Shown: positions 1 through 64,000 of the stretch, piece after piece | Numbering within the stretch: the first letter of the stretch is position 1 | Layout of the letters: each line of letters opens with the position of its first letter | Assembly: GCA_040005235.1 (NCBI GenBank) | Contig: JBDTZG010000002.1 | Span: 128,001 to 192,000, forward strand | Source: Acidobacteriota bacterium | GTDB taxonomy: Bacteria; Acidobacteriota; Thermoanaerobaculia; Multivoradales; UBA5704 | Length of the DNA: 64,000 nucleotides | Reading direction: 5' to 3' | The notes under the pieces: generated by a model | Told to the model about the DNA's origin: nothing | Seen by the model: only the letters and a program-made list of their open reading frames with translations | Databases searched by the model: none | Position numbers and translations under genes: made by a program

Positions 1-153
1 CGAACTGCCGTCGCCACTGGCGCAATCGACCAGCACCACCTCGATCGGCCGATACGACAGCTTCTCGATCGCCTGAAAACAGGCCGCGAGATCGCCCGCC
101 GAGTTGTGGGTGACGATCGCGATCGCGACAGCGAAACCGTGATTTTCAGTCAC
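1..153 (-). CDS. Glycosyltransferase family 2, N-terminal part (runs off window edge)
   Basis: Manual translation from GTG at 153: MTENHGFAVAIAIVTHNSAGDLAACFQAIEKLSYRPIEVVLVDCASGDGSS, a typical GT2 N-terminus. GTGA overlap with the stop of the upstream GT2. Confidence 0.8.
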   Translation of the reverse strand, partial: MTENHGFAVAIAIVTHNSAGDLAACFQAIEKLSYRPIEVVLVDCASGDGSS

Positions 154-1079
154 GTGCTCGCCATCTCGTCGCGTTTCCACCGGTGCCAGACCTGGCGCAG
201 CGCCGTCACCAAGCCAAGTGCCGCCTCGCGGCGACTCGCGGCACGAGCGGGGCAACGGATCGGCACGAGAATCAGCCGCAGCAGGAGCCCGAACGCCAAC
301 GTCCCGCGCGCCAAACCGGCCCAAAGCCCGCCGTGGTGCTTGCGCAGGTAGCGATCCAGATTGCCGTAGTAGGCCGAAAGAAACGGCCCATACCCCAACC
401 GCGGCACGCTGCTCCCCAACCCATGGCGGAACACCGAAGCCGGCCAATAGTAGAGAGCCATCCCGGCCTGGCCCATCCGCTTCGCCAGATCCACATCCTC
501 GAACCAAGCCGGATAAAAGCCGGCATCGAAACCACCCACCCGCTCGAACGCCGAACGACGGATCGCCAGCGCCGCGGCAGCCGGCTGCTCGATGCGGGCG
601 CCCGCGGCCGGTTCCTCTTTCGGCCCCTTCCCCGCGGGAATCAACAGCGTCTGGAGCAACAATGTCCAGGGAGAGGGAAGAGGCCGTAACTGCCACCTAT
701 GCTGGGAGCCTCCGTCCTCACTCAGAAGCTTCGGAGCGAGCCCGGTGGCATCCGGCAAATCTCTGAAGCCCTCGACCAACCGATCCAAAGCCCCAGGCTC
801 CGGATGGGCGTCGGGATTCAAGAACAGCAAAATCTCCCCGCGAGCCACCGCCGCCCCGGCGTTCGCGCCCCCCCCAAACCCGAGGTTCTCGCCCGGAGCC
901 ACGAGCCGAAACGCCCCAGCCGGCAACTCTCCCTCCGAGCCATTGTCCACCACGATCAGCTCGAGCCGAGGATCGTCCGGCCAAGCCGCGACCAACTCGG
1001 CCAACTCGACTTCATTTCGCCAGTGGACGACGATGCCGGAAAGCAGGGGGGAGGAATCAGACGAAGAATCGGGCGACAT
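150..1079 (-). CDS. Glycosyltransferase family 2 (WbbL/rhamnosyltransferase-like)
   Basis: IVVDNGS, NLGFGGGANAG, LFLNPDA, GGFDAGFYPAWFEDVDL motifs. Start taken at ATG 1079. Confidence 0.88.
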   Translation of the reverse strand: MSPDSSSDSSPLLSGIVVHWRNEVELAELVAAWPDDPRLELIVVDNGSEGELPAGAFRLVAPGENLGFGGGANAGAAVARGEILLFLNPDAHPEPGALDRLVEGFRDLPDATGLAPKLLSEDGGSQHRWQLRPLPSPWTLLLQTLLIPAGKGPKEEPAAGARIEQPAAAALAIRRSAFERVGGFDAGFYPAWFEDVDLAKRMGQAGMALYYWPASVFRHGLGSSVPRLGYGPFLSAYYGNLDRYLRKHHGGLWAGLARGTLAFGLLLRLILVPIRCPARAASRREAALGLVTALRQVWHRWKRDEMAST

Positions 1080-1210
1080 GAGGGGCAATCGATCATAACG
1101 CAGCGCTTTTCCTGGGAGCGCCGAGCTCCAGCTCGGCACCGAAGCGGCCCGAAACAGCCAAGATCGCAAAAGAGACCGAGCGGGACTACAATTCCAATCG
1201 AGGTAAGACC

Positions 1211-1417
1211 ATGGCAGAGCCCCAGATCAAGCCAACATCACCGGCCGCCCGAGCCGACGAATTCTTTCGCCACGAGAGTTTCGAAGAACTGGCTCGCGCA
1301 CAAGGAGTCCGCCCTGCAACCCGCCTCGAAAGCTACGAAGGGGGTTGGCCGGCGGATCAGCTCGATGACGGTTTCGAGGAAGCGCTGCTCGCTTGGCGGC
1401 GGATTGAAACCGCTTGA
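1211..1417 (+). CDS. Small acidic protein, probable antitoxin partner of the downstream PIN remnant
   Basis: 68 aa, GAGGT RBS, TTGA overlap with a PIN-like ORF. Confidence 0.55.
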   Translation: MAEPQIKPTSPAARADEFFRHESFEELARAQGVRPATRLESYEGGWPADQLDDGFEEALLAWRRIETA

Positions 1418-1521
1418 AAAAGGTCGTCGTCGACACGTCGGTTGTCTCCTACCTCCTTAAGGGGCATACCAAGCATTTCTCGGGAATCGACGGGCTTGAT
1501 GTGTTGAGCATCCCGGTGTGA
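1414..1521 (+). pseudogene. Internally deleted VapC/PIN toxin remnant
   Basis: Translation MKKVVVDTSVVSYLLKGHTKHFSGIDGLDVLSIPV*: PIN N-terminal motif (VVDTSVVSYLL) joined directly to the C-terminal motif (KHFSGIDGL). Confidence 0.7.
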
Positions 1522-1730
1522 CGCCGCCTGAAGATCCCGGGACCGGCAAGCAGCTCGGCACCGAAGCGGCGAAGCTTCCCAAGCGGCCCAAACCGCTGCT
1601 CGGCGATCGGTGAGATGATTTCACCCCCGATGGCGGTCGGCCGCGGCGTAACCGCAGAATCCGCTCGCGCGTGACGTTCTGAGCGAGTACGGCGGAATTC
1701 CCGGCGGTGCTGGCGCCGCGCGGTGCTGGA

Positions 1731-1990
1731 AAGCGGCTATCGGTCCCAGGAAGTCGCTATCCGTCCCAGGAAGCGGCCGAAAGTCCCGGGAAGCGGCTAT
1801 CCGTCCCAGGAAGCGGCTATCCGTCCCAGGAAGCGGTGAAAAGCCCCGGGAAGTGGCTATCCGTCCCAGGAAGCTGGAAAAAGCCCCAGGAAGCGGCTAT
1901 CGGTCCCAGGAAGCGGGGAAAAGCCCCAGGAAGCGGTGGAAAGCCCCGGGAAGCGGCTATCCGTCCCAGGAAGCGGCTGTAGCTTCTGGA
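1731..1990. repeat. 20-bp tandem repeat array, about 13 units, two unit types
   Basis: Units aagcggctatccgtcccagg and aagcggNNNaaagccccRgg in exact 20-bp register from 1731. Degenerate inverted copies (ggatagc...) follow at about 2028-2162. Confidence 0.92.
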
Positions 1991-2190
1991 ACACCGCTTT
2001 CCGAAGCAGAACACGGTTCACGGTAACGGATAGCGGCTTCCCGTTCCGGAATACCGCTTCCGCTCCCGAAACGCGCTCATCCGGCTTGGATAGCCGCTAT
2101 CGGCGCAGGAAGACGCATCGCCGCTCCTGATCTCGAACTTCCGCGCCGGATAGCCTCTTTCCAGCGCGGCAAGAGGCCCACACTTCCATC

Positions 2191-2733
2191 TCAAGCCTTT
2201 GCCTCCAATAGATCAGATCGCCGCCACATCGGCTGAACGGCGCCCTCGCCTTCCGCCCGATCGGTCATCAAAACGCCGTCCAGATGGTCGATCTCGTGCT
2301 GGATCAATTCGGAGAGATCCGGCGGCAGTTCCTTCCACTGCTGCGGCTGAAACTGGTGGTCGCGATAGCTGAGCGAGATCGATCGGTACCGGCGGACACG
2401 GACGAGAACGTCGGGGATGCTCAAGCAATCGTCCCAGACGAGAAACGTCTCGTCGCTTCGCCAGGTGACGACGGGGTTGAGAAGGAGAAAAGGCCCGGAC
2501 CCAAGATCCATGGCCACGAGCCGCTTCTGCACGCCGACCTGTACCGCCGAGATCGCGCGACCGAATCCGCACCGCTCCCTGAAATCGCGCAGGGTGGCGA
2601 TCAGCGCAGAGGCGTCGGCGAGCAACGCCGGATCGATGGCGGTCACTTCGGCGGACCGCTCGCGCAGCCGCGGATCGCCCGCGAGCAGGATGGGGAGAGC
2701 CTTTGTCTCTGGGTCGAAGTCGAAGGGGTTCAT
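2191..2733 (-). CDS. def: Peptide deformylase (divergent motifs)
   Basis: GDPRLR, GRAISAVQVG, LLNPV, DDCLSIP, QHEIDHLDG. Confidence 0.88.
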   Translation of the reverse strand: MNPFDFDPETKALPILLAGDPRLRERSAEVTAIDPALLADASALIATLRDFRERCGFGRAISAVQVGVQKRLVAMDLGSGPFLLLNPVVTWRSDETFLVWDDCLSIPDVLVRVRRYRSISLSYRDHQFQPQQWKELPPDLSELIQHEIDHLDGVLMTDRAEGEGAVQPMWRRSDLLEAKA

Positions 2734-2895
2734 CAGTCTTCGGCGATTCTATGTGAGCCGCCGCAGGCTTTTTCCCGGGACCGCCGCGCACCAGCTCGGC
2801 CCTTGCACCGAGCGGCCTCGGGTGCCGGACGTGGAGAAAGAAAACGGCCGAGCTGGTGCTCGGCGATCCCGGGAGCCGCATACAATCCTCATCTC

Positions 2896-4983
2896 ATGTT
2901 CCTGATCGATCTGCTCGGCGCGCTGCTGACGCTTGCGGCGTTCTCGTTCCTCGGCCTTTCGGGCTACCTCGCGGCGACCGCGCTGATCGGGGAGCGCGCC
3001 CGGCGGGATCCTCTCTCGCTCGCCGTCGCCTGGGGTCTCTCCGCCCTGTCGATTGCTCTGCTGATCGGTCTGCTCCTCGGCGCGATCGGGCAACTGCGGA
3101 TCGACCTTGCGCTCTCCGGGCTGGCCCTGCTCGCGATCGTGCAACTCCAGCGCGCCAAGAAGACCGACGATCCTTGGGGTCCCGCGCGTTTGCTGGGTCG
3201 CTGTGCGTGGGTTCATCTCTCCGAGCGGCCGGCGCTCGCGATCCTCACGCTTCATGCGGCGGGGAGCGAGCTGCTGCGCGGGTTGCTCCGGCCGCCTTTG
3301 AGCTGGGACAGCTTGATGTACCACCTGCTGCTCACGGCGACCTGGGTGCAAGAGAAAAACCTGGCTCCCGTGTTCGGGCCGGCTCCGACCAACTTCTATG
3401 GCTTTCAGCCGGGCAATGGCTCGCTCTGGTTCTGGTGGTGGATGGCACCGTCGCACAGCGAGTTCTGGGTCAACCTCAGCGGGGCTCTGCCGTGGCTGCT
3501 GCTCGGTCTCGCCGCAGGCGCCGTGGCACGGCAGCTCGGGGCCGGCAAAAGCTGGCCGGTGGCGGCTTATCTGGCTCTGCTCACACCCTGCATCGTCCGC
3601 TTCGTCGGCGCGCAGTACGTCGACCTGTTGGTGGGCGCGGGGATCGCTGCCGCTGCGTACTTCTCGATGCTCTGGCTCGACGAGCCGCGGTGGGGGACGG
3701 CGCTGCTCGCCGGTGCCGGGCTCGGAATCGCGGCGGGGGCTAAGGTGCTGGCCCTTCCTTATGTCTTGGCATTTGCCGGCGCTTTGCTGCTGGCCGCGGC
3801 GTTGCGCGGCGGGTGGCGGGTGCGGATCGGCCAGGTCCTTGCGGCGATCGTGATCGCTGGGTTGCTCGGTGGTTTCTGGTACGTCCGCAACCTCGCGTAT
3901 GGCGCGGGGCCGCTCGGCCTGCGTTGCGAGGGGACGGCGGCGGGCGCCCAGGCCGACCGCGGCGAGGCGCCGACGATTCCGCGGCCGAACAGCGTGCTCG
4001 ACCAGTTCGGCACCTATTGGCGGTCGGGGCAGTTGATCGATGCGTCTCTCGGTTATATCCGCCCGCAGTCGCTCGAATTGGGTTTCGGGCCGCAGGTCTT
4101 CCTTCTGCTGCCGCTTCTTGCCTTCCCCTTGGGGCTTCCCCGCGGACGACGGCGGGCGTCGTTCCTTATCTGGAGCCAGATCGCGGCGCAGGCGTTCGTC
4201 TGGGCGACCATTCCGTACGCCGATCGAGGGACGATCTACGCCAACATCCGCTACCTGGACGGCGCGATCGCGCTCGCCTTGGCCGGTGGGGTCGCGCTGC
4301 TCGAAATGCGCTCCGTCGCCTCCCGCTGGATCGAGGGACTCGCGATCGTGCTCGCCGCCCAGGGTCTGCTGCAAATGCATTCCGAAATGCCGCGCGGCGT
4401 CCGGCTCGCGATGGCGGTGGTGGATCTTGTCGTCGTCGCCCTGGCGCTCTCGGCCGGCCTGAGGTCGAAAATCCGCGAGCGCGCTCTGGCCGTGGCGGTC
4501 GCGGGAGTCGTTCTGCTGCTCGTTGGCGCGCCGATCCTAGCCGGCTTTCGGGCGGCCGATCGGGGCCGGGCGATGGCGCAGGAGGTGACGGTCCACAAGA
4601 CGCCGGTCGAGCTATTCGCCCGCGCCTGGACCTGGCTGGACCGTTTCGGCGAGCACGGCACCGTCGCGGTGGCGAGCAGCCCGCAGCATTTCTTCGTCTA
4701 TCCCGCGATGGGGCCTCGGCTGGAACGCAAGGCGATCTTCGCCAACGTCAACGCGGCGGATTTTTCAAACGCCGCGGCCTACCCCGCCTGCGATCCGCGC
4801 GTCGATTTGAACCCCGGCGCTTGGCTCGCCAACCTTGCCAAGCACGAGGTGCGCTGGCTCCACCTGATGCGCTATCCCGGCACCGAATACCTGCCGGAAC
4901 GCGCCTGGGCCGACGCGCGGCCCGATCGCTTCACGCTCCGCTACGAGGACGACGGGAACCGGATCTATGAGGTGAGCCCGTAA
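2896..4983 (+). CDS. Polytopic membrane protein, GT-C/ArnT-like glycosyltransferase
   Basis: Many hydrophobic helices, WDSLMYHL loop, YVDL and GAK motifs, WYVRN. Start ATG 2896. Confidence 0.65.
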   Translation: MFLIDLLGALLTLAAFSFLGLSGYLAATALIGERARRDPLSLAVAWGLSALSIALLIGLLLGAIGQLRIDLALSGLALLAIVQLQRAKKTDDPWGPARLLGRCAWVHLSERPALAILTLHAAGSELLRGLLRPPLSWDSLMYHLLLTATWVQEKNLAPVFGPAPTNFYGFQPGNGSLWFWWWMAPSHSEFWVNLSGALPWLLLGLAAGAVARQLGAGKSWPVAAYLALLTPCIVRFVGAQYVDLLVGAGIAAAAYFSMLWLDEPRWGTALLAGAGLGIAAGAKVLALPYVLAFAGALLLAAALRGGWRVRIGQVLAAIVIAGLLGGFWYVRNLAYGAGPLGLRCEGTAAGAQADRGEAPTIPRPNSVLDQFGTYWRSGQLIDASLGYIRPQSLELGFGPQVFLLLPLLAFPLGLPRGRRRASFLIWSQIAAQAFVWATIPYADRGTIYANIRYLDGAIALALAGGVALLEMRSVASRWIEGLAIVLAAQGLLQMHSEMPRGVRLAMAVVDLVVVALALSAGLRSKIRERALAVAVAGVVLLLVGAPILAGFRAADRGRAMAQEVTVHKTPVELFARAWTWLDRFGEHGTVAVASSPQHFFVYPAMGPRLERKAIFANVNAADFSNAAAYPACDPRVDLNPGAWLANLAKHEVRWLHLMRYPGTEYLPERAWADARPDRFTLRYEDDGNRIYEVSP

Positions 4984-5012
4984 GCCCAGCCCACTAGGGC
5001 CGGGGGTGAGGG

Positions 5013-5636
5013 CTACTGCCAGGCGAGCGAGAGCATCTCGTCGAACGGCATGCCCGGCTTGCGCGAGCGGGCCATGACGAGGCGCCAGGCATCGGGCACC
5101 GGCGGCCCTTGCTGCATCATCTCGATGGATTCCTTGTCGCCGCCCCAAGCGGAAAACGCGAGGCCCATGGCGACCGGACCGCCGGTCGGGATCGGCGCCG
5201 GCACCATGGCGAGTTTCTTTTCGAGATCCAGCCGCAGGGCCAACGGCAGGCGTTTCGTGGCGGGAAACGCGAACCAAACCTTCGCCGGACTGCCCGGCCG
5301 GACGGTCGAAATCAACACGCCCGAGCACCCTTCGCCGCGCGGTGCGGCCGCGAAGATTTTCTTCGCCTCGGTCTCGAGCTGCTTTAAGTAGAACGTGGCG
5401 ATCAGGCCGTCGCCCCCGAGCCGCTCGCGCAGCAGAACATCGGGCTGGAACAGGACCGCCTGATGCACCACGAACGCCGCGGTAGGTGTTGGAGTCTTCA
5501 GAGGTGCGGCAGCTTTCGGAGGTGCGGCGGCTTTCGGCGGGGCCGGAGCCTGCGCGATAGCCGAAAGGGCGATCATCGACCCCAGTGCGAGGGCCGAAAG
5601 GGTTGCGAGCTGGAAGCGCTTCGGGAGGGTCGTCAT
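5013..5636 (-). CDS. Secreted hypothetical protein
   Basis: Signal peptide (ALSAIA-Q) followed by a Pro/Ala linker (APPKAAA repeated). Confidence 0.7.
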   Translation of the reverse strand: MTTLPKRFQLATLSALALGSMIALSAIAQAPAPPKAAAPPKAAAPLKTPTPTAAFVVHQAVLFQPDVLLRERLGGDGLIATFYLKQLETEAKKIFAAAPRGEGCSGVLISTVRPGSPAKVWFAFPATKRLPLALRLDLEKKLAMVPAPIPTGGPVAMGLAFSAWGGDKESIEMMQQGPPVPDAWRLVMARSRKPGMPFDEMLSLAWQ

Positions 5637-5686
5637 CGGTAGAAATTCTCCATCGTCTTCGAGTGTGCCCGGATTCAGAGGGGCGG

Positions 5687-6649
5687 CTACATCTTACGCT
5701 GGGCCAGCCAACGCCCCACGAACGGCAGGGCCATCAGCCCCAAGACCACGGCGAACCAGAGGGTGGCGGCGCGGATGATCAGGGTGGCCGAAGCGGCAGC
5801 CGCGGTGTCGAGCCCCTGGCTGCTGAGAAGGCCGGTGAGGACCCCTTCCGCCGCGAGCAAGCCGCCCGGGAGCATCGATAGCGAGCCGGCGCAGGTGGAC
5901 AGGCTGTAGTTGAAGATGCCGGAGAGGAACCCTGCCTGCGGCGCGTATTGCCGCACCGCGAGGGCGAAGCCGATCCCCTCGGCCCCCCAGGCGACCACCG
6001 CGATGGCTAGCCCGATCGCCAGCAGTCCGGGAGAGAGCAGGCCGCGCAGGTCGTCGTAGATCCCGCGGATCATGCCGGCGCGCCGGCCGATCGCGGGGAT
6101 CTTCGCGATCAGGGCGAACAGCGCCTCGGCGCCGCGCTCCCAGGTGAGGACCGCGACGGCAGCCGCCACCGCCGCGAAACAGGCGGCGGCGATCCAGATT
6201 CCGCCGTGAAACGGCAGGGCGCCGAGCCCCAGGAGGACGAACACGCCGAGCAGATCGGCCGCGCGCTCGGCGAGCACCGCGGGCACCACGCGCCGGGCTT
6301 GGCCTCCCCCCAGCTCGCGCACCAGCCAGGCTTTGCCCAGCTCGCCAGCCTTGCCGGGAGTCACCGAGAGCAGGAAACCGACCAGGAAGACCGCGAGGCT
6401 TTTCCCCAGCGAAAGCGTCACTCCGAGCCGATCGAGATAGATCTGCCAGCGGACGAAGCGAAGGACGTAGTTGCCGAGCGAGAGACCCAGAATCGGCAGC
6501 AGCAGTTCGAGATCGAACTCGCGCAGCCGGGCGGCGACCTTTCCCGCATCCGCGAAAAGCGCCAAGCCCACGCAGGCAAGGACCCCGAGGAACCCCGGGA
6601 TCAGCAGTCGGCGGCCGAGATGCTCGAAGCCGCGCCCGGCCTCTTCCAT
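5687..6649 (-). CDS. Lysylphosphatidylglycerol-synthase TM-region / flippase-like (UPF0104) membrane protein
   Basis: LRFVRW, TPGKAGELGK, ERAADL, PGGL, IRAATLWF motifs. True start about 6649; the longer ORF overlaps the DUF362 gene. Confidence 0.85.
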   Translation of the reverse strand: MEEAGRGFEHLGRRLLIPGFLGVLACVGLALFADAGKVAARLREFDLELLLPILGLSLGNYVLRFVRWQIYLDRLGVTLSLGKSLAVFLVGFLLSVTPGKAGELGKAWLVRELGGGQARRVVPAVLAERAADLLGVFVLLGLGALPFHGGIWIAAACFAAVAAAVAVLTWERGAEALFALIAKIPAIGRRAGMIRGIYDDLRGLLSPGLLAIGLAIAVVAWGAEGIGFALAVRQYAPQAGFLSGIFNYSLSTCAGSLSMLPGGLLAAEGVLTGLLSSQGLDTAAAASATLIIRAATLWFAVVLGLMALPFVGRWLAQRKM

Positions 6650-6723
6650 CTCCGCCGGGGTGGCGGAGTGGGTTGCTGGAGGGGACGCGGCTTGGGGCTC
6701 GTTCGGGGAGTTGAAGGTCTGGC

Positions 6724-7842
6724 TCAAGCGGCCTTCCGCTCGGCCGGTGCTACCTCCGGATATTGCTCGAACAGGCGCATCCACTGGCTGTTCTTGGTGT
6801 AGTCGGCGGTTCGCTTCTTGCCGATCGTCGGGTACCAGATGTAGTCGTGGTAGAAGTACGAACCGAACACGAACAGATTGACCAGCGGGGTGTGGAAGAA
6901 CAGGTTCTGAAGCCCCTTGAGCGGCCCGAACCAGATCGCGTCGCCGATCCGGGAGGCCGAGTTGTCGCCGACCCGGAACTTGAAGTTCATGTTCGAGATG
7001 TCCATGCCGACCACGTCGATGTCGCGCGGATCGCCGATGCCCAAGCCGGCTTCGTGGGCCAGGCGGATGTACTTGATCGACATCGGGTCGAAGCCCATGA
7101 GCTTTGCGGCCACGGCGTCGATGGCCACCTGATCGCCGGAAGCCAGCATCAGGTTCTTCTCGACCGGGATCATCGTCCGGGGCCCCGGGCCGTTGCCGCA
7201 GGTCGTTCCGTCCTTCACCGCGAACAGTCCGCTGTGGATCTCTTTCTGGATCGTCAGCAGATCGACCAGCGTCTCGTGGATCCAGCTGTGCGTGTAGTGG
7301 CGGCGGGTGTTCAGCAGGCCGCCGAAGGCGTTCTTCATTGCGCCGGTCGTGGTGGTGTAGATGTGGCATTTGACGGTCGGCAGGTGGACGATGTTTTTGC
7401 CCAGGAAGAACTCGGGGATGGTGATCCCCTCGGGGTAGATCTTCTCCAGCACCAGCATCTTCCCCTTCGGCTTGTAGGTGATCCACTTCAAGTCGTCGGC
7501 GAAGCAGTTGTATCGGACCGGAACACCGTACTGGTCGAGCACGGGGAGGTAGCGGTTCAGCCGCTCGCCCTTCTTGGGGTCGGTCACCACCGTATTGTTC
7601 TGGACGCAGACCAGGTCCGAGTAGCCGTCGGCCCGCAGCTTCTGGATCGTCCCTTCCAGCTGCCAAGGGGTCGTGTTGGCGCCCGGGAACGGGAAGTGCC
7701 AGGAGATGTTGTCCTTCAAAATCGTCGTGGCCTTGGGGTCGAGGTACTTTTTCACCTCGGCCAGTTCCATCGTGCGTCCGATGTCTTCGAGAACGGTGTC
7801 GGGCTTCGTTTCGAGGATGGCGACGCGAGCTTTCGGGGGCAT
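6724..7842 (-). CDS. DUF362 domain-containing protein
   Basis: ILKDNISW, TTPWQLEG, HLPTVKCH..TTTGAMKNAFG, GNGP, DQVAIDAVAAKLMGFDP motifs. Confidence 0.85.
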   Translation of the reverse strand: MPPKARVAILETKPDTVLEDIGRTMELAEVKKYLDPKATTILKDNISWHFPFPGANTTPWQLEGTIQKLRADGYSDLVCVQNNTVVTDPKKGERLNRYLPVLDQYGVPVRYNCFADDLKWITYKPKGKMLVLEKIYPEGITIPEFFLGKNIVHLPTVKCHIYTTTTGAMKNAFGGLLNTRRHYTHSWIHETLVDLLTIQKEIHSGLFAVKDGTTCGNGPGPRTMIPVEKNLMLASGDQVAIDAVAAKLMGFDPMSIKYIRLAHEAGLGIGDPRDIDVVGMDISNMNFKFRVGDNSASRIGDAIWFGPLKGLQNLFFHTPLVNLFVFGSYFYHDYIWYPTIGKKRTADYTKNSQWMRLFEQYPEVAPAERKAA

Positions 7843-8037
7843 AAGTGGGTTCTCCGGTTCGGGACTTAGCGAAGCGGCGCGGCTGAGCACCGGGCGCCGG
7901 AAGTAGGAAAAGCGGCCGATGGCGGATCAAAATTCCACCGGGAAGGCCGATTATAGCGGGTCTCCGCCCGGCTCGGCCTGGCTCTGGCTACCCGCCCGCC
8001 GCCAGGGCGTGAGAAGTTCGTGAGAAGCTTCGCGCCG

Positions 8038-8793
8038 ATGCCCGCCGCCCTGGCCGTTTCCAACGTCGTCAAGGTCTATCCCGAAGGAACTCGGGCGCTC
8101 GACGGGGTCTCTTTTTCGGTCGCGGCGGGGGAGACCGTGGCGCTGGTCGGCGAGAGCGGTTCGGGCAAGACGACGCTGCTACGGCTGTTCAACCGGCGGC
8201 TGGAACCGACCTCCGGCCGGGTCGAGGTCGCGGGGGAGGACGTGGCCGGAGTCGATCCGATCGCGCTCCGGCGGCGGCTCGGCTACGTGCCGCAGGACGG
8301 CGGTCTGCTTCCTCACTGGACGGTGGGCAAGAACGTCGAGACGGTGCCGCGCCTGCTCGGGTGGGAAGCGCCGCGCCGCCGGGAGCGCGCCAAAGAGCTG
8401 CTCGACCTGGTCGGATTGTCCGATAGGACCTACGCCGGCCGGTACCCGAACGAGCTGTCCGGCGGCCAGCGCCAGAGAGTGGCGTTCGCCCGCGCGCTCG
8501 CCGCCGACCCGCCGATCCTGCTGCTCGATGAGCCGTTCGGCGCGCTCGACGCGCTCACCCGGCGCGAGCTGCACGAGCAGTTCGCCGCCTGGACCGCGGC
8601 GCTCGGCAAAGCCGCCGTTCTGGTGACCCATGACCTCGCGGAGGCGTTCCGCCTCGCGGCGCGGACGGGGGTGCTGCGGGGAGGACGGCTGCTTCAGATC
8701 GGTCCCGCCGAGGACCTGGAGCGGCGGCCGGCCGATCCGTATGTCGAGGCGTTGCTCGACTTGGCGCTCTCGCGGCGGAGCACAAATGAGTAG
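8038..8793 (+). CDS. Osmoprotectant (glycine betaine/choline-type) ABC transporter ATP-binding protein
   Basis: GESGSGKTT, LSGGQRQRV, LLLDEPFGALD, LRRRLGYVPQ. Confidence 0.9.
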   Translation: MPAALAVSNVVKVYPEGTRALDGVSFSVAAGETVALVGESGSGKTTLLRLFNRRLEPTSGRVEVAGEDVAGVDPIALRRRLGYVPQDGGLLPHWTVGKNVETVPRLLGWEAPRRRERAKELLDLVGLSDRTYAGRYPNELSGGQRQRVAFARALAADPPILLLDEPFGALDALTRRELHEQFAAWTAALGKAAVLVTHDLAEAFRLAARTGVLRGGRLLQIGPAEDLERRPADPYVEALLDLALSRRSTNE

Positions 8794-10345
8794 GGCGGCT
8801 CTGGTCCTCCTCGGTCTGCTTGCCGCGGCTCCGCTCGCCGCGCGGGAGGGGATCGTCGTCGGCTCGAAGAACTTCGAAGAGAGCCGCCTTCTCGGTGAAG
8901 TATTCGCCCAGCTGATCGAGGCGCGGACGGGGCTCCCCGTCGAGCGGCGGTTGGGGCTCGCCGGCACCCAGATCTGCTTCGAAGCGTTGCGGTCGGGGGC
9001 GATCGACGTCTATCCGGAGTACACCGGCACCGGCCTGGTCTCGATCCTCGGCGAAGCCTCGACCGGTTCGAACGGGGGGCGGGCGGCGGCTCTCGTTCGG
9101 GTGCGCCAAGAGTTTCTGCGGCGCTTCGATCTCTGGTGGCTCGCGCCGCTCGGCTTTGAGAACTCGTTCGAGATCGCCGTGCCGCGCGAGCTCGCCGAGC
9201 GCGAGCACCTGCGGACCCTGTCGGATCTCGCGCGGATCGCGCCGCGCCTTCACGTCGGGTTCGGTCAGGAATTCGTCGGCCGGGTGGATGGGCTTCCGGG
9301 GCTTGAAAAGACCTACGGCCTGCACTTTGGAGCGGTCCGGTCGCTCGAACATGGGATCAAATACCAGGCCGCGGGGGCGCGCGAAATCGACGCGCTCGAC
9401 GTCTACACGACCGACGCCCGGCTGATCGAGCACCGCCTGGTCGTGCTCGACGACGATCGAAACTTCTTTCCGCCCTACGAGGCGGTGGCGCTGGTTCGCG
9501 GCGCGACCTTAAGAAAACATCCGGAGGTCGGATCGGCGCTCGGCCTGCTCGCCGGGGCGTTCGACGAGGAGCGCATGCGGGCGCTCAATTTCCGGTTGGA
9601 GCATGGCGAAAGCGAAGAGATCGTCGCGCGGGACGTGTTGGCGAATCTCGGGCTCGTAGAACCCAAAGCCGGCGCGAAGCCCGAGCCTCAGGCGGAAGGG
9701 AAAGCCCCCGAGCGCGCGGGGTTCTTCGCCTATCTCTGGCAGGAGCGCCGGGCGCTGCTGCGGCGGACGCTCGAACATCTCGGCCTTTCCGGGCTGGCGC
9801 TGCTGCTCGGCGTTTTGGTCGCCGTGCCGTTCGGACTGCTGCTCGAACGCCGCCGCCGCTTCGCGGAACCGGCGATCCGGCTGCTTGGGATCACTCAGAC
9901 CGTGCCGTCGCTCGCTCTGCTGGCGTTCATGCTGCCGCTGCTCGGCATCGGCGCCCGGCCGGCGATCGTGGCGCTCTGGATCTACGCGCTTTTCCCGATC
10001 GTCCGCAATACCTATTCCGGAGTGCGCGACGCCGACCCGAAAGCGGTCGAAGCGGCCCTCGCTCTCGGCATGACCGAGGGGCAGGTGCTGCGCCAGGTGC
10101 GGCTGCCGCTCGCCCTGCCAATCGTCCTCGCGGGAATCCGCACCGCGGCGGTGCTCACGGTGGGAACCGCGACGCTCGCCGCCTTCGTCGGCGCCGGGGG
10201 GCTGGGCGAGCCGATCGTCACCGGCCTTCAGCTCGCCGACAACCGCCGCATCCTTTCCGGAGCGCTCCCCGCCGCCCTCCTCGCCATCGCGGTCGACGCC
10301 CTCCTCGGTGCGCTCGAACGGGCGCTTCGGCCGCGGGGTTTGTGA
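8786..10345 (+). CDS. Osmoprotectant ABC transporter, fused substrate-binding protein and permease
   Basis: VGSKNFEES, IDVYPEYTGT, FFPPYEA (OpuAC-type) plus QTVPSLAL and EAALALGMT permease loop. Confidence 0.9.
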   Translation: MSRAALVLLGLLAAAPLAAREGIVVGSKNFEESRLLGEVFAQLIEARTGLPVERRLGLAGTQICFEALRSGAIDVYPEYTGTGLVSILGEASTGSNGGRAAALVRVRQEFLRRFDLWWLAPLGFENSFEIAVPRELAEREHLRTLSDLARIAPRLHVGFGQEFVGRVDGLPGLEKTYGLHFGAVRSLEHGIKYQAAGAREIDALDVYTTDARLIEHRLVVLDDDRNFFPPYEAVALVRGATLRKHPEVGSALGLLAGAFDEERMRALNFRLEHGESEEIVARDVLANLGLVEPKAGAKPEPQAEGKAPERAGFFAYLWQERRALLRRTLEHLGLSGLALLLGVLVAVPFGLLLERRRRFAEPAIRLLGITQTVPSLALLAFMLPLLGIGARPAIVALWIYALFPIVRNTYSGVRDADPKAVEAALALGMTEGQVLRQVRLPLALPIVLAGIRTAAVLTVGTATLAAFVGAGGLGEPIVTGLQLADNRRILSGALPAALLAIAVDALLGALERALRPRGL

Positions 10346-10372
10346 GGGCGAGAGGGCGGGTCCGGCCGGTCG

Positions 10373-11278
10373 TTAAATCTCTACGGGCCGCCAGCGTCCG
10401 ATCCGATCCCTCAAGCGCTTGAAGCCGAGCCGCTCGAACAGCGGATCGACCAGGGCGGGATCGGCGCCATGGAACGCGAGATGGCGGTCGAAATCGAACG
10501 GTTCGGCGAGCGGCGCGTTGGTGGCGACCTTGGCCAGGGTTTTCGACAGGAACGCGAGGTCGCGGCCTGCTTCGAGCTTCGCGGCGAGCGTTCGGGCGCC
10601 GCGCAGGTCCGTGCGCAGGGCCAGCTCGTCGAGCTTGGCGTACAGGCCCTCGACGTGCGGGTAGCGCAGCAGCAGCTCCGCCGCGCCTTTCTTCCCGATG
10701 CCCGGCACGCCGGGGATGTTGTCCACCGCATCGCCCGCGAGCGCCAATAGGTCGACGATCTGCCCGGGCGGCACGCCGAATTTCGCTTGCACCTCTGCGG
10801 GGCCGAAGCGCTCGCCTTTGCCGAAGTCGTAGAACGAGACGTCGGGACCCACCAGCTGGGCGAGATCCTTGTCCGAGCTGACGACCACCACCCGGCATCC
10901 ATCGCTCGGCTTGCAGCGAGCAAGCAGCGTAGCGATCAGGTCGTCCGCCTCGTAGCGGTCGTCGATGAACGTCGCGCCGCCGAGCGCGCGGGCCGCCTCC
11001 TCGCAGGCGAGGAGCTGGCTTTCGAGCTCCGGCGGCGGCAGCGGACGCTGCGCCTTATAGGGCGGATAGATCTCGTTGCGAAAGCTGGTCGACAAACTGC
11101 GATCGAAGCAGACCGCGAGGTGGCTCGGCTTCTCGTCGGCGATCAGCTTGAGCAGGAACGAGATGAAACCGTGGACCGCCTGCGCCGGTTTTCCGTCGCG
11201 GTCGCGAATCGAGTCGGGAAGCGAGAAATACGCACGGAAGATGTAGGGCGAGGCGTCGATCAGATAGGTTGCGGACAT
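10373..11278 (-). CDS. Stand-alone 5'-3' exonuclease (flap endonuclease, PolI N-domain/Xni-like)
   Basis: LIDAS..FRAYF, FRNEIYPPYKAQR, YEADDLIA, SSDKDLAQL, LAGDAVDNIPGVPGIGKK. Confidence 0.92.
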   Translation of the reverse strand: MSATYLIDASPYIFRAYFSLPDSIRDRDGKPAQAVHGFISFLLKLIADEKPSHLAVCFDRSLSTSFRNEIYPPYKAQRPLPPPELESQLLACEEAARALGGATFIDDRYEADDLIATLLARCKPSDGCRVVVVSSDKDLAQLVGPDVSFYDFGKGERFGPAEVQAKFGVPPGQIVDLLALAGDAVDNIPGVPGIGKKGAAELLLRYPHVEGLYAKLDELALRTDLRGARTLAAKLEAGRDLAFLSKTLAKVATNAPLAEPFDFDRHLAFHGADPALVDPLFERLGFKRLRDRIGRWRPVEI

Positions 11279-11418
11279 GGCAGTTCCGAAAAGGGCGGCA
11301 AGTCTAGTCGGTTTCGCCCGGATCGGGGTCCACGGTGTCAGAATTGGCGCACCGAAGTCGAAAGCCGATTCGTGCGGCCGTTCGAGCGCGACGGCGTTCG
11401 GTCGAAGTGGAGCCCGAG

Positions 11419-13890
11419 ATGAGCGAGGCGAGTGCGCCCGTTGGATTCGGCGCTGATCGAAGGACCGAAAGGGGGACCGGAACGGCCCCTCGGGGAGCGC
11501 TCTGCCCGGGCGACCGCCTCGCCGGGCGTTTTCAGGTGATCGGTCTGCTCGGCACGGGGGCCACCGGCGAGGTCTACGAGGCGGAGGATGCGGAGCTGGG
11601 CGAGCGGGTGGCGCTCAAGCTCCTGCGGCCCGATCTCGCCGCCGACGAGGGGCTGCTGCTCCGATTCAAGCGCGAAATCCATCTGGCGCGGCAGGTGACC
11701 CACCCGAACGTCTGCCGGCTCTACGACCTGGTGCTCGCCGAGCCGCCTCGCGGCCGCCGGGAGGGAGATCCCGCGAAGCTCGTGCTGGTTTCGATGGAGC
11801 GTCTGGCGGGGGAGACGCTCGCCGAGCGGCTGGAACGCACCGGGCCGATGGCGTCGGCGGAAGCCTTGGAGATCGTGCGCCAGACCGCCGCGGGGCTGGA
11901 CGCCGCACACCGGGCGCACGTGGTGCATCGCGACTTCAAATCGGCCAACGTGATGCTGGTGACGGAAGCGGGGAACCTCCGCGCCGTGGTCACCGATTTC
12001 GGCCTCGCCCGGGCGGACCCGGCCGGCGAGCCCGGCGGTTCCGGCGATCCCCGGGGGGGTGCCGAGGCGACCACCCTCACCCAGATGGGCAGCATCCTCG
12101 GCTCGCCGGCCTACATGGCACCCGAGCAGGTGCGGGGCGAGGTGGCGACCGCGGCGTCCGACCTCTATGCCTTCGGCGTCGTGCTCTACGAAATGACGAC
12201 CGGCCACCTGCCGTTCGAAGGAGGCGGCGCGTTTCAGACGGCGCTCCGCCGACTGCACGAAGAGCCGAAGCCTCCCTCTGCCTGGCGCCCGGATCTCGAT
12301 CCGCGCTGGGAGCGGGCGATCCTCGCCTGCATCGCCCGGGAGCCCGGCGACCGGCCGGTGAGCGCCGCGGCGGTCGTCCGCTCGCTCGAAGGGGAAGAAC
12401 GCCTCCCGGATCGAAGCCGAACCGGGGCTTTGAGGCGCGTCCCGCGGCGCTTCGGCGGGCGGCGCGCCGGACTCTTTGGGGCGCTGGGAGTCTTAGGGTT
12501 GGGGGTCGTCGTCGGCTGGCTCGCCCTGCGCTCCTCTCCTTCGGTGAAGGCGGCCTCGGCCGCCCCGCTATTGGCCGAGGGGATCGCCGACCTCAAGCGC
12601 CTCGACGCGCCGGCCGCGCGTCGGGTCTTGGAACGCGCCGAGCAGATCGATCCGCAAAACCCGCGCATCCCTTGGGCTCTCGCCTCGGCGCATTGGCTGC
12701 TTGGGCACGAGCGCGAGGCGCGCGAGGCGGCGCGCCGGGCGTTCGAGATGTCGTCCGATCTGGCCGATCCCGATCGCTGGGAGATCGAGGCGCGCTATCG
12801 GGGTCTCAACCAAGAAGAGGGGGTCGAGATCGCGCTTTGCCAACGGCTCTACCGGGCCTTTCCCGGCAACCTCGAATACGGGCTCGGCCTGGCCAACGCC
12901 CAGGTCGCCGGGGAGCAGACGGAAGGGGCCGTTGGCACCTTGACGAGCCTCCGCCGGCTGCCGGCCCCGGCGGGTGACGACCCGAGGATCGAAATCCTCG
13001 CAGCCAAGGCGGCGAGCGCCACCGGAGATCTGGAGGGCCAGCTCGCCGCGGCGACCCTGGCCGCGAAGCGCGGGCAGGCGAAGGGCGGCGCCCCGTTGCT
13101 CGTGGCGCGCGCCCGGTTCTTCGAGGCGAATGCGCTACGCATGCTTGGCCGGCTCGGCCCGGCGCTCGCCGCCGCCGAAGCCTCGCGAGCCGAATACGCC
13201 GCGGGTGCCAATCCGGCCGGCGAGGCCCTTGCCTGGAAGGAGATCGGCGCGTTGCGCACGACGGGCGGCGACCTGCCCGGCGCGCTTGCGGCGTTCGATC
13301 GGACGGTGGATCTCGCGAGCAAGGCCGGCTGGCAGGCGGGCGTCTCCTATGGTTTGAACGGTCGCGGGATCCTGCTGCGGAGACAAGGCCGGTTCGCCGA
13401 GGCGGTCGAGACGTTCGAGCAGCTTCTGGAGCTGCAGCACGAGACGTTCGACGTGCGCGGCGAGGCGGCGTCGCTCAACAACCAGGCGACGTCCCTTCTG
13501 GAGCTCGGCCGCCTGGACGAGGCGGAAACCGTGCTCGACCGCGCGCATCGACTCTTCCTGCAGCTGGGGGATCGAAGCGGGGAGGCGACCGTGATCCTCG
13601 GCCGTTGCGGCCTCCTCGACCGACGGGACCGCCTCGTGGCAGCGGGCCAGGCCTGCGGCTCGGCACGCAAGCTTTTCGCGGAGATCGGCGACGAAGGGGG
13701 GATGATTGAAGCCGATCTCGCGCTTGCGCGCCTCGACCGTCGGGCCGGGCGGTTCGCTGCCGCGCGGGCAGGGCTCGCCGACGGGGCGCGCCGCGCGAAG
13801 GCTCTGGGCGATGCGGACCTACAACAGATCGGCCGGCGGGAGCTTGCCGAGCTGGCGCGCGACCAGCTCAAGCGCGGGCGCCGCCCTTGA
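11419..13890 (+). CDS. Hanks-type Ser/Thr protein kinase with TM segment and TPR repeats
   Basis: LGTGATGEVY, VALKLL, HRDFKSANV, DFGLA, GSPAYMAPEQ, then a hydrophobic segment and TPRs (GEAASLNN). Confidence 0.92.
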   Translation: MSEASAPVGFGADRRTERGTGTAPRGALCPGDRLAGRFQVIGLLGTGATGEVYEAEDAELGERVALKLLRPDLAADEGLLLRFKREIHLARQVTHPNVCRLYDLVLAEPPRGRREGDPAKLVLVSMERLAGETLAERLERTGPMASAEALEIVRQTAAGLDAAHRAHVVHRDFKSANVMLVTEAGNLRAVVTDFGLARADPAGEPGGSGDPRGGAEATTLTQMGSILGSPAYMAPEQVRGEVATAASDLYAFGVVLYEMTTGHLPFEGGGAFQTALRRLHEEPKPPSAWRPDLDPRWERAILACIAREPGDRPVSAAAVVRSLEGEERLPDRSRTGALRRVPRRFGGRRAGLFGALGVLGLGVVVGWLALRSSPSVKAASAAPLLAEGIADLKRLDAPAARRVLERAEQIDPQNPRIPWALASAHWLLGHEREAREAARRAFEMSSDLADPDRWEIEARYRGLNQEEGVEIALCQRLYRAFPGNLEYGLGLANAQVAGEQTEGAVGTLTSLRRLPAPAGDDPRIEILAAKAASATGDLEGQLAAATLAAKRGQAKGGAPLLVARARFFEANALRMLGRLGPALAAAEASRAEYAAGANPAGEALAWKEIGALRTTGGDLPGALAAFDRTVDLASKAGWQAGVSYGLNGRGILLRRQGRFAEAVETFEQLLELQHETFDVRGEAASLNNQATSLLELGRLDEAETVLDRAHRLFLQLGDRSGEATVILGRCGLLDRRDRLVAAGQACGSARKLFAEIGDEGGMIEADLALARLDRRAGRFAAARAGLADGARRAKALGDADLQQIGRRELAELARDQLKRGRRP

Positions 13891-15379
13891 AACCCCCCGG
13901 CTCGATGCCGTAGCGGGCCATCTTGGCGTAGAAATTCTTATAGTCGAGCCCCGAGGCTCGCGCCGCTTCGCTGATGTTGCCTTTCGCGGTCGTGAGCGAA
14001 GTTTCGATCCAAGCCCTTTCGAACCGCTCGATCACCCGCTGTTTCGCGGCGCGGAAGCTCGATCCGGCCTCTCCGCCGGAGTCGCTCTGCGCGGCGGCGC
14101 GCATCGCCTCCGGCAGATCCTCGACGCCGATCTCCTGACTACGGGAGATCAGCACCGCCCGTTCGATCGCGTTGTGCAGCTCGCGGATGTTGCCCGGGTA
14201 GCCATGGGCGAGGAGCAGCCGCTCGGCGCGCGGCGAGAAGCGGCGATCCCGGCCGTGCTTCTCGTTCGAGCGGTCGAGGAAGGTGCGGGCGAGCAGCGGC
14301 AGATCCGCCGGCCGTTCGCGTAGCGGCGGCATCTCGATCTCGACCACGTTCAGCCGATAGAGAAGATCCTCGCGGAACTTGCCTTCGCGCACCAGGGCAC
14401 CGAGATCGCGGTGGGTCGCCGCCACCACCCGCGCGTCGGTTCGCTTTACGGTGGTCGAGCCGACCCGCGCCAGCTCGCGATTTTCGAGCACCCGGAGGAG
14501 TTTCACCTGAAGGCTCGGGGGCATCTCGCCCGCCTCGTCGAGCAGGATCGTGCCGCCTTGCGCGCGCTCGAACCAGCCGGCACGATCCGCGACCGCACCG
14601 GTAAACGCACCGCGCACGTGGCCGAACAGCTCGGAATCGAGCAGCGCCTCGGGCAGCGCGCCGCAATTGATCGCGACGAACGGCCGTTCGCGCCGCCGGC
14701 TGCCGAAATGAAGCGCGCGGGCGATCAGCTCTTTGCCCGTGCCGCTCTCGCCTTCGATCAACACCGGCACGTCCGAGTCGGCCACCTGCGCCACCCGTTC
14801 GAGCACCGCGAGCAACTTCGGATCGTGGCCGAGGATCGCGTCGAACCGCTGCTCGGCGCGCAGCTTCCTTCCCAGCTCTTCGATGCCCGCGGCGAGTCGG
14901 CGGCGCTCGATCGCGTTGGCCGCCGCGAGCGAAATCAAATCGGCGAAGCTCTCGACCAGCCTCGCGGTCTCCGGGGTGAACACGCCGGTCGCCTTCCGGT
15001 TGTCGAGATAGATCAGCCCCAGCCGCTCGTCCTGCCGGCGGATCGGCAGGCAGATGACCGAGAGAATGCGGAGCCGCAGGACGCTCTGCCGCTCGCCGAC
15101 GCTCGGATCCTCAAGCACGTTCGGGCTCCAGAAGCCGACGCCCTCGGCGCGCACCTTGTCGAGCACGGTGCGCGAGACCTCGAACTCCGGCCGCTCGATG
15201 TCCTGCCGGTCCAGATGGCGCGCCGCTTCGAAGCGCGGGCCGCCTTCCTCTTCGAGCACGATCATGCCGCGCTCGGCGCCGCACAGCTCGATCAACCCGT
15301 CGAGCGCGCGAGAGAGCACCGAATCCAGGTCCCGCTCGGCGAGCACCAGCTTGCCGATTTCGAGCAGCCGTTCGAGCAT
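13868..15379 (-). CDS. Sigma54-dependent enhancer-binding protein (GAF-AAA+-Fis HTH)
   Basis: N-terminal [45 protein letters not shown]. Confidence 0.95.
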
Positions 15380-15420
15380 TTTCGGTTCATCCTCAGGATC
15401 GCTTCAGGATACCTCGGAAC

Positions 15421-15460
15421 TTAGGGTGAAAACACCCGAACTATGGCGATTCCACCCTAA
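15421..15460. promoter_or_regulatory. Candidate upstream activator site (inverted repeats)
   Basis: ttagggtg (15421-28) and caccctaa (15453-60) are inverted repeats; gggtg-aaaa-caccc palindrome at 15424-37; about 90-125 bp upstream of a sigma54 motif. Confidence 0.45.
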
Positions 15461-15546
15461 AGAGACGCTTCGGTTCGATCGTAGGTGCACCGCGCAAACC
15501 TCTGATTGCAATGCATGAAGCTCCTGGCGCCGCAGGGCGGTCGCCC

Positions 15547-15562
15547 TGGCCTCGGCCTTGCG
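15547..15562 (+). promoter_or_regulatory. Sigma54 -24/-12 promoter
   Basis: TGGC-ctcggcc-TTGCg matches TGGC-N7-TTGC exactly; lies 100 bp upstream of ATG 15664 and divergent from the EBP gene. Confidence 0.72.
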
Positions 15563-15663
15563 ATCTCTCTCTGGCAGAACCGGCGGAACATCTGGAGCGC
15601 GACCGAGATCCTCTCAGCCGCGACTCCCGAGATGCTCCGCCTCGACCGGAAAAGGAACTTGCC

Positions 15664-16395
15664 ATGAAGCGCTCTCGCCTTCTCGTCCCCGCACTCCTCC
15701 TCGCCGTTTTTGCGAGCGGCGCCACCGCGTTTGCCCAGTGCCCCAATCCCGGCGGTTTCTACGTCATCGATTTGAAGACCTGCGCGGTCGGTCAGACCGG
15801 CGGCTTTACCGGCGTGACGTTTCAGCCCGGCGGCGCCTGCGCCGCGGTGGCGGTTCCGGCCAGTTGCCCCGCTTCTCCCGGATGGAAATCGGCGGCGCTT
15901 AAGATCGCCCTCCCTACCGGCTGCACCCAGGCGAACGTGACGATTGAATACGAAGGGACCCCCTGCGGCTGGACCGCCGATCTGGGCGACTCTTCGACGA
16001 ACGACGGTTTCGGCGGGGGTGCCGGGGGCTCGACGCTGTCGTGCGCCGAGGCGCAGATTCTGAGCAATCCGCCGGCGGCCGGCGTCGCCAATCCCCTGGC
16101 GACTTTGGGCGTCTACACGAGCTGCCAGGCCGCCGTGGTCGACAACCTGGCCAGCGCGAGCCTGGCGCTCACTAACGGCGCGATCAAATTCACGGTCAAG
16201 AATCAGTTCCTGAGCTGGGGCCAGCCGGCCACCCTCCTCCAGACGCCGAACACCAAGCGGCTGTTCCAGCTCCCCGACACGCTCGGACCCGGGGCGGACG
16301 GCTCAACCCTCTACCTCGGCCTGAACCGCGTGATCTCCGGGCCGGCCGGCCGCGTTGGCTACGGCGCTCGGCGGGCGATCATCAGCTTCCAGTAA
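15664..16395 (+). CDS. Secreted Cys-containing beta-rich hypothetical protein
   Basis: AAGGA RBS, signal peptide MKRSRLLVPALLLAVFASGATAFA, 8 Cys, followed by a terminator. Confidence 0.78.
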   Translation: MKRSRLLVPALLLAVFASGATAFAQCPNPGGFYVIDLKTCAVGQTGGFTGVTFQPGGACAAVAVPASCPASPGWKSAALKIALPTGCTQANVTIEYEGTPCGWTADLGDSSTNDGFGGGAGGSTLSCAEAQILSNPPAAGVANPLATLGVYTSCQAAVVDNLASASLALTNGAIKFTVKNQFLSWGQPATLLQTPNTKRLFQLPDTLGPGADGSTLYLGLNRVISGPAGRVGYGARRAIISFQ

Positions 16396-16435
16396 AAGTT
16401 GTTCCAGTGCGCCGCTTCGTGCGGCGATCTGGAGA

Positions 16436-16480
16436 CCCGGCGGGCCCGTCACCTCCGAGGTGGCCCGCCGGGCCTTTTTT
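16436..16480 (+). terminator. Rho-independent terminator
   Basis: cccggcgggcc...ggcccgccggg stem followed by TTTTTT. Confidence 0.85.
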
Positions 16481-16537
16481 CGGTCCGTTGTGTCAATTGC
16501 GCCAAACTCATGTCTATGAGATTTGAAAGGAGATACC

Positions 16538-17407
16538 GTGAGACTCAAAGTTTTCGTGTTCGTCCTTTTCATCGGCTGCATCTCGGCATCGGCCCAGCGC
16601 TTTCCAGGAGGACAGCCTGGTTCAGTTCCGGCGAATCGCAGGTATCCTCATGTTTGCTTCAATTCACTCGAATGCGCCGCGCCCCCGGTGGGACTCGCCG
16701 TGTGGTACCGCTTTGAGTCCAATAACAATAACGATGACGATAACGCTCGGAATTATCGGCCATCCATCGGATACGGCGTTGGGGCTCTCAGGCACGGCCC
16801 GGGAGTCGTTGGCCAGGGGATTGAACTCAACGGTGTCGGCTCATACGTCTATGTTTTCGGAACGCCGGCTTTTCCACCCCCTTCGTTTGGAGACCCGCTA
16901 TGGTTACCGGAGATTGGCTTCTTCGACGAAGAATTTAGCGTGGCGGTTTGGTTCAAGACCTCGAACAAGGACTTTCAGGTCGCTCCGATTTTGGAACAGA
17001 GATCCGAGTCGCCGGCGGGATATTTACTCGTTCTCAACGGAGGTCGGCCTGCATTTCAGTTGGCCGCGCCTGTTCGGTTTCCCGGGGATTTGGGGCACTC
17101 GAGCTGGATCACCACCACTCCCGACCTGCGGGACGGCGAGTGGCACCATGTCGTGGTGTCCGTCGACCGAACCTCATCCACGGGTGGGCTGTTTTATGTT
17201 GACGGCGCTCTTGCTCTGACTTTCGATCCAACACCGTACGAGGGTAGGCACCTGGAGAACTTTGCGCCGCTTTTGATTGGGCGCCACATGGATGGAAGCC
17301 TGTGGAAAGGCTCGATCGACGAAGTCATGATCATCCAAAAAGCGCTCGACGCCGCGGAAGTTCAACGTCTCTGGAACGTTCGGAATCAGCCTCTCTGCCC
17401 CTGCTGA
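16538..17407 (+). CDS. Secreted LamG-like jellyroll (concanavalin A-like) domain protein
   Basis: AGGAG RBS and GTG start, signal peptide, FSVAVWFKT, DGEWHHVVV, YVDG, LLIGR, WKGSIDEV. Confidence 0.82.
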   Translation: MRLKVFVFVLFIGCISASAQRFPGGQPGSVPANRRYPHVCFNSLECAAPPVGLAVWYRFESNNNNDDDNARNYRPSIGYGVGALRHGPGVVGQGIELNGVGSYVYVFGTPAFPPPSFGDPLWLPEIGFFDEEFSVAVWFKTSNKDFQVAPILEQRSESPAGYLLVLNGGRPAFQLAAPVRFPGDLGHSSWITTTPDLRDGEWHHVVVSVDRTSSTGGLFYVDGALALTFDPTPYEGRHLENFAPLLIGRHMDGSLWKGSIDEVMIIQKALDAAEVQRLWNVRNQPLCPC

Positions 17408-17418
17408 CCGGAGCTTTT

Positions 17419-19983
17419 CTACGGCGCGTATCCCGCCGGGGCCTTGATCTCCAATCCCGGCCGCTTTAACGCCACTTCCACCCGCCGGAACTTTCCGTCG
17501 CTGGTCGATTGGGTGGATTGATACGAGAGCAGCCAGCGGGCGCGCAGATCGCGATCGATCGACTGGTAGAGCTCGGCGAGCTCTTTGGCATCGTCGGGGA
17601 AGAGCGCCAGTCCACCGGTTGCCTCGGCCAGTTTTTCCAGGTGGTGGCGGGCGGCCAGCTCGCTCCTCGGCAACGAAAGGCCGATCGCATAGATCACGAC
17701 GCCGCTGCGCCGCGCGGCTTCCAGCGCCTGATCGAAATCGAAGCGGCTCGACTTGTCGCCGCCGTCGGTCAGTACCAGCAGGGCGCGCGGCCCGGAAAGC
17801 CCTTTCATGTAATCGAGCGCGAAGATCAAGCTGTCGAAGAGAGCGGTGCTCCGTTCGGCGGAGAGACCCGCGAGGCCCGCCACCAGCTTGTCGACCTCGG
17901 CGGTGAACGGCACTTCGATCACCGGTTTCTCCGAGAAGCGCAGCAACGCCGCCCGATCGCCGGGTTTGAGCGCGCCGCGCAGGAAACCTCCGGCCGCCTG
18001 CTGGACTTGGACGAGCGCGGATTCCATCGAGGCCGAGGTGTCGAGCAGCAGGGCGGCGCGGATCGGTAGGTTTTCCACCCGGTCGCAGCGCAGCAGCTCT
18101 TGCGGCACGCCGTCTTCGGCGACCGAGAAATCGCTGGCGGAAAGGCCCGCGACCGCATGCCCCGCGGCGTCGCGGACCTCCACCGGCAGCTCGACCAGGC
18201 GGACCTCGACGTGGCCGATCTCGCCCGGCGCGTTCAACACCACGAGATCCTCCGCCGTGCGGCCGTCGGCGAGATAGGCAAGCGCCCGCACCGAGACGAT
18301 CGCGCCGCTCTTGGGCAGGTCGATCGGCTGGAGCCAGGGTGGCTGGTAGAGGGTCGCAACGCGGAGGTCGTCGACGAACAGCTCCAACCGGTCGAGGGTC
18401 TCGCCGTCCGGCACTTTGATCTCCGCTTCGGCGCTCCGGCGGCCGCCGGGGTCCTGCCCCGGCCGCGGTTCGAGCAGGCGCACCGCGAAGCGTTGGGCGC
18501 CGGGATTGAGCGCCAACTCGTCGCTGCCGATCAAGGTTCCCGCCGCGTCGTAACCGAGCGCCCGGACCGTCCGGCTCGCCGGCAGCGAGCCCAAGTTCAA
18601 CTCGACGCTGTAGGGCGGCTTCCCCTTGGTCAAAATCGGTTTGTCTTCGAGCTGAAACGTGACTTTGGTGATCCGCGGATCGCCGATTTCGGTGTCGATC
18701 CTCACCGTGCCGGATTGAAGCTCGCCGGCCGGCCGCAGCAGGCGGATTGGAACGGCGGGGAACGACGGAGGAAGCGCCGCGACCACGCTCGTTGGGGTCT
18801 CCACACCGCCGGTGGGTGTCGCGACAGCCCCTCCCGAATCAGGTTCGACGTTCAGGTCGCGTTCGAAGCGGATCGCTTTCTTGGTCGCCAGCTCCTCCAC
18901 TTTGAGCACCAGTTTGTACTGGCCGGGCCGAAGCTCGCGCTCGATCGCAAGCGGCAGGTCGAAAGGCGGTGCGCCCTCTTTGACCGGCAGGTCGAAGCGC
19001 GCCCGGAACGAATCGAACAGCTCGTTTTCCTTGATCACTTCGCCGGTGATCAGGAACTCGTAGCTCGGCGAGCCGGCGATCTCTGTCGGCGTGGCGTCGG
19101 CCGAAGGGACGGCGAGCCGGGCGAGGACGCGGACGTGCTGCGAGCGGCCGGGGGTTTGCTCGATGCTATCCAGCCGGGCGTTCAACTGAGGATCATTTTC
19201 GTCTACGTCGGTCGAAACGGTCTTGAAGCTCGCCAGCCACTCGTTGTCGCCGCGCCGTTCCGGCTTCGACTGGGCGATCTCCAACTCGCCTCCCTGGTCT
19301 TCCAGCTGCACTTCGTAGATCGCTCTCCGGATGGGAGCTGCACCGGTAAGGCAGCGCTGGTTGACCAAGGTGATGAACCGATCCTCGTTGCCGAGATCCG
19401 CGTTGTCGCGAAACGCGGGAAGCAGCACGGCCCACCCTTCGCTCGGTCGCCAAAGCCGGTAGGGGCCGGAGGCCGCCGGCCGACGGAATAGAAAGGTGAA
19501 GGTGCCGACGCCGTTTCTCCCCGAGGGGTAGGTCCAGATCTCGATCGGCAGCAGGAAGAGCCCGCAATCGGTGTTGTAGATCGACAACGGCTCGCCCTTG
19601 AGCTGGAAGATCCGGCCCCGGTCGTCGACCTTTTCCGGGTAGCGAACCTTGCGCTCGTCCAGCCGGCGTCGCCATTCGATCTCGAATTCGTTGCGCAGGG
19701 TCTCCGGATACGGATCGCGCGCCTTCCAAAACGCACGGATGAACGCCTCGCGCTGGTAGTCCTTTTCGAGGGACAAGAACGCCTTCTTCTCGTCCTTGGT
19801 GATCAACAGATCGGCATCTTCGAGGAATTGGCGGAACGGCAGGGCGAGGTTGGGATCGTCCTTGGCGAGAGACACGGCCGGAGCCAAGAAGAGACAACCC
19901 AGAAGGACGAGGCCGCGGAAACCGCGGCGGAGGCCAAGCCGGCGAGAGCGCATGGCGAAACGGCTCAGCAGTTTCAATGCCAC
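17419..19983 (-). CDS. GWxTD-domain plus VWA-domain protein (acidobacterial type)
   Basis: EKKAFLSL..FWKARDPYPET.RNEF..DDRGRI..GEP (GWxTD domain), Ig-like segments, C-terminal LLDTSASM / TALFDS / LTDGGD VWA. Start could be 19953. Confidence 0.85.
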   Translation of the reverse strand: MALKLLSRFAMRSRRLGLRRGFRGLVLLGCLFLAPAVSLAKDDPNLALPFRQFLEDADLLITKDEKKAFLSLEKDYQREAFIRAFWKARDPYPETLRNEFEIEWRRRLDERKVRYPEKVDDRGRIFQLKGEPLSIYNTDCGLFLLPIEIWTYPSGRNGVGTFTFLFRRPAASGPYRLWRPSEGWAVLLPAFRDNADLGNEDRFITLVNQRCLTGAAPIRRAIYEVQLEDQGGELEIAQSKPERRGDNEWLASFKTVSTDVDENDPQLNARLDSIEQTPGRSQHVRVLARLAVPSADATPTEIAGSPSYEFLITGEVIKENELFDSFRARFDLPVKEGAPPFDLPLAIERELRPGQYKLVLKVEELATKKAIRFERDLNVEPDSGGAVATPTGGVETPTSVVAALPPSFPAVPIRLLRPAGELQSGTVRIDTEIGDPRITKVTFQLEDKPILTKGKPPYSVELNLGSLPASRTVRALGYDAAGTLIGSDELALNPGAQRFAVRLLEPRPGQDPGGRRSAEAEIKVPDGETLDRLELFVDDLRVATLYQPPWLQPIDLPKSGAIVSVRALAYLADGRTAEDLVVLNAPGEIGHVEVRLVELPVEVRDAAGHAVAGLSASDFSVAEDGVPQELLRCDRVENLPIRAALLLDTSASMESALVQVQQAAGGFLRGALKPGDRAALLRFSEKPVIEVPFTAEVDKLVAGLAGLSAERSTALFDSLIFALDYMKGLSGPRALLVLTDGGDKSSRFDFDQALEAARRSGVVIYAIGLSLPRSELAARHHLEKLAEATGGLALFPDDAKELAELYQSIDRDLRARWLLSYQSTQSTSDGKFRRVEVALKRPGLEIKAPAGYAP

Positions 19984-20001
19984 GCGCCCCCGGCCTCGCC
20001 T

Positions 20002-22494
20002 TTACTTGTCGCCCGTCGGCGGAGCCAAGGTCAGCCGATGGACCGCCTTGCCGGGCAGGAACGGTGTCGGCTCGCCTTTTTCCCACGCTTCGTGGCCGGC
20101 CATGTAATAGGGCGACAAGGGATGACCGCTTTCGCCTATCGGCGTTTCGAAGATGCCTTTGTCTTCCGCTCCGGGGGAAACCGCGATCCGCTCGGAGGCG
20201 CCGAAGCCGGCCGACTGGACGCGCGGCATGTTGTGGTCGCCCGGCAGCGGATCGCGCGGCGCGTTCAGGTAGCGGCCGAGCGCGGGGATGGCGAGCGCGA
20301 TCGGATGCTGGAATCGCGTCGTGTTGACCCGGCCCCAGGTTCGGTCCGCGAGATTGGGGCCCAACCCTTTCGTGCTGCCGGGGAATGCGTCGATCGCGGC
20401 GAGGAACTGCTCGTCCCAGCTCTTGAACTTCGGATCGAGCAGATGCGCCGGCCGTTTCTGGACCATCTCCCAGAGCGGCCCTTCGAGCTGATTGAACTGC
20501 CAGAAATTGAAATTCGGGTCGGCGGCTTTGCAGCGGGCGGTGATTGCGGAAAAGACCTGGTCGAGCAGATTGCTCCGGAAGTTTCGCACGATGAGGTACG
20601 CCGCTGAATCGATCGACGCCTTGCCGGTCCAGGTGGTTTCGAGCAGCCGGCGCATCTCCGCGCGCTCGGGATGTCCGGCGAGCGCCTCGGGCGTCAAGGC
20701 CGCCAGCTCGACGCCGCGCCAGCGGTCGAGGAAGAGCGCCCGGTCGTCGAGCTGGATCGCCAGAAAGTCCTTCGGCGCAGCCTTTTCCAGCTTCGCCAGG
20801 TCGTCGCGGATCTGCCGGGCGCGGGCGCCGAGATCGTGGCCGCCGTTGCCCAACTTTGCTAGAAACGCCCCTTCGGTCGTCCGGTTGTTCGCGGTCCAAA
20901 TGCGCCCGTCGGGCGGATCGATGATCGTCGGAACCTCGTCGTCGGCGAGCCATCCGTTCCAGCCGCGCGTGCCGTCGCCCCACGAGACGGGGGTCGCCCC
21001 GTCCCAGCCGACGCGGCGAGGGATCGCGCCGATGATCGTCCAGCCGATGTGCCCTAGGGCGTCGACCACGGTGAAGTTCTGCGGCGGAATGCCGATCCGG
21101 TGCGCGGCATGAATCGCCTCGGCGACGTTGGCCGCGTGTTCCAGGTCGAGACTGTTGAGGTTGATCGCCTCTGGATGATGGGCGGTCCAGGCGAGCACCC
21201 GCGGGCGCTTGGCATGGTCGCTGTCGATCACCGGTCCCCAGATCGTTTCAAGGACGGTCAACTCCACCGGCGGACGCCCCTTGACCCGGATCGTCTCCGG
21301 GAAGTGCTCGAACGGTTTCGGGCCGGACGGCGTGCCGTAGATCGTCGGCTGGCTCGGATCGAAATCGAGCTCGACCAGATCGGTCCAATCGCCATAGCTG
21401 TTGGTGAAGCCCCAGGCGACATGGCCGTTCGAACCGACCGCCACCATCGGCGTGCCGGGGAGCGTGACCCCGGTGGTCCGCCGGCTGGTGCCGTTCGCGT
21501 CGTTCCAGATCAGCGAAGCGCGGTACCAGGTGTTCGGCACGGTGATTCCGAGGTGCATGTCGTTGCCCAGCATCCCGCGGCCGTCGGCGGTGTGGGCTCC
21601 CGAAAGCGCCCAGTTGTTGCTGCCCACGGCGGCCCGGTCTGCGGGCGCCGGTTCGGGGAACGGGTCGAAGAGGGGAGCCAATGCCGCGGCCTTCGAGGCG
21701 GGGGCGGCCGGCGGCTGATGGGAAAGGTCGAAGACCTCCGGGCCCGGCATGGCCGGCGGTAGGATCGGCCCGCCGACGAGCGGCGCATCCCACTCGGTGC
21801 CGTCCGTGGCGAGATAGGCGGCCAGCTCCGGCGGCAGGAGGTCGCGCATCAAGCCGCGGTCGGAATCGCGCCGGCCGTTCTCGTCGTTCAGCTCGAAGAA
21901 CATCGCAAAGACCGCGACCAGCGAGTCCTCCGGCCGCCAGGGCGCGGGTTTCATTCGAATCGCCAGATATTCAGGCGGCCGCGCACCGAGGCTTAGCAGG
22001 CCTGCGTTCACCCCCTGGGTATAGGCTTCGAGCACCTGGCGCTGCTCCGGGGGAAGGGTTTTGAAGCGGCTCTCGGCGCGGCTCCGGAAACGATGAATGC
22101 GGTGCTGTTTGTCCAGCTCGATCGCCGCCGGCCCGAAAAGCTCGGCCAGCTCGCCCGCCCCCTGACGGCGCATCAAATCCATCTGAAAGAAGCGGTCCTG
22201 GCCATGCAGGAAACCCAAGCCTCGCGCGGCGTCCGCGCGATTGGCGGCCCGGACCGTCGGCACCCCTAAAGCATCGCGCTCGATCTCGACCGAGGCCGAC
22301 AGCCCCGCCACCGACGCCCGGCCGTCGAGCTGCGGCAGGCTCGCGGTCATCTGAATCCAAAACCAGAGGGTGAACGCGATCACCAGCAGGAGCAGGACGC
22401 CCAGAGTCCCCGCGGCGATCAAAAGCACCCGACGCATTCGGCCTCGTACACGACGTCGGGAAGGGGGCGGAACGGGCTGGATCACAGGAATCAT
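20002..22494 (-). CDS. Penicillin acylase family Ntn-hydrolase (AHL-acylase-like)
   Basis: IERDALGVP, GFLHGQDRFFQMDLMRR, GSNNWA (Ser nucleophile), NDMHL, GESGHPLSPYY. Confidence 0.92.
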   Translation of the reverse strand: MIPVIQPVPPPSRRRVRGRMRRVLLIAAGTLGVLLLLVIAFTLWFWIQMTASLPQLDGRASVAGLSASVEIERDALGVPTVRAANRADAARGLGFLHGQDRFFQMDLMRRQGAGELAELFGPAAIELDKQHRIHRFRSRAESRFKTLPPEQRQVLEAYTQGVNAGLLSLGARPPEYLAIRMKPAPWRPEDSLVAVFAMFFELNDENGRRDSDRGLMRDLLPPELAAYLATDGTEWDAPLVGGPILPPAMPGPEVFDLSHQPPAAPASKAAALAPLFDPFPEPAPADRAAVGSNNWALSGAHTADGRGMLGNDMHLGITVPNTWYRASLIWNDANGTSRRTTGVTLPGTPMVAVGSNGHVAWGFTNSYGDWTDLVELDFDPSQPTIYGTPSGPKPFEHFPETIRVKGRPPVELTVLETIWGPVIDSDHAKRPRVLAWTAHHPEAINLNSLDLEHAANVAEAIHAAHRIGIPPQNFTVVDALGHIGWTIIGAIPRRVGWDGATPVSWGDGTRGWNGWLADDEVPTIIDPPDGRIWTANNRTTEGAFLAKLGNGGHDLGARARQIRDDLAKLEKAAPKDFLAIQLDDRALFLDRWRGVELAALTPEALAGHPERAEMRRLLETTWTGKASIDSAAYLIVRNFRSNLLDQVFSAITARCKAADPNFNFWQFNQLEGPLWEMVQKRPAHLLDPKFKSWDEQFLAAIDAFPGSTKGLGPNLADRTWGRVNTTRFQHPIALAIPALGRYLNAPRDPLPGDHNMPRVQSAGFGASERIAVSPGAEDKGIFETPIGESGHPLSPYYMAGHEAWEKGEPTPFLPGKAVHRLTLAPPTGDK

Positions 22495-22680
22495 CGCCAG
22501 AGTCCTCATTCCCCAAACAAGGGGAGAATCGTTGTGGGTTCGGTCGAAAAAAGTGTCGCGTGGGAACTGTATCGCGCCGTCCACGCCTTACGCGGGGTAG
22601 GGGCGAAAGTTACACGAATTCGCCCGGGGCTGGTGGCACGAGTATTCAGGAATGGGTGCCCGTCTGTTAGTCTTAACGCC

Positions 22681-24372
22681 ATGCAAGAAATTTTTAAGTC
22701 CTTCTCACGGGTCCTTGTTGTATCCCTGTCCCTAGTCGCCAGCCCTTCCATCGTCGCTTTGGGCCAAGCACTCCAGGAGGAGCCTGAACCTGGAACCTTT
22801 GCCACCAACGAACTTTTCGAGCTGAACGAAGCACCACAGGTCGAGGCGTCACAGGAGACCCGGCCGCCGGATGTGGAGCCGGATGGAGACGGCTATACCG
22901 ATAAAGAACGGGAAGAAGCTGCGGCCGGCGCATTGGCCGATCGCCGGGCCGAAGCGCCGGATCAGGTTCTTACCTTCGACGCCGATACACCGCCGCCCCA
23001 GGCCGAAGGGCCGGTTGGCGATACGGTGGCGGTAGTAAGGAGTTTTGCAGGAATCGATTTTTCAATGAGCGGTCGTCCCATCCCGGATGTGAGCATTGCT
23101 AGGAGCCCGAATCGCATTCTGCAAGCAACCAACGCGATGCTTCGCCTAACTGATACCGGGGGCGCCGTCATCTCTCAAATGTCGACGGATACGTTCTTCG
23201 GCCTGACCGGACTGAAAGCTGGAACTACCGACCCCAAGGTCTATTTCGACGCTCTTGGTACGACGAAAGTGTTTGTCATCGCGGTAATGGGCAAGGGAAC
23301 ACCCAAGAAGCTTCATATCGCAGTGTCCCGAAACCCCGATCCCACGAACCTGCTGGCTCCGGAGAGCTGGTGCCGCTTCAGTCTGGACCATCCTGCAATT
23401 GTCCCTCAGGTGGGCGCTGACTATCCGAACTTGGGGGCTGGGTCGGAGCATCTGATTCTGACGTCCAACCACTTCGCGGGAAGCGGCGGTGGCACCTTGG
23501 TTCGGCTGATTGCAAAAAATATTTTGTACATTAACCCGCCCACCTGCCGTACCAGCGTGCCTTTGACCGCGCTCTTCCCGGCTCCCAGTGGTCTCACGCT
23601 CGATGTGAATTTGCGGACCCTTCAACCTGTCCAGAGTGTCATCGCTCCTACCCCCGTCGGGGGCGTAGTCCCATTTGGGTATCTCGTGAGTGCGCTTGAG
23701 TATGGCACTTATGGGTACCGGGTTTGGAGCATCCAACGTAACAGCACAGGTGCTCTTGTCCTTCTTCCTTCTGCGCCTGTCTTGGCTTCGAAAATGTACT
23801 TGGCGCCACCTCCCGCGCCTCAGCCGCCGAATTCTGCAACATACACGTTGGATCCCGGAGATGGCCGCATTTTGCAGGCTGTGGGTGTCGGCAATTCGAT
23901 CTGGTTTTCCCAGACGACAGGGTGCAACAATAGTGGAACTGGGGTGAACGAATCTTGTGCTAATGCGATGCAGCTGAATGTCGTACCGGGGGCAAGCATG
24001 CCCAGTGCGAGTTTCGGCCAGCAGTACATGATTGGCGCCGGTACGGGCGTTTCCATTTGGCAGCCGTCAATCGCGATTACGCCCACGGCCCACGTTGCCC
24101 TTATGTATCATCAGGGGTCGAAGGACCTCGCGATGAGTCTTGGCCTTGCCGTCAAGCGAGCGTCCACGACGATCTTCAAGGCTCTTCCTCTGGAGCGAGG
24201 TGCTTGCAACAAGATAGGCAGCCAGATTCGAACCGGCGATTATCTGGGTGCCCAAGGGGACCCTAGCGGTGCGACCTTTTGGTTGGCCGGAGAGAAGTTG
24301 GTCAATTTTGGGCCGGACCCTCAGCACTTGACTTGTCAGTGGACGACTTTTGTCAAAGAGGTACGGCCATGA
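22681..24372 (+). CDS. Secreted hypothetical protein (PD..., DP.v.FD, DYP.LG, R.GDY motifs)
   Basis: Signal peptide, acidic pro-region, motifs PDVSIARSP, TDPKVYFD, ADYPNLG, RTGDYLG. Visibly lower GC than flanks. Confidence 0.7.
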   Translation: MQEIFKSFSRVLVVSLSLVASPSIVALGQALQEEPEPGTFATNELFELNEAPQVEASQETRPPDVEPDGDGYTDKEREEAAAGALADRRAEAPDQVLTFDADTPPPQAEGPVGDTVAVVRSFAGIDFSMSGRPIPDVSIARSPNRILQATNAMLRLTDTGGAVISQMSTDTFFGLTGLKAGTTDPKVYFDALGTTKVFVIAVMGKGTPKKLHIAVSRNPDPTNLLAPESWCRFSLDHPAIVPQVGADYPNLGAGSEHLILTSNHFAGSGGGTLVRLIAKNILYINPPTCRTSVPLTALFPAPSGLTLDVNLRTLQPVQSVIAPTPVGGVVPFGYLVSALEYGTYGYRVWSIQRNSTGALVLLPSAPVLASKMYLAPPPAPQPPNSATYTLDPGDGRILQAVGVGNSIWFSQTTGCNNSGTGVNESCANAMQLNVVPGASMPSASFGQQYMIGAGTGVSIWQPSIAITPTAHVALMYHQGSKDLAMSLGLAVKRASTTIFKALPLERGACNKIGSQIRTGDYLGAQGDPSGATFWLAGEKLVNFGPDPQHLTCQWTTFVKEVRP

Positions 24373-24875
24373 GAACAACTTCAATACCTAAGGTCACGCT
24401 TCTGGTGCTGGCGTTCCTCGGAGTAGTAGCCGCCGGATCGGCGCAGGAGCCCTCCGGCTTCCTGCTCCGGCATCGGGTTCATTTGGTATCGGTTGAGTTG
24501 GGGATCGACGCCACCACCGAACAGGCGATCTTTCGCGACGGCCTGATCGTGACTACGACCGAGACCTTGAGCGATGTTCAGATCAGCCGTCGTCGCGCCA
24601 CCCCTGAAGCGCTCAGAAGACTTCACGCGGCCTTTCGGCAGTTTCACATCGGGGAGGAAGGAGGGGCGTGCTATCAGGCGTCGACTCAGTTTGATTTCAT
24701 CCAAGACACCTTCACTTGGTTCTCTCGTGGTGCGGCGGGACACACCTTCAAGGTGGGTGATCCGTTCACCGAAATCTGCGGCGAGAACGCGACGCGGCTT
24801 CTGGCGGAGATTTCTGACTTCCTAGGTTCGGCGACCCCTGAACCGGGCCTCCAGGATGTGGTGATCTCGAACTAG
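24369..24875 (+). CDS. Secreted hypothetical protein
   Basis: ATGA overlap with upstream gene; signal peptide MRTTSIPKVTLLVLAFLGVVAAGSA. Confidence 0.7.
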   Translation: MRTTSIPKVTLLVLAFLGVVAAGSAQEPSGFLLRHRVHLVSVELGIDATTEQAIFRDGLIVTTTETLSDVQISRRRATPEALRRLHAAFRQFHIGEEGGACYQASTQFDFIQDTFTWFSRGAAGHTFKVGDPFTEICGENATRLLAEISDFLGSATPEPGLQDVVISN

Positions 24876-24921
24876 CTCTCAACCCCCTAGGCCGGCGCAC
24901 TCGGCTACACTCTCCCGACCC

Positions 24922-26745
24922 ATGCGCGAGCCTACCCTCCCCGACCTACGGGCTTTTCTCGACCAGCTGCGGCGCAATGGCGACCTGGCGGTGGTCGAGG
25001 CGCCGGTCGATGCCCGTTTGGAGGTCCCTGAGATCCACCGGCGGGCGATCGCGGCGGGTGGGCCGGCGCTCTTGTTCACGAACGTTCGCGGGGCGGATTT
25101 TCCGCTGGTCACCAACCTGTTCGGGACTCCGAAGCGGGCCGAGATCGCTTTCGGCAAGCGGCCGTTCGAGCTGATTCGCCGCTTGGTCTCGCTCGCGCAG
25201 GAGATCCTTCCTCCCACTCCTGCGAAGCTCTGGGCGGCGCGGGACTTCGCGTTCGAGGCTCTTCGGGTGGGCCTGAAGCGTGGGCACTCCGGGCCGGTCT
25301 CCGAGGTGGTGACGAAGAGCCGGGAGGAGGTACGGCTCGATCGGCTGCCCGTGCTCACCACCTGGCCGGAGGACGGCGGGCCGTTCGTCACCCTGCCGCT
25401 GGTCTATACCGAGCACCCCGACGGCCACGGCCACAACCTGGGGATGTACCGGCTCCAAGTGCATGACGAGCGGACCACCGGGATGCATTGGCAGATCGGC
25501 AAGGGCGGAGGATTCCACTACGCGGTCGCCGAGTCGCGCGGCGAGACGCTACCGGTCACAGTCTTTTTGGGCGGGCCACCCGCGCTGATCCTATCGGCCA
25601 TTGCGCCGCTGCCTGAAAACGTTCCCGAGCTGATGCTCGCTTCGCTGATCGCCGGGCAGAAGCTTGGGCTGATCGAGGGGGTCGGCCCGCACCCTCTGAT
25701 CGCCAACGCGGAATTCGCTCTGATCGGCAAGGTGCCGCCTCGCGTCCGCCGCCCGGAAGGGCCGTTCGGCGACCACTACGGCTACTACTCGCTAGAGCAC
25801 GACTACCCCGTCTTCGAAGTCGAAAAGATCGCTCGGCGGAAAGACGCGATCTACCCCGCGACCGTGGTCGGCAAGCCGCGGCAGGAGGATTTCTTCCTCG
25901 GCGATCTCCTCCAGGAGCTGCTCTCTCCCCTCTTCCCGCTGGTCATGCCGGGCGTGCTCGATCTTTGGTCGTACGGCGAGACCGGCTACCACTCGCTCGC
26001 CGGAGCGGTGGTCCGCGAGCGTTACCGCCGCGAGGCGATGGCGAGCGCGTTTCGCATCCTGGGCGAAGGCCAGCTGTCGCTCACCAAGTTCCTGCTGGTA
26101 ACCGACCAGCCGGTCGATCTCAAAGACTTCCGCGCGACGCTGGTCCATCTGCTCGAACGGACGCGGCCGGAAACCGATCTCTACGTTTTCTCGAACCTGT
26201 CGATGGACACGCTCGACTACTCCGGGCCCAAAGTGAACGAAGGGTCGAAAGGCGTCTGGCTGGGTTTAGGCGACCCGGTGCGCGACCTGCCGCGCGAGTT
26301 TCAGGCGCCGGAGCTGCCGGTCGGTTGCCCCGAAGTCCACGTCTTCTGCCCCGGCTGCCTGGTAGTCGGCGGCCCGTCGTTCGAGAGCGAGCCGGGGGCT
26401 GCGGCTCGCTTCGCCGCGCACCCGGCGTTCGCCGACTGGCCGCTCGTGATCCTTTCCGACGAGCCGAAACGGGCCGCAGCGAGCGCGATGAATTTCCTCT
26501 GGACGACCTTCACCCGCTTCGAGCCGGCGGCCGACATCTACGCTGCCTCTACCGACGTCGTCCGGCATCACCTGTCGTACCAACCGCCGATCTTGATCGA
26601 CGCCCGCACCAAACCCTGGTACCCCAAAGAGCTGTTCGCCGACCCGGCGACCGCCGCCACCGTCACGCGCCGCTGGCGGGAGTATTTCCCCGACGGCAAT
26701 GTCGAGATGGGCGACTCGGACCGGGGGCATCTCGATCCGGAGTAG
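24922..26745 (+). CDS. UbiD-family prFMN-dependent decarboxylase (long form, menaquinone-pathway type)
   Basis: NLFGT, WPEDGGPFVTLP, NLGMYRLQ, EGPFGDHYGYY, VVGKPRQED, DTLDYSG. Confidence 0.92.
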   Translation: MREPTLPDLRAFLDQLRRNGDLAVVEAPVDARLEVPEIHRRAIAAGGPALLFTNVRGADFPLVTNLFGTPKRAEIAFGKRPFELIRRLVSLAQEILPPTPAKLWAARDFAFEALRVGLKRGHSGPVSEVVTKSREEVRLDRLPVLTTWPEDGGPFVTLPLVYTEHPDGHGHNLGMYRLQVHDERTTGMHWQIGKGGGFHYAVAESRGETLPVTVFLGGPPALILSAIAPLPENVPELMLASLIAGQKLGLIEGVGPHPLIANAEFALIGKVPPRVRRPEGPFGDHYGYYSLEHDYPVFEVEKIARRKDAIYPATVVGKPRQEDFFLGDLLQELLSPLFPLVMPGVLDLWSYGETGYHSLAGAVVRERYRREAMASAFRILGEGQLSLTKFLLVTDQPVDLKDFRATLVHLLERTRPETDLYVFSNLSMDTLDYSGPKVNEGSKGVWLGLGDPVRDLPREFQAPELPVGCPEVHVFCPGCLVVGGPSFESEPGAAARFAAHPAFADWPLVILSDEPKRAAASAMNFLWTTFTRFEPAADIYAASTDVVRHHLSYQPPILIDARTKPWYPKELFADPATAATVTRRWREYFPDGNVEMGDSDRGHLDPE

Positions 26746-27074
26746 GCCGGCCCGCAGCCGGCCCGCAAACTCCGGTATACTTCTCGCTGAATTCGCGACA
26801 CAATATCCTAGGAGGATCTAGTTGGCGGAACGTGTGCCGTGGAAGGGATTCGAAGGTTTCTTGGACTCCCGCGAGACCGGCCGCGAGATCTGGCGTGCCG
26901 ACAGGCTTCCTCCGATGCCCGTGACCCGGGCTCCTGTGTCTTTGTACCGCTGCTCGGTCAGGAGGAAAAGACTCGAGGCTGGGCCGCTGAGGGGACCGCG
27001 CCAGTGCGCAACTGAATATTGGTAAATCGTCGCAAGCAGGGCGTCCAAAACCAAACTCACGAAAAGGAGAAGCA

Positions 27075-27296
27075 ATGCACAAGAAGAAACTTAGCCTGGC
27101 CAGGGAAACCTTGCAGCGCCTGGAGGCCTCTCAGGTGATCCATGGCGCGTTTTCGCTTAGTTGCGTTGTTTCAGATTACTATACCTGTTGGACGGATTGC
27201 GATGCTTGCTACGGCTCGACGAATTGGCCAACCTGCGCGGGAAGTAATTGCAACACCTGCCATTCGGGTGGCTGCCAAACGAACCGGTGCGTTTGA
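27075..27296 (+). CDS. RiPP-like precursor peptide 1 (leader KKLSLARETLQRL, Cys/Ser/Thr-rich core)
   Basis: AAGGAG RBS; 73 aa; leader ends in HGA; core has 9 Cys and 12 Ser/Thr. Confidence 0.8.
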   Translation: MHKKKLSLARETLQRLEASQVIHGAFSLSCVVSDYYTCWTDCDACYGSTNWPTCAGSNCNTCHSGGCQTNRCV

Positions 27297-27327
27297 GATT
27301 GGCCTTTGGGACAGGGAAGGAACACAG

Positions 27328-27525
27328 ATGCGAAAGAAAAAGCTCGCCTTGGCCAGGGAAACCGTGCAGAAGTTGGAGATCACCGATGTGGTCAGTGGAG
27401 CCGTTCGCACCGCTGATTCATGTGGCTTTGAATGCACGGTTATCAGTGATGCGCCGACCTGTGCGGCCACACTCTGCGGTGGAAATTGCCACTCGGGTGG
27501 TTGCCAGACACAGGTGTGTGTTTGA
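27328..27525 (+). CDS. RiPP-like precursor peptide 2 (paralogue of peptide 1)
   Basis: GGAAGGA RBS; MRKKKLALARETVQKLEITDVVSGA-VRTADSCGFECTVISDAPTCAATLCGGNCHSGGCQTQVCV; core has 7 Cys and 8 Ser/Thr. Confidence 0.8.
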   Translation: MRKKKLALARETVQKLEITDVVSGAVRTADSCGFECTVISDAPTCAATLCGGNCHSGGCQTQVCV

Positions 27526-27528
27526 CTT

Positions 27529-27609
27529 CGCTCGGGGTTTAACCTGGGCGACTCGCTAGAATAGGAGTCGCGAAACCCACCCTACACCCCTCAGGAGGAA
27601 GGGTGGGTT
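27529..27609. repeat. Cluster of three hairpins (REP-like or terminator) between convergent genes
   Basis: cgctcggggtttaacctgggcg; gcgactc...gagtcgc; aacccaccct...agggtgggtt. Confidence 0.5.
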
Positions 27610-28063
27610 CGTATTCGCCAGACCTTAGGGCCCGTGCCCGCACACCGGGCTCAACGTCGACGCCGCTGAGAACGTGCTCGCGCTTCATCCGGGCGACGTA
27701 GTGAGGCAGCGACCACATGTCCATCAAGGTCGTGACGCCGAACTCCGCCGAACGCACCAATTTCTGCCGGTCGCGGGAATGGCCGTGGGAATCGATCAGA
27801 CCGGGCAGGAGCGTCGAGCCGGTGCCGTCGATCTCCGGCAGGTCGTGAGGGGCGTGAACGTTCTGGCCGACTGCCGCGATCTCGCCGTTTCGAACGACGA
27901 CCGTGGCATGAGGAATCGTCCGAACGCCTTCGAAAACCCGGACGTTGGTGACGGAAAACGAGTCGTTGTGCGCGCGGGCCAAGGGGGCCGCCGTGGCCGG
28001 CGGGGCGAGGAACGCGGCGCCGAGGGCCAGGGCGGAAAGAGAGGGGAGCGTGACATTGCGCAT
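27539..28063 (-). pseudogene. Truncated secreted amidohydrolase (N-terminal third only)
   Basis: Signal peptide, VTNVRVFEG, IDGTGSTLLPGLIDSHGH, FGVTTLMDM, then unrelated sequence and a stop; rest of the TIM barrel missing. Confidence 0.75.
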
Positions 28064-28281
28064 GACGGATTCCTTCGGGTATAGCGCTCGCCCGGAAAGC
28101 TCAGAAGGCCCCCGCGGCAAGTCATGGGTTTGTGGATGAGGCGCCGGACCCGGCGCCTGGATGAGAGCGATGTACGGAGTCCTCTTGCCAAGGTTGCATG
28201 GTGATTTCAGATGGTTTCGTTCGAGCCTTCGCGCGGGTCCAAGAGAGGGGTAGTCTTGGGATACACCTTCGGAGGTCCCTC

Positions 28282-29682
28282 ATGCGTTCCCCTCTGCTCT
28301 GCTCGATCGCCCTGCTGCTCGGGCTGACTTCCTTCGCCTTCGCCTTCGCCGACCAGCCCGCGAAAACGCTCCCTCTCGCGCAGAACGGGATCGCCCTACT
28401 CGCCCAGCCGCAGGACGACGGCTGGGATGTCCGCTTTCTGCTCGCCCACGTCCTCGACGGCACGCGAATTCGTTACCGCCGGCTCGGCGCAGACGACTGG
28501 AAGGAGCTTCTGGCGGCGAACGATCTGGCTGGGCCGCTCGACCTCGGGACGATCGGCACCGGCGAGCAGGTGGTCGAGGTCGAGCTCTTCGATCCGGAAA
28601 AGGAAAAGGTGACGGCGGGTCCCTTTCGGCTGTCGTTCGATCCTGAGAAGGAGCGGATCCGGCAAGTCCGGTACCTCCTGGAGCAGGCGGTGCCGAGCGG
28701 CTGGGTCGCTTTCAACGAATCCACCGAGGAGCAGATCTACGCCTACTTCGGCACCGTGTGGAGCCGCAAAGAGGCCCTCCGGTCGATCCGCTACTCGCTG
28801 GACGATTGCAATCTCGATTCGACGCCAGTGGCGCCGGGCTACTTCCCGATCACCAGCCGGTTCACCTACCTCTGCATGCAGTTGGTCTACGCGGACGGCG
28901 TGGTGACCCCGCCGCGAATTTTCTTCCAGCACCGTCCGGCCGCCACGGAGCATCCCCGCCGCCCGCCCGCGCCGGATACCCTGCCGGTTGCACCGGTGCG
29001 GCTCGAAAGCGAACGCTCCAACAGCGGCTGGTCGCTGTCTTTCCAGGCTGAGGATGAGGACTCGGTCGCCGAGTATCGCTATCGACTCGAAACCGACTCC
29101 GAATGGCGGTCGGGCGGCGAGCTCCCTTGGACGAACCCAGCGACGGGCCGCAGGGCGGGCAATCCGAAGATCGCTCTCGATCCCCTCCGGGTGATGTTCG
29201 GACCCCAACGGATCGAAGTCGAGCTCGTCGGCTGGGACGGAGTCGTTTCAAGGCCCTATGCCCTCTGGTTCGATCCCGACGCAGAGGTGCTCTCGATCGC
29301 CAAGACCACCTTCGCCGATTCGGATCAGGAATGGGGCATTTTCGGCGACGGGGACGACCAAGATTTCTTCTACTTCGCCGTCTTCGGGGTGCGGGATGCC
29401 TTGCGCGAAATCCGCTATTCGGTCGACGACTGCGCCGTCGGAAAAAGGTTTGAGTTTCCCCCCTGGAACGACGTCGCCGATTCGCCCCCGGAACCGGATG
29501 TCACCTCGATCCGGCTGCCGAAGGCGACGGCCTTCGTCTGCGTTCAGCTGGTCCTTACGGATGGCACAGTGACCGAGATCCGGAAATTCAACCACGCCAC
29601 AGAGGAGGAGGAAGAGTTCGTGGCGCCGGGTGAGGAGGGCCCGCCGGTTCACGGGGTCTCCAAAACGCTGCGTCGGCCTTAG
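28282..29682 (+). CDS. Secreted protein with two tandem copies of an unnamed ~190-aa domain
   Basis: GGAGG RBS and signal peptide; repeated motifs GW...YR...W...EVEL...FDP...ALR.IRYS.DDC...C.QLV..DG.VT. Confidence 0.78.
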   Translation: MRSPLLCSIALLLGLTSFAFAFADQPAKTLPLAQNGIALLAQPQDDGWDVRFLLAHVLDGTRIRYRRLGADDWKELLAANDLAGPLDLGTIGTGEQVVEVELFDPEKEKVTAGPFRLSFDPEKERIRQVRYLLEQAVPSGWVAFNESTEEQIYAYFGTVWSRKEALRSIRYSLDDCNLDSTPVAPGYFPITSRFTYLCMQLVYADGVVTPPRIFFQHRPAATEHPRRPPAPDTLPVAPVRLESERSNSGWSLSFQAEDEDSVAEYRYRLETDSEWRSGGELPWTNPATGRRAGNPKIALDPLRVMFGPQRIEVELVGWDGVVSRPYALWFDPDAEVLSIAKTTFADSDQEWGIFGDGDDQDFFYFAVFGVRDALREIRYSVDDCAVGKRFEFPPWNDVADSPPEPDVTSIRLPKATAFVCVQLVLTDGTVTEIRKFNHATEEEEEFVAPGEEGPPVHGVSKTLRRP

Positions 29683-29762
29683 ACTCACCCCATGGCCAAA
29701 ACTGAATTGACGCTACGCGGTGGGAATTTGGAACCCAGGTGCGGTCATATATGATCCAGGGT

Positions 29763-30002
29763 ATGCAAGCCTCCGATGCCATCATCGAAGAAGCCCTCAA
29801 GCTGCCGGAAGGCGAACGAGCCCGGGTTGCCCTCCGCTTGTCTGAGAGTCTTTCAGGGACGCCCGACATCCGTGCCGAAAAGGCTTGGGCCGGCGAGATC
29901 GCGCGGCGGATCGCTCGGTTGCACGAGGGTACGGCCCAGACGGTGACTGCCGACGAGGCGCTTTCGCGGGCTCGCGCCAGACTCGCCGCGCGTCGTGCTT
30001 GA
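29763..30002 (+). CDS. Addiction-module antitoxin (TIGR02574-like)
   Basis: EALKLPEGERARVA..L.ESL, AWAGEIARR; overlaps the downstream toxin. Confidence 0.85.
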   Translation: MQASDAIIEEALKLPEGERARVALRLSESLSGTPDIRAEKAWAGEIARRIARLHEGTAQTVTADEALSRARARLAARRA

Positions 30003-30315
30003 CCTCCTTGATGCCGCCAGCTTCGAGCTTTCCGATGCGAGCGACTGGTATGAGGGCCGAGCGGAAGGTTTAGGAGGTCGCTTCCTCGACGAAGCGCGGA
30101 ACGCCTTCTCTTTGATCGAAGAGTATCCGGCACTCGGTGGCCCCTGGCTGTTGGAGGGTGTCCCTCCCGGTGTTCGTCACTTCCCGTTGCAAACGTTCCC
30201 CTACTCGATCGTCTACGTCCTGGAGCCGCGAGTCGTGGTGATTGCGGTGGCCAATGCGAGCCAAGAGCCAAAATATTGGATCGATCGTCTCGACGACATC
30301 GGCCGCATGTCCTGA
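29995..30315 (+). CDS. RelE/ParE-family toxin
   Basis: ELSDASDWYE...GLGGRFLDE...FPYSIVY...VIAVAN..QEPKYW. Confidence 0.85.
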   Translation: MLDLLDAASFELSDASDWYEGRAEGLGGRFLDEARNAFSLIEEYPALGGPWLLEGVPPGVRHFPLQTFPYSIVYVLEPRVVVIAVANASQEPKYWIDRLDDIGRMS

Positions 30316-30337
30316 GGCACGGTCGACCTGAACCGCC

Positions 30338-30422
30338 CTCCCCAACGGGGAGGATTACGTTAGCCCAGGGCAACGCCCTGGGTTCTAAGGCGGCCCAAGC
30401 CAATCGAGCCCTGAATGGGCGG
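30338..30422. repeat. REP-like palindromic element
   Basis: ctccccaacggggag, agcccagggcaacgccctgggtt and gccctgaatgggc hairpins in series. Confidence 0.7.
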
Positions 30423-30486
30423 CAGAGGGCCAAGGAGAAGCTGGAGTAGTCTCCAAAATCGCGGCGCCAGGGCGTAGACTTACCGA

Positions 30487-30834
30487 GTGACCAAGACCGA
30501 ATTGGCGCTGCAGGCGCTCGCTCTACCCATCGAAGAACAACTCGACCTGGCACAGGAGATCTGGGAGAACGTATCCCCTCCCCCGGATTTGCGTTTGTCG
30601 GATGACCTGCGTGATCTCCTCGAGGAAAGGCGGGCAGAGGCTCTTGCGCATCCGGAAGATGCGGTTCCGTGGGAGGAGGTCCGAGCAAGGCTCCTCGGCC
30701 ATCCGGCGCGTAAGGAAGGCCACCGCCTGATCGTTGAACCGAAGCCCCGGCCGTCGCTGCTCGAGCTCTTGGCGACCTGGGAGCCACTCGATGAGGAGTT
30801 CCCGGAGCTCGATGGCCTCAATGACCAAAACTGA
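30487..30834 (+). CDS. Chimeric antitoxin: addiction-module protein fused to a VapB/MazE-type C-terminus
   Basis: N-part LPIEEQLDLAQEIWE...AVPWEEVRARL; C-part RKEGHRLIVEP..PSLLELLATWEPLDEEFPEL, typical of AbrB-type VapB C-termini. Confidence 0.62.
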   Translation: MTKTELALQALALPIEEQLDLAQEIWENVSPPPDLRLSDDLRDLLEERRAEALAHPEDAVPWEEVRARLLGHPARKEGHRLIVEPKPRPSLLELLATWEPLDEEFPELDGLNDQN

Positions 30835-31063
30835 ATTGACGCTGCAAGCCGAACCTTCCGCTGAAACCAGGGCGGAATGGCTCGCCGAATTCGAGGCGGC
30901 AGCTCGAAGACCGCTTGCGACCCGCCTGCGCTACGCTTTTATTCACACCTATAAGCCGGTGCTCGACGACGAGCCCTATCGCTCCTTCGAGACGATGGCT
31001 GAGTACCGCGCCTGGTGCGCCGAAAACCTACCCGCTTGGCTTGGCTATGGCCCGGCGGTTTGA
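30821..31063 (+). CDS. Small protein upstream of the nucleotidyltransferase (putative TA partner)
   Basis: 80 aa, starts MTKTELTLQA like ORF 30487, overlaps the next gene. Confidence 0.6.
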   Translation: MTKTELTLQAEPSAETRAEWLAEFEAAARRPLATRLRYAFIHTYKPVLDDEPYRSFETMAEYRAWCAENLPAWLGYGPAV

Positions 31064-31496
31064 ATACACCCAGGCCGAGGAAATCCGGGACGCTTTTGCG
31101 GCCCACGGCGTTCGTTACCTCTTCCTGGGCAAGTCGGGAGCGATCCTTCTCGGCTATCCGGATACCACGCAGGACGCGGACCTGTTTCTTGAGAAGAGCG
31201 AGGTGAATGGAGCCGCCGTTACTGCCGCGCTCCGCCAGTTGGGTTTCGAGCTGACGGACGAAAAGGAAGCCGAGATTCGCCGGGGCAAGGATTTCATCCA
31301 GCTCAAGAACGGCCCCTTCGACCTCGATCTCATCTTCGCGCCCGACGGAATTGCAGATTTCAATCGCGCATGGTCACGGCGGGTTGTCGTCGAGGGTTTC
31401 CCCGTTTGCCATCCGGACGACATCATCGCGAGCAATCGAGAGGTTCTTCCTCGCTTGCGTGCTTTTCGGGATTACTGGCTCGAACGTAAGGAGTAA
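31047..31496 (+). CDS. Nucleotidyltransferase-fold protein (TA-associated), possibly with a short internal deletion
   Basis: HGVRYLFLGKSGAILLG...TTQDADLF, DLDLIFAPDGI; C-terminal DDIIASNREVLPRL looks shortened. Confidence 0.7.
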   Translation: MARRFEYTQAEEIRDAFAAHGVRYLFLGKSGAILLGYPDTTQDADLFLEKSEVNGAAVTAALRQLGFELTDEKEAEIRRGKDFIQLKNGPFDLDLIFAPDGIADFNRAWSRRVVVEGFPVCHPDDIIASNREVLPRLRAFRDYWLERKE

Positions 31497-31515
31497 GAGA
31501 CGTCGGGTTGCCGCC

Positions 31516-32022
31516 TTATGGTTCCACGCGCCAGCTCATCACGCGGGTTTCAAAATCATAAAGTACCTCGATTTCGTGCCGCAGCGCGCCGCGCCAAGTT
31601 TCAGTGCGCGGCTCGGCGAGCCACTCTCGGACTGCGGGTATTCCATTGGCGCCGAGGGCGGCGCGGACGGTCGCCTTGAGACCACTCGGCACGGGGTAGA
31701 CGGTAAGCCCCCAACGCTCTCCAAATTCCGCGCTCTGTAGGTTCGGGCTGCCTGAGACGCCGGGGCGGCGGTTTGTGAACCAGGCGGATAGGACCGGCTG
31801 TGGATCTATTTCGGACACGCCGGACTTGTCGGGGCGCGTATCGGCCCAGAGATTGGGCACTCCGGAGAACGAGACGGTTAGCGCCTCGAACTGGGAGACT
31901 CCCGCGAGCGCCTCACTCAATTGTTCCGCGCCGATCGGGTGGGAGAGATCACGGGCGATCGGCTGGCGGTAGCGGATCGGGATCAGCGGCGGAGCCGGTT
32001 CTAACTCTTCCGTCCGCGCCAT
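31516..32022 (-). CDS. Hypothetical protein
   Basis: 168-aa ORF starting 3 nt after the patA stop, same strand. Confidence 0.6.
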   Translation of the reverse strand: MARTEELEPAPPLIPIRYRQPIARDLSHPIGAEQLSEALAGVSQFEALTVSFSGVPNLWADTRPDKSGVSEIDPQPVLSAWFTNRRPGVSGSPNLQSAEFGERWGLTVYPVPSGLKATVRAALGANGIPAVREWLAEPRTETWRGALRHEIEVLYDFETRVMSWRVEP

Positions 32023-32025
32023 GCC

Positions 32026-33375
32026 CTAAAGCCCCATCTCCCTCTCGACCACGGTCATCGACTCCTCCAACGCCCCCAGGAAAGTGTCCATCTGCTCCCG
32101 CGAAATCACCAACGGCGGCTCGACGCGGAGGACCCGGGAGTTGATGTAGGTGCCGGAGATCAGGATCTGGCGGGCGAAGAGGTTCTTGGAGACGGCGTAG
32201 CCGATCTCGTCGCTTTGGAACTCCATTCCGAGCATCAGCCCGCGGCCTCGGCCGCAGAGCATGACTTTCGGGTGCTGCCCAGCCAGCTCGTTCATCCGGC
32301 CTAGCAGGTAGTCGCCTTTCTCGGCTGCCTGGTCGAGTAGGCCCTCTTCGAGCAGGACGTGGATCGTGGCGATCGCGGCGGCGCAGCAAACCGGGTTTCC
32401 TCCGAAGGTGGTGGTGTGGAGGAACGGATTTTCAATGTAGCGCTCCCAGGTCTTCGGGGTGCCGACGCAGGCTCCGATCGGCATCACCCCTCCGCCGAAG
32501 CCTTTGCCCAGCGCCAGCAGGTCGGGGGTGATGCCGTCGTGCTCGCAGCAGAACATCTTGCCCGTTCGGCCCATGCCGGACTGGACCTCGTCCAGGATCA
32601 GCATCGTGCCGTAGCGGTCGCACAGCTCGCGCGCTCCGGGGAGGAAGCCGGGCGGGGCGACGTTGATCCCCCCTTCGCCCTGGATCGGTTCGATCACCAC
32701 GCCCGCGATCCGGTCGCCCGAGAAATCGCACGTCTTCATGAACTGGGCGAGCGCGTCGAGGTCGCCGAACGGCACGTGCGACCAGTGGAGCAGCGGCAGG
32801 AACGGCTCGCGGAACACGGCTTTCGAGGTGCCGCCGAGGCTGCCGAGACTCTTGCCGTGGAATCCTCCGACCATGCCGACGAAATGCTTTCGGCCGGTGG
32901 TGAGCATCGCCATCTTCAAGCACCCTTCGATCGACTCGGTGCCGGAGTTGGTGAAGAAGGCGTATTGCAGATCGCCCGGCGTGATCTGGGAGACCAGGTG
33001 CGCGAGGTAGGTGCGCAGCGGGTCGATCAGCTCTTGCGAGTGGATCGCCTGGCGATCGAGCTGATCGCGCACGGCCTTCAAGACCTTCGGGTGCCGGTGG
33101 CCGACGACGTAGATGCCGAATCCGCCCAGGCAGTCGATGAACTCCTTGCCGTTGATGTCGCGGAAGACCGCCCCCTCGTCGTCCCATTCGACCGCCGTGT
33201 AATCGGTCGAGACCGACTTCCTGTACTGGAGGAACCCCGGGTTCACGTGGTCGGTCCAGTACTGCACCGATTCGCGGATCACCCGCGCGCGTTCGTCCGC
33301 GTCGAGCGTCTTCTTCGAGATCAGGTCCAGAACGTCGGCGGAGGTGTCGAGTGCGGCTTTGAGGTCTTGCGCCAT
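32026..33375 (-). CDS. patA: Putrescine aminotransferase (class III PLP enzyme)
   Basis: HVNPGFLQYRKSV, FIDCLGGFG, NSGTES, FHGKSLG, EPIQGEGG, DEVQSGMGRTG, LGKGFGGG, HTTTFGGNP. Confidence 0.9.
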   Translation of the reverse strand: MAQDLKAALDTSADVLDLISKKTLDADERARVIRESVQYWTDHVNPGFLQYRKSVSTDYTAVEWDDEGAVFRDINGKEFIDCLGGFGIYVVGHRHPKVLKAVRDQLDRQAIHSQELIDPLRTYLAHLVSQITPGDLQYAFFTNSGTESIEGCLKMAMLTTGRKHFVGMVGGFHGKSLGSLGGTSKAVFREPFLPLLHWSHVPFGDLDALAQFMKTCDFSGDRIAGVVIEPIQGEGGINVAPPGFLPGARELCDRYGTMLILDEVQSGMGRTGKMFCCEHDGITPDLLALGKGFGGGVMPIGACVGTPKTWERYIENPFLHTTTFGGNPVCCAAAIATIHVLLEEGLLDQAAEKGDYLLGRMNELAGQHPKVMLCGRGRGLMLGMEFQSDEIGYAVSKNLFARQILISGTYINSRVLRVEPPLVISREQMDTFLGALEESMTVVEREMGL

Positions 33376-33417
33376 TATCGAAAGTCGGGCTCCCTGGGAA
33401 GTTGAGGAGCGGCGACT

Positions 33418-34563
33418 CTACCAGCGATCCCGCGGTGCCTCAGGGGTGCGCTTTTCCAGCTCTAGGGCGCCGCGGCGGTCGGCTGGGCCTGGGCGGTGAA
33501 TGCTCCGGGGCGTCGCGGGGTCAAAGACGGCCTGGCGCCCTGGGCCTTCGGTCTTCGCTTGATACATCGCCGAGTCGGCGTCCCGCAGCAGATCCTCCGG
33601 GCGGTCGTACGCGGGCGACGAGAGCGTGATGCCAATGCTCACGGAGAGTCTCACCTCTTGCCCATCGAGGTCGAAGGGAGCCTCGAAAACATGGTGGATG
33701 CGCAGCGCGAGCTTGCTGGCCTGGCCTTTCTCTTCGAGGTAATCGAGGAGCATGGCGAATTCGTCGCCTCCCATCCGGGCCACCGTATCGACCGGCCGGA
33801 GGCAGCGGTTCAGGCGTTCCGCGATTTTCCGGAGCAGCTCGTCTCCCGCCATGTGCCCCAGGTTGTCGTTGACCCGTTTGAACAGGTCGATGTCGACGAA
33901 CAAGACGGCGAACAGGGCGTCCTCTCGCCGCTGGAACCGCTTCAACGCCATGCCCAAACGGTCGAGGAAGAGGATACGGTTGGGCAGACCGGTGAGCGGA
34001 TCGTGGAGGGTGCTGTGGACCAGTCGATCGCGCGCCCCCGCAGCTTCAATGGCGATCGCGGCGATATCGGCCGCCGTCTCGATCAGGTGGATTTCGGCTT
34101 CGGTGGGAGAGCGGGGTTTGGGGTAATACATCGCCAAGGTCCCCAACACCGCACCGGCCGACGAGACGATCGGTTGCGACCAGCAGGCGCGCAGACCGTG
34201 GGCGGCGGCCAGCTCCCGGTAGTCCGCCCACAACGGGTCCCGTTGGATGTCGGTGACCACCACCCTCGTTCCTCGGAAGGCGGCGGTGCCGCAGGAGCCG
34301 ACGCTCGGTCCGATCCGGACGCCGTCGATGGCGCGACTGAAACTCTGCGGCAGGTGGGGCGCCGCCGCGGTGGCCAGTTGAGCTCCCTCTCGGTCCAGCA
34401 GGAGAATCGAACCGAACATCCCAGTCCCCGGATCCTCGATCGCCAGAGCGAGCTGGTTCAGGGTTTCCGCCAGCGGCGCGCCGCGAGCGATCCGTCGCAG
34501 CACGTCGTTTTGCCGTTCCAGCCGTTCTTTGCTCACCCGCACCTGTTCCAGGCTCTGGCGCAT
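33418..34563 (-). CDS. GAF plus GGDEF diguanylate cyclase
   Basis: GSCGTAAF GAF; HDPLTGLPNR, FKRVNDNLGH, RPVD I-site, RMGGDEF. Confidence 0.92.
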   Translation of the reverse strand: MRQSLEQVRVSKERLERQNDVLRRIARGAPLAETLNQLALAIEDPGTGMFGSILLLDREGAQLATAAAPHLPQSFSRAIDGVRIGPSVGSCGTAAFRGTRVVVTDIQRDPLWADYRELAAAHGLRACWSQPIVSSAGAVLGTLAMYYPKPRSPTEAEIHLIETAADIAAIAIEAAGARDRLVHSTLHDPLTGLPNRILFLDRLGMALKRFQRREDALFAVLFVDIDLFKRVNDNLGHMAGDELLRKIAERLNRCLRPVDTVARMGGDEFAMLLDYLEEKGQASKLALRIHHVFEAPFDLDGQEVRLSVSIGITLSSPAYDRPEDLLRDADSAMYQAKTEGPGRQAVFDPATPRSIHRPGPADRRGALELEKRTPEAPRDRW

Positions 34564-34606
34564 GAGCCCTATATTAACGCATAGCCACCTTTATTCGGAA
34601 ATACCT

Positions 34607-34641
34607 AAAACAAAAGCCCGGCGGACGTGAAGCCGCCGGGC
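34607..34641 (-). terminator. Rho-independent terminator
   Basis: gcccggcgg/ccgccgggc stem followed on the minus strand by TTTTGTTTT. Confidence 0.82.
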
Positions 34642-34674
34642 CTTTGGGCTGGAGCTCGAAGCGTTCGAGAATCC

Positions 34675-36810
34675 CTAGAACTGGACCTTCATGAACGCCT
34701 TGACCCGCTGCTGCGAGAAGTCGCGCTTTTCGAGGCTGTTCCAGCCGCCGGAACGGCCGGCGAAGCCGAGCGAACCGACCGGCACGTTGTGATCCTTGGA
34801 GATCTGCTCGGTCGCGACCTGCGGGACGAAACCGCCGCCGAAGTCCGGATCGAACGTGCCCTGGTTGTACTGGTATTCGAAACCGATCTCGGCGCCGGCC
34901 AGGATGTAGCGCGCCTTGAGCGAGATCTTGTTCTGGGTGTGATCGCCCGAGGCCAGCTCGTGCAGCTGATAAGCCTGGAACGCCGTGTTGCCGTCTTCGA
35001 GCGTCGTGTCGTAACGCTCCAGGGTGAGTGAGGCGTACAGGTCGTCGGTCAGCTGGTAGCCGGCTCCTATCTGGAGCAGCTTGTAGGAGAGGTCGCGGTC
35101 GTCGTCAGACAGGCTGTCGAACGGCTTCCACTGGTAGCCGATGACGCCGTTGACCGTGATCACCGGCGGGTTGCCATAGATGTCGGCCGTCGAGTTGCCC
35201 GCCGAGTAGAACCGCTTGTTGTCGGCGCACGCCTGGCCGCCGCCCGGGCAGGAACCCGCCTGGTAGGGGAGGAAGCGCGCGTCGTTCAGGCGCTTGTCGG
35301 TCTCGTCGATGAGCTTGATTTTGCCGAAGACATCGACGCCCTTGCCGATGTCCCACAGGTACTTGGCGCGGATCACGCCGATCTGGGTCTTCTTGTCCTG
35401 GAAGGGTGAGTAAGCGCTGCGGAAATTGTGGCCGACTCCCGTGTCCAGCTCGTTGACCGGATAGGCCGTCGACGTGACGTTGCGGCTCGCATCGCCGAAC
35501 GCCTGCCAGTTGGTGCTGTAGTCGATCACCGTGATCTCGGCCGCCAGATCGAGCCCGCCAAGGCTCCAGGTCGGAGCGACCGTGATGCCCTTCCAGCCGA
35601 TCACCGTCTCGGCCGCCGGCTCGTCGAAATCGGTGAGCTGGTTGTCGACGTTGATCGTCGCCACCTGCTGCATGTTGCCGCTCCAGCCGCCGAGGCCGAT
35701 CCGCGTCGGGGCGCTCGGAAACACGCCGAACGCGGAATTGTCCGGTCCGGGGAACGCATACGTCGCGTCGTGACCTTCGGTGAGCAGAACGTCGGACTCG
35801 CGGCGCGCGGCCATCAGCGCCACGTATTCGGCGCCGATGTCGAATGCCTGGATGTTGACCGAGAGGCCGTTTTCGAACGGATCGTTGAAGTCGACGCCGA
35901 ACTTCCACGATTTGTCTTCATGCCTGCCGACGGGGACCGCCGAAAAGCCCGCGAGGCCGAAGGAGCGGGCCGGGACGAGATCTTCGCCCGAGTCGGCGCG
36001 GGACCCATACATCGAGCCCGCAATGTCCAACTTCGAGCTCGGGTGGAAGCCGAACCTGCCGCCGATCACGGTATCGCGGAACCGGGTGCGGAGGTCCCGT
36101 CCTTCGTCGAAGTTGCGGTCGGTCGCTTCGACCTCCAGATTGTTGACATGGCTCGCGATCAAGCCGAAATCGAACTTCGAGCTGGGCGCGAGCTTTGCCT
36201 GGAAGCCGTAGACCGCGTCCGCGGCGTAGAGCTTGCCCGTGGTGAAATTCGATCCGGAAAAACGGCGAGGCAGCGAGATGCGGGCCGCGTCCCAGGTAAA
36301 TCTTCGGTCGGCGGCCGAGCCCTGCAACAGCAATCCCGAGGCGCTGTCGCGATCGATATAGCGGAAACGGCCGATCACGAACGGATCGAACTGCCCGAAG
36401 TCGTTCGAGCCGAGCGTCGCCGAGTCGATCCGCCGAACCGCAGGCGTGAGTGTGAGCGATAGGCCGCGCAGCCTGACGGATGAGTCGAAGCGCGAATCGC
36501 AGCCGGCGCCGGCGCAGCTTCGGGCCGGCGGATCGTCGAGCGTCGGACCGTGCTCGCCAAAGCCGCCGGAGTGGGTCCAGTAGTTCTGGGCGAAGCGGCC
36601 TTCCAGACGCCCCTTGACCTCGACCTTCTTGGACAGGCGGGCGGAGAGCAGCAGCTCGATCTCCGTGCCCTGGCCTTTGTCGCCGTTCTCGGCCCAGAGT
36701 CCCTTGGTGTAGATCGTGCCGCCGATCGTCGGTCCGTTCAGCTGGGCCGACGCAGTGTCGGCGGCCATCGCGAGTGCGAACAGCACCCCTCCGTGCGCAA
36801 AGCGATTCAT
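34675..36810 (-). CDS. Outer-membrane beta-barrel protein (porin-like)
   Basis: Signal peptide, amphipathic beta-strands, C-terminal VKAFMKVQF ending in Phe. Confidence 0.72.
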   Translation of the reverse strand: MNRFAHGGVLFALAMAADTASAQLNGPTIGGTIYTKGLWAENGDKGQGTEIELLLSARLSKKVEVKGRLEGRFAQNYWTHSGGFGEHGPTLDDPPARSCAGAGCDSRFDSSVRLRGLSLTLTPAVRRIDSATLGSNDFGQFDPFVIGRFRYIDRDSASGLLLQGSAADRRFTWDAARISLPRRFSGSNFTTGKLYAADAVYGFQAKLAPSSKFDFGLIASHVNNLEVEATDRNFDEGRDLRTRFRDTVIGGRFGFHPSSKLDIAGSMYGSRADSGEDLVPARSFGLAGFSAVPVGRHEDKSWKFGVDFNDPFENGLSVNIQAFDIGAEYVALMAARRESDVLLTEGHDATYAFPGPDNSAFGVFPSAPTRIGLGGWSGNMQQVATINVDNQLTDFDEPAAETVIGWKGITVAPTWSLGGLDLAAEITVIDYSTNWQAFGDASRNVTSTAYPVNELDTGVGHNFRSAYSPFQDKKTQIGVIRAKYLWDIGKGVDVFGKIKLIDETDKRLNDARFLPYQAGSCPGGGQACADNKRFYSAGNSTADIYGNPPVITVNGVIGYQWKPFDSLSDDDRDLSYKLLQIGAGYQLTDDLYASLTLERYDTTLEDGNTAFQAYQLHELASGDHTQNKISLKARYILAGAEIGFEYQYNQGTFDPDFGGGFVPQVATEQISKDHNVPVGSLGFAGRSGGWNSLEKRDFSQQRVKAFMKVQF

Positions 36811-36820
36811 GCGCTCGCGG

Positions 36821-37939
36821 TCAGGCGGTCCGGAGCCGTGTCTCGGTCTGTGCGTCGAAGACGTGAAGGCCCGCCAGGTAGATTTCGAGGTCGAGCGTGT
36901 CGCCTACCTGAGGCGCGTGGTGCGGCTCGGTCTTGGCGACTAGCAGGTCGTCGCCGATCCGACCGTGGATGATCACCTCGTGGCCGAGCGGCTCGACGAA
37001 CTCGATCACAGCCCGGATCGCCACCACCGGACCCTGCTGTCGCCGGCCGCTCTGCCCCTGATCACCGCCCGCTTCTCGGATGTTTTCGGGCCGGATGCCG
37101 AGCACCACTTTGCTCCCATCTTTGCGGGATGCGGCGCCGCGTGGCGCTTCCGGCACCGGCAGCTCGAAGCCCGAGGTCTTGAGCGTCGCGCCGTTGTCGA
37201 AGATCGTGCCCGAGAGGAAGTTCATCGGCGGCGTGCCGATGAAGCTCGCGACAAACAGGTTGGTCGGCTGCTCGTAGACCTCCAGCGGCGTCCCCACCTG
37301 CTGCAACTTGCCATCCTTCATGATGGCGATCCGATGGCCCATGGTCATCGCTTCGACTTGATCGTGGGTGACGTAGACCGTAGTGGTCTGGAGATTCCTC
37401 TGGAGCTTCGAGATCTCGGCGCGCATCTGGACCCGGAGCTTGGCGTCGAGGTTCGACAGCGGCTCGTCGAACAGGAAGACCGAGGGCTTGCGGACGATCG
37501 CCCGGCCGAGCGCCACGCGCTGGCGCTGGCCGCCGGAGAGTTGCTTCGGCTTCCGGTCGAGCAACTGGGTGATGCCGAGGGTGTTGGCCGCCTCGGAGAC
37601 CAGTTTGTCCATTTCCGGCTTCGGCGTCTTGCGGATCTTGAGCCCGAACTCCAGGTTCTCCTTGACCGTCATGTGAGGGTAGAGCGCGTAGCTCTGGAAG
37701 ACCATCGCGATGTCGCGATCTTTGGGCGGCAGCTCGTTGACCCGCCGGTCGCCGATCCGGATTTCGCCGTCGGTGACCTCTTCGAGACCCGCGATCATGC
37801 GCAGAGCCGTCGACTTTCCACAGCCCGAAGGGCCGACCAGCACCATGAATTCCTTGTCGTGGATGTCGAGGTCGAAGCTCTCGATCACCGTCACCGGTCC
37901 ATACGCCTTCTTGACTTTGTCGAAGACGACTTCCGCCAT
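36821..37939 (-). CDS. Carbohydrate ABC transporter ATP-binding protein (MalK/UgpC/MsmX family)
   Basis: GPSGCGKST, MVFQSYALYPHM, LSGGQRQRVALGRA, DEPLSNLDAKLR, TOBE-like C-terminus. Confidence 0.93.
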   Translation of the reverse strand: MAEVVFDKVKKAYGPVTVIESFDLDIHDKEFMVLVGPSGCGKSTALRMIAGLEEVTDGEIRIGDRRVNELPPKDRDIAMVFQSYALYPHMTVKENLEFGLKIRKTPKPEMDKLVSEAANTLGITQLLDRKPKQLSGGQRQRVALGRAIVRKPSVFLFDEPLSNLDAKLRVQMRAEISKLQRNLQTTTVYVTHDQVEAMTMGHRIAIMKDGKLQQVGTPLEVYEQPTNLFVASFIGTPPMNFLSGTIFDNGATLKTSGFELPVPEAPRGAASRKDGSKVVLGIRPENIREAGGDQGQSGRRQQGPVVAIRAVIEFVEPLGHEVIIHGRIGDDLLVAKTEPHHAPQVGDTLDLEIYLAGLHVFDAQTETRLRTA

Positions 37940-38045
37940 GTTCCGCTAACCTCCGGTGGGCAAGAGGGTGAGAATCCGAGCCTTCCTTGTAGCAGATTCG
38001 GCGAACGAGGAACCACCCGCGCGGTCGGGGCATTTCCAGGTCGGG

Positions 38046-39440
38046 CTATTCGCTTGGGGTGATGGCCGAGATCTCAGCCGCGATCCGGCCGGCGTTCCTG
38101 ATGCAATCGGGAACCGAGACGCCGCCCAGGAAGTTGCCGGCCAGCCGCAGGCCAGGCAGCTCGCGCTCGATCTCCTCGGCCAAAGCGACGAACCGGCCGT
38201 GGCCCACTTCGTACTGCGGGATCGCCCGTGGCCAACGCCGAACGATCGCCAACTTGGGCCGACTGTATAATCCGAGCGCTCTCCCCAGGTCTTTCTGAAC
38301 CAGGCCGAGCAGGCGGTCGTCGCTCCAGATCGCGGGGTCGACGATCTCCGGGTCGGTCCGGCCCCCCAGGAACGCGGAGAGGGCGACGTGTCCCGCGGGA
38401 GCGCGGTCGGGGAAGATCGTCGAGGGGAACAGGCAGCCGAGCAGCCGCAGGCTCTCTCGCCGGGGGGCGAGGAAGCCGAAGCCGTCGAGCGGATGAACGA
38501 TCTGCTCGCGGGCCACCCCCAAGGCGACGACCGCGACAGGGGCGTAGGGGATTTCGGTGAATGTCCGGCTCTTGCCCTCGGTCGCTTCCTCCAGCAGCCG
38601 CGCCGCCACGTCGGCGGGGACCGCGAGCACTACCCGTCGGGCGCCAATCGGCCCATCGCTCGTCTCGACCCGGAAGCCCTCCCCGCTACGAACCACCGAC
38701 ATTGCGGAAACGTCCGTCCGCAAGTCGCCGATCTCCTGGGCCAAGCGCCGCGGCAGGGTCTCCAAACCGTCCCGGAAGGAGAACATCGCCCCGCCGGGCG
38801 ACGGGCCTTTCCGTTGGGCGAGAGCGCCGCGGATCAGGCTGCCGTGCTCAGTCTCGAGAGCGAAGATCTTCGGCACCGCCCAGCGCACCGCGAGCCGCTC
38901 GGGATCTCCGGCATAGATGCCCGAGACGAACGGCCCCACGGCATAATCGAGCAGCTCGTCCCCCAGCCGGCGGCGGACGAAAGCGGCGACCGTCTCGTCG
39001 GGCGCGGCCGCGATCTCAGCTGCCGAACGGCGGCGAATCCAGGGCTCGCGGAGCAGTCGGAGCTTCCCGCCGAGCGAAAACAGACGGGTGAGCAGGAGCC
39101 CCGGCGGACCGCCCGGGAGCGGTTCCAGGTGATCGCCCTTCCATAAATAGCGGCGTTTGGCGGCGGGGGAGGCGACGATTTTCTCGCGATTCGCCTCGTC
39201 ATCGAGGCCGGCGTCGCGAAGCAGCTTGGAGACCGCGGGGTGATTATCGAGCACCGTGTTCGGTCCCAGCTCGAAGCGGAAACCGGCCTCGGAATGGGTT
39301 TCGATCGCGCCGCCGACGCGCCCGCTCGCCTCGATCACCTCGACGGAAAGGCCGGCCCGTCTCAGGCGGAACGCCGCGGTCAGGCCGGAGATACCGGCGC
39401 CAATGACCAAGACGTCCAACGCTTCGGCCGATTCGGGCAT
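38046..39440 (-). CDS. hemG: Protoporphyrinogen/coproporphyrinogen oxidase (HemY/HemG family)
   Basis: IGAGISGL, FELGPNT, PFVSGIYAGDP, GFGFL, WPRAIPQY.VGH, GVSVPDCI. Confidence 0.92.
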   Translation of the reverse strand: MPESAEALDVLVIGAGISGLTAAFRLRRAGLSVEVIEASGRVGGAIETHSEAGFRFELGPNTVLDNHPAVSKLLRDAGLDDEANREKIVASPAAKRRYLWKGDHLEPLPGGPPGLLLTRLFSLGGKLRLLREPWIRRRSAAEIAAAPDETVAAFVRRRLGDELLDYAVGPFVSGIYAGDPERLAVRWAVPKIFALETEHGSLIRGALAQRKGPSPGGAMFSFRDGLETLPRRLAQEIGDLRTDVSAMSVVRSGEGFRVETSDGPIGARRVVLAVPADVAARLLEEATEGKSRTFTEIPYAPVAVVALGVAREQIVHPLDGFGFLAPRRESLRLLGCLFPSTIFPDRAPAGHVALSAFLGGRTDPEIVDPAIWSDDRLLGLVQKDLGRALGLYSRPKLAIVRRWPRAIPQYEVGHGRFVALAEEIERELPGLRLAGNFLGGVSVPDCIRNAGRIAAEISAITPSE

Positions 39441-39452
39441 CGCGGAGGCCGG

Positions 39453-42400
39453 TCAGGTCCCGGTTGGCGGTCCGTCGATCACCTGGCGGACGGCGCGAGC
39501 GAGAACTCCGGCGGAGAAAGGTTTCTGCAGGCAGAGCGGCCCCTCTCTTCGGGCCGACACGGTGCCGCTACGGTAGCCCGACATGTAGAGGACCCGCAAC
39601 TCCGGTCGGTCCGCCAAAAGGAGGGCCGCGATCTCGATTCCCTTAAGGCCGGGCATGGTCAGATCGGTCAGCAGCAGGTCGATCGGCTCGGTCGAGCCGG
39701 CCGCGATCTCGATGGCCTCCGCCCCCGAGGCCGCGACGAGCACGCGATAGCCGCGGCCTTCGAGGATTCGGCGCAGGACATCGCGGACCTTGTCTTCGTC
39801 TTCGACCAGCAGGATCGTCTCGTCGCCGGGTTCCAAGGGCTCTTCCGGAGCCACCGCCGGCTCGATCTCGGGATCGAGATGGGCGGGAAGATAGAGGCTG
39901 AACCGGGCGCCTTCTCCCGGGGCGCTGTCGACGAAAATGAAGCCGCCGCTCTGCTGGACGAAACCATAGCTGGTCGCCAGCCCCAAGCCGGTCCCCTCTC
40001 CGACCTCGCGCGTGCTGAAGAACGGCTCGAAGATTCTTCCTTGCGTTTCGGCATCCATGCCGATTCCGGTATCGGAAATGGCGACCAGCGCCCAGACGCC
40101 CGGCGGAACGTCGTGCTCGGCAGGCGCTTCGTGGGCGACGGTCACCGGTTCGGTCCGCAGGGTGAGCACGCCGCCTTCGGGCATGGCGTGGCGGGCGTTG
40201 ACCGCGAGGTTCACCAGAACGTGTTCCAAGCGGTTCGGATCGAGACGGACCGCGGGCAGATCGGGGTGGAGAGAGGTGCGGACCTCCACGTCGTTGCCCA
40301 GCAGCCGATGGACCATGCGCAGGAGGCCGGTGATCGATTCGTTCAGATCGACCACCCGCTGTTCCACCGCTTGGCGCCGGGCAAATGCCAAAAGCTGGCG
40401 GGTGAGCGCGGCGGCCTTTTCGCTCGCCTCGCGCAGCCCGACCAAGTTTTGTTGCAGGAAGTCGTCGTCCCGGTAGATCTCCGTCAGGATGTCGGTGTAG
40501 CCAAAGATCGCGAGCAGGCAGTTGTTGAAGTCGTGGGCGACGCCGGCCGAAAGCCGGCCGATCGCCTCCATCTTCTCCGCGAGCAGGAGCTGGCGTTGAA
40601 GGCGGTCCTTCTCCTCCTCGTCGCGCTTGCGCCGGTCGATGTCGCGAATCGCGACCACGGTAGCGGCTTCCCCCTGGAAAAGGATCCGTTTGCCCGCGAT
40701 TTCGAGATTCACCGCCGAGCCGTCCCGGCGGCGGCCGATCGTTTCGCGCGGCTCGCTCGACAGCGGAGTCTCGGTCAAATCGCCGAGCTCGATCAGCTCG
40801 GCGAGTGCCTGTCCCTGCAGCTCGAGGGCGGGAACGCCGAAGATCGCGGTCATCGCGCCGTTGACCGCCAAGACGGTTCCATCGCGAACGATCGCGATCC
40901 CTTCGAGGGTCGCTTCGAACAGCGCGCGGAAGCGCTGCTCGCTCTGCCGGATTTCCTGTTCGATCGCGCGCCGCTGCTCGATTTCGAGTTGAGCCCGCTC
41001 GTACAGGCGAATGTTTTCGAGCATCGGCGCGACCTGATTCGCGACCGTCGACAAAAGCTGAATGTCGCTTGCGGGATAGAAGTCGTCAGGATCGCGCCGA
41101 CCCATCAGCCAGACGCCGAGGGTCTGCTCCTTGACTTCGAGCGGAAGAGCCAACCGTACCCAGGAGCGGGTTCGCCCGTCCTGTGCCGACGAGGGCCGTA
41201 GATAACGTCGTCCGCGGGCGAGCCAGGCGCCGATCTCCAGCCGGTCGGGTGTCGGTTCGCCGCTTGGGAGGCCCTGAGAATAGAGCGCTTCCACCCCTTC
41301 TTCGGCGAACAGGTAGAGCGCCGATTGGCGAACCAACAAGGTGGGCAAGATCTCCTCGACCAGCGTCGTTCCGAGCACCGATCGATCGAACGCCCGCGGA
41401 ATCTTCTCGGCGACCAGGCCGACCACCTCTTCGTGATTATGCCGAATGCCGAAGACGTGGCGGTCGACCAGAGTCTGGAAACGGTCGTGCAGACTGGGAG
41501 CGAAAACCACTAAGACGAGTGCGGTCGCAAGAAGGGTGGCAAGGGTGCGCGGTTGGCCGGCGAGGCTGCGCGAACCGGCCATCAGCAGGAGACTGACGGC
41601 CAGGGTGAGGTACAGAGCCCAAAAGCTGTAGGCGCCGATCAGCCGATTGGCGCGGAACTCCATCGCTCCCAGGGTATGTTTGTAAATCGCATAGATATAG
41701 CTCGCCGACGGAATCGGTGCCGCGACCAAAGAGATCGTGATCGCCCAGGGTAGCGAGTGGCTGATGTCGGAGGCGGACATGCCCAGCCGGCTGCTGAAGA
41801 GGGGCAGCAGGGCGAAGAACCCGGCGATCGGCGCAAAACCCAGAGTCACGCCGAACAACATGATGCGGGTTGCCTGGCGCACCGCGGGCGGCCCGGGGAG
41901 AAAAAGGCGGGCGACGAGAAAAGCGAACGAAAGGACCAGGCCGCCGAGAAAGGAGAGCCGGAAGAAAACCGGAAAATCCTCGAGAAGGTGGGCGGTGTCG
42001 AGTCCGGCCAAGACCAGGGAAATGGCGTACAGCGGAGCGAGCACCCAGCCTCCCCGTCGACCGAACAGCGGGCTGGGCAGGAGGGTATGAAGGTGGGCGG
42101 CCAGAGGCAGGAAGAGCCAAACCACGAAATGGAACACGACCGAGGAGCCTGCGGTGTGGCGTGCCGAGGCGATTCCCGAGGAGAGCAAGATCGCGGTCAC
42201 ATAGGCGAACAAGACGAGCGCCAGCCATCGCTCGTCTCGAGGACGCAGAAAAAGGACGACAGCGGTACCGAAGAGCCAGAAAATCTGCGGCAGAAGGGAG
42301 AGAAGCGCGGACTCCTCGAGGAGCGCCTGGGGGCCGTCCTTCCAGTGGGAAGGGATCTTGAACGTCTCGCCGTGACGTAAGACCGTGAGCGTCGTGGCGC

Positions 42401-42683
42401 CATCGACCGAATACCCCTTGAAGATGTCGAGGCTGCGGTCCGCGAGAAAGCGCTCGCGGTCGATGCCGCCGATGGCAAGGATCTGATCCTCGGCGCGAAG
42501 ACAAACTTGAGTCTTCGGGCAGCTCGGTGCCTGGGTTACCGTCCAGTCGGCTCTCATCTCGAAGCCGAAGCCTGGGTAGTAGGCGATGTAGGAGTAATAG
42601 AGGGTCGGAGCGAGAACCAGCAGCGATATGCTGATCCACACCAGGTCGACGATTCGGCGGGTTTGCGCCGTTCTTGGGGTCAC
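39453..42683 (-). CDS. Hybrid sensor histidine kinase (TM-PDZ-like-multiTM-GAF-PAS-HisKA-HATPase-REC), ComP-like sensor region
   Basis: LRAEDQILAIGG...LTVLRHGE PDZ-like loop, about 9 TM helices, GVAHDFNN, NLAVNARHAM, GTGLGL, C-terminal REC (LLVEDE, LLLTDLTMP). Confidence 0.92.
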   Translation of the reverse strand: MTPRTAQTRRIVDLVWISISLLVLAPTLYYSYIAYYPGFGFEMRADWTVTQAPSCPKTQVCLRAEDQILAIGGIDRERFLADRSLDIFKGYSVDGATTLTVLRHGETFKIPSHWKDGPQALLEESALLSLLPQIFWLFGTAVVLFLRPRDERWLALVLFAYVTAILLSSGIASARHTAGSSVVFHFVVWLFLPLAAHLHTLLPSPLFGRRGGWVLAPLYAISLVLAGLDTAHLLEDFPVFFRLSFLGGLVLSFAFLVARLFLPGPPAVRQATRIMLFGVTLGFAPIAGFFALLPLFSSRLGMSASDISHSLPWAITISLVAAPIPSASYIYAIYKHTLGAMEFRANRLIGAYSFWALYLTLAVSLLLMAGSRSLAGQPRTLATLLATALVLVVFAPSLHDRFQTLVDRHVFGIRHNHEEVVGLVAEKIPRAFDRSVLGTTLVEEILPTLLVRQSALYLFAEEGVEALYSQGLPSGEPTPDRLEIGAWLARGRRYLRPSSAQDGRTRSWVRLALPLEVKEQTLGVWLMGRRDPDDFYPASDIQLLSTVANQVAPMLENIRLYERAQLEIEQRRAIEQEIRQSEQRFRALFEATLEGIAIVRDGTVLAVNGAMTAIFGVPALELQGQALAELIELGDLTETPLSSEPRETIGRRRDGSAVNLEIAGKRILFQGEAATVVAIRDIDRRKRDEEEKDRLQRQLLLAEKMEAIGRLSAGVAHDFNNCLLAIFGYTDILTEIYRDDDFLQQNLVGLREASEKAAALTRQLLAFARRQAVEQRVVDLNESITGLLRMVHRLLGNDVEVRTSLHPDLPAVRLDPNRLEHVLVNLAVNARHAMPEGGVLTLRTEPVTVAHEAPAEHDVPPGVWALVAISDTGIGMDAETQGRIFEPFFSTREVGEGTGLGLATSYGFVQQSGGFIFVDSAPGEGARFSLYLPAHLDPEIEPAVAPEEPLEPGDETILLVEDEDKVRDVLRRILEGRGYRVLVAASGAEAIEIAAGSTEPIDLLLTDLTMPGLKGIEIAALLLADRPELRVLYMSGYRSGTVSARREGPLCLQKPFSAGVLARAVRQVIDGPPTGT

Positions 42684-43669
42684 CTCGGCTCCGGGATTCC
42701 CTGGAGCCTGTCGCCGCTACCGAGCGAAAGCAGGTGCTCGAGCGGGCGCACCAGCCGGTTGACCATCCGATCGAGAGGCGCGTGCGAGATCACTTCCAGG
42801 GCTTGTACCTGTCGACGTGACTCGGTGGAAAAATGGTCCATCTGGAGCGCACAGTAGCTCACGGCTCCCGATTTGAAAAGAAGTTTTTGCGCGGAGGCTA
42901 GCGATTCCGGGTCTCCCACCCCTTGGGCGAGGCGGGCGAACTCGTTCCGCTCAGGGTACGTGGCGGTCATGGCGTAGAGCAGGGCCAGGTTGTTGCGTGG
43001 CCGGCTCCAGTCGGCGCTCGCCGGCGTGTTGAGCGAATCGGCGAGATCGTCGCTCACTTGAATGAAACGGCCGAGACTTCGTCCGAGGCGCTCGAATCCG
43101 GCGATCGTGGAGCTCGAGGCTCCGGCCAGCAGACCGCCCAGAGCGAAGGCGGCGGCGAACAGCGGCGGGGACTTTGCCTCGACTCTCCGCCAGTAATCTT
43201 CCTCCGTTGTCGATTCGACGGTGTCCAATTCTTGGCCATGAGCCGTCGCGAGAAACGCGCAGGAAAGCTGAGCTTGAAGCGCCGAGTATCGAGGCGATTC
43301 GATCGCGGTATTCTCGATCAGTCGATGGGCCGCGGCTTGGAAAGCCGAGGCCAGATTCGCGGCCCGGCCGACTCCTAGAAAGTGAAAGTCGCCCTTCGGG
43401 TCGTTGTCGAGCAGGTCGTCGATCAGATGGATGGCGGTCAAGGCGCAGAGAATCGCCGCCGCGCCAGGCAACGCCTGCTCTTCCGTACCGCCCGAAGCCA
43501 GGCATGCGGCAACGGGGTATTCCCATACCGAGATTTCGTCGCAATGTTTGGCCCGACTGATGAGATCGAGCATCTCGGGCCAGCGGTTGACCTCGGGCAG
43601 GTGAGCGACCAGCGCTTTCAAACGTTCAAAACGCTGGTTTATAGAGCGACCGCGAACTTCGACTTGCAT
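42680..43669 (-). CDS. Class I isoprenyl-transferase fold protein, ComQ-like peptide prenyltransferase candidate
   Basis: HLIDDLLDND first Asp-rich motif, GQELD, IQVSDDLAD second motif; lacks the RRG of chain-elongating synthases; ATGA-coupled to the kinase. Confidence 0.8.
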   Translation of the reverse strand: MQVEVRGRSINQRFERLKALVAHLPEVNRWPEMLDLISRAKHCDEISVWEYPVAACLASGGTEEQALPGAAAILCALTAIHLIDDLLDNDPKGDFHFLGVGRAANLASAFQAAAHRLIENTAIESPRYSALQAQLSCAFLATAHGQELDTVESTTEEDYWRRVEAKSPPLFAAAFALGGLLAGASSSTIAGFERLGRSLGRFIQVSDDLADSLNTPASADWSRPRNNLALLYAMTATYPERNEFARLAQGVGDPESLASAQKLLFKSGAVSYCALQMDHFSTESRRQVQALEVISHAPLDRMVNRLVRPLEHLLSLGSGDRLQGIPEPR

Positions 43670-43756
43670 CTAGGTAAATTTCTCGAACCTCTAAAAACCT
43701 TGCGCGAATCGGGTAGGCGAAACGACGGGTTCGTCGCTTCGCCTACTCGGGATATT

Positions 43757-43942
43757 TTAGGAAAGCTCGGAAGCAGCCTGGGCCGACGAAGTCCATTCGG
43801 GCCAGCCGTCCGGATCGGGTTTACCTGCCGCTCCGAACACTTGCGATGGATCTTCAACCTTAGAGATGGCGCGAAGCCTGATCAAAAGGGGGTCGGCATC
43901 GCACACGCCATGCAGAGATCGGTTAAAACTTTCGATGGACAT
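43757..43942 (-). CDS. Small Trp-containing peptide, candidate ComX-like precursor
   Basis: Strong GGAGGGAG RBS; 61 aa MSIESFNRSL...GKPDPDGWPEWTSSAQAASELS; directly upstream of the prenyltransferase. Confidence 0.6.
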   Translation of the reverse strand: MSIESFNRSLHGVCDADPLLIRLRAISKVEDPSQVFGAAGKPDPDGWPEWTSSAQAASELS

Positions 43943-44129
43943 CAATTACTCCCTCCGACTACAAGTTAGTTGTAAAATCTTGATCGCGGCCCACGCAGAT
44001 CCCCCGAATCGAGCGAGTCTCGATGTAAGAAAGATCTTTGTGAGACGGAAAAACCGCGACCAAGCGACCGTATACCGGTGCTGGAGTGCGACGATCTCCC
44101 TAAAGAGGGACACGTTTGTTCAAAAAAAT

Positions 44130-45326
44130 TCAGGAGGCGGGTGGAATGTGCAAACTCTCGTCGGCCGCGAGGTCTCGGCCCGTGCGGGGGTATGAAAAAA
44201 AGTGACCTTGGCCGAAATCGATTCCCAGTCTGCGAATCTCTTCGGCTTCTGCCGCGGTCTCTACCGCTTCCATCACCGTTTTGGCGCCGGTTCGCGCGGC
44301 CATCTCGGCGGTCGAACGGACCAAGGCTTGTTTAAATGGATCTTGTTCGACTCCGCGACAGAAGGCGGACGAAATCTTAAGGAACTCCGGGCGGAGATCT
44401 AGAAACAAATTTAAATTTGATGATCCTTCGCCAAAATCATCCAAAGCGATTCTTAATCCAAGATCGCGCAACTTCGCGAGGGTCGCGGCGAAGGCGCGCG
44501 GATTCAAGATCGTGTGTTGCTCGGTGAGCTCCAGAATCACCCGCTGGTGATCGACCTCCGCCGTGCGCAGCGCTTCGACCAGCCGGGGGGTGAACTCGGG
44601 GTGGGTGAGAGATCGCGGCTGGACGTTCAAAAATGCGGTCAAGCGTCCCGGCAGGTGGCGAAATTCGGCGAGCGCGGCACGGATACAAAGTAAATCGACC
44701 TCGAACGCCAACTCTTTCTTTGCCGCATAAGCGAACAATAGAGCCGGCATGCCGAGCAGAGAACCCGCCGGGCCGCGGGCGAGACCTTCGACGCCGAAAA
44801 CCTCGAACGGCGGGCCGCCGTCGAACAGCGGAACCACGGGCTGAAGCAGAGCGTGCAGCGGACCCGCCGACAGGAAGCTTTCGAGCAGCGGAACTTTCTC
44901 GACCGTCGGCGCCTGCGGCGGACTCTTCGGCGTTTCCGGATCAGCTGAAGCCGCCGCTTGCCGCGCCTGCTCGGCGAGCAGCAGGCGGCGCAGCTCGCCC
45001 AAACCGCCCGGTTTATCGAGGACGGCCGCGACCCCCATCAGATGGCAGATCGAACGGACGCTCTCGTCCAAGAAACCCGAGAGGACGTAAAGCGCGGTGT
45101 CCGGGAAGTGCGTGGCGACGAAGCGGATCAGCCGTACCCCTTCGAGCCCGCCGAGCGGCGACACCGAAAGATCGGTAACCACGGCGTCGAAGGGATACTG
45201 GCTGAGCAACGCCTCCGCCGCCTCGATTTCCAGGCAGGTGGTCAGGGCAACGTCGGGCGCTCGTAACGCGAGCGCGAGCATGTCGACCACCATCGACTCG
45301 TCATCGAGCACCAAGACTCTAAACAT
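44130..45326 (-). CDS. Response regulator with EAL domain (REC-EAL)
   Basis: VLVLDDE...VVTDL REC; EGLARGP, FLNV, LELTE, ALDDFGEG, LKIS, EAVET, GQGHFFSYP. Confidence 0.88.
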   Translation of the reverse strand: MFRVLVLDDESMVVDMLALALRAPDVALTTCLEIEAAEALLSQYPFDAVVTDLSVSPLGGLEGVRLIRFVATHFPDTALYVLSGFLDESVRSICHLMGVAAVLDKPGGLGELRRLLLAEQARQAAASADPETPKSPPQAPTVEKVPLLESFLSAGPLHALLQPVVPLFDGGPPFEVFGVEGLARGPAGSLLGMPALLFAYAAKKELAFEVDLLCIRAALAEFRHLPGRLTAFLNVQPRSLTHPEFTPRLVEALRTAEVDHQRVILELTEQHTILNPRAFAATLAKLRDLGLRIALDDFGEGSSNLNLFLDLRPEFLKISSAFCRGVEQDPFKQALVRSTAEMAARTGAKTVMEAVETAAEAEEIRRLGIDFGQGHFFSYPRTGRDLAADESLHIPPAS

Positions 45327-45582
45327 TGGGTGAGCAGTATAAGCGTCGACAGCTTGGGAGCCAAGAAACGAGGACGGGGAACCGCCTCGTTGTCCTCTCA
45401 CGGTGGCATCCGTGGGTCCGAAGCGCCGGGCCAGATTATCGCGATCGCGCCCGACGATCGCGAGTGAAGCTTGATTCTAAGGACCTTACCGCCCTCGCGC
45501 GTCTTCTGGCACCTGAGTTGCTCTGATGAGGAATCGAACATCGATCGCCCCCCTATTTCGGGGCGCTGGAGGATTTCGCACC

Positions 45583-46287
45583 ATGTCGAAGCACATCACC
45601 CTCGCCCTCGCCCTGCTCGGCTCCGCGCTGGTCGCGGCCAACGCCCAAGCTCAAGTCCCGAGCGGGCCGATCGAACAATCCGTGCGCCTTCGTCTCGGCA
45701 GTTTCCGGCCCGAAGGAAACTCGCAGTACTGGCACGACAAGGCGGTTCAATTCAACGGCAAAGCCTCCGATCTGGAGGATGCGGTCGGCGGCATCGATTA
45801 CCAGCTGGCGCTCAACCCCCATTTCGCGCTGCTGTTTTCGGGCTCCTCGTACCAGGGGAAGACCGACCCGTCCTATCGGAACTTTGTCGATTCACGGGGC
45901 GGCGAGGTCTCGCACACCGCGACGCTCGACATCGCCTCGCTCACCGCCGGCCTGGTGTTTCATCTGGCCGGGCCGAACGCTCCGATCCGTCCGTACCTGG
46001 GCGGCGGAGGGGGCGTCTACGCCTACCGATTGGAAGAGGACGGACGGTTCATAGACTTTACGCCGCCGCCTCCGACCGTCTTCCGCGCCGATTCGGTCGC
46101 CGAGGGCAATTCCTTCGGCTATTACTGGCTGGCCGGTTTTGAAGTGCCGGTCGGTCGCAGCTGGGGCTTTTTCGCCGAGGGGCGCTGGCACCAAGTCGAC
46201 GACGAGCTGGGCGACGACTTCGCCGGCTTCGGCAAGATCGACTTGTCCGGCCGTGACGTCTCGGCGGGCATCTCCTACCGGTTCTGA
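45583..46287 (+). CDS. Outer-membrane beta-barrel protein (8-stranded OmpA/OmpW-like)
   Basis: Signal peptide, RPYLGGGGG, terminal GISYRF. Confidence 0.82.
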   Translation: MSKHITLALALLGSALVAANAQAQVPSGPIEQSVRLRLGSFRPEGNSQYWHDKAVQFNGKASDLEDAVGGIDYQLALNPHFALLFSGSSYQGKTDPSYRNFVDSRGGEVSHTATLDIASLTAGLVFHLAGPNAPIRPYLGGGGGVYAYRLEEDGRFIDFTPPPPTVFRADSVAEGNSFGYYWLAGFEVPVGRSWGFFAEGRWHQVDDELGDDFAGFGKIDLSGRDVSAGISYRF

Positions 46288-46350
46288 TCGTTCCCAAGGT
46301 CCGCCCGCGTGGCCCCGCGCGGGCGGACCTGTTACGCTTCCCGCCGTTCG

Positions 46351-48825
46351 ATGCCCTCCACTCTTCGCACCCCCACGCCGGAAGCCGGTACGCCCAGTCG
46401 TTGGCGTAAGAAGCGCCTGCTATGGATCGGATTGGGGTTGTTGGTGGTCGTGCTGCTCGCGTTCCTGCCGTTCTGGCAGATCGTCGGCCGGTTCGGGGAC
46501 ATGATTTTCCGCCAGCCCTCGCGGCTCTACGCGCGGATCGATCGGGTGCAAAAAGGCGGTCTGTGCAGCATGGATCGGGTGGTCGCCGAGTTGCGCGCCT
46601 CGGGCTACCGTTCGGTCGGCGGAGAGGGCCCGCTCCTCTCGGGGCGCTATCGCCGAGCGGGGGATCGGCTCGAAGCTCACCTGCGCTATTTCCCGACCCC
46701 CGAAGGCGAGCGCGGCGGAGCGCGGTTCGATCTGCGCACCGCCCAGTCGCGCGTGGTCTCGATCACCCGCGACGGCCGGCCGGTCGACGAGATGATCCTC
46801 GAACCGCCGTTGGTCGCGTCGTACTACGGACCGAAGCTCGAAGAGCGCCGGCCGCTCCGCCTGGAGCAGGTGCCCCAGGATCTGGTGAACGCGGTGCTCG
46901 CGGCGGAGGACGACAGTTTCTTCGAGCACTCGGGGATCTCGGTGCGCGGCGTCGCCCGGGCGGTTTTGGTCAACCTTCGCGGTCACGGCATCCGCCAAGG
47001 CGGCAGCACGCTTACTCAGCAGCTGGTCAAGAACATCTTTCTCACCCAGAAGCGTTCGCTGGGGAGAAAGGCGCAAGAGGCGATCCTCGCGGTGCTGATG
47101 GAGGTGCGGTACGACAAGAAGGAGATCCTGGAGTCGTACCTGAACGAGATCTACCTCGGATCGAGCGGCGGCGTCTCGGTGCTCGGCGTAGGAGCCGCGG
47201 CGCGCGCTTTTTTCGGCAAGGACGCGCGGGATCTCGATCTCGCCGAGGCGGCGACTCTCGCCGGGATGATTCAGTCTCCCGCCCCCTATTCGCCGGTCGC
47301 CCATCCGGAGCGGTGCAAACAGCGCCGCGACTGGGTTTTGGCTCGGCTGGAAGAGCTGGGCCTCGCCGAGCCGGACCGCGTGGCGCGGGCCCTGGCGACG
47401 CCGGTCCTCGCCGAGCCGGAGGCCCCGACCCGCCGCCGCGCGCCCTACTTCAGCGACGCGATGACCCACGAGGTGGAACGCCGTTTCCGCATCGCCGATC
47501 TTGCCGATGCCGGCTTTGCCCTCTATTCGAGCCTCGATCTCACCGATCAGCGCGCGGCGCAGGCGGCGGTCGAGAGCGGCCTCGCCGACCTTGAAAAGAA
47601 GGGACCGCAGGGCGACAGCAAGGGTCCGCTGGAGTCCGCCCTGGTCTCGGTCGATCCGGCGACCGGCGGCCTGCTCGCCTACGTCGGGGGACGAAGCTAT
47701 ACCCGCAGCCAGTTCGATCGGGCGAGCCAGGCGAAGCGCCAGCCCGGCAGCGCGTTCAAGCCAATCGTCTACGCCCAACTGTTCGAATCGGGAAAGGGAA
47801 CGCCGGCGTCGTTCGTCGAGGATTCGCCGCTCACGATCGACATGGCCGGCAAGCCCTGGAGTCCGAAAAACGACGACGGTAGCTTTCACGGCTGGGTCAC
47901 CGTCCGCCGGGCGCTGGAGCACAGCTACAACCCGGCGACGACGCGCATCGCCCTCCAGGTCGGCATGGACCATGTGGTGACGCTTGCCCACAAGATGGGG
48001 GTCGAAGCGGAGATGGACCCGTTCCCCGCGGTGGCGCTCGGCGCCACGTCCGTTTCGCCGATCGAGCTGTTGCGGGTCTATGCGACGCTCGCCGCGGGCG
48101 GCGTCCGTCCGGAGGTCCATGGCATCGACGCGGTGTTCGACCGCTTCGGCAAGCCGGTCGAGGGCGAGGTCCTGCCGGCGCCCGAGCGGGTCCTTTCGCC
48201 GCAGTCGGCGTATCTGGTGACCACTCTGCTTCAAGGCGTGATCGATCGAGGAACCGGCTTTGGGATTCGGGCCCAGGGAATCGAAGGGGCGCTCGCCGGG
48301 AAAACCGGCACCACGAACGACCGGCGCGACGCCTGGTTCGGCGGCTATTCGGTCAACCGCGCGACGGTCGTCTGGGTCGGGTTCGACGACAACTCTCCCA
48401 CCCGCCTGTCGGGCGCCCGCGGCGCCCTGCCGATTTGGGCGCGATTCACCTCGCAGGTCCGCTCTCCGGCGGGATTCCCGCCGTTCAAGCAGCCTCCCGG
48501 CCTGCGGACGGCGATGATCGATCCGACCACCGGCGCGCTCGCCACCGAGTATTGTCCGGCGGTGATCACCGAGGTCTTCCCCGAAGGGAAGGTCCCTTCC
48601 CAGCTGTGCGATCGCCACACCGGATTTGACTCCACGAGCGGCTACGACGAGGACGGCCAGCCGCTCGACGGCGAGGATGCGGGAGGAGTCCAGCCGCAGC
48701 GGCATCCCTTCCGCCGCTGGTTGAACCAGATCTTTGGCAACCGCGATCCCAACGCGCCGCCGCCGCGAAATTCAGGCGACGGTTCGTCGCCTCCCCCGGT
48801 GCCTCCTCCGGATCCCCATCGCTAG
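46351..48825 (+). CDS. mrcB: Penicillin-binding protein 1B (UB2H, transglycosylase, transpeptidase)
   Basis: AEDDSFFEHSG, GGSTLTQQLVKN, YLNEIYLG, SAFK, SYN, KTGT. Confidence 0.9.
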   Translation: MPSTLRTPTPEAGTPSRWRKKRLLWIGLGLLVVVLLAFLPFWQIVGRFGDMIFRQPSRLYARIDRVQKGGLCSMDRVVAELRASGYRSVGGEGPLLSGRYRRAGDRLEAHLRYFPTPEGERGGARFDLRTAQSRVVSITRDGRPVDEMILEPPLVASYYGPKLEERRPLRLEQVPQDLVNAVLAAEDDSFFEHSGISVRGVARAVLVNLRGHGIRQGGSTLTQQLVKNIFLTQKRSLGRKAQEAILAVLMEVRYDKKEILESYLNEIYLGSSGGVSVLGVGAAARAFFGKDARDLDLAEAATLAGMIQSPAPYSPVAHPERCKQRRDWVLARLEELGLAEPDRVARALATPVLAEPEAPTRRRAPYFSDAMTHEVERRFRIADLADAGFALYSSLDLTDQRAAQAAVESGLADLEKKGPQGDSKGPLESALVSVDPATGGLLAYVGGRSYTRSQFDRASQAKRQPGSAFKPIVYAQLFESGKGTPASFVEDSPLTIDMAGKPWSPKNDDGSFHGWVTVRRALEHSYNPATTRIALQVGMDHVVTLAHKMGVEAEMDPFPAVALGATSVSPIELLRVYATLAAGGVRPEVHGIDAVFDRFGKPVEGEVLPAPERVLSPQSAYLVTTLLQGVIDRGTGFGIRAQGIEGALAGKTGTTNDRRDAWFGGYSVNRATVVWVGFDDNSPTRLSGARGALPIWARFTSQVRSPAGFPPFKQPPGLRTAMIDPTTGALATEYCPAVITEVFPEGKVPSQLCDRHTGFDSTSGYDEDGQPLDGEDAGGVQPQRHPFRRWLNQIFGNRDPNAPPPRNSGDGSSPPPVPPPDPHR

Positions 48826-48867
48826 ACCTACAAGGCGGCCGCCGCGCGGTGCCGCGAGAGAGGCTCC

Positions 48868-49764
48868 ATGCCCGACATCCGCCGCTTTTACCTGGTTCCC
48901 CTCCGGCTCGAAGAGCTGTTCGCCGCCGAGCTGTGGGCTGCCGGAACGCTCGGCCTGGAGATCAAGCCGCACGACGGCGAGCGGGTGCGGATCGAGGCGT
49001 ACTTCGACGAGGCGGCGCCGGAACCTGGTCTCGCGGCGATGGGGCTTCTAGGTTTCGAAGAGATCGAGACGGTGGGCGTTGAGCCCGTGCCCCAGGTCGA
49101 CTGGCTGGCCCGCTACCGCGAAAACGCCCGGCCGTTCTGGGTCGGCCGGCGGCTGTTGCTCGATCCCCGCGAACCGGACGAGCCCCCTTGTGAGGTTCCG
49201 CCGGGGCGCGTTCTCCTCCGCCTGCCGGCGCGTTCGGCGTTCGGCGTCGGCAGTCACGAATCGACCCGTTTGGCGCTGGAGCTGCTGGAGGATTTGGTCG
49301 AGGATTGGGCGGAGGAGGGAGGGCTCGCCGGCCGCACCGCGCTGGAGATCGGCGCCGGCACGGCGGTCCTGTCGTTCGCCGCGCTCCGGTTCGGCGCCCG
49401 TTCGGCGATCGCTTTCGATCTCGATCCCGGCGCACCGATCCACGCCCGCGACAACAGCCGGCTGAACGACTTGTATCCGCGCCATTTCGCCGGCCGGCTC
49501 GCGGCGCTGGTCGCCCCGCCTCATCCGAAATCGCGGTTCGATCTCCTGCTGTTGAACGTCCTTCCCGAGGAGATCCTTTCTGAGCTTCCCGATCTGGCCG
49601 AGCGGCTCGCGCCGGGCGGCGAGCTGATCTTTTCCGGCATTCTCGCCGAACGTGGCGATGAGATTTTGGCCCGGGTCGCCGCGCTCGGCCTGGTCGAGCG
49701 CGGCCGGCGGATCGCCAACGAGTGGATCGCGTTCCGGCTGGTGCGGGCCGCCCCCGGCGCGTGA
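48868..49764 (+). CDS. prmA: Ribosomal protein L11 methyltransferase
   Basis: DWLARYRE, AFGVGSHESTRL, LEIGAGTAVLS, LIFSGIL, EW. Confidence 0.85.
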   Translation: MPDIRRFYLVPLRLEELFAAELWAAGTLGLEIKPHDGERVRIEAYFDEAAPEPGLAAMGLLGFEEIETVGVEPVPQVDWLARYRENARPFWVGRRLLLDPREPDEPPCEVPPGRVLLRLPARSAFGVGSHESTRLALELLEDLVEDWAEEGGLAGRTALEIGAGTAVLSFAALRFGARSAIAFDLDPGAPIHARDNSRLNDLYPRHFAGRLAALVAPPHPKSRFDLLLLNVLPEEILSELPDLAERLAPGGELIFSGILAERGDEILARVAALGLVERGRRIANEWIAFRLVRAAPGA

Positions 49765-50498
49765 TCACCCTTCTCGTCTCCCCGGAAGACTTTTTCGCCG
49801 CTGAAATCGCGGTCGAAGGGGAGGCCTACCGCCACCTGTTTCGCGCCCGCCGCGCCGAAGTGGGAGATTCGATTCGCCTGACCGACGGCTTGGGGACCGC
49901 GCGCGCCGGGCGGGTCGTCCGCATCGACCGCAAGGCGGGCTGGATCGCCCCGGTCGAACCGATCGAGGAGCTGCCGGAGAACGAGCCCGCGCTCCGCCTC
50001 TCCCTCCTGGTGCCGACTCTGCGTCCCGAGCGCGCCGCCTGGCTGGTCGAGAAGGCGACCGAGCTGGGGGTCGCCGCGATCCGCTTTCTCCACACCGAGC
50101 GCGCGCCGCGCGATTTCGGCTCCGGCACGCTCGACCGGCTCCGCCGGGTGGCGGTCTCGGCGCTCGAACAGTGCCACGGCTCCCGCCTGCCCCTGATCGA
50201 TGGCCCTCACGGCTGGAGCGATCTGGCGAAACTCGCGGAGGGAATGGAGGCGCGATGGGTGCTCGATCCGGGCGGTGATCCGGATCTCGGCGTCGATCGG
50301 GAGGCGCGCGCGACGCGCACCTCGGCGCTGCTCGTCGGTCCCGAAGGGGGGCTGACGGATCAGGAGCTTGCCGCCGCCCGCTCGCTGGGTTTTCGTCCCG
50401 TGGCTCTCGGTCCGCGAATATTGCGGATCGAAACCGCCGCGGTGGCCGGAGCCTCTCTCGCGCTTCTGGCCGTAACTCCCGGGCCGGGAAGAGAATAG
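49761..50498 (+). CDS. rsmE: 16S rRNA m3U1498 methyltransferase
   Basis: VEKATELGV, ALEQC, VGPEGG, LGPRILRIETAA; GTGA overlap with prmA. Confidence 0.92.
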   Translation: MITLLVSPEDFFAAEIAVEGEAYRHLFRARRAEVGDSIRLTDGLGTARAGRVVRIDRKAGWIAPVEPIEELPENEPALRLSLLVPTLRPERAAWLVEKATELGVAAIRFLHTERAPRDFGSGTLDRLRRVAVSALEQCHGSRLPLIDGPHGWSDLAKLAEGMEARWVLDPGGDPDLGVDREARATRTSALLVGPEGGLTDQELAAARSLGFRPVALGPRILRIETAAVAGASLALLAVTPGPGRE

Positions 50499-50533
50499 GA
50501 TGAGGTCGCCCCCCCTTTAAAGAGAGGAACGAC

Positions 50534-50959
50534 ATGTCCGAGCCTTCGACCCCTTCCCCTTCTTCGCCGACCTCCCCACCCCCCCGCCGGTTGGCACGGC
50601 GTCTCGGTTGCGGAGCGGCCCTCGTCCTGCTGCTCGCCGCGGGCGGTTTCGCCCTCTACGTCTGGGCGGCGCTCAAGTTCAATTTCTCGGAAGGCGAGCG
50701 GGCGGGGTACGTCCAGAAGTTCTCGAAGAAGGGCTGGGTGTGCAAGACCTGGGAGGGGGAGCTGGCGATGGTGAGCCTGCCGGGCACCCTTGCCGAGACG
50801 TTCCGGTTTTCGGTGCGCGACGCCAAGGTGGCCGAGGTGATCAACGCCTCCGTCGGCAAACGGGTGGCGCTCTCCTACGAGCAGCATAAGGGGATTCCCA
50901 CGGACTGTTTCGGCGAGACCGACTACTTCGTGACCGGTGCCAAGCGGGTCGAACCGTAG
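50534..50959 (+). CDS. Conserved membrane-anchored hypothetical protein
   Basis: Single TM, then SEGERAGYVQKFSKKGWVCKTWEGEL...FGETDYFV. Confidence 0.78.
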   Translation: MSEPSTPSPSSPTSPPPRRLARRLGCGAALVLLLAAGGFALYVWAALKFNFSEGERAGYVQKFSKKGWVCKTWEGELAMVSLPGTLAETFRFSVRDAKVAEVINASVGKRVALSYEQHKGIPTDCFGETDYFVTGAKRVEP

Positions 50960-51045
50960 AGATGGGCGACATGGACACCCTTCCCCCCATCGGCTACGAT
51001 CGCTCGCTCAGGACCTCTGTACGAAATCCAAAGGGAGGCCCCGCC

Positions 51046-52011
51046 GTGGCGAACCATCCGTTCGAAGGAATCCGCTGGGCTTGGATGAACGGCCGATTGG
51101 TGGAGTTCGAAAAAGCCACCGTCCCGGTCATGACCCATGCTCTGCATTACGGCACCGGAGTGTTCGAAGGCATCCGGTGCTATCAGACCCAGCAGGGTTC
51201 GGCGGTGTTCCGTCTGGCGGAGCACATCCAGCGGTTGCTCCATTCGGCCAAAATCTGCCGCATGGAGCTGGCGTTTTCCGCGGGCGAGCTGGAGGCGGCG
51301 GTCGATGAGACGATCCGCGCCAACGAGCTGAACGCCTGCTACATCCGGCCGATCGCGTTCCGCGGTTTCGGGCCGATGGGCGTCAATCCGCTCAAATCGC
51401 CGATTGAGGTCGCGATCGGCGTCTGGCCCTGGGGGACCTATCTGGGCGAGGAAGCGCTGGAGAAAGGCGTCGACGTCTGCGTCTCCTCGTGGCGCCGGCC
51501 GTCCCAGGACGCGGTGCCCGCGATCTCCAAAGCGACCGGCAACTACATGAACGGCGGCCTGATCAAGATGGAGGCGGTCCTCGGAGGCTTCCACGAGGCG
51601 ATCGCGCTCGATACCGCGGGCTACGTCAGCGAAGGTTCGGGCGAGAACCTGTTTCTGGTACAGGGCGGCGTGCTCTACACGCCGCCGGTCGCGTCGTCGA
51701 TCCTCGCCGGCATCACCCGCGATACGGTGCTGACCCTCGCCCGCGACCTCGGGATCGCGATCCGCGAAGAGACCATTCCGCGAAGCCTGCTCTACATCTG
51801 CGACGAGCTCTTCTTCACCGGCACCGCGGCCGAGATCACGCCGATCCGCTCCGTCGATCGAATCACGGTCGGCCTCGGACGGCCCGGCGAGATCACCCGC
51901 CGGCTGATGGCCGAATTCCGGCGCGTCGTCACGGGCGAGACGCCCGATCGCCATGGCTGGCTCCACCCGGTCGCCGTCGAGGCGGCGGCTTCGTTGGCTT
52001 CGGTCGTCTGA
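51046..52011 (+). CDS. ilvE: Branched-chain amino acid aminotransferase
   Basis: HALHYGTGVFEGIR, YIRP, KATGNY, EGSGENLF, ILAGITR, GTAAEITP; GGAGG RBS and GTG start. Confidence 0.93.
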   Translation: MANHPFEGIRWAWMNGRLVEFEKATVPVMTHALHYGTGVFEGIRCYQTQQGSAVFRLAEHIQRLLHSAKICRMELAFSAGELEAAVDETIRANELNACYIRPIAFRGFGPMGVNPLKSPIEVAIGVWPWGTYLGEEALEKGVDVCVSSWRRPSQDAVPAISKATGNYMNGGLIKMEAVLGGFHEAIALDTAGYVSEGSGENLFLVQGGVLYTPPVASSILAGITRDTVLTLARDLGIAIREETIPRSLLYICDELFFTGTAAEITPIRSVDRITVGLGRPGEITRRLMAEFRRVVTGETPDRHGWLHPVAVEAAASLASVV

Positions 52012-52030
52012 CGCGATGAGTTTCTTCTAG

Positions 52031-53203
52031 ATGAACATCAACGACCTGCTCAAGATCGCGGTCGAACGCAAGGCCTCCGACCTTCACCTGAAGGTCGGCA
52101 GCCATCCGGTCATTCGCGTCGACGGCGAGCTGATCGGCCTTGCCGATTTGAAGCGCCTGCTCCAAGAGGACACCATCGCGATGGCGTTCTCGATCATGAA
52201 CGCGCGCCAGAAGCAGCGCTTCAAGGAAGAGTACGAGCTCGACATCGCGTATTCTGTTCCCGGTCTCGGCCGTTTCCGGTGCAACGTCTTCCAGCAGCGC
52301 GGCGCGGTGGGCCTGGTGCTCCGCGTCATCCCGGCCCGCATCCAGACGATGCGCGAGCTGATGCTGCCGCCCGTGCTCGAAAAGATCTGCGAGGAACGCC
52401 GCGGCCTGATCCTCTGCACGGGGACCACCGGCTCGGGCAAGTCGACGACGCTCGCCGCGATGCTCGACTCGATCAATTCCGGGCGCTCCGAGCACATCAT
52501 GACGATCGAGGACCCGATCGAATTCCTCCACCGGGACAAGAAATCGATCGTCAACCAGCGCGAGATCGACGTCGACACGCGGGCCTTCTCGCCCGCCCTG
52601 CGCGCCGCCCTGCGCCAAGACCCGGACGTCATCCTGGTCGGCGAAATGCGCGACTACGAGACGATCGAAACCGCGCTGCTCGCGGCCGAGACGGGCCACC
52701 TCGTCTTTTCGACCCTTCACACCCTGGACGCGACGGAAACGATCAACCGCATCATCTCGGTCTTCCCGCCGCATCATCAAAAGCAGATCCGCATTCAGCT
52801 TTCCGCGGTCTTGAAGTCGGTCGTCTCCCTTCGCCTGCTGCCTCGCGCCGACGGCATCGGCCGGGTGCCGGCGGTCGAGGTGATGATTTCGACCCCCTAC
52901 ATCCGCGACTGCATCGAGAACAAAGAGAAGACCAAGTTCATCCGCGAGCAAATCGCCGGCGGCACCAGCCAGTACGGCATGCAGACGTTCGACCAGTCGC
53001 TGTTTCAGCTGTATAAGGGCGGCCTGATCACGCTCGAAGAGGCGCTACGCCGCGCTTCGAACCCGGACGAGTTCAAGCTCAAAATCCAGGGCGTGCAGTT
53101 CACCTCGGACGCCGCGCGCGAGCAGATGGAAGAGTCGATCGAGCTGGCGCCCGAAAACGATCTGCTCGGTTCGGCCTCGCCGTTCGAGATCGAACACAAC
53201 TGA
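52031..53203 (+). CDS. pilT: PilT/PilU-family type IV pilus ATPase
   Basis: ASDLHL, GTTGSGKST, TIEDPIE, LRQDPDVILVGEMRD, AETGH..STLH, GMQTFDQSL; the AIRNLIRE motif is replaced by YIRDCIEN. Confidence 0.85.
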   Translation: MNINDLLKIAVERKASDLHLKVGSHPVIRVDGELIGLADLKRLLQEDTIAMAFSIMNARQKQRFKEEYELDIAYSVPGLGRFRCNVFQQRGAVGLVLRVIPARIQTMRELMLPPVLEKICEERRGLILCTGTTGSGKSTTLAAMLDSINSGRSEHIMTIEDPIEFLHRDKKSIVNQREIDVDTRAFSPALRAALRQDPDVILVGEMRDYETIETALLAAETGHLVFSTLHTLDATETINRIISVFPPHHQKQIRIQLSAVLKSVVSLRLLPRADGIGRVPAVEVMISTPYIRDCIENKEKTKFIREQIAGGTSQYGMQTFDQSLFQLYKGGLITLEEALRRASNPDEFKLKIQGVQFTSDAAREQMEESIELAPENDLLGSASPFEIEHN

Positions 53204-53231
53204 CGACCGACGGCACATTCGTGAACACCCC

Positions 53232-53699
53232 ATGACCCGGGAAAAACCGCCCGCCTACGAGCAGGCGGTTCGACTGCTCGGAACCCGGCCCCACTTTCGC
53301 CGCGAGCTGGAACAGAAGCTCGCGGCCCGCGCCTACGAAGACGCCGAAGTCGCCCCGGCGCTCGACCGGTTGGCGGGAGCCGGCTACCTCGACGACTTTT
53401 CGACCGCCCGCTCCTTCGTCGCCCAGCGCCTCGCTCGCGGCGCCGAAGGAAAACTCAAGCTGAAAGCCGAGCTGGAACGCCGCGGGGCCTCGTCCGCAGC
53501 CGTGGCGGCGGCGCTCGCCGAGATCCCCGACGACGACCTGGAACCCGCGCGGCAAGCCGCCGCCAAGTGGTCGCGCCGCGGCAAGACCGATCCCGCGGCG
53601 CTCGCCCGGCATCTCGCGGCCAAGGGGTTCTCGCGCCGGGCGATCGGGGCGGTGATCGCAGCAGGCGGCTGGGATGAAACCTTTGATCTCGATTCGTAA
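53232..53699 (+). CDS. recX: Regulatory protein RecX
   Basis: AVRLL..RPH..RELEQKL, GYLDD..A, ELERRG, LAAKGFS. Confidence 0.85.
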   Translation: MTREKPPAYEQAVRLLGTRPHFRRELEQKLAARAYEDAEVAPALDRLAGAGYLDDFSTARSFVAQRLARGAEGKLKLKAELERRGASSAAVAAALAEIPDDDLEPARQAAAKWSRRGKTDPAALARHLAAKGFSRRAIGAVIAAGGWDETFDLDS

Positions 53700-53769
53700 C
53701 CGGGGACCGCTTCGCAGGAGCCGAGACGCACTTCGCGGCTTCCCGCAAGCGCCTCCCCGCTTCGCAAAC

Positions 53770-53895
53770 CCGGTGGGCAGGCGCCGGAAAGCGGCGGGCA
53801 GGTGCCGGAAACCGCCGGGCAGGCGCCGAAACCCGGTGGGCAGGTGCCGGAAACCGCCGGGCAGGCGCCGGAATCCGGTGGGCAGGAAGCGGAGA
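53770..53895. repeat. 21-bp tandem repeat, 6 units, inside a longer degenerate repeat tract (about 53700-54230)
   Basis: Unit ccggtgggcaggYgccggaaa and variants; flanks carry repeated accgcttcgca / tgcgaagcggt. Confidence 0.88.
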
Positions 53896-54350
53896 GTGCT
53901 GTGCGGCAACCCAAACCCACCGGATCGGGTCCGAGCACCGCTTCGCAAGGTGCCGGAAGCGGCGGATGGGCGCCGAGCACCGGTTTGCGCCCGCCGCGAA
54001 GCGCTTCTAGGGACCGGGCCACCGGTGCGCTGACGCGATCCACCGGTCTCCGCTTCCCACCCGCCGCTCTTGGGCAGCCGCGAAGCGGTCACGGGTCTTC
54101 ACCCACCGCTTCTGGGAACCTGCGAAGCGGTGTTCGGACTCGGCCCACCACTTTGGGGAACCTGCGAAGCGGTCTCCGGGCTCGGTCTACCACCTGGGTG
54201 AAACTGCCCACCGGAGCCGGAAAGTGAACCCCAAGCGGCGGGCGTATCCCGAGATCTCGCTCGACCTCGAAGCGTTCTGGGGAAAGGTGGAGCGGCGGCT
54301 GGGGTAAGAAACCGTTGGCAGGGGGAGATGCGGCGCCGCCCGGACAATCC

Positions 54351-55802
54351 TCAACCGATCGGATCGTGAGGGCGGCGCGCCAAGTCGCGGGCGGCTTGCC
54401 GGGCAAGGGCGGCGGTGGCGGTTTCTTGGACCGCCGCGGCGAGGAACAGCTTGAGCGACACGTGCGCTTCGCGGTGGAGCTGTTCGCTCTCGAAGGTCTT
54501 GCGCATCTCGAAGACCATCGAGCGGACTTCCGCCCCCCGCCCCTCGCCCAAAAGGAGCGCCGCTTCGTCCAGACCCACGAGCGCCGCGTCGAGATGGAGA
54601 TTGAGATCCGCGAAAGCTTTTCGCACGTCGGGATAGCGGGCCAGCGCCTCGGCCGTCCTGCCGCTCGCGGCACAGATCCAGGCTTCCAGCCAATCAACGC
54701 GGAGGCGGTCCAAGTCGTTGCCCAGCTCCCCGGCCAGGGAGCGGATCTCGGGCAGCAGCGTCTCGGCCTCCGCGGGCCGGTCGAGGTGGAGCAGGTTGGT
54801 GGCGAGGTTGAACCGGAGAACGCAGCGCGGGCGCAAGTCCCCTATGGCTTCGATCAGGGGCGCGGCTTCGCGCAGGGTGGCGACCGCCGCTTCAGGGTCA
54901 CCCTTCTGCGCAAGAGTCGTCGCGCGATTGATGAGCAAGCGGCCGCGGAGCGGTCCTTCCCCTTCAAGCGCCTGGGCGCGATCATGGCGTTCGAACGCAG
55001 CAGAAAATCGGCGTTGATCCCGCGACAGTGAGGCCTCGCGATCGAGAACGCGGACTTCCGACAGCAGGCCCGGATCGTCGGCCGCGCCGCGGTCGAACCG
55101 CCCACGGGCGCGGCGCAGGGTGATCTCGGCGCCGTGGGGCTGGTTGGCCACACGGATCGCGTTGGCGAGGAAAACGCCCGCGTAGCCGCAAACACGCTCT
55201 CGCCAGCCCTCGCCACCGGGAACTTGCTCCGCCAGCTGAACCGCGAGCCGTGCCAGGTCGAGCGCCTCGCATGCAGTGGCGCTCGCCTTGACCTCGCTGA
55301 GGTGACAAAGGATCTCCACGAGAGCCCACGCGTGGAACGAGGGGAGGGTTTCGACCAGCAGGCGCCGTTCCTCGGCCGACCGGGGCTCGAGGCGCTTCCA
55401 GAGCGCGAGCGCCGGAAGTCGATCTTCCGCTCGCGGCCCGGCGGGTTCGGCGGTTCCGCCCCCCAGGCCGGAAAGGGCGGGCACCATGGCGGCGGCGGCG
55501 CGGCGCCCGGCTTCCGATCCGAGGGTCGGCCCGAGATCCGGCCCGATACCCGGCCCGCCGTCCCCCTGGGCTAGCTCGCGATCGGCCTGGACCACGCTTT
55601 CCAAGAAGCTCAACGAGCGGCGGGCGGCCGCTGCGATCCGTTCGAGCTGTGGGCGCTCCGGGGTTACCTCGCCCCGTTCGTAGTCCGAAATCTGGCTGGC
55701 GTGCATCCCTGCGCGCTCGGCCAGCTCGCCCTGGTTGAGGTTGGCGAGCGCCCGGGCGACCCTCACGATCGCCGACTCGACCGCCTGGCTCTTTTCAGCC
55801 AT
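54351..55802 (-). CDS. XRE-family HTH plus TPR regulator (paralogue A)
   Basis: LNQGELAERAGMHASQISDYERG HTH followed by a helical TPR-like region; GGGGAGG RBS before ATG 55802. Confidence 0.88.
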   Translation of the reverse strand: MAEKSQAVESAIVRVARALANLNQGELAERAGMHASQISDYERGEVTPERPQLERIAAAARRSLSFLESVVQADRELAQGDGGPGIGPDLGPTLGSEAGRRAAAAMVPALSGLGGGTAEPAGPRAEDRLPALALWKRLEPRSAEERRLLVETLPSFHAWALVEILCHLSEVKASATACEALDLARLAVQLAEQVPGGEGWRERVCGYAGVFLANAIRVANQPHGAEITLRRARGRFDRGAADDPGLLSEVRVLDREASLSRDQRRFSAAFERHDRAQALEGEGPLRGRLLINRATTLAQKGDPEAAVATLREAAPLIEAIGDLRPRCVLRFNLATNLLHLDRPAEAETLLPEIRSLAGELGNDLDRLRVDWLEAWICAASGRTAEALARYPDVRKAFADLNLHLDAALVGLDEAALLLGEGRGAEVRSMVFEMRKTFESEQLHREAHVSLKLFLAAAVQETATAALARQAARDLARRPHDPIG

Positions 55803-55857
55803 CGTCAGCCTCCCCGAACCGCCGGCCGATGCCGCATGATCCCCAGGGCGACAAAGT

Positions 55858-55877
55858 TCGGCGAATCCCTTCGCCGA
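55858..55877. promoter_or_regulatory. Perfect palindrome in divergent intergenic region, candidate operator
   Basis: tcggcgaa-tccc-ttcgccga between the HTH-TPR gene and the peptide gene. Confidence 0.5.
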
Positions 55878-55931
55878 GCCTCGCGCGGGCCGGACGAACC
55901 GGCCCCGCCATACGCGCCCGGGAGAATCCTC

Positions 55932-56219
55932 ATGGCTCGCTTCAAGGTCTTCGTACCCCTCGTTCTCATCCTGCTGCTCATCGTACCCGCGGCGGCCTCG
56001 GCCGCCACCCTCTCCCGCGGTTCCGGCGAGGGCTGGTCCACCTGGATGCGTTCGATCTGGGCTGCGATCGGCTGTACTATTGATCCTAGCGGTTCTTGCG
56101 CACAAGAGCCAAGATCCAACATCGGCTGCGGCATCGATCCGGGCGGGCACTGCGGCGGCGCGCCCGCCCCGGCGGAGATCGGCTGCATTCTCGATCCGGG
56201 TGGGCGCTGCCGCGGTTGA
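55932..56219 (+). CDS. Secreted peptide precursor with three IGCxxDPxGxC repeats
   Basis: GGAG RBS; MARFKVFVPLVLILLLIVPAAASA signal peptide; cores IGCTIDPSGSC, IGCGIDPGGHC, IGCILDPGGRC. Confidence 0.85.
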   Translation: MARFKVFVPLVLILLLIVPAAASAATLSRGSGEGWSTWMRSIWAAIGCTIDPSGSCAQEPRSNIGCGIDPGGHCGGAPAPAEIGCILDPGGRCRG

Positions 56220-56255
56220 GACCTGGGCCTTCGACCGAATCAGGTTGGGAAAGTG

Positions 56256-56323
56256 GTAGGGGCGGAGCTCGCCTCCGCCCGAGATCTGCGGCAACCGCGG
56301 TCGGAGGCAAGCTCCGCCCCTAC
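56256..56323. repeat. GTAG-type REP doublet
   Basis: gtaggggcggagctcgcctccg...cggaggcaagctccgcccctac inverted pair with GTAG ends. Confidence 0.8.
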
Positions 56324-56343
56324 GACAACCCAGGCCGCGATCG

Positions 56344-57777
56344 TCAACTTTTCAGGCGGGAACGGCCCCATGCACGAGCCGCCTCTCGGGCGAGCGCCGC
56401 GGTCGCCGATTCGTGCTCCGCCGCTTCGAGGAAAAGCCGAACCGAAGCCAGCTCTTCACCTTCGAGCCCGTGCGCTGAAAACAAGGGGACCAGGTCGGCT
56501 GCCAGCCGTTTGACCCGGCCGTGGCGGCCGGCTTCGAGATGGAGGGCGGCGGCTTCCAGTCCGGCGAGCGCCGCATCCGCGCCTTGGTCCAAGCGATCGA
56601 ATTCGCCGATCAAGCTTTCGTACGCAACGATCGCCTCCCCGCTGCGTCCGGACGCTTCGGCAATCCGGCCTTCCAACCAACGCAAGCGTAGGCGGTCGAG
56701 GGCTCCGCCGAGCTGAACCGCCAGCGTGCGGACCTGGGGAAGAAGCGCTCGGGCATCCTCCACCCGTCCGAGGCCCAGATAGCTGACCACGAGGTTGAAA
56801 CGGAGGACCAGCCGTTCCCGTTGCGTCTCGGCCCGATCGACCGATGGAAGCGCCTCGATCATGTCCGAGAGCGCGGCCTCGCCCTTCCCCATGACTTCCA
56901 ACGTGGCTGCCCGATTGAGCAGCAGCCGGCCGCGCAGCTCCTTTCGCCCCTCCGCCAGCGCCCGGTCCTGCAGCGCCAGCGCCTTCGCAAACTCCCTCTG
57001 GTCGCGCCAGAACGAGGCTTCGCGGTCCAGCAAACGCACCGGATCGAGCAGGCCGGGATCCTCCTCCGCGCCGCGGGGGAACAGGTCGTTCGACCGGGCG
57101 AGAGCCTTCCGGGAGCGCTCGAAGTCATTCGCCACCCGGCAGGCGCTGCTCAGGTAGGCCCAGGCGTACCCTTCCACCCGCGCGCGCCAACCTTCACTGC
57201 CGGGAACGCGCTCGGCCACCCAGAGCGCCAGCTCGGCAAGCAGGACCGATTCCTGGGCGGAATCGCTGGCCTTGTCTTCGCTCTCGTGGCTCAGCCGCTC
57301 CACCAGCGCCCAGCTCCAGACCTCCGGGCCGTTTTCGACCACGAAGCGGCGCTCTGCCGTGCTCTTGCCGGCGAGCCGGCGCCAGAGCGCTGCGGCTTCC
57401 GCGCGCTCCTCCTCCGCGTGCCGCAGCCGGGTTTGCCCGGTCAGATGCGCTCGCAGCTCGGCCGCCCCGGCGGCGACCGCTTCGTCGATTCTCCTTCGTT
57501 CCTCAGGAGTGGGCTCGATGGGGCCGGCTTCGGTGTCGCCCGGCGCGATCACCGCCACGAACGCCAGGGCGGCGGCGAACGCCCCGTAAGGAGCGTTCAT
57601 CAGAGCGGCAAAAAAGTCCAAACGCTCCCGGGTCAGGCGGGTGTCGCCCGACTCGATCTCCGACATCGCGCTTCGCGACAGGCCGGCCGCCCGACCGAGC
57701 TGCTCCTGGCCCCAGCCCAAGGCGATGCGCAGAAGCTTTAGCGCGAGGTGAAGCGGGAGGCCGCAATGGGTAGGCAT
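56344..57777 (-). CDS. XRE-family HTH plus TPR regulator (paralogue B)
   Basis: WGQEQLGRAAGLSRSAMSEIESG HTH; co-linear similarity to paralogue A (WALVE, VPG.EGWR.RV.GYA, DPGLL, LDREAS, VLRFNL). Confidence 0.88.
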   Translation of the reverse strand: MPTHCGLPLHLALKLLRIALGWGQEQLGRAAGLSRSAMSEIESGDTRLTRERLDFFAALMNAPYGAFAAALAFVAVIAPGDTEAGPIEPTPEERRRIDEAVAAGAAELRAHLTGQTRLRHAEEERAEAAALWRRLAGKSTAERRFVVENGPEVWSWALVERLSHESEDKASDSAQESVLLAELALWVAERVPGSEGWRARVEGYAWAYLSSACRVANDFERSRKALARSNDLFPRGAEEDPGLLDPVRLLDREASFWRDQREFAKALALQDRALAEGRKELRGRLLLNRAATLEVMGKGEAALSDMIEALPSVDRAETQRERLVLRFNLVVSYLGLGRVEDARALLPQVRTLAVQLGGALDRLRLRWLEGRIAEASGRSGEAIVAYESLIGEFDRLDQGADAALAGLEAAALHLEAGRHGRVKRLAADLVPLFSAHGLEGEELASVRLFLEAAEHESATAALAREAARAWGRSRLKS

Positions 57778-57816
57778 GGGTTCATCTCTTCACTATAGGT
57801 AGGCATGGGTTTCATC
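57769..57816. promoter_or_regulatory. Direct repeat over the start of HTH-TPR B, candidate operator
   Basis: ggtaggcatgggttcatc (57769-86) and ggtaggcatgggtttcatc (57798-816). Confidence 0.5.
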
Positions 57817-57987
57817 GGCTCCACTAAAGGAGTAAGTTGCCGCAACCCCCTATTTGGAGGACAAGAAAGATCGAATTCCGGGAATCCGATACCGGGACGC
57901 CGAACTTTGTCGCCTCTGCGCCTGTTCTGCATCAGAAGTTGAATGGATCGTAAAAAAATTGGAGCGAGGGCGGTTACCGTTCCCTGC

Positions 57988-58434
57988 ATGGACACGCCAT
58001 CACCGCTCGGGCGGCTTGTTGGGCCACTTGGGCCCGAGAGGCTCGCGGATGCGCCGAAATCGGTGCCGGTGCATTCGCCCCATTTCCGGCTGGCGTGGCG
58101 CTCGATGGAGCTTGCCGAGCGCGCGGCCCGAATGGGGGAGCTGGCCCGAGCCGAGGAAGCGTTCCTCATCGCCGCCCATGGTTTCGGCCTTTCCGGGCTG
58201 CCTTGGCTCGAAGGGTTGGCGACGCTCGCGCTCGCCGCGGTCTACCGGCTCGAAGGCTTCGAGCTGCCGGACTGGATCGTCGATCGGCCGAGGGTTCTCG
58301 GCGTCGCGCCCGATGTCGTAGAGCTGCTGCTCGACATCCTGCTCTTGATCGACATCACCCCGCCGGATTCGCAGTTTTTGTGGGAATTGCTCGCGGACGT
58401 GAGCGCCCACCGGATGGGCTTGGAGCGCTCATGA
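57988..58434 (+). CDS. Hypothetical helical/TPR-like protein
   Basis: AARMGELARAEEAF...LATLALAAVY; first of three stop/start-overlapping ORFs; start uncertain (57943 or 57988). Confidence 0.55.
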   Translation: MDTPSPLGRLVGPLGPERLADAPKSVPVHSPHFRLAWRSMELAERAARMGELARAEEAFLIAAHGFGLSGLPWLEGLATLALAAVYRLEGFELPDWIVDRPRVLGVAPDVVELLLDILLLIDITPPDSQFLWELLADVSAHRMGLERS

Positions 58435-58922
58435 CGGTCCGCAAGGACTCCGCGCATCTGACGTTTCCCCAGGATGCCCAACAGGTCTTCGCCCGTGCGG
58501 AGGCGGCGCGTGACCAAGGTCGACTGGAAGATGCCGCAAGGCTTTTTGGGCGCTCCGCGACAACCTGGGGCACTGAAGGCAGGGTGTTTCAAGCCATCGA
58601 CGCATACCTTGAGCTGGGGGCCATTCTTCTCCTCCAGGGCAGAGGAACTCTGCTTCCCGACCTCGCCGAAAGGCTGCTCGAACTGTCGAAGCAGAACCCG
58701 CTGCCGCCGGGCACTTACGCGAAGCTTCAGATCTTCGCGGTTCTGATGAGAAAGGCCGTCGAGATTGAGGGAGCGTACTTCAGCCTCGTTCACGAACAGC
58801 GCCGCCACCGGAAGGCGGTACGGGACTTTGAAGAGGCAAAGCCTGAGGCGCCCGATCACCGAGAGGCTCTTGGCGAACCCTCGTCGTCTTGGACGCCTGC
58901 CACCCGAAGGAGTTGCCCGTGA
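58431..58922 (+). CDS. Hypothetical TPR-like protein resembling the C-terminus of the HTH-TPR regulators
   Basis: ATGA overlap; QGRLEDAARLF...AIDAYLELGAILLLQGR. Confidence 0.6.
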   Translation: MTVRKDSAHLTFPQDAQQVFARAEAARDQGRLEDAARLFGRSATTWGTEGRVFQAIDAYLELGAILLLQGRGTLLPDLAERLLELSKQNPLPPGTYAKLQIFAVLMRKAVEIEGAYFSLVHEQRRHRKAVRDFEEAKPEAPDHREALGEPSSSWTPATRRSCP

Positions 58923-59389
58923 AGCTAGAAGTCACCAAATTCCACCTGGTCCTTGAACTGGACCTGGTACGAGGGAACTGCCGCTGGCGCGAGCTGGCGC
59001 CTTTTCGCGAAGCGGTGTTGTCCCACTTTGCCGATGCGGAGCTTCGCGCTCACCTTGCTCTCCTGGGCGAGGCCCTGGCCGAACACCTGCTGGAGTTCGA
59101 GCAAGAAGCGGTAAGCCCCGGGGAGCCCTGGCCGAAGGTGCAGCTCCGAGCTTTGACGGTGGATCTTCGCCACTCCTGGGAAGGGCTCCAAGAGGTCGTT
59201 TCAACCGCCGAAGGGGATGACTCCCTCGCGGATCGACAGCAGTTGATTCAGATTTCCAAGGAGTTGATCCGAGGTCTTGACCGAGATCTCTCGAAAGTGG
59301 AGAGCTTCCTCGGTTCGATTCCAAAGCCCCGACCTCCGAAGAAGGGGCGCGGAAAATCTCTTGGGAAGGAATCCAAAGGAAGGCCCTGA
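58919..59389 (+). CDS. Hypothetical helical protein with basic C-terminal tail
   Basis: GTGA overlap, GAAGGAG RBS. Confidence 0.55.
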   Translation: MKLEVTKFHLVLELDLVRGNCRWRELAPFREAVLSHFADAELRAHLALLGEALAEHLLEFEQEAVSPGEPWPKVQLRALTVDLRHSWEGLQEVVSTAEGDDSLADRQQLIQISKELIRGLDRDLSKVESFLGSIPKPRPPKKGRGKSLGKESKGRP

Positions 59390-59633
59390 AATGACGTCAG
59401 CGCCGGGAGAGTCAGTCGGTTCCCAAACAGGGACTCCTTCTTTTGGAGGTCTGTCCAAGTCCGAACGGTTGCGATTGGCTGTTCAGGAGTTTACCTGTAG
59501 AGACGGCCGAAAATCCCATCCCACCCTTTAGGCCGGGGGCTTTCCTCGCGAGACACTCGCGCGAGATCGTCCCGCCGCTGCGATAGACTCCCGCTCACAC
59601 TTCACCCTCCCCGCCGTGTCTTCGGAGGTGGCC

Positions 59634-60203
59634 ATGAGCGTCGGTTTGATCTATATCTCTCTCCTCGCGTTGGGTGTCGTCTATGCCCTGATGACCGGGG
59701 TGTTCGGTTGGCTTTCCGACATGATCGGCGGGGGCGGGGTCCACGTCGACATCGGGGGGCACGACGTGGCGGGGCACCTCGATTCGGTCGATGCGAGCCA
59801 TTCGCATCCCGTTTCGGGGACCACGGCGGCGACGTTTGTTACGGGGTTTGGCGGTGGTGGCGTCATCGCTCATTACGTTCTGGGGCTCGGGGTGATTCCG
59901 GGCCTGTTGGTGGCTTCCGGGTCGGGTTTGGTGCTCGCGTTCGCCGCCTACCTGGCACTCGATTGGTTGTTCCAGCAGACCCAGGGGGGCAGCGAGTACA
60001 ACGTCTCCGAGACCACCGGCCGCGAGGCGGAGGTGATCACGGCGATCCCCACGGGCGGCATGGGCGAGGTCGCCTATCTGGTGCGCGGCCGGCGCGAGAA
60101 CTCTCCGGCGCGCGCCGTCGACGGTGCTGAGATTCCCAAGGGCCGGCTGGTCAAAATCGAAAAAACTCTCGGTAATACGCTCTACGTCCGGCCGCAAAGC
60201 TAG
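59634..60203 (+). CDS. NfeD-like membrane protein (flotillin partner)
   Basis: TM helices, FVTGFGGGG, OB-fold GREAEVITAIP.GGMGEV, IPKG..V; GGAGG RBS. Confidence 0.85.
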   Translation: MSVGLIYISLLALGVVYALMTGVFGWLSDMIGGGGVHVDIGGHDVAGHLDSVDASHSHPVSGTTAATFVTGFGGGGVIAHYVLGLGVIPGLLVASGSGLVLAFAAYLALDWLFQQTQGGSEYNVSETTGREAEVITAIPTGGMGEVAYLVRGRRENSPARAVDGAEIPKGRLVKIEKTLGNTLYVRPQS

Positions 60204-60224
60204 CGGTTCGAGGGAGATCCGTTC

Positions 60225-61691
60225 ATGGAAAAATACGGCACCGAAGCGGCGGTCTTCGTCTTCTTCGTCGTCCCGCTCGTCTTCTTCATCCTGCTGATCG
60301 CGATCGCCAAGCGCTACAAGAAGGTCGGCCCGAACGAGGTCATGATCATCTCGGGCCGCAAGCACAAGATGCAGAATGCAGACGGCTCGTCCGAGACCAC
60401 CGGTTTCCGCATCCGGACCGGCGGCGGTGCGTTCATCTTCCCGCTGCTGGAGCGCGTCGACCTGCTCTCGCTTCAGGTGATGACGCTCGACATCACGACC
60501 CCCGAGGTCTACACCAAGCCGGGCGTGCCGGTGGTGGTCGAAGCGGTCGCTCAGGTAAAGATCAAGGGCGACGAGGCGTCGATCCGCACCGCGGCCGAAC
60601 AGTGCCTCGGCAAGTCCATCCCCGAGATCAAGGACATCGCGCGCCAGACGGTGGAAGGGCACCTGCGGGCGATCATTGGCACGTTGACGGTTGAGGAGAT
60701 CTACCGCAATCGCGACCAGTTCGCCTCCTCGGTCCAGGAGGTCGCCGTCGCCGACCTTCAGAACATGGGCCTTCAGGTCGTCTCGTTCACGCTCAAGGAC
60801 ATCCGTGACACCCACGGCTACCTGGACGCTTTGGGCAAGCCGAAGATCGCCGAGATCAAGCGCGACGCGATCATCGCCCAGGCCGAGGCCGATCGGGACG
60901 CCAACATCAAATCCTCGCAGGCGCGCCAGCTCGGCGACGTCGCGAAGTTCGCCGCCGATACCCAGATCGCCGCGGCGCAGCGCGATTTCGAGACGCAGAA
61001 GGCGCAGTACGACGGGGCGGTGAACTTGAAGCGCGCCGAGGCCGACCTTGCCTACGACATCCAGAAAGCCAAGACCTCGCAGGAGCTGAAGAAGGAAGAG
61101 ATCCAGGTCTCGATCGTCGAGAAAGAGCAGCAGATCACGGTCCAGGAGCGCGAAATCCAGCGCCGCGAAAAAGAGCTGGAAGCGACCGTCAAACGCCAGG
61201 CGGACGCCGAGCGCTACAAGGTCGAAACGGAAGCCGCCGCGTTCCGCGCTCGCGTAGAGCAGGAAGCGAAAGGCCAGGCGGAAGCCACCCGCGCGAAGGG
61301 CCAGGCGCAGGCCGAGGTGTTGCGCGTCACCGGTACCGCGGAAGCCGAGATCATCGCTTTGAAGGGAACGGCCGAAGCCGAGGCGATGAAGAAGCGCGCC
61401 GACTCCTTCAAGGAGTACAACCAGGCCGCCGTTCTGCAGCTGCTGATCGCGTCGCTGCCCGAGATCGCCCGTGCGGTCGCCGAGCCGCTCGGCAAGACCG
61501 ACCGCATCACGCTCGTTTCGACCGGCGGCGAAGGGATCGGCGCCTCGAAGATCACCGGCGACATCGCCAAGGTGATCGCCGAGCTTCCCGCGGTGATCGA
61601 AGGGCTCTCCGGAATCGACCTGAGGAAGCTGATGGCGCAAATCCCGGCGCTTAAAAACGTCACTACCCAGAAGACGGACGGGGAGAGCTGA
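60225..61691 (+). CDS. Flotillin-family SPFH protein
   Basis: PNEVMIISG, AAEQ.LGK, EGHLRAI.G.LTVEEI, GYLDALG, AEA-rich coiled coil. Confidence 0.93.
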   Translation: MEKYGTEAAVFVFFVVPLVFFILLIAIAKRYKKVGPNEVMIISGRKHKMQNADGSSETTGFRIRTGGGAFIFPLLERVDLLSLQVMTLDITTPEVYTKPGVPVVVEAVAQVKIKGDEASIRTAAEQCLGKSIPEIKDIARQTVEGHLRAIIGTLTVEEIYRNRDQFASSVQEVAVADLQNMGLQVVSFTLKDIRDTHGYLDALGKPKIAEIKRDAIIAQAEADRDANIKSSQARQLGDVAKFAADTQIAAAQRDFETQKAQYDGAVNLKRAEADLAYDIQKAKTSQELKKEEIQVSIVEKEQQITVQEREIQRREKELEATVKRQADAERYKVETEAAAFRARVEQEAKGQAEATRAKGQAQAEVLRVTGTAEAEIIALKGTAEAEAMKKRADSFKEYNQAAVLQLLIASLPEIARAVAEPLGKTDRITLVSTGGEGIGASKITGDIAKVIAELPAVIEGLSGIDLRKLMAQIPALKNVTTQKTDGES

Positions 61692-61693
61692 CG

Positions 61694-61720
61694 CCAGCCC
61701 TCCCCGGAGTGAGGGGCTGG
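61694..61720. terminator. Hairpin between convergent flotillin and recA genes
   Basis: ccagccctc...gaggggctgg stem; no clear U-tract. Confidence 0.5.
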
Positions 61721-61722
61721 AC

Positions 61723-62775
61723 CTAGGCCCCCGCCGTGCCTTCGCGCGGCGTGGGGGCGATTCCGGAGATGCCGAGCTTCTCGCGCACCTTCAGCTCCAG
61801 CTCGGCGGCCAATTCCGGGTTCTCGCGGAGGAACTGCTTCGAGTTCTCTCGCCCCTGGCCGAGGCGGACATCACCGTAGCTGAACCAGGCGCCGCTTTTG
61901 ACCACCAGTTTGTGCTCGACGCCCAGGTCGATCAGCTCGCCCGCGCGCGAGATCCCCTCGCCGTAGTCGATGTCGAACTCGGCCTGGCGGAACGGCGCCG
62001 CCGTCTTGTTTTTGACGATTTTCACCTTGACCCGCGAGCCGGTCACGGTTTCGCCGTCTTTGATCGAGGCGATGCGCCGAATGTCCACCCGCACCGACGA
62101 GTAGAACTTCAGCGCCCGGCCGCCGGTCGTGGTCTCCGGGTTGCCGAACATGACGCCGATCTTTTCCCGGATCTGGTTGATGAAGATCAGGCAGGTGTTC
62201 GACTTGGCGACGATCGCCGTCAGCTTGCGCAGCGCCTGGGACATCAGGCGCGCCTGAAGGCCGACGTGAGAATCGCCCATCTCGCCTTCGAGCTCCGCCT
62301 TCGGCACGAGCGCCGCGACCGAGTCGACGACCACCACGTCGACGCTGTTGGAGCGCACCAGCATCTCGGTGATCTCCAGGGCCTGCTCGCCGTTGTCCGG
62401 CTGGGAGACCAGAAGGTTGTCGATGTCGACGCCCAGCTTCTTGGCGTACTCCGCATCCAGGGCGTGCTCGGCGTCGATGAACGCGGCGGTGCCGCCTTTT
62501 TTCTGCGCCTGGCCGACGACCGAGAGGGCGAGCGTCGTCTTGCCCGACGATTCCGGGCCGTAGACCTCGACCACCCGGCCGCGCGGGAAGCCGCCGATGC
62601 CGATCGCCCAATCGACTGCGATCGAGCCGGTCGGGATGGAATCGATCGCGAGCCCCTCCTTCGAGCCCAGGCGCATGATCGCGCCCTTGCCGAACTGGCG
62701 CTCGATCTGGGAGAGCGCTCCTTCTATGGCTTTCAGACGCTCCGCCGCTTTGACTTCCGGTTTGGCTTCGGACAT
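61723..62775 (-). CDS. recA: Recombinase RecA
   Basis: [50 protein letters not shown]. Confidence 0.99.
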
Positions 62776-62793
62776 GGGGGGACCTTGCTCCTC

Positions 62794-62808
62794 GTTCTCC
62801 GTGGGTTC
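62794..62808. promoter_or_regulatory. Candidate LexA box GTTC-N7-GTTC
   Basis: GTTC-tccgtgg-GTTC, 19 nt upstream of the recA start. Confidence 0.45.
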
Positions 62809-62864
62809 GAAACCTGGGCCGACCCGGGATCGGGAGGGCGCAGGGGTGGGCCGGAGGAAACCTG

Positions 62865-62893
62865 ATCTTAAAAGACGTAAAACGAGTCGGCAA
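62865..62893 (-). promoter_or_regulatory. Sigma70-type promoter of recA
   Basis: Minus strand TTGCCG-N17-TAAGAT. Confidence 0.6.
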
Positions 62894-63004
62894 TCTTGAC
62901 AATTGAGAGAATTTCTGCTCTGTTACCGCCTGCTGCGGAAAAAACAGGCGCCGTCGGCCTTCGTTCCCGCCCCTCTCCCCGAAGACTTTCCCCGCTCGCT
63001 CTAC

Positions 63005-63033
63005 TTGACAGCCTCCGCCTCCATCCCTAATAT
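63005..63033 (+). promoter_or_regulatory. Sigma70-type promoter of rplM-rpsI
   Basis: TTGACA-N17-TAATAT. Confidence 0.75.
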
Positions 63034-63285
63034 CGGAGGTCCTTTGCCTGGCAAAGGCGGGGCTTTCGTTTGCCGAGCACCTCTCGGTGCTTGAGCCAAG
63101 CCCGCGAGCCGGGTATCCCAGAGCGCATCTTCGCTTCGTCGTTGCGGGCTGGTCTTTTGAAATAAGTGCTTTGGACATCGACCTTTGGGTATCGATACCG
63201 AATCTCGTAAGCTGAGCTCTTCGGCGGGTCGAGCATCGGGCCGTTTGAGTCGCCGTTTTGAATTCGGACCAAGCAGGGAGACGAG

Positions 63286-63729
63286 ATGAACAGGACCTAC
63301 AGCCCCAAGGCGTCCGAGATCGAACGCGGTTGGTGGGTGATCGACGCGGCCGGCGTGCCGCTCGGTCGCTTGTCGAGCGTGGTCGCCGGCCTGATCATGG
63401 GCAAGCACAAGCCGAATTTCGTTCCGCACCTCGACACCGGGGACTTTGTAGTCGTGATCAACGCCGAGAAGGCGGTGCTCACGGGGCGGAAAGAGCAGCA
63501 AAAGGTCTACTACCGGCACAGCGGATTCCCGGGCGGCATCAAGGCCGAGACCGCGGAGAAACTGCGCCAGCGCCGCCCCGAGCTGATGATCGAGCGGGCC
63601 GTCTGGGGCATGCTGCCGAAGAACAAGCTGGGCCGTCGCCTGAAGCTCAAGGTCAAGGTCTATGCAGGCGTCGATCATCCGCATCAGGCTCAGCAGCCCG
63701 CGGCTTTCGACGTGACGAAGGCCATCTAA
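63286..63729 (+). CDS. rplM: 50S ribosomal protein L13
   Basis: WWVIDA...[41 protein letters not shown]. Confidence 0.99.
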
Positions 63730-63766
63730 GCGACCCCTTGTCGGCGAGCCAACAGGAGACGATTAC

Positions 63767-64000
63767 GTGAACGATCTGCATTACTACGGCACCGGCCGGC
63801 GCAAGACCTCGACGGCGAGGGTTTTCCTGCGCCTGGGTAGCGGCGAGGTGAAGGTCAACGAACGCACCTTGGACGACTACTTTCCGAACGAAGTCTTGAA
63901 AATGGTCATCAAGCAGCCCCTTCTGCTCACCGAGACGGCGGAGAAGTTCGACATCGTCGTGACGGTTTTGGGAGGCGGCAGCGCGGGCCAGGCGGGTGCG
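63767..64000 (+). CDS. rpsI: 30S ribosomal protein S9 (partial, runs off window edge)
   Basis: AGGAG RBS and GTG start; manual translation [22 protein letters not shown]...[12 protein letters not shown]. Confidence 0.97.

Follow-up and report, generated by a model that had tools for sequence, protein, structure and literature searches.

The stretch of DNA analysed here (the window, 64 kb) belongs to an acidobacterial MAG of 6.22 Mb in 140 contigs, with a G+C content of 66% (the source genome). It carries two tandem small genes, A and B, each preceded by a Shine-Dalgarno-like run, at the place where the original prediction had put two small genes with ribosome-binding sites. The locus is laid out as follows.

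24922-26745, plus strand: UbiD-family decarboxylase gene (Pfam), the left neighbour; synteny with congeners stops at its stop codon
27064-27069, plus strand: Shine-Dalgarno-like AAGGAG, 5 nt upstream of the start of A, read from the sequence
27075-27296, plus strand: precursor A gene, 73 aa
27075-27149, plus strand: leader of A (MHKKKLSLARETLQRLEASQVIHGA), with the LxLxRx5L box and a putative GA cleavage site
27150-27296, plus strand: core of A and stop codon; 48 aa with 9 Cys and 12 Ser/Thr, ending in PTCAGSNCNTCHSGGCQTNRCV
27314-27321, plus strand: Shine-Dalgarno-like GGGAAGGA upstream of B, read from the sequence
27328-27525, plus strand: precursor B gene, 65 aa, starting at the ATG at 27328
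27328-27402, plus strand: leader of B (MRKKKLALARETVQKLEITDVVSGA), assigned from the sequence, BLASTP and the leader alignment
27403-27525, plus strand: core of B and stop codon; 40 aa with 7 Cys and 8 Ser/Thr, ending in PTCAATLCGGNCHSGGCQTQVCV
27530-27618, plus strand: structured stretch after B, a possible terminator with three hairpins and a weak U tract
27539-28120, minus strand: convergent 193-aa ORF, a 5' remnant that forms the right edge of the rearranged stretch holding A and B

Judged from their sequence, A and B are real small genes. A longer candidate frame of 127 aa that opens at 27142 is merely an in-frame upstream read-through of B. The two products are 46% identical (BLASTP, E 3e-18) and share the leader pattern KKKLxLARETxQxLE...GA as well as the C-terminal pattern PTCA...CHSGGCQTxxCV, which had been predicted for both genes and is present in both. 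The leader box reads L6-S-L8-A-R10-ETLQR-L16 in A and L6-A-L8-A-R10-ETVQK-L16 in B. The leaders had been called near-identical, a description that suits only the KKKLxLARET segment common to both, since the whole leaders agree at 16 of 25 positions. At the codon level, 16 of the 25 leader codons differ between A and B (7 of these synonymously), as do nine of the last 14 codons (5 synonymously). The duplication is therefore old at the DNA level, and the retention of intact motifs alongside these synonymous differences indicates that the shared protein motifs were kept against considerable drift, which points to selection after duplication. Third-position G+C content is 0.64 in A and 0.60 in B, and mostly at least 0.8 in neighbouring genes; the lower values are compatible with either recent acquisition or weak selection. 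A scan of 26700-27800 for the sigma-70 consensus, which covers one promoter type, finds no promoter site. A look-up of sequencing runs containing 26000-28500 lists no RNA run; it lists three DNA runs from one study, two of them possibly the source of the assembly.

The stretch immediately 3' of B is predicted to be strongly structured. Its minimum free energy is -45.5 kcal/mol (z -4.0), none of 200 shuffled sequences folds as well, and it includes a GC-rich stem, ACCCACCCU/AGGGUGGGU, at about 27574-27608. A consensus terminator scan makes no call there.

Comparison with seven congeners places A and B at a point of genome rearrangement. DNA matches to the UbiD gene reach 83-92% identity in six of the seven and end at about 26743-26750 (query 1844-1851); in the seventh, G005, identity is 78% and the match is limited to query 4-567. 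None of the seven congeners has DNA resembling A or B, at the syntenic site or elsewhere, and the flanks fetched at these sites contain no leader ORF. On the other side, the convergent 193-aa ORF has no Pfam match; over its residues 52-149 it aligns at 84% identity with residues 30-127 of a longer ORF (446 aa) in congener G001. In G001 and G002, 5-7 kb separate UbiD from the region of the 446-aa gene. The synteny break at UbiD, taken together with the truncated 193-aa gene, indicates that A and B sit at a species-specific rearrangement junction. No direct or inverted repeats flank A and B within 26600-27900. Also downstream are a 494-aa ORF with no Pfam match and then a ParE-type toxin-antitoxin pair.

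Modifying enzymes are absent from this neighbourhood. A Pfam scan of the 22 ORFs around A and B (13871-42683) finds no RiPP enzyme; no modifying enzyme lies within 12 kb of the two genes, and a radical-SAM gene is likewise absent from the scanned neighbourhood. All LanC, LanB, C39 and SPASM matches of the whole genome fall outside the 64-kb window, so the earlier description of A and B as orphans is correct.

A and B belong to a large leader family within their own genome. A motif search of the source genome returns 22 small ORFs that combine an A/B-type leader with tails rich in Cys, Ser and Thr, and a profile built from these 22 retrieves 34 leader-family genes at E < 1e-3, spread over 26 contigs. 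A and B match this profile with E values of 1.3e-9 and 3.9e-8, both being themselves among the 22 sequences from which it was built. One additional family member, on contig C24, is a leader-only stump and is not counted among the 34. Thirty of the 34 genes start with ATG and four with GTG, and 32 have a Shine-Dalgarno-like run upstream. T12 is invariant in the leader alignment, and L6, L8, E11 and L16 are conserved in at least 90% of copies. Paralogues usually carry a G[GA] pair about 10 residues after the leader box; the pair is GA in A and B, where two residues fewer than in most paralogues separate it from the box.

The family combines a conserved leader box with hypervariable cores. Mean pairwise identity over the 34 copies of the 12-residue box is 56%, and of 561 pairings between cores no more than 16 show likeness at E < 1e-3, A with B being one of the two best. 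Cys makes up 16.6% of core residues and Ser plus Thr 23.4%, and Ser plus Thr are at least as numerous as Cys in every one of the 34 cores. Adjacent or one-residue [ST]-C spacings, which are unusual for lanthionine rings, are frequent in the family cores.

The surroundings of the family genes have little in common. When the ORFs lying up to 6 kb from each of the 34 copies are compared by all-against-all BLAST, the recurrent neighbours are confined to TPR/kinase, ABC ATPase and other widespread families, and Pfam annotation of 188 neighbour ORFs around 29 orphan copies shows no recurring enzyme family. This 188-ORF scan contains one radical-SAM gene (on contig C58), one subtilase (on C98) and several unrelated peptidases. 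A k-mer count over the 200 nt that precede each of the 34 genes gives no clear shared motif. A LanC gene lies within 4 kb of only four of the 34.

Candidate enzymes and a candidate exporter are encoded elsewhere in the source genome, all unlinked to A and B.

C66:135688-139065: LanB, 1125 aa, with both Pfam domains, flanked by a SUI1 gene on one side and a gene for a solute-binding protein on the other
C66:91766-94153: C39-peptidase ABC exporter, stand-alone
C35: LanC directly after two precursors, with a third precursor 3.7 kb away
C115: LanC directly after one precursor
C8:30051-31340: LanC, at a distance of 123.7 kb from A, overlapping an M1-peptidase/HEAT gene at the end of the latter

The set thus comprises one full-length LanB, three LanC and one C39-ABC exporter. 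The LanC nearest to A and B is the one on their own contig, at 123.7 kb, and LanB is on another contig. The GxAHG, WCYG and CHG motifs are intact in all three LanC, and the exporter retains a DCG Cys motif and an NHFVV His region; judged by such motifs, the machinery of LanB, LanC and exporter looks intact. The genome also contains three SPASM-domain genes, with none of the 34 precursors closer than 5 kb to any of them, and one radical-SAM gene about 1.8 kb from the C58 paralogue. The LanM domain PF13575 has no match in the source genome, an absence that says little because the control genomes were silent too. A genome search for the leader motif and for modifying enzymes, which had been proposed as a check, therefore yields 34 leader genes, a LanB, three LanC, a C39-ABC exporter and three SPASM genes. 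A leader family and cognate enzyme candidates, whose absence from the genome and its relatives had been named, along with a lack of expression, as grounds for abandoning the idea, are both present.

Across the class, the leader occurs in the company of LanB. In a sample of 151 genomes searched for the leader profile, LanB and LanC, the leader is found in 15, LanB in 20 and LanC in 51. LanB is present in 15 of 15 leader-positive genomes versus 5 of 136 leader-negative ones, a contrast that is descriptive and no test, since the 15 are kin from only seven genera. Leader matches number at least 36 in the source genome, at least 25 in a congener, at least 30 in another genus of the family and at least 42 in another family of the order; of the remaining leader-positive genomes, one has seven matches and the others one or two. 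In the low-copy genera the leader ORF adjoins the enzymes. Pfam annotation of G077, G089 and G027 shows a C39-ABC gene, a LanA with an A/B-type leader, LanC and LanB together in that order, and in G025 LanB stands with two LanC and two LanA. Congener G004 has a lone LanB near a SUI1 gene, as in the source genome. The source LanB is 89% identical to that of G004 and 47-49% identical to the operon-linked LanBs; relative to the operon-linked relatives, identity is 55% for the exporter and 34-45% for the LanCs.

Public records extend this association. A family leader ORF occurs in the 3-kb flanks of 22 of 77 public LanB-homologue loci; records from Archangium, Myxococcus, Kofleriaceae and Actinomycetota are among these loci. 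The closest relatives of the source LanB, at 85-94% identity, are from MAGs labelled Thermoanaerobaculia or Holophagales. The cores are far more restricted in distribution. A paralogue in the same genus, on contig C76 of G001, has a related core (SDxY[ST]CW...P[ST]CAG..C...QT..CV), and a profile of A, B and this paralogue finds no match to the A/B core outside the genus among 1.84 billion representative proteins. That search gives 13 hits at E <= 1e-3, of which two are A and B themselves as singletons and the other 11 show leader-only likeness. The G001 paralogue is missing from the 13, suggesting that small ORFs are probably under-called in this protein library. A word-index homologue search with A returns A itself only.

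Curated leader models recognize the family unevenly. NF038153 (lant_leader_L1a, "class I lanthipeptide"; cut-off 22 bits) scores 32-40 bits on three operon-linked relatives and 13.7-22.9 bits on 12 other paralogues of the source genome, for 11 of which it is the top hit and one of which exceeds the cut-off. A and B match neither NF038153 nor any Pfam model at E values up to 10. TIGR04149 is sub-threshold on several relatives and reaches 27.1 bits against a cut-off of 25 on one G027 peptide; A and B do not match it. Relatives also give weak cross-hits to the general bacteriocin-signal models TIGR01847 and NF046113.

The leader type itself has been described. Walker et al. (2020; PMC7268733) report Bacteroidetes class I LanAs with an LxLxKx5L leader, a Gly-Gly end and a C39 protease, from a precursor survey restricted to seven genes around LanC. 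A and B fit this motif, which bears out their earlier assignment to the LxLxKx5L class I leader type. Among the features of a class I LanA, they have the motif, the G-A site together with a C39-ABC exporter in the genome, and a core with Cys and Ser/Thr; they lack a curated NF038153 score and the clustering of LanB/LanC beside the precursor. The motif fit and the NF038153 scores of the family suggest that A and B are divergent members of the described leader type.

Possible recognition of the leader by LanB was explored by structure prediction. A fold of LanB 1-790 (alignment of seven sequences) with residues 1-36 of A (alignment of 34) scores 0.61, compared with 0.00 for the best of three controls. 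Among 157 solved complexes 116 score this high, and among 215 mismatched pairs two do so; this calibration holds only roughly here because custom alignments were used for the fold. Across runs, contact agreement is at least 49% and partner pLDDT at least 49. In the predicted complex, leader residues 5-18 of A (KLSLARETLQRLEA) lie along LanB 210-217, inside the 198-268 stretch, in which many residues are invariant among the seven LanBs. A LanB-leader complex, NisB-NisA, has already been solved, so the score may be a memory of that complex and may show likeness rather than binding by A.

Taken together, these observations suggest that A and B are probably tandem paralogous class I lanthipeptide precursors, with an LxLx[K/R]x5L leader ending in Gly-Ala, that are matured in trans. 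The original prediction had proposed either substrates of a trans-acting synthetase or a new disulfide-, thioether- or metal-binding family. The trans-acting synthetase is favoured by the presence of one LanB, three LanC and one C39-ABC exporter elsewhere in the genome, by the co-occurrence of leader and LanB, and by the operons of relatives; the data can be explained without a new disulfide- or metal-binding family, though disulfides are possible. A link to the cyclases exists within the genome itself, where leader copies lie directly upstream of LanC, two on C35 and one on C115. For A and B, expression, dehydration, ring pattern, cleavage site and activity are deduced from this setting. The leader box KLxLARETxQxL would bind in strand form to the N-terminal domain of the sole genomic LanB, which would glutamylate core Ser/Thr residues and then eliminate to give dehydro residues. 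One of the three stand-alone LanC cyclases would then add core Cys to form thioether rings, and the single C39-peptidase ABC exporter may cut after GA and secrete the peptides. The CHSGGCQTxxCV end could form two successive four-residue rings, Ser-x-x-Cys and Thr-x-x-Cys. Several observations count against this reading: A and B do not match NF038153, their spacer is shortened, modifying enzymes are missing nearby and LanB is on a different contig, their GC3 is low, and the family's frequent close [ST]-C spacings are unusual for lanthionine rings.

Unmodified export would be an alternative to this enzymatic route: A and B may be double-glycine-type peptides that use only the C39-ABC exporter, retain a lanthipeptide-type leader purely for export, are cut after GA, and form disulfides or bind metal without LanB/LanC modification. 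The orphan position of the genes, the intact exporter, the 9 and 7 Cys of the cores, the failure of A and B to match the curated class I model and the weak TIGR01847 and NF046113 cross-hits of relatives, which show likeness to export leaders, all fit such peptides. However, C39 domains read the GG-proximal part of a leader, whereas the conserved box here is the N-terminal LxLxRETxxxL, which the predicted fold puts on LanB. The confinement of the leader to LanB-bearing genomes (all 15 leader-positive ones in the 151-genome sample) and the Ser/Thr content of all 34 cores also argue against export alone, which appears unlikely. An origin of the modification in a different unlinked RiPP enzyme, either a TIGR04149-type radical-SAM/SPASM maturase or an unknown enzyme, is very improbable. 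It could draw on the TIGR04149 scores of relatives, on the three SPASM-domain genes and on the radical-SAM gene near the C58 paralogue. Yet none of the SPASM genes is close to a precursor, no enzyme family recurs around the orphan copies, and the G027 peptide that passes TIGR04149 adjoins LanC and LanB, which indicates that its hit reflects leader likeness.

A and B may also be copies that are silent or in decay: recently acquired cassettes no longer or not yet expressed or processed. Their absence from the syntenic site in all seven congeners, the rearrangement junction beside a truncated gene, their low GC3, the lack of a sigma-70-like promoter in 26700-27800 and the existence of a leader-only stump on C24 are in keeping with this. 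Both reading frames are nevertheless intact and have Shine-Dalgarno sites, the motifs survive across many synonymous changes in a way that points to selection after duplication, a structured stretch follows B, and the promoter scan covered a single promoter type. Silent copies are accordingly quite unlikely, and maturation of functional class I precursors in trans is the preferred reading.

A broader arrangement may be considered tentatively, at somewhat less than even probability: the lineage may operate a prochlorosin-like system with class I enzymes, in which a lone LanB, a handful of likewise stand-alone LanC and a single exporter act on a quickly turning-over library of at least 25-42 unlinked precursors per genome, alike in leader and hypervariable in core. 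At a minimum, such a system would extend over the source genus, one further genus of its family and a second family within the order, and A and B would be a recent species-specific addition to it with their own double-ring module, CHSGGCQTxxCV. If a single LanB does serve dozens of unrelated cores, natural promiscuity would be a property of this class I dehydratase and would make it useful in peptide engineering. More generally, the arrangement would imply that class I enzymes can tolerate varied substrates and that combinatorial biosynthesis occurs in nature beyond cyanobacteria and beyond class II; lanthipeptide libraries would then have evolved a second time, independently. A and B themselves enlarge a known precursor type by two new cores, putative polycyclic peptides in which as many as 9 and 7 thioether rings, respectively, are possible. 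Mining by proximity to LanC, set at seven genes by Walker et al. (PMC7268733), would report at most four of the 34 precursors, and cluster-based mining would also label the source-genome LanB an orphan. A search of full-text literature returned nothing on dispersed class I precursor libraries, with the qualification that the supplements of PMC7268733 may list related precursors. For the source lineage it likewise returned nothing on lanthipeptides beyond a Thermoanaerobaculia paper (PMC13083261) that concerns class II and class III clusters.

The LxLxKx5L class I LanAs (PMC7268733) are among the known systems closest to A and B. They share with them the LxLx[K/R]x5L box, a Gly-Gly-type end, a core rich in Cys, Ser and Thr, and a partnership with LanB, LanC and C39, which for A and B is seen through the operons of relatives and through co-occurrence. 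Those LanAs come from Bacteroidetes and lie within seven genes of LanC, whereas A and B are from an acidobacterial MAG and unlinked. A and B also differ from NF038153-type LanAs in their GA end, in a spacer that is two residues shorter and in scores below the curated threshold.

Pinensins, from Chitinophaga pinensis, belong to the same Bacteroidetes class I precursor family with an LxLxKx5L leader, according to PMC7268733. The original label "pinensin-like" thus holds for the leader type but does not extend to the enzyme: pinensin is made by a split LanB, as the same paper describes, whereas the source genome has a single 1125-aa LanB with both domains. The A/B cores would seem unlike pinensin.

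Nisin offers a comparison at the level of enzymes and rings. Its genes are clustered, its leader is of the FNLD type and is removed by a subtilisin-type protease, and its ring B is a four-residue S/T-x-x-C ring. In the NisA/NisB/NisC system, as in the proposed A/B pathway, dehydration and cyclization fall to separate enzymes; the A leader is predicted to dock on the LanB N-domain in a strand-like way that resembles NisB-NisA, and CHSGGCQTxxC of A and B could form ring-B-like S/T-x-x-C rings. In contrast to nisin, A and B have an LxLxRx5L leader with a GA end, a C39 exporter encoded in the genome and unlinked genes.

The prochlorosins of marine picocyanobacteria, with their synthetases ProcM and SyncM, offer a parallel in genome organization. 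They are described, in PMC7268733, as many precursors with a conserved leader and variable cores that are often far from one synthetase gene, and the abstracts of PMC10783134 and PMC9872173 support this picture of a precursor library. The source genome resembles this system in its many dispersed precursors, shared leader and hypervariable cores. The two differ in that prochlorosins combine a fused class II LanM with Nif11-type leaders, whereas the source genome combines LanB and three LanC with an L1a-type leader, and promiscuity of its LanB is presumed.

The second tandem precursor gene, B, is followed by a short ORF and, 2.2 kb downstream, by a Unstab_antitox and ParE_toxin gene pair.

Window 27539-28120 (-): 193-aa ORF, the truncated 5' remnant of a gene whose version in the congener G001 measures 446 aa
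Window 29739-30315: small toxin–antitoxin pair, Unstab_antitox and ParE_toxin

The G001 counterpart shares 84% identity with the 193-aa ORF over residues 52-149. A Pfam scan of this ORF returned no match; it carries a LLPGLIDSHGH stretch similar to amidohydrolase N-termini. Toxin–antitoxin and PIN genes also lie near other precursor copies in the source genome, G000 (contigs C35, C18, C88, and C53).

Two further G000 loci hold a family member and a LanC gene.

G000:C24:59145-59363: leader-only family member
G000:C8:30051-34189 (L011:9054-13189), outside the window: LanC and M1-family peptidase pair

The C24 member is probably a decayed copy: its reading frame stops immediately past the ...AAAG end, leaving no core after the leader, and a TAG was read within the match in the leader profile search of the genome. 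On C8, the gene for an M1-family peptidase (950 aa, HEAT repeats) shares its last 4 nt with a LanC gene, one of three in the genome. The two look like an operon, and the peptidase could act in trimming leaders from the scattered precursors.

Across the 34 precursor upstream regions (200 nt each), k-mer counts brought out no clear common motif. CGTGGCA is present in four of these regions (C35:40922, C115:3177, C61:3557, and C98:31322), two of which also contain TGGCAC; as sequences, these are reminiscent of a sigma-54 -24 element, a likeness that covers the -24 part alone.

Clustered arrangements occur in other genomes.

G027:C7:27559-28988 (L053): tandem leader array in a genome of another genus
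L081, L083-L084, L086, L092, and L128: myxobacterial LanB-homologue loci (Archangium, Myxococcus)

The G027 array comprises six leader matches, four of which read as near-identical precursors of 55-57 aa. It is immediately adjoined by a LanC gene and a long LanB ORF (1361 aa), followed by an ABC transporter without a C39 match in Pfam. The Archangium and Myxococcus LanB homologues share 48-51% identity with the G000 LanB. ORFs carrying this leader type lie no more than 3 kb from them, so the leader/LanB pairing crosses phyla.

Follow-up and report, generated by a model that had tools for sequence, protein, structure and literature searches.

Several described systems resemble the locus reported here in part. 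In comQXPA of Bacillus subtilis, as in our cassette, an enzyme of the IPPS superfamily adjoins a precursor of about 50-70 amino acids that has no signal peptide, is conserved in its N-terminal part and varies in its C-terminal part around a conserved Trp; a polytopic membrane histidine kinase adjoins, with overlapping start and stop codons, and polymorphism extends over enzyme, peptide and N-terminal kinase half, leaving the kinase C-terminus and the regulator conserved (PMC4008528). Our cassette departs from it in several respects. The order is Q-X-P-A in comQXPA and regulator-X-Q-P here; our precursor does not match the Pfam ComX family, and its invariant Trp are two in number (WxxW) and stand 11-14 residues before its end, the gene order and the Trp position being those given by an earlier reading made from the sequence only; ComP is of the HisKA_3 type and its sensor differs, whereas our kinase, a hybrid of the HisKA type, has GAF, PAS and an unclassified sensor domain bearing a possibly PDZ-like loop; and the output is a REC-EAL protein instead of ComA, a REC-GerE factor. 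The hosts also differ, being Acidobacteriota and other phyla here, while the 2014 census reports no comQXPA outside Firmicutes (PMC4008528).

A ComQ-like system outside Firmicutes is described in Sphaerobacter thermophilus (Chloroflexota), where StheQ farnesylates in vitro the adjoining 69-aa Trp peptide StheX and is proposed to be quorum-sensing-related (preprint 10.64898/2026.08.29.745113). Our enzyme likewise has an IPPS fold and lies outside Firmicutes beside a Trp peptide; StheQ differs by a DExxD first motif and a pseudo-second motif (N215 D216), and StheX by its downstream gene and its two Trp at -2 and -3, and the introduction, early results and discussion of the preprint report neither receptor nor polymorphism. 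Sphaerobacter is not among the 47 loci that we found with the profile of our enzyme family, and StheQ is compared here by its description only. The literature searched gave no account of such a cassette, which belongs to a large family left unannotated in the records and papers that were searched; occurrence outside Firmicutes, on the other hand, is no longer unique.

PalQ, PalX and PalP of Paenibacillus alvei also unite a Trp prenyltransferase, a precursor and a histidine kinase, and AlphaFold gave the first prediction of the PalQ-PalX complex, in which the Trp enters the active site (PMC10853753). PalX, of the NHLP type, carries its Trp at the C-terminus, whereas our precursor matches neither NHLP nor any other Pfam family; PalQ stands far from the trans-IDS family, in a network cluster of its own, whereas our enzyme is a PF00348 member. 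Ord1 (PDB 9V4G/9V4J) shares an all-alpha-helical IPPS fold that prenylates indole instead of IPP, its substrate being however free tryptophan (PMC13290415); it is no closer to our enzyme family than canonical synthases are (E 5.4e-11 for Ord1 against 1.3e-16 for the best canonical match of the family profile). Finally, RocR/PvrR-type regulators have the same two-domain REC-EAL architecture, full-length RocR (3sy8) aligning with our regulator over its whole length, but here REC-EAL is genetically tied to a peptide-enzyme-sensor cassette.

We read this cassette as a ComQXP-like system with a probably Trp-prenylated peptide pheromone and, in this host, a c-di-GMP output; we hold this to be rather likely.

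Layout of the cassette

The window, i.e. the whole stretch of 64,000 nucleotides analysed, comes from a Thermoanaerobaculia bacterium (Acidobacteriota) with a soil-type genome. The four genes that the sequence-only reading had placed on one strand are all there, on the minus strand:

44130..45326, minus strand: REC-EAL response regulator, putative c-di-GMP phosphodiesterase (Pfam, RocR/BlrP1 alignment)
43943..44129, minus strand: intergenic region 5' of the peptide gene, start of the hypervariable block (Shine-Dalgarno GGAGGGAG)
43757..43942, minus strand: precursor peptide gene, 61 aa (ORF, Shine-Dalgarno, conservation)
42680..43669, minus strand: enzyme of trans-isoprenyl-diphosphate-synthase fold, putative peptide Trp prenyltransferase (PF00348, motifs, AlphaFold)
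41394..42683, minus strand: kinase sensor domain, aa 1-430, putative pheromone receptor (hydropathy, AlphaFold)
39453..41393, minus strand: cytoplasmic part of the hybrid kinase with GAF, PAS, HisKA, HATPase_c and C-terminal REC (Pfam)
41400..44200, no strand assigned: hypervariable, pherotype-like block comprising the peptide gene and its upstream region, the enzyme gene and kinase codons 1-430 (identity windows, trees)

The kinase is a polytopic hybrid histidine kinase of 1076 aa (39453-42683, minus strand) whose start overlaps the enzyme stop; the overlap reads GTGA, not ATGA as had been noted. No promoter or terminator consensus rose above chance level in the gap 43943..44129.

Precursor peptide and synthase-fold enzyme

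The predicted 61-aa peptide, with its ribosome binding site (GGAGGGAG in the 20 nt inspected before the ATG) and its GWPEW core, was found as announced. On sequence grounds the small ORF qualifies as a genuine gene, beyond chance, because a six-frame scan of 47 loci matched its profile solely beside the enzyme gene, in 44 of them, the annotated frame alone is open in all seven same-genus orthologues, and pN/pS among these orthologues is 0.25 for the leader (0.54 for core plus tail). A conserved leader (MSIxxFhxxL ... LRxL ... EDP) is followed by a variable core, in which WxxW is invariant, and a variable 11-aa tail. F6, L23, W47 and W50 are invariant in an alignment of 27 peptides (A1), and WxxW is present in 147 of the best 150 among the 488 representative clusters that a library search assigns to the family (E<=0.001); conservation of the ORF and of its Trp, one of the checks proposed beforehand, is thus favourable. 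Nearly all library matches are 50-75 aa long and are matched from residue 1. Source records call the family members "hypothetical protein", and neither Pfam (run on the 62/61-aa ORF 43757-43945) nor NCBIfam has a family for the ORF. Among the library matches the median tail after WxxW is 13 residues long; in this lineage it has 3-21 residues, which speaks against the pheromone reading insofar as C-terminal extensions are reported to abolish PalQ activity (PMC13290415).

The enzyme has the DDLLD and QVSDDLAD motifs and lacks RRG, in agreement with the sequence-only reading. Its first Asp-rich motif (FARM) is D84 D85 xx D88 and its second (SARM) Q204 xx D207 D208 xx D211; DDxxD and QxxDDxxD are kept in 70/70 homologues. 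The NDxxx pseudo-motif of ComQ, in contrast, is the hallmark of its family (preprint 10.64898/2026.08.29.745113). The canonical DDxxD second motif thus rules out membership of the ComQ family by motif; homology to ComQ proper is therefore unproven, and that Trp would be the acceptor for our enzyme is said by analogy.

Could the enzyme instead belong to ordinary isoprenoid metabolism and make a lipid, as a synthase of defined chain length or by forming a terpene, with the small protein as a regulatory or structural subunit and not its substrate, and the kinase as a mere neighbour? Both Asp-rich motifs are canonical, GGPP, nonaprenyl and octaprenyl synthases come out on top in both fold and sequence comparisons, the AlphaFold model (pLDDT 92.4) superposes on GGPP/polyprenyl synthases with a TM of 0.74-0.76, and the source records name the protein "polyprenyl synthetase family protein". 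But the PF00348 (polyprenyl_synt) match is at merely E 1.6e-13, no NCBIfam synthase cut-off is reached, and GKRxRP, RRG and GK..D..GK.T, which we take to be IPP-binding motifs, are absent although each of the three canonical paralogues of the same genome has all three; GK[RK]xR occurs in 0/72 homologues. The best reading of the missing motifs and cut-offs is that the enzyme would not be a chain elongator, and we give an ordinary isoprenoid role a very low probability.

The complex model points the same way, since it places the invariant Trp pair, within the variable core, at the active-site motifs. The peptide-enzyme pair scores 0.79 and the best of three controls 0.00; runs share at least 53% of contacts and the partner pLDDT is at least 62. 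Among solved complexes 58 of 80 attain the mark for this score, among mismatched pairs 2 of 110, a calibration that holds only roughly because our own alignments were used. In the model, leader residues 1-7 and 19-30 lie on enzyme helix 264-279, and core residues 43-53 contact enzyme residues 77-81, 92-94, 203 and 207, the last being the first SARM Asp. These predicted contacts fit the recognition of indole via Gln/SARM-Asp described for trans-IDS-like Trp prenyltransferases (PMC13290415).

Sensor kinase and hypervariable block

Pfam finds GAF, PAS, HisKA, HATPase_c and REC in the kinase, as expected for the hybrid initially proposed, and no family, PDZ included, in its first 430 aa. A hydropathy scan and the AlphaFold model (pLDDT 85.6) agree on one TM helix, a loop of about 93 aa and some nine further TM helices; the arrangement was thus correctly foreseen, the number (eight) was not. 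The loop (aa 34-126, window 42306-42584) is beta-rich and predicted to be extracytoplasmic. Its supposed likeness to PDZ is weakly suggested by local Foldseek matches (DegP, DegQ, M61 peptidase, RseP; E 0.25-0.34) and by Atlas look-alike clusters with PDZ families in 10-65% of their members, but not by Pfam.

Within the genus the sensor domain is hypervariable and the cytoplasmic part of the kinase conserved. Compared with its closest genome (G003), the window is 99% identical in REC-EAL, 96% in the kinase C-terminus and 96% in the PBP gene, against only 69% in the sensor domain, 75% in the enzyme and 52% in the peptide; with the more distant G006 the relation is reversed (sensor 86%, enzyme 88%, peptide 77%; flanking genes 76-90%). 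In sliding windows, identity to the G003 locus ranges from 0.64 to 0.79 in the block and, for most flanking windows, from 0.90 to 0.98, falling to 0.84-0.88 near the block edges; the boundaries are sharp, at about 44200 and 41400; in the upstream region 43943..44129 nucleotide identity to the closest relative drops from about 0.94 to 0.69-0.78. The block tree pairs the window with G006 (100/100) and the flank tree with G003 (100/97). A polymorphic block with a phylogeny incongruent with its flanks is the hallmark of the Bacillus comQXP pherotypes (PMC4008528), and the conflict seen here, which the sequence-only reading had not proposed, is of this kind. Lipid synthesis would leave this joint hypervariability of enzyme and receptor unexplained.

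These data also bear on the idea that the small protein is never secreted and regulates the kinase or REC-EAL inside the cell, lipidated for anchoring in the membrane beside the kinase. The precursor has no signal peptide, the cassette contains no exporter or protease gene, and the tail after WxxW is long. ComX, however, also lacks a signal peptide and its exit route is not known (PMC4008528); and hypervariability, tree conflict and sharp boundaries better fit a recognition between cells, the more so as the predicted extracytoplasmic loop is the most variable segment of the receptor (46-63% identity versus 60-93% for the other segments, loci L014-L018). An intracellular regulator appears to us highly improbable.

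Distribution, proposed pathway and regulator

It had been proposed to check whether homologues of the enzyme are always flanked by a Trp peptide and a polytopic kinase. The peptide adjoins the enzyme in 20/20 loci of relatives and in 44/47 loci of other genomes, Chloroflexota, Myxococcota and Bacteroidota included, two sets that overlap, at least six of the 47 coinciding with places of the first. The sensor domain adjoins in 19/20, the single miss being a contig-end cut, and in 34/47 (Acidobacteriota and Chloroflexota), hence not always: among the 13 loci where no sensor-domain kinase was seen, two are contig-end cuts and one (L081) is no true homologue, and the others include Plesiocystis, Entotheonella, Kordia and the Ardenticatenaceae/Leptofilum group. 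The transmitter attached to the sensor domain varies (hybrid HisKA, plain HisKA, HisKA_3 with REC-GerE), yet the sensor domain accompanies peptide and enzyme across phyla; in an Anaerolineae genome the trio comes with a HisKA_3 kinase and a REC-GerE regulator. Wider flanks are conserved solely within the genus (7/42 and 5/42).

The loci without sensor kinase recall RiPP natural-product clusters, in which the Trp peptide would be an antibiotic, a surfactant or a membrane-active lipopeptide instead of a pheromone, and the kinase its regulator or a self-protection device, possibly with nisin-like autoinduction. The peptide-enzyme pair stands there beside an ABC exporter (Entotheonella), a TPR protein (Kordia) or an OmpR-type regulator and an ECF sigma factor (Ardenticatenaceae); more than one Trp motif is present in some precursors (WxxW three times in Plesiocystis, WGWxWDW in Ardenticatenaceae/Leptofilum), and tandem copies of precursor and enzyme, customary for RiPP clusters, are frequent (two peptides in 7/20 loci). 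In the lineage of the window, by contrast, the conserved unit has no exporter, immunity or protease gene, what is conserved beside the pair is a sensor kinase together with a second-messenger enzyme, and co-variation of the sensor domain is expected for a ligand and its receptor, not for a toxin and its regulator. We consider a RiPP product unlikely, while noting that the two readings merge if the regulator senses the product. The ComQXP-like quorum-sensing reading is supported by the favourable checks on peptide, Trp and flanking genes, by an enzyme devoid of the paralogue motifs and by the incongruent block.

In such a system the 61-aa precursor would bind the C-terminal helices of the synthase-fold enzyme via its conserved leader. 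The enzyme, keeping two Asp-rich motifs for Mg-diphosphate and having lost the presumed IPP-binding ones, might then use an allylic diphosphate to attach a C10-C20 prenyl group to either Trp of WxxW or to both; comparative and model evidence bears on these two steps, and the prenylation chemistry itself, like secretion, we infer. The modified peptide would be trimmed and leave the cell. Acidobacteriota are diderm, and the signal would therefore have to cross an outer membrane twice, which weighs against the reading. The lipopeptide may be sensed by the N-terminal domain of the kinase (periplasmic loop and membrane bundle), which would co-diversify with peptide and enzyme into strain-specific pherotypes, and kinase activity would set the phosphorylation state of REC-EAL and thereby the breakdown of c-di-GMP; export, sensing and output are steps that we infer. 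In other lineages the trio may be coupled to other outputs. The kinase, being a hybrid, carries a REC of its own, and Hpt matches are absent from the cassette and its vicinity, all of them lying on other contigs; synteny is therefore the one argument for a phosphotransfer to REC-EAL.

This synteny holds in 18/20 relatives (either orientation), the two others being L027 and L030, and in 23/47 genome-contig loci (L035-L055, L061, L064); REC-EAL was found beside none of the 24 remaining loci of that set, other Acidobacteriota included. The phosphodiesterase-type regulator itself was rightly recognised: Pfam gives EAL at E 4.5e-43 and Response_reg at E 9.4e-9 (ORF 44130-45401), and NCBIfam PvrR matches residues 27-404 under its cut-off, no equivalog cut-off being reached. 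The EGLAR, N, ELTE, DDFG, K, E and Q positions of the EAL domain match those of BlrP1, presumably with the same roles, and the DD, D, S and K residues of the REC domain are present, as read by eye. The ORF is open up to a GTG at 45401; its start is probably the ATG at 45326, because in the longer ORF the alignment with distant homologues begins at residue 25-26.

The cassette and its precursor peptide

The four genes that the sequence-only reading had grouped into one cassette are indeed found on the minus strand, small corrections apart. One of these concerns the junction of enzyme and kinase, previously described as an ATGA coupling: the start codon of the kinase is GTG and overlaps the TGA stop of the enzyme gene, so that the overlap reads GTGA.

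Features of the cassette (positions in the window)
44130-45401, minus: REC-EAL gene, with Pfam REC and EAL domains; probable start ATG 45326
43757-43945, minus: small ORF, whose ATG gives a peptide of 61 aa, MSIESFNRSLHGVCDADPLLIRLRAISKVEDPSQVFGAAGKPDPDGWPEWTSSAQAASELS (peptide gene 43757-43942); no Pfam family
42680-43669, minus: enzyme of 329 aa; PF00348 (polyprenyl_synt), only at E 1.6e-13
39453-42683, minus: kinase of 1076 aa; Pfam GAF, PAS, HisKA, HATPase_c and REC

As the alignment of distant homologues begins at residue 25-26, the start of REC-EAL is placed at ATG 45326; GGAGGGAG stands ahead of the peptide ATG. A scan for promoters and terminators gave numbers too near chance to be informative: three terminator-like sites, with 2.7 expected, and one promoter-like site, with 0.4 expected, ahead of REC-EAL. 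Homologues with 77-80% identity, when their source is named, are labelled Thermoanaerobaculia bacterium (a class of Acidobacteriota). The wider flanks are conserved solely inside the genus, and REC-EAL was seen in Thermoanaerobaculia-type loci only, which leaves REC-EAL, peptide, enzyme and kinase as the conserved unit here. The flanking genes that accompany the cassette within the genus only appear, judged by eye, to encode a 253-aa outer-membrane beta-barrel-like protein (45526-46287, plus), a class A penicillin-binding protein (46309-48825, plus) and a protoporphyrinogen-oxidase-like flavoprotein (38046-39440, minus).

About 13 kb around the enzyme homologue were taken from 20 related genomes, and a peptide of the same kind adjoins the enzyme in all 20 loci (in 19 loci it was located by pattern, in L027 by profile). 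Seven of these loci hold two peptides, and two of the seven also two enzymes. Two pattern matches, L026:4956-5096 and L028:1124-1930, are false positives and were left out of the alignment of 27 precursors, which shows four invariant residues, F6, L23, W47 and W50, and three almost invariant ones, M1, I3 and R24; the stretch from the leader to WxxW and the tail behind it vary freely. In seven same-genus orthologues the annotated frame alone is open in every one, with a pN/pS of 0.25 for the leader and 0.54 for core plus tail. A wider profile, built from 51 peptides and searched against 1.84 billion representative proteins, matched 488 of them at E<=0.001, of which 102 reach E<=1e-10, almost all of 50-75 aa and aligned from residue 1; for ten of these library peptides that we looked up, the sources giving a name say "hypothetical protein". 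Conservation of the ORF and of its Trp, on which the proposed signalling role depended, thus holds: besides the invariance of W47 and W50, WxxW occurs in 147 of the 150 best library matches. Judged by this conservation, the small ORF is a real, conserved gene. It matches no Pfam family at E<=0.01, ComX (PF05952) included, and no NCBIfam or Pfam model of the NHLP type or other; when the complete genome was searched with PF05952 at E<=10, nothing appeared at the peptide gene, and two sub-threshold matches lay elsewhere.

A scan with the enzyme profile, one genome per species, yielded 47 loci, of which at least six are places identical to those of the 20-locus set. The peptide profile matches beside the enzyme in 44 of them, and nowhere else within those loci. 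The three others are L081, which holds no true homologue, L078, with a weak candidate, and L063.

A synthase-fold enzyme that probably acts on the peptide

The AlphaFold model of the enzyme (pLDDT 92.4) superposes on GGPP and polyprenyl synthases with a TM of 0.74-0.76. Its Asp-rich motifs, D84 D85 xx D88 for the first and Q204 xx D207 D208 xx D211 for the second, are invariant in 60 family members, and DDxxD and QxxDDxxD are found in 70/70 homologues from the fetched loci. In chain-elongating trans-isoprenyl diphosphate synthases, IPP is bound by the motifs GKRxRP (region I), RRG behind the first Asp-rich motif and GK..D..GK.T behind the second. All three are present in the three canonical synthase paralogues encoded elsewhere in the genome and, by comparison with these, none in the enzyme; GK[RK]xR is likewise found in 0/72 homologues. 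The motifs DDLLD and QVSDDLAD, and the lack of RRG, had been pointed out from the sequence and are confirmed. With the Asp-rich motifs kept and the IPP motifs gone, the enzyme would bind an allylic diphosphate, and its elongation with IPP appears unlikely.

Compared with chain-elongating synthases (IPR000092 / PF00348), the enzyme thus has both DDxxD motifs, lacks the IPP-binding basic motifs and reaches no NCBIfam cut-off: the 12 synthase models listed are all far below, and the top match, an encapsulin cargo polyprenyl transferase, was rejected at 65.3 bits for a cut-off of 450. Compared with the ComQ family (IPR033965), it shares the fold of the IPPS superfamily and the first DDxxD; however, ComQ enzymes are described, in the preprint 10.64898/2026.08.29.745113, with a pseudo-second motif NDxxx in which Asn replaces the first Asp, whereas D207 and D208 are invariant here. 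The stretch following the first Asp-rich motif, DNDPKG in the window enzyme, recurs as D-x-D-P-(K/R/H)-G in seven distant homologues and in most of the 12 further homologues listed, but not in L060 or L066. The known enzymes in which a synthase fold acts on another acceptor, namely ComQ, StheQ, PalQ, the P domain of ChrPC and Ord1, all prenylate tryptophan (PMC13290415; 10.64898/2026.08.29.745113).

The model of the enzyme in complex with the peptide scored 0.79, and the best of three controls 0.00. Such a score is reached by 58/80 solved complexes and 2/110 mismatched pairs, a calibration that is only rough because our own alignments were supplied. The runs share at least 53% of contacts, with a partner pLDDT of at least 62. 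In the model the invariant residues of the leader rest on helix 264-279 of the enzyme, highly conserved in the family alignment; the core 43-53, which holds W47 and W50, contacts residues 77-81, 92-94, 203 and 207, adjoining both Asp-rich motifs. The modelling supports the binding of the peptide by the enzyme.

A hypervariable block, its putative receptor and the proposed output

The first 430 residues of the kinase, the sensor domain, are without any family in the Pfam scan. A single TM helix comes first, then a loop rich in beta structure (about 93 residues), then roughly nine more helices; the topology read from the sequence had the same helix and loop, but about eight further TMs. The loop, called PDZ-like from the sequence, gives weak PDZ matches; Pfam run on it alone gives no PDZ, only a sub-threshold match to the N-terminal Peptidase_S41 family (E 0.012). 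With the whole sensor-domain model, Foldseek retrieved no solved structure at E<=0.001; matches to GPCRs (E 0.04-0.3, TM about 0.3) were taken as generic helix bundles and rejected. The domain lies beside the enzyme in 19/20 relatives' loci, the single miss being cut by the contig end, and accompanies the peptide-enzyme pair in 34/47 scanned loci, Chloroflexota among them. The flanking of enzyme homologues by both a Trp peptide and a polytopic sensor kinase, put forward as a check of the proposal, is thus found in most loci.

The loop is also the most variable segment inside the sensor domain. More generally, the sensor domain, the enzyme and the peptide form a block whose history departs from that of its surroundings, as appears from two related genomes, G003, the closest by the flanks, and G006, more distant by the flanks.

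Identity of the window to two related genomes (segment: G003; G006)
REC-EAL: 99%; 90%
Kinase C-terminus: 96%; 80%
PBP1A (flank): 96%; 85%
OMP (flank): 94%; 76%
Sensor domain (block): 69%; 86%
Enzyme (block): 75%; 88%
Peptide (block): 52%; 77%

At the nucleotide level, most flank windows share 0.90-0.98 identity with G003; the value is 0.84-0.88 near the block edges and falls to 0.64-0.79 between about 44200 and about 41400. In the maximum-likelihood tree of enzyme plus sensor domain the window joins G006 (100/100); in that of REC-EAL plus kinase C-terminus it joins G003 (100/97), and G006 is the first branch in the genus, the outgroup being three rows from other genera. One of the traits of ComQXPA, that Q, X and the N-terminal portion of P are highly polymorphic, is found here as a sequence pattern; in Bacillus, according to PMC4008528, the same kind of polymorphism of comQXP underlies pherotypes. 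Such a pattern would be expected of a ligand, a maturase and a receptor that evolve together.

These comparative data on peptide, enzyme and sensor block uphold the ComQXP-like interpretation as the best explanation: the cassette would produce and sense a pheromone, probably Trp-prenylated, with a c-di-GMP output, and we regard this as fairly probable. Its main rival is that the peptide is matured into a natural product of the RiPP kind, with or without an additional role as the signal of the kinase; with the sensor domain kept beside most peptide-enzyme pairs and the block varying as described, we consider this rather improbable. Some loci where the sensor kinase was not found do have other neighbours, i.e. 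an ABC exporter, a TPR protein, or an OmpR-type regulator with an ECF sigma factor.

As for the proposed output of the cassette, REC-EAL aligns over its full length with RocR, and the alignment of its EAL domain with BlrP1 matches at E(GLAR), N, E(LTE), DDFG, K, E and Q(G), residues which we take to be catalytic or metal-binding; the Asp that follows the Lys by two residues is replaced by Ser in the window. It has in this respect the features of a c-di-GMP phosphodiesterase of the RocR/PvrR type, a putative activity. REC-EAL is present in 18/20 relatives' loci and 23/47 scanned loci. The kinase itself ends in a REC domain, and genes for Hpt domains occur solely on other contigs, so that we infer a phosphotransfer from kinase to REC-EAL, direct or by relay, from the conserved neighbourhood only.

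Relation to known systems and distribution of the family

In PMC4008528, ComQXPA is defined by adjacent genes, on the same strand, for an isoprenyl transferase, a pre-peptide, a histidine kinase and a REC + GerE regulator. The window cassette differs by its order, regulator-X-Q-P, and by its output, REC-EAL instead of REC-GerE; by the motif descriptions, its canonical second Asp-rich motif sets it apart from the NDxxx of the ComQ family; its precursor does not match Pfam ComX; its kinase is of another class than ComP, with an unclassified sensor domain. The cassette would work like ComQXP; by motif, precursor, sensor, kinase class and output it is not a member of those families, and its enzyme branch may be a sister of ComQ or an independent recruitment. 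Neither does it correspond to a PalQXP-type cluster, described in PMC10853753 with an NHLP-type precursor and a terpene-synthase-like PalQ: the enzyme belongs to PF00348 and the peptide matches no such model. The literature searched describes ComQ, PalQ, StheQ, Ord1 and ChrPC and not this cassette family. The logic at the level of the system is known; what is new, as far as searched, is the family of the precursor, the branch of the enzyme, the domain of the receptor, the phyla of the hosts and the output through c-di-GMP.

Among the sources of the 47 scanned loci are Thermoanaerobaculia and "Holophagales" MAGs, Plesiocystis pacifica SIR-1, Anaerolineae, Ca. Amarolinea, Ardenticatenaceae, Ca. 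Leptofilum, Ca. Entotheonella TSY1, Kordia and one MAG labelled Promethearchaeota. In loci other than those of Thermoanaerobaculia, 0-3 residues mostly separate the Trp motif from the C-terminus; in Plesiocystis the distance reaches 8. The transmitter behind the sensor domain varies, from a hybrid HisKA to a plain HisKA with three GAF domains or a HisKA_3. The latter occurs in an uncultured Anaerolineae (L069:5756-12530), where a peptide, two tandem enzymes, a kinase and a REC-GerE regulator follow each other in this order, the kinase combining the same sensor domain with a HisKA_3 core and three GAF domains. ComP is of the HisKA_3 type, and the layout of L069 in Chloroflexota is near-completely ComQXPA-like; REC and GerE are also the domains of ComA (PMC4008528). 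At the enzyme position, Kordia, Entotheonella and Ardenticatenaceae/Leptofilum have ORFs of 317-321 aa without a fused cyclase.

Modified-peptide pheromones are regarded as a Gram-positive trait, and Acidobacteriota is a dominant, poorly cultured soil phylum. The 2014 census reports no comQXPA-like loci outside Firmicutes (PMC4008528), and the first ComQ-like enzyme from elsewhere comes from a 2026 preprint, without a receptor (10.64898/2026.08.29.745113). The cassette is a complete candidate circuit in Acidobacteriota—signal, maturase, receptor and output—with relatives in several phyla and with the sequence signature of pherotype diversification. Whether it represents a large family of pheromone systems based on prenyl-tryptophan peptides, spread over uncultured and diderm phyla and absent from the papers and database records searched, seems to us evenly poised. 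If so, the family would extend over Acidobacteriota and Chloroflexota, probably also Myxococcota, Bacteroidota and Entotheonella; its three parts, all of them new, would be a precursor family that joins a conserved leader to WxxW, a branch of peptide prenyltransferases of synthase fold whose second Asp-rich motif is canonical, and a polytopic domain as receptor, and it would diversify into pherotypes like Bacillus ComQXP. In Thermoanaerobaculia the systems would feed c-di-GMP turnover directly, tying peptide quorum sensing to this messenger in a strain-specific, kin-discriminating control of the sessile/motile switch. The enzyme would also be an addition to the few Trp prenyltransferases that can serve to lipidate peptides, and with only two small genes, peptide and enzyme, the system is directly testable.

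Some loci depart from the common layout. Among 24 family-level relatives only two, G009 and G019 of genus g3, are without a strong enzyme homologue; as G009 is 100% complete in 3 contigs, a true loss of the cassette in this genus is possible. The MAG labelled Promethearchaeota archaeon (L068) has a 5.7-kb contig on which peptide, enzyme and sensor kinase are of the bacterial type and the kinase gene is in opposite orientation; this could be due to contamination during binning or to gene transfer.

The precursors themselves are diverse. That of Plesiocystis pacifica SIR-1 (L057:6715-6984) has three WxxW repeats (GWEPW, GWQQW, GWQPW) and is followed by a 720-aa ORF without Pfam family; a sensor-domain kinase was not detected at this locus. 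In Ardenticatenaceae and Ca. Leptofilum (L072, L074-L076, L079, L080) the precursors end in WGWYWDW or WGWNWDW rather than WxxW, i.e. four alternating Trp at the extreme C-terminus, with no sensor-domain kinase nearby; an OmpR-type regulator and an ECF sigma factor are near in L072, the sole locus of this kind scanned. Ca. Entotheonella TSY1 (L065:392-3730) has two tandem precursors with almost identical leaders and the ends AWAEW and TWDPW, then the enzyme, then a convergent ABC exporter. Two relatives' loci (L021 and L025, from genomes G010 and G020) show tandem peptide-enzyme pairs upstream of a single kinase, and five others (L020, L024, L026, L028, L029) a second, divergent peptide between enzyme and kinase or ahead of the first peptide. 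Possibly these extra peptides are several signals for one receptor, or decoys.

What the first reader, a model, noticed from the sequence alone, without database searches (positions are those of the whole stretch)
54351..57777. RRNPP-like peptide-receptor locus: twin HTH-TPR regulators around a secreted triple-core IGCxxDPxGxC peptide
Seen: two co-linear paralogues (XRE HTH plus a long TPR-like region) flank a 95-aa gene. It has a Sec signal peptide, a Trp-rich amphipathic spacer and three near-identical cores (IGCTIDPSGSC, IGCGIDPGGHC, IGCILDPGGRC), each Cys-x7-Cys. The peptide gene is divergent from paralogue A with a perfect 8-4-8 palindrome between them. Known: HTH+TPR receptors beside small exported-peptide genes define RRNPP signalling (PlcR/PapR, NprR/NprX, Rgg/SHP) in Firmicutes. 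Inference: an undescribed analogue in a diderm bacterium, using multicopy, possibly disulfide-cyclised DPxG peptides whose variable positions could set specificity.
Basis: partly seen in the sequence, partly recalled or inferred. Interest (0 to 1): 0.88.

Follow-up and report, generated by a model that had tools for sequence, protein, structure and literature searches.

The report
Acidobacterial TPR regulators paired with DPxG peptides
A soil acidobacterium carries dozens of small gene cassettes, each pairing a cytoplasmic TPR-domain regulator with a secreted mini-protein built from repeats of a short "DPxG" motif, which looks like peptide-pheromone signalling of the kind so far known mainly from Gram-positive bacteria.

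Summary
Two XRE-HTH + TPR paralogues (483 and 477 aa, 48% identical) flank a 95-aa gene with a signal-peptide-like N-terminus, a Trp-rich segment and three IGCxxDPxGxC cores. A perfect 8-4-8 palindrome lies in the divergent promoter region.

This is one of about 25-40 such cassettes in a 6.2-Mb Acidobacteriota MAG. In G000, 40 of 46 regulator paralogues have a DPxG small ORF within 1 kb. In three other genera, 40 of 40 peptide matches lie within 686 bp of a regulator (chance 1-3%). The peptide family occurs in 61 of 61 genomes of the taxonomic family and in none of 300 other genomes sampled from the phylum.

The cysteines are a subfamily trait; the conserved unit is Φ-D-P-x-G. In sister families a single unit sits at the precursor's C-terminus. 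There the same TPR module carries a Cys-motif N-terminus instead of the HTH, and sometimes follows an ECF sigma gene.

The TPR fold matches peptide-binding TPRs (LGN, Rap, NprR). No maturase or transporter is linked. No Pfam or NCBIfam family and no paper was found.

Best reading (about 0.5): independently evolved, RRNPP-like peptide-receptor cassettes. Processing, re-import and binding are untested.

The parts
54351..55802 (-). regA: XRE-HTH + TPR regulator, 483 aa, transcribed divergently from the peptide gene. Full-length regulators in this 'divergent' position are found in only one clade.
   Evidence: ORF and ATG/RBS. Pfam HTH_3 at residues 15-66 and TPR_12 above the cut-off. 48% identical to regB. 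Tree position.
55803..55931 (.). Shared control region between regA and the peptide gene. It is highly conserved in three related loci.
   Evidence: Alignment of the window with L011, L003 and L004.
55835..55840 (+). CATGAT element, 97 nt upstream of the peptide ATG. It is a candidate promoter or operator element. It was noticed post hoc.
   Evidence: Present at -86 to -121 in 7 of 14 HTH-type cassettes, against 1.8% expected per locus.
55858..55877 (.). Perfect 8-4-8 palindrome TCGGCGAA-TCCC-TTCGCCGA. It is a candidate operator for an HTH dimer.
   Evidence: Sequence. 173 of 5000 shuffles reach this quality. Largely conserved in related loci, with one variant of 6-base arms and a 5-base spacer.
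55932..56219 (+). Precursor gene, 95 aa. It has a signal-peptide-like N-terminus (aa 1-24, read by eye), a Trp-rich segment (W35, W38, W43) and three cores.
   Evidence: RBS GGGAGA upstream. W43, G47 and G84 are at least 90% conserved in 21 paralogues. No Pfam or NCBIfam family.
56067..56099 (+). Core 1, IGCTIDPSGSC.
56121..56153 (+). Core 2, IGCGIDPGGHC.
56178..56210 (+). Core 3, IGCILDPGGRC. It ends 2 residues before the stop codon.
   Evidence: The last core lies at the C-terminus in most relatives.
56344..57777 (-). regB: XRE-HTH + TPR regulator, 477 aa, convergent with the peptide gene. This is the position held by the regulator found in every HTH-type cassette.
   Evidence: Pfam. AF2 model with pLDDT 89.5: HTH, a long helix (91-135) and about 8 helical hairpins. 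Fold matches. 14 of 19 full-length HTH regulators are convergent with their peptide.
57943..58434 (+). Gene W, 163 aa, no family. It is the first gene of a small operon divergent from regB. It is a genus-level accessory.
   Evidence: tblastn finds copies beside 3 other cassettes. No Pfam family.
58431..58922 (+). Gene X, 163 aa, a small TPR-like protein. Its start overlaps the stop of W.
   Evidence: 13 of 15 genome copies lie within 1 kb of a regulator and are divergent from it. Only sub-threshold TPR hits. Present beside regB orthologues in two sister genomes. Not found in 3 other genera.
58889..59389 (+). Gene Y, about 166 aa, no family; the start codon is uncertain. It follows X in 5 cassettes.

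Best explanation
The locus is one copy of a lineage-specific, heavily multiplied signalling cassette. Each cassette holds a cytoplasmic sensor-regulator whose TPR superhelix is the input module, plus an adjacent gene for a Sec-exported precursor that carries one to five copies of a short Φ-D-P-x-G unit.

Proposed mechanism:
1. The precursor is exported and its signal peptide is removed.
2. It is cut into short DPxG-containing peptides. In this subfamily each unit is bracketed by two cysteines.
3. The peptides are taken back into the cytoplasm and bind the concave face of the cognate TPR domain.
4. Binding changes the activity of the output module. Here that module is an XRE helix-turn-helix acting on the shared promoter region (palindrome 55858-77, CATGAT 55835-40). 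In more distant paralogues and in sister families it is a Cys-motif N-terminal domain that behaves like an anti-sigma factor for an adjacent ECF sigma.

regB, convergent with the peptide gene, is the universal receptor. regA is a clade-specific duplicate that shares the peptide's promoter region and may act with or against regB.

Shown here: gene anatomy, cytoplasmic location, TPR fold, cassette association within and across genomes, output-module swapping, core copy-number variation, and the C-terminal position of the unit.

Inferred: processing, crossing of the outer membrane, re-import, binding, and the sign of regulation.

The system works like RRNPP quorum sensing but is not homologous to it at the sequence level.
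For: 1. Association within G000. 40 of 46 regulator-family ORFs have a DPxG small ORF within 1 kb: 25 of 25 HTH-type and 15 of 21 non-HTH. All 19 full-length HTH regulators lie within 125 bp of a peptide gene. Of signal-peptide-like small ORFs with at least 2 ΦDPxG motifs, 13 of 17 are beside a regulator.

2. Independent genomes. All 7 distinct loci fetched by regulator homology alone hold a multi-core peptide gene. In three near-complete genomes of three other genera, 40 of 40 peptide-profile matches lie within 686 bp of a regulator match, whereas 1-3% of each genome lies that close.

3. Phyletic pattern. The peptide profile is found in 61 of 61 genomes and 11 of 11 genera of the family, with 1-40 matches each.

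4. Module swapping. The TPR module keeps its peptide neighbour when the XRE HTH is replaced. L024 reads sigma - Cys-motif-TPR, then sigma - peptide - sigma - Cys-motif-TPR. L049, in a sister family, reads precursor - ECF sigma - TPR protein with overlapping stop and start. In four genomes of four sister families, 8 of 12 regulator-centred loci hold a 90-107-aa signal-bearing ORF with a Trp-rich helix and a ΦDPxG unit. In 6 of the 12 the unit lies within 3 residues of the stop.

5. Precursor features typical of signalling propeptides.
- Core number differs among close orthologues: 3, 4, 5, 4 and 3.
- The last unit ends within 4 residues of the C-terminus in 92 of 145 relatives, and within 6 residues in 132 of 145.
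- The residue after the first Cys is the same within a precursor in 52% of core pairs, against 9% between precursors.

7. No enzyme, transporter or immunity gene is shared by the flanks of 14 cassettes. The window's neighbours are PilT-like, RecX, NfeD and flotillin genes.

8. The genome encodes one Opp/Dpp-type peptide-binding protein.
Against: - Nothing shows processing, release, uptake or binding.
- The cell is diderm (6 Omp85 matches). A Sec-exported peptide lands in the periplasm, and no route across the outer membrane is evident. The signal could be private to the periplasm.
- The receptor has no sequence-level link to any RRNPP family. Only generic TPR and HTH hits were seen in Pfam and among the best 60 of 158 PDB sequence matches.
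- TPR folds resemble each other broadly. Eukaryotic LGN and APC/C subunits score as high as Rap, so the fold match is permissive rather than specific.
- The most conserved parts of the precursor are the scaffold (W43, G47, D-P-x-G) and the Trp-rich helix, not obviously a specificity code. In the window's own peptide the three cores differ at the 'specificity' position (T, G, I).
- Within-precursor similarity of cores could simply reflect recent tandem duplication.
- About half of the regulator matches in the three test genomes (60 of 116) have no peptide match within 1 kb.
- No DsbB or VKOR was found, which weakens the disulfide-cyclised version.
- Two 731- and 783-aa proteins carry about 30 xDPNG[RK] units, so the motif can also occur as a long structural-looking repeat.
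Confidence: 0.5

Rival explanations
1. Regulator plus regulated product. The small secreted DPxG protein is the output, not the input. It acts as an envelope, matrix, adhesive or antimicrobial mini-protein whose expression each neighbouring regulator controls, while the TPR domain senses some other cytoplasmic ligand or protein.
For: - Adjacency and a shared divergent promoter region fit a simple regulator-target pair equally well.
- The motif also occurs as about 30 tandem units in 731- and 783-aa secreted-looking proteins, which looks structural.
- The Trp-rich amphipathic helix is conserved across the order and could be a membrane-active or anchoring element.
- Paired cysteines around a D-P-x-G turn would make small stable loops.
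Against: - It does not explain why the same peptide type follows the TPR module through a change of output domain and gene order.
- It does not explain why dozens of separately regulated copies of a near-identical product would be kept per genome.
- It does not explain why the conserved unit sits at the extreme C-terminus and varies in copy number between close orthologues.
- No immunity or export genes are linked.
Confidence: 0.25
2. Secretion-coupled partner switch. The unprocessed precursor binds the TPR domain inside the cell, for example through its Trp-rich helix or C-terminal unit. Its export by Sec removes it. The regulator therefore reports on synthesis and export of its partner, in the manner of FlgM or ExsE (both recalled), rather than on an extracellular signal.
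For: - Both proteins start in the same compartment, so no outer-membrane crossing or re-import is needed in a diderm cell.
- The Trp-rich helix is at least as conserved as the cores.
- Some TPR proteins act as chaperones or partners of secreted substrates (established knowledge, recalled).
Against: - A classical cleavable Sec signal predicts rapid export and little cytoplasmic dwell time.
- Dozens of parallel cassettes reporting on one shared Sec pathway would be redundant.
- Multi-copy cores and copy-number variation have no role in this model.
Confidence: 0.1
3. RiPP-like or bacteriocin-like precursor. The cores are modified or cyclised by enzymes encoded elsewhere and act as antimicrobial or metal-binding products, and the regulators control production.
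For: Multi-core precursors with conserved flanking residues and paired cysteines are typical of some RiPP classes (recalled knowledge). The family is lineage-restricted and diversifying.
Against: - No maturase, protease, ABC exporter or immunity gene is shared by the flanks of 14 cassettes or present in the window's flanks.
- A Sec signal peptide, rather than a leader recognised by a maturase, heads every precursor.
- Many paralogues have no cysteine at all.
Confidence: 0.07

Closest known systems
RRNPP peptide quorum sensing of Bacillota, especially NprR/NprX and PlcR/PapR (HTH + TPR receptors) and Rap/Phr
   Same: - A cytoplasmic receptor with an N-terminal XRE-type HTH and a C-terminal TPR superhelix of similar size.
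- An adjacent small gene for a Sec-exported propeptide, with the conserved unit at the C-terminus.
- Many paralogous cassettes per genome, as with Rap-Phr.
- The RRNPP_Detector paper (PMC10075063; abstract and introduction passages seen) defines the simplest such system as exactly this two-gene unit.
   Different: - No sequence-level homology was detected.
- The host is a diderm acidobacterium, whereas that paper describes RRNPP systems as belonging to Firmicutes and their mobile elements.
- The precursors are longer (80-130 aa), carry a conserved Trp-rich helix and hold up to 5 tandem cores, often Cys-bracketed.
- The same sensor module is alternatively wired to a Cys-motif domain and an ECF sigma.
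- Gene order here is convergent rather than co-directional.
ECF sigma / anti-sigma pairs (ZAS-type anti-sigma domains)
   Same: In L024 (two pairs) and L049 the TPR protein starts at or overlapping the stop of an ECF sigma gene. That sigma scores on Sigma70_r2 and r4. The TPR protein carries an N-terminal H-x3/4-C-x2-C motif.
   Different: - The Pfam zf-HC2 model matched only 1 of 8 N-termini, and below its cut-off.
- Only 2 of 21 non-HTH paralogues in G000 had an adjacent sigma by my limited three-sequence HMM.
- There is no TM segment. The sensor would be cytoplasmic and TPR-based.
- In the passages I read of the ECF re-classification paper (PMC7826278; 'find' passages only), TPRs are mentioned for the ECF42 extension and for a FecR-like factor of ECF267, not for this arrangement.
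Multi-copy signalling-peptide precursors, e.g. duplicated Phr peptides and yeast alpha-factor (recalled, not checked in a paper here)
   Same: Several near-identical copies of a short unit lie in one exported precursor. Copy number differs between close relatives (3 to 5).
   Different: The units here are bracketed by cysteines in one subfamily. Processing sites are unknown, though a basic residue often follows the Gly (R at 223 of 478 cores).
Antagonistic paired receptors such as Rgg2/Rgg3 with SHP (recalled)
   Same: Two paralogous HTH receptors sit beside one peptide gene and may respond to the same peptide.
   Different: Nothing here shows opposite signs of regulation. In other clades the second regulator is a 250-aa form lacking the C-terminal TPR half.

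Membership tests
RRNPP receptor-propeptide systems | Intracellular receptor with a TPR-type peptide-binding domain | tested here: met
   Pfam TPR_12. AF2 model of about 8 helical hairpins, pLDDT 89.5. Fold matches to Rap, NprR, PlcR and LGN. No TM segment or signal peptide seen in the sequences.
RRNPP receptor-propeptide systems | Adjacent small gene encoding a secreted propeptide | tested here: met
   40 of 46 in G000. 40 of 40 in three other genera. The signal peptide was judged by eye plus a hydrophobicity filter; no dedicated predictor was available.
RRNPP receptor-propeptide systems | Sequence homology to Rap, Rgg, NprR, PlcR, PrgX or AimR families | tested here: inconclusive
   Pfam gives only generic HTH and TPR families. 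A profile search of PDB sequences lists no RRNPP protein among the best 60 of 158 matches at E <= 1. Structural similarity alone cannot establish common descent among TPR proteins.
RRNPP receptor-propeptide systems | Mature peptide is released, re-imported (Opp) and binds the receptor | not testable with these tools
   One SBP_bac_5 gene exists. No RNA or peptide data are available.
RRNPP receptor-propeptide systems | Host range: Bacillota and their mobile elements | tested here: not met
   The closest named records are Holophagales / Thermoanaerobaculia MAGs. Six Omp85 matches.
ECF sigma / ZAS anti-sigma pair (for the non-HTH paralogues) | zf-HC2 anti-sigma domain | tested here: inconclusive
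   An H-x3/4-C-x2-C motif is visible. PF13490 matched 1 of 8 N-termini at E = 0.014, below its cut-off.
ECF sigma / ZAS anti-sigma pair (for the non-HTH paralogues) | Co-transcribed ECF sigma directly upstream | tested here: inconclusive
   Met in L024 (two pairs) and L049. Only 2 of 21 in G000 by a three-sequence sigma HMM that found just 9 sigma ORFs genome-wide. No sigma in L023 or L050.
RiPP biosynthetic gene cluster | Precursor next to a maturase, protease or exporter | tested here: not met
   No shared enzyme family in the 4-kb flanks of 14 cassettes. The window's flanks hold PilT-like, RecX, NfeD and flotillin genes.

The most novel reading that the evidence does not exclude
A whole order of diderm Acidobacteriota uses an independently evolved peptide 'language'. 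Sec-exported precursors release C-terminal or tandem Φ-D-P-x-G peptides. These are read in the cytoplasm by a dedicated TPR sensor family. That family is wired either to ECF sigma factors, through a soluble TPR anti-sigma (apparently the more widespread form), or, in one family, directly to DNA through an XRE HTH. Each genome runs 20-60 separate channels. This would be the first RRNPP-type system outside the monoderms and the first peptide-gated cytoplasmic anti-sigma factor.
Probability: 0.4. Interest if true: 0.9.

Novelty: new variant of a known kind. Interest (0 to 1): 0.8.

Why it matters
Genetically encoded peptide pheromones read by cytoplasmic TPR receptors are treated as a hallmark of Gram-positive Bacillota and their phages. 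In the RRNPP_Detector paper (PMC10075063; abstract and introduction passages seen) that is the stated scope.

Several consequences would follow if abundant soil Acidobacteriota have built an analogous system from unrelated parts:

- It would show convergent evolution of this signalling logic.
- It would raise the question of how short peptides leave and re-enter a diderm envelope.
- It would give a concrete handle on cell-cell or envelope-state signalling in a phylum that is ecologically dominant but barely tractable. The handle consists of defined peptides, defined receptors and defined promoter regions.
- The alternative wiring of the same sensor to ECF sigma factors would add a new input type to the largest family of bacterial alternative sigma factors.

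Even under the rival reading (regulator plus secreted product), the family is a large, unannotated, lineage-defining gene set. It comprises 2423 cluster representatives and no Pfam or NCBIfam model.

Tried and rejected
**Wrong frame.** Searches failed on a mis-set regA end; I corrected it to 55802. Searches (third protein only; the search for homologous proteins) used window:55933-56217, which is one base off. Their results for the peptide are void, and one of the three capped searches was wasted. Alignment A2 exposed the error. Alignment A3 and repeat the work in the right frame. The search for homologous proteins was not repeated; the profile search replaced it.

**TM helix in the regB linker.** I considered that residues 60-80 might be a TM helix, which would put the TPR in the periplasm. 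I rejected this because the segment aligns with an amphipathic helix in the paralogues and is not hydrophobic in most of them. AF2 models it as a helix continuing from the HTH domain.

**Complex prediction** (regB 120-477 with peptide 27-95): no verdict. The score was 0.01 against a mark of 0.32. This is neither support nor evidence against.

**The look-up of sequencing runs**: no RNA holder was listed. Four DNA runs from one study hold the stretch, and two of them may be the source of the DNA.

**Sigma-70 promoter and terminator scan** of 55700-58000: 0 promoter-like sites. Terminator-like sites were no more frequent than in shuffles.

**Phylum-wide peptide search**: no match outside G000 in 300 genomes. 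Only 15 candidates per genome were scored, so divergent single-unit precursors were missed. Such precursors were later seen in sister families.

**Gene X as a universal fourth component.** Rejected, because X was not found in G355, G014 or G009.

**Fold search.** RRNPP proteins do not stand out above eukaryotic TPR proteins, so the fold cannot be used to claim membership.

**Literature.** Seven searches found no description of this system. Of the papers, I saw only listings and 'find' passages of PMC10075063 and PMC7826278. Supplementary files were not opened; tables of ECF groups or RRNPP candidates there might bear on novelty.

**Other points.** The ESM Atlas gave only unnamed acidobacterial clusters with scores of 0.88-0.89, which count as leads only. 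A coupling analysis between peptide and receptor positions was considered. I dropped it because too few pairs could be fetched and no model coordinates were available.

Full report
**What is at the locus**

The window is G000:C8:128001-192000, part of a 6.22-Mb, 140-contig genome of 66% G+C. On the minus strand lie regA (54351..55802, 483 aa) and regB (56344..57777, 477 aa). Between them, on the plus strand, is a 95-aa gene at 55932..56219.

Both regulators have an XRE-type HTH above the Pfam cut-off at the N-terminus (HTH_3/HTH_31) and TPR_12 matches at the C-terminus. They are 48% identical over 328 aa.

The small protein reads as follows:
- a basic and hydrophobic N-terminus ending in A-S-A;
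- a Trp-rich stretch (W35, W38, W43);
- three cores, IGCTIDPSGSC, IGCGIDPGGHC and IGCILDPGGRC;
- a stop codon two residues after the last Cys.

The 8-4-8 palindrome at 55858-77 is perfect. Alone it is only mildly improbable, appearing in 173 of 5000 shuffles. The whole 129-bp intergenic region is strongly conserved in three related loci.

**The locus is one of many**

A six-frame scan for the core motif found Cys-bracketed multi-core ORFs on nine contigs. A tblastn search with regA and regB showed regulator paralogues right beside each of them.

A profile of the regulators finds 46 ORFs at E < 1e-20. A profile of the peptides finds further small signal-bearing ORFs beside the more distant regulators. 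These carry no cysteines but keep repeats such as IGLEADPSGRP, EGISIDPLGRP or AGIQIDGNG. The conserved unit is therefore Φ-D-P-x-G, and the Cys-x7-Cys bracket is a subfamily trait.

The counts are:
- 40 of 46 regulators have such an ORF within 1 kb: 25 of 25 HTH-type and 15 of 21 others.
- All 19 full-length HTH regulators are within 125 bp of a peptide gene. Fourteen are convergent with it and five divergent.
- The five divergent ones, including regA, fall in a single clade together with their convergent partners.
- Elsewhere the divergent position is taken by a roughly 250-aa form that keeps the HTH and only the first half of the helical domain. There are 6 such genes.

The convergent regulator, here regB, is therefore the universal partner.

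**Taxon and spread**

The closest named records are MAGs labelled Holophagales bacterium and Thermoanaerobaculia bacterium. The genome has six Omp85-family matches. This is a diderm member of Acidobacteriota.

The regulator family is found in 28 of 31 relatives, with 16 to more than 52 matches per genome in the same family. The peptide profile matches 61 of 61 genomes and 11 of 11 genera of that family, with 1-40 matches each. It matches none of 300 other genomes sampled across the phylum at E <= 1e-5, although only 15 candidates per genome were scored there.

Against 1.84 billion cluster representatives the profile finds 2423 proteins at E <= 1e-3 and 626 at E <= 1e-10. Neither Pfam nor NCBIfam has a model for any of 21 paralogues. 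The nearest ESM Atlas clusters are unnamed acidobacterial proteins.

**Test of association in independent genomes**

Seven distinct loci fetched only by similarity to regB all contain a multi-core peptide gene.

In three near-complete genomes of three other genera I searched separately with the peptide and the regulator profiles. I then compared coordinates.
- All 40 peptide matches lie within 686 bp of a regulator match.
- Only 1-3% of each genome lies that close to a regulator match.
- Conversely, 56 of 116 regulator matches have a peptide match within 1 kb. The rest may have divergent partners or none.

**The sensor keeps its peptide when the output changes**

The more distant paralogues lack the XRE HTH. 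Instead they carry an N-terminus with an H-x3/4-C-x2-C motif.

In L024 two such genes start at the stop codon of ECF sigma genes (Sigma70_r2/r4), and a DGNG-repeat precursor lies between the pairs.

In four genomes of four sister families in the same order, none of the 70 listed regulator matches covers the HTH part of the profile. Yet 8 of 12 loci, fetched with only 1.5-kb flanks, hold a 90-107-aa signal-bearing ORF with a Trp-rich helix and one ΦDPxG unit. In 6 of the 12 this unit lies within three residues of the stop.

For comparison, a similar filter gave 91 ORFs in the whole 6.2-Mb G000 genome. That is roughly 0.06 per 4 kb.

L049 is a clean operon of precursor, ECF sigma and TPR protein, with the sigma and TPR genes overlapping.

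The anti-sigma label is an inference. PF13490 matched only 1 of 8 N-termini, below its cut-off. My small sigma HMM found an adjacent sigma for only 2 of 21 non-HTH paralogues in G000.

**Features of the precursor**

- Close orthologues of the window's gene carry 3, 4, 5, 4 and 3 cores.
- Among 148 short representatives, 85 have three and 45 have four strict cores, and 138 have at least one Cys-x7-Cys core.
- G, C, D, P, G and C are nearly fixed. The residue after the first Cys is shared by 52% of core pairs within a precursor but by only 9% between precursors. This could reflect selection for a precursor-specific flavour or merely recent duplication.
- The last unit ends within 4 residues of the C-terminus in 92 of 145 relatives and within 6 residues in 132 of 145.
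- Two proteins of 731 and 783 aa carry about 30 xDPNG[RK] units and have no Pfam domain.

**The receptor**

The AF2 model of regB has a mean pLDDT of 89.5. It shows the HTH, a long connecting helix (91-135) and about eight helical hairpins.

PlcR and MalT appear in the Foldseek list. APC/C and IFIT proteins score almost as high, so the fold match permits a peptide-receptor role but does not prove it. A profile search of PDB sequences returns only generic TPR and HTH proteins. No TM segment separates the HTH from the TPR in the paralogues.

**Surroundings**

The window's neighbours are a PilT-like ATPase, RecX, an NfeD-like protein and a flotillin. An all-against-all comparison of 4-kb flanks of 14 cassettes found no shared enzyme, transporter or immunity gene.

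It did reveal three small genes divergent from regB:
- W, 57943-58434;
- X, 58431-58922, a small TPR-like protein;
- Y, 58889-59389.

X accompanies 13 of its 15 genome copies' nearest regulators. It also sits beside regB orthologues in two sister genomes. It was not found in three other genera, so it is a genus-level accessory.

The genome has one Opp/Dpp-type binding protein. It has no DsbB or VKOR, so enzyme-driven disulfide formation is not supported.

A CATGAT element lies 86-121 nt upstream of the peptide start in 7 of 14 HTH cassettes, against 1.8% expected per locus. The motif was picked by eye from the same data, and the loci are paralogous.

**Interpretation**

The data fit best a peptide-receptor cassette that works like RRNPP signalling but arose independently. 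The precursor is exported, short DPxG peptides are released and re-imported, and they bind the TPR module. The output goes through an XRE HTH in this family or through an ECF sigma in relatives.

The strongest arguments are:
- near-absolute adjacency in four genomes of four genera;
- persistence of the peptide partner through a swap of output domain and gene order;
- the C-terminal, copy-number-variable unit;
- the absence of any other linked function.

The weakest points are the diderm envelope, the lack of any binding, processing or expression evidence, and the generic nature of TPR fold similarity. I put this reading at about 0.5. The alternatives are regulator-plus-product at 0.25, an intracellular secretion-coupled partner switch at 0.1 and a RiPP-like product at 0.07.

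**Novelty**

Seven full-text searches found no description of the system. The RRNPP_Detector paper frames such systems as belonging to Firmicutes and their mobile elements (abstract and introduction passages). The ECF re-classification paper, in the passages I read, mentions TPRs only in other contexts.

I file this as a new variant of a known kind: known logic, new parts, a new phylum, and a new link to ECF sigma factors.

Noticed in passing
window 53766-53886 and 54080-54207: Two tandem-repeat arrays lie in the gap between recX and the 3' end of regA. One has a 21/42/63-bp period with up to 5.6 copies of the 21-bp unit. The other has a 42-bp period with 3 copies. They create long spurious ORFs on both strands.
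   Followed up: partly
window 57943-59389: Three small genes (W, X, Y) are divergent from regB and recur beside other cassettes of this genus. X is a 120-aa TPR-like module. 13 of its 15 genome copies lie within 1 kb of a regulator. It was not found in three other genera. Its role, whether target, partner or anti-regulator, is unknown.
   Followed up: partly
window 55835-55840, and the equivalent position in 6 other cassettes of G000: CATGAT lies 86-121 nt upstream of the peptide start codon in 7 of 14 cassettes. In two of them it is doubled, as TCATGA-N-TCATGA. Several other cassettes have AT-rich palindromes such as ACCCAAAATTTTGGGT at a similar distance.
   Followed up: partly
P0021 and P0089 (database proteins, 731 and 783 aa): These long signal-bearing proteins have about 30 tandem xDPNG[RK] units between an N-terminal domain and a C-terminal region with VDEWDGEV(V/L)KR repeats. 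They have no Pfam family. They are either a structural use of the same motif or a polyprotein precursor.
   Followed up: no
G000 whole genome: No DsbB and no VKOR match was found in a genome scored 100% complete. Yet the exported mini-proteins carry strictly paired cysteines.
   Followed up: no
G000:C8:64502-65602: The genome's only SBP_bac_5 (Opp/Dpp-type peptide-binding protein) match lies about 4 kb from another cassette, at C8:57949-60791.
   Followed up: no
L012, L013, L014, L017, L018 (G000 cassettes on C8, C10, C59, C111, C124): In six genes the regulator divergent from the peptide is a roughly 250-aa form with the HTH and only the first half of the helical domain. In C124 two such half-copies lie in one frame.
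   Followed up: partly
L024 (G000:C103:11000-18000): Three ECF sigma genes, two Cys-motif TPR genes and one DGNG-repeat precursor are packed into 5 kb.
   Followed up: partly
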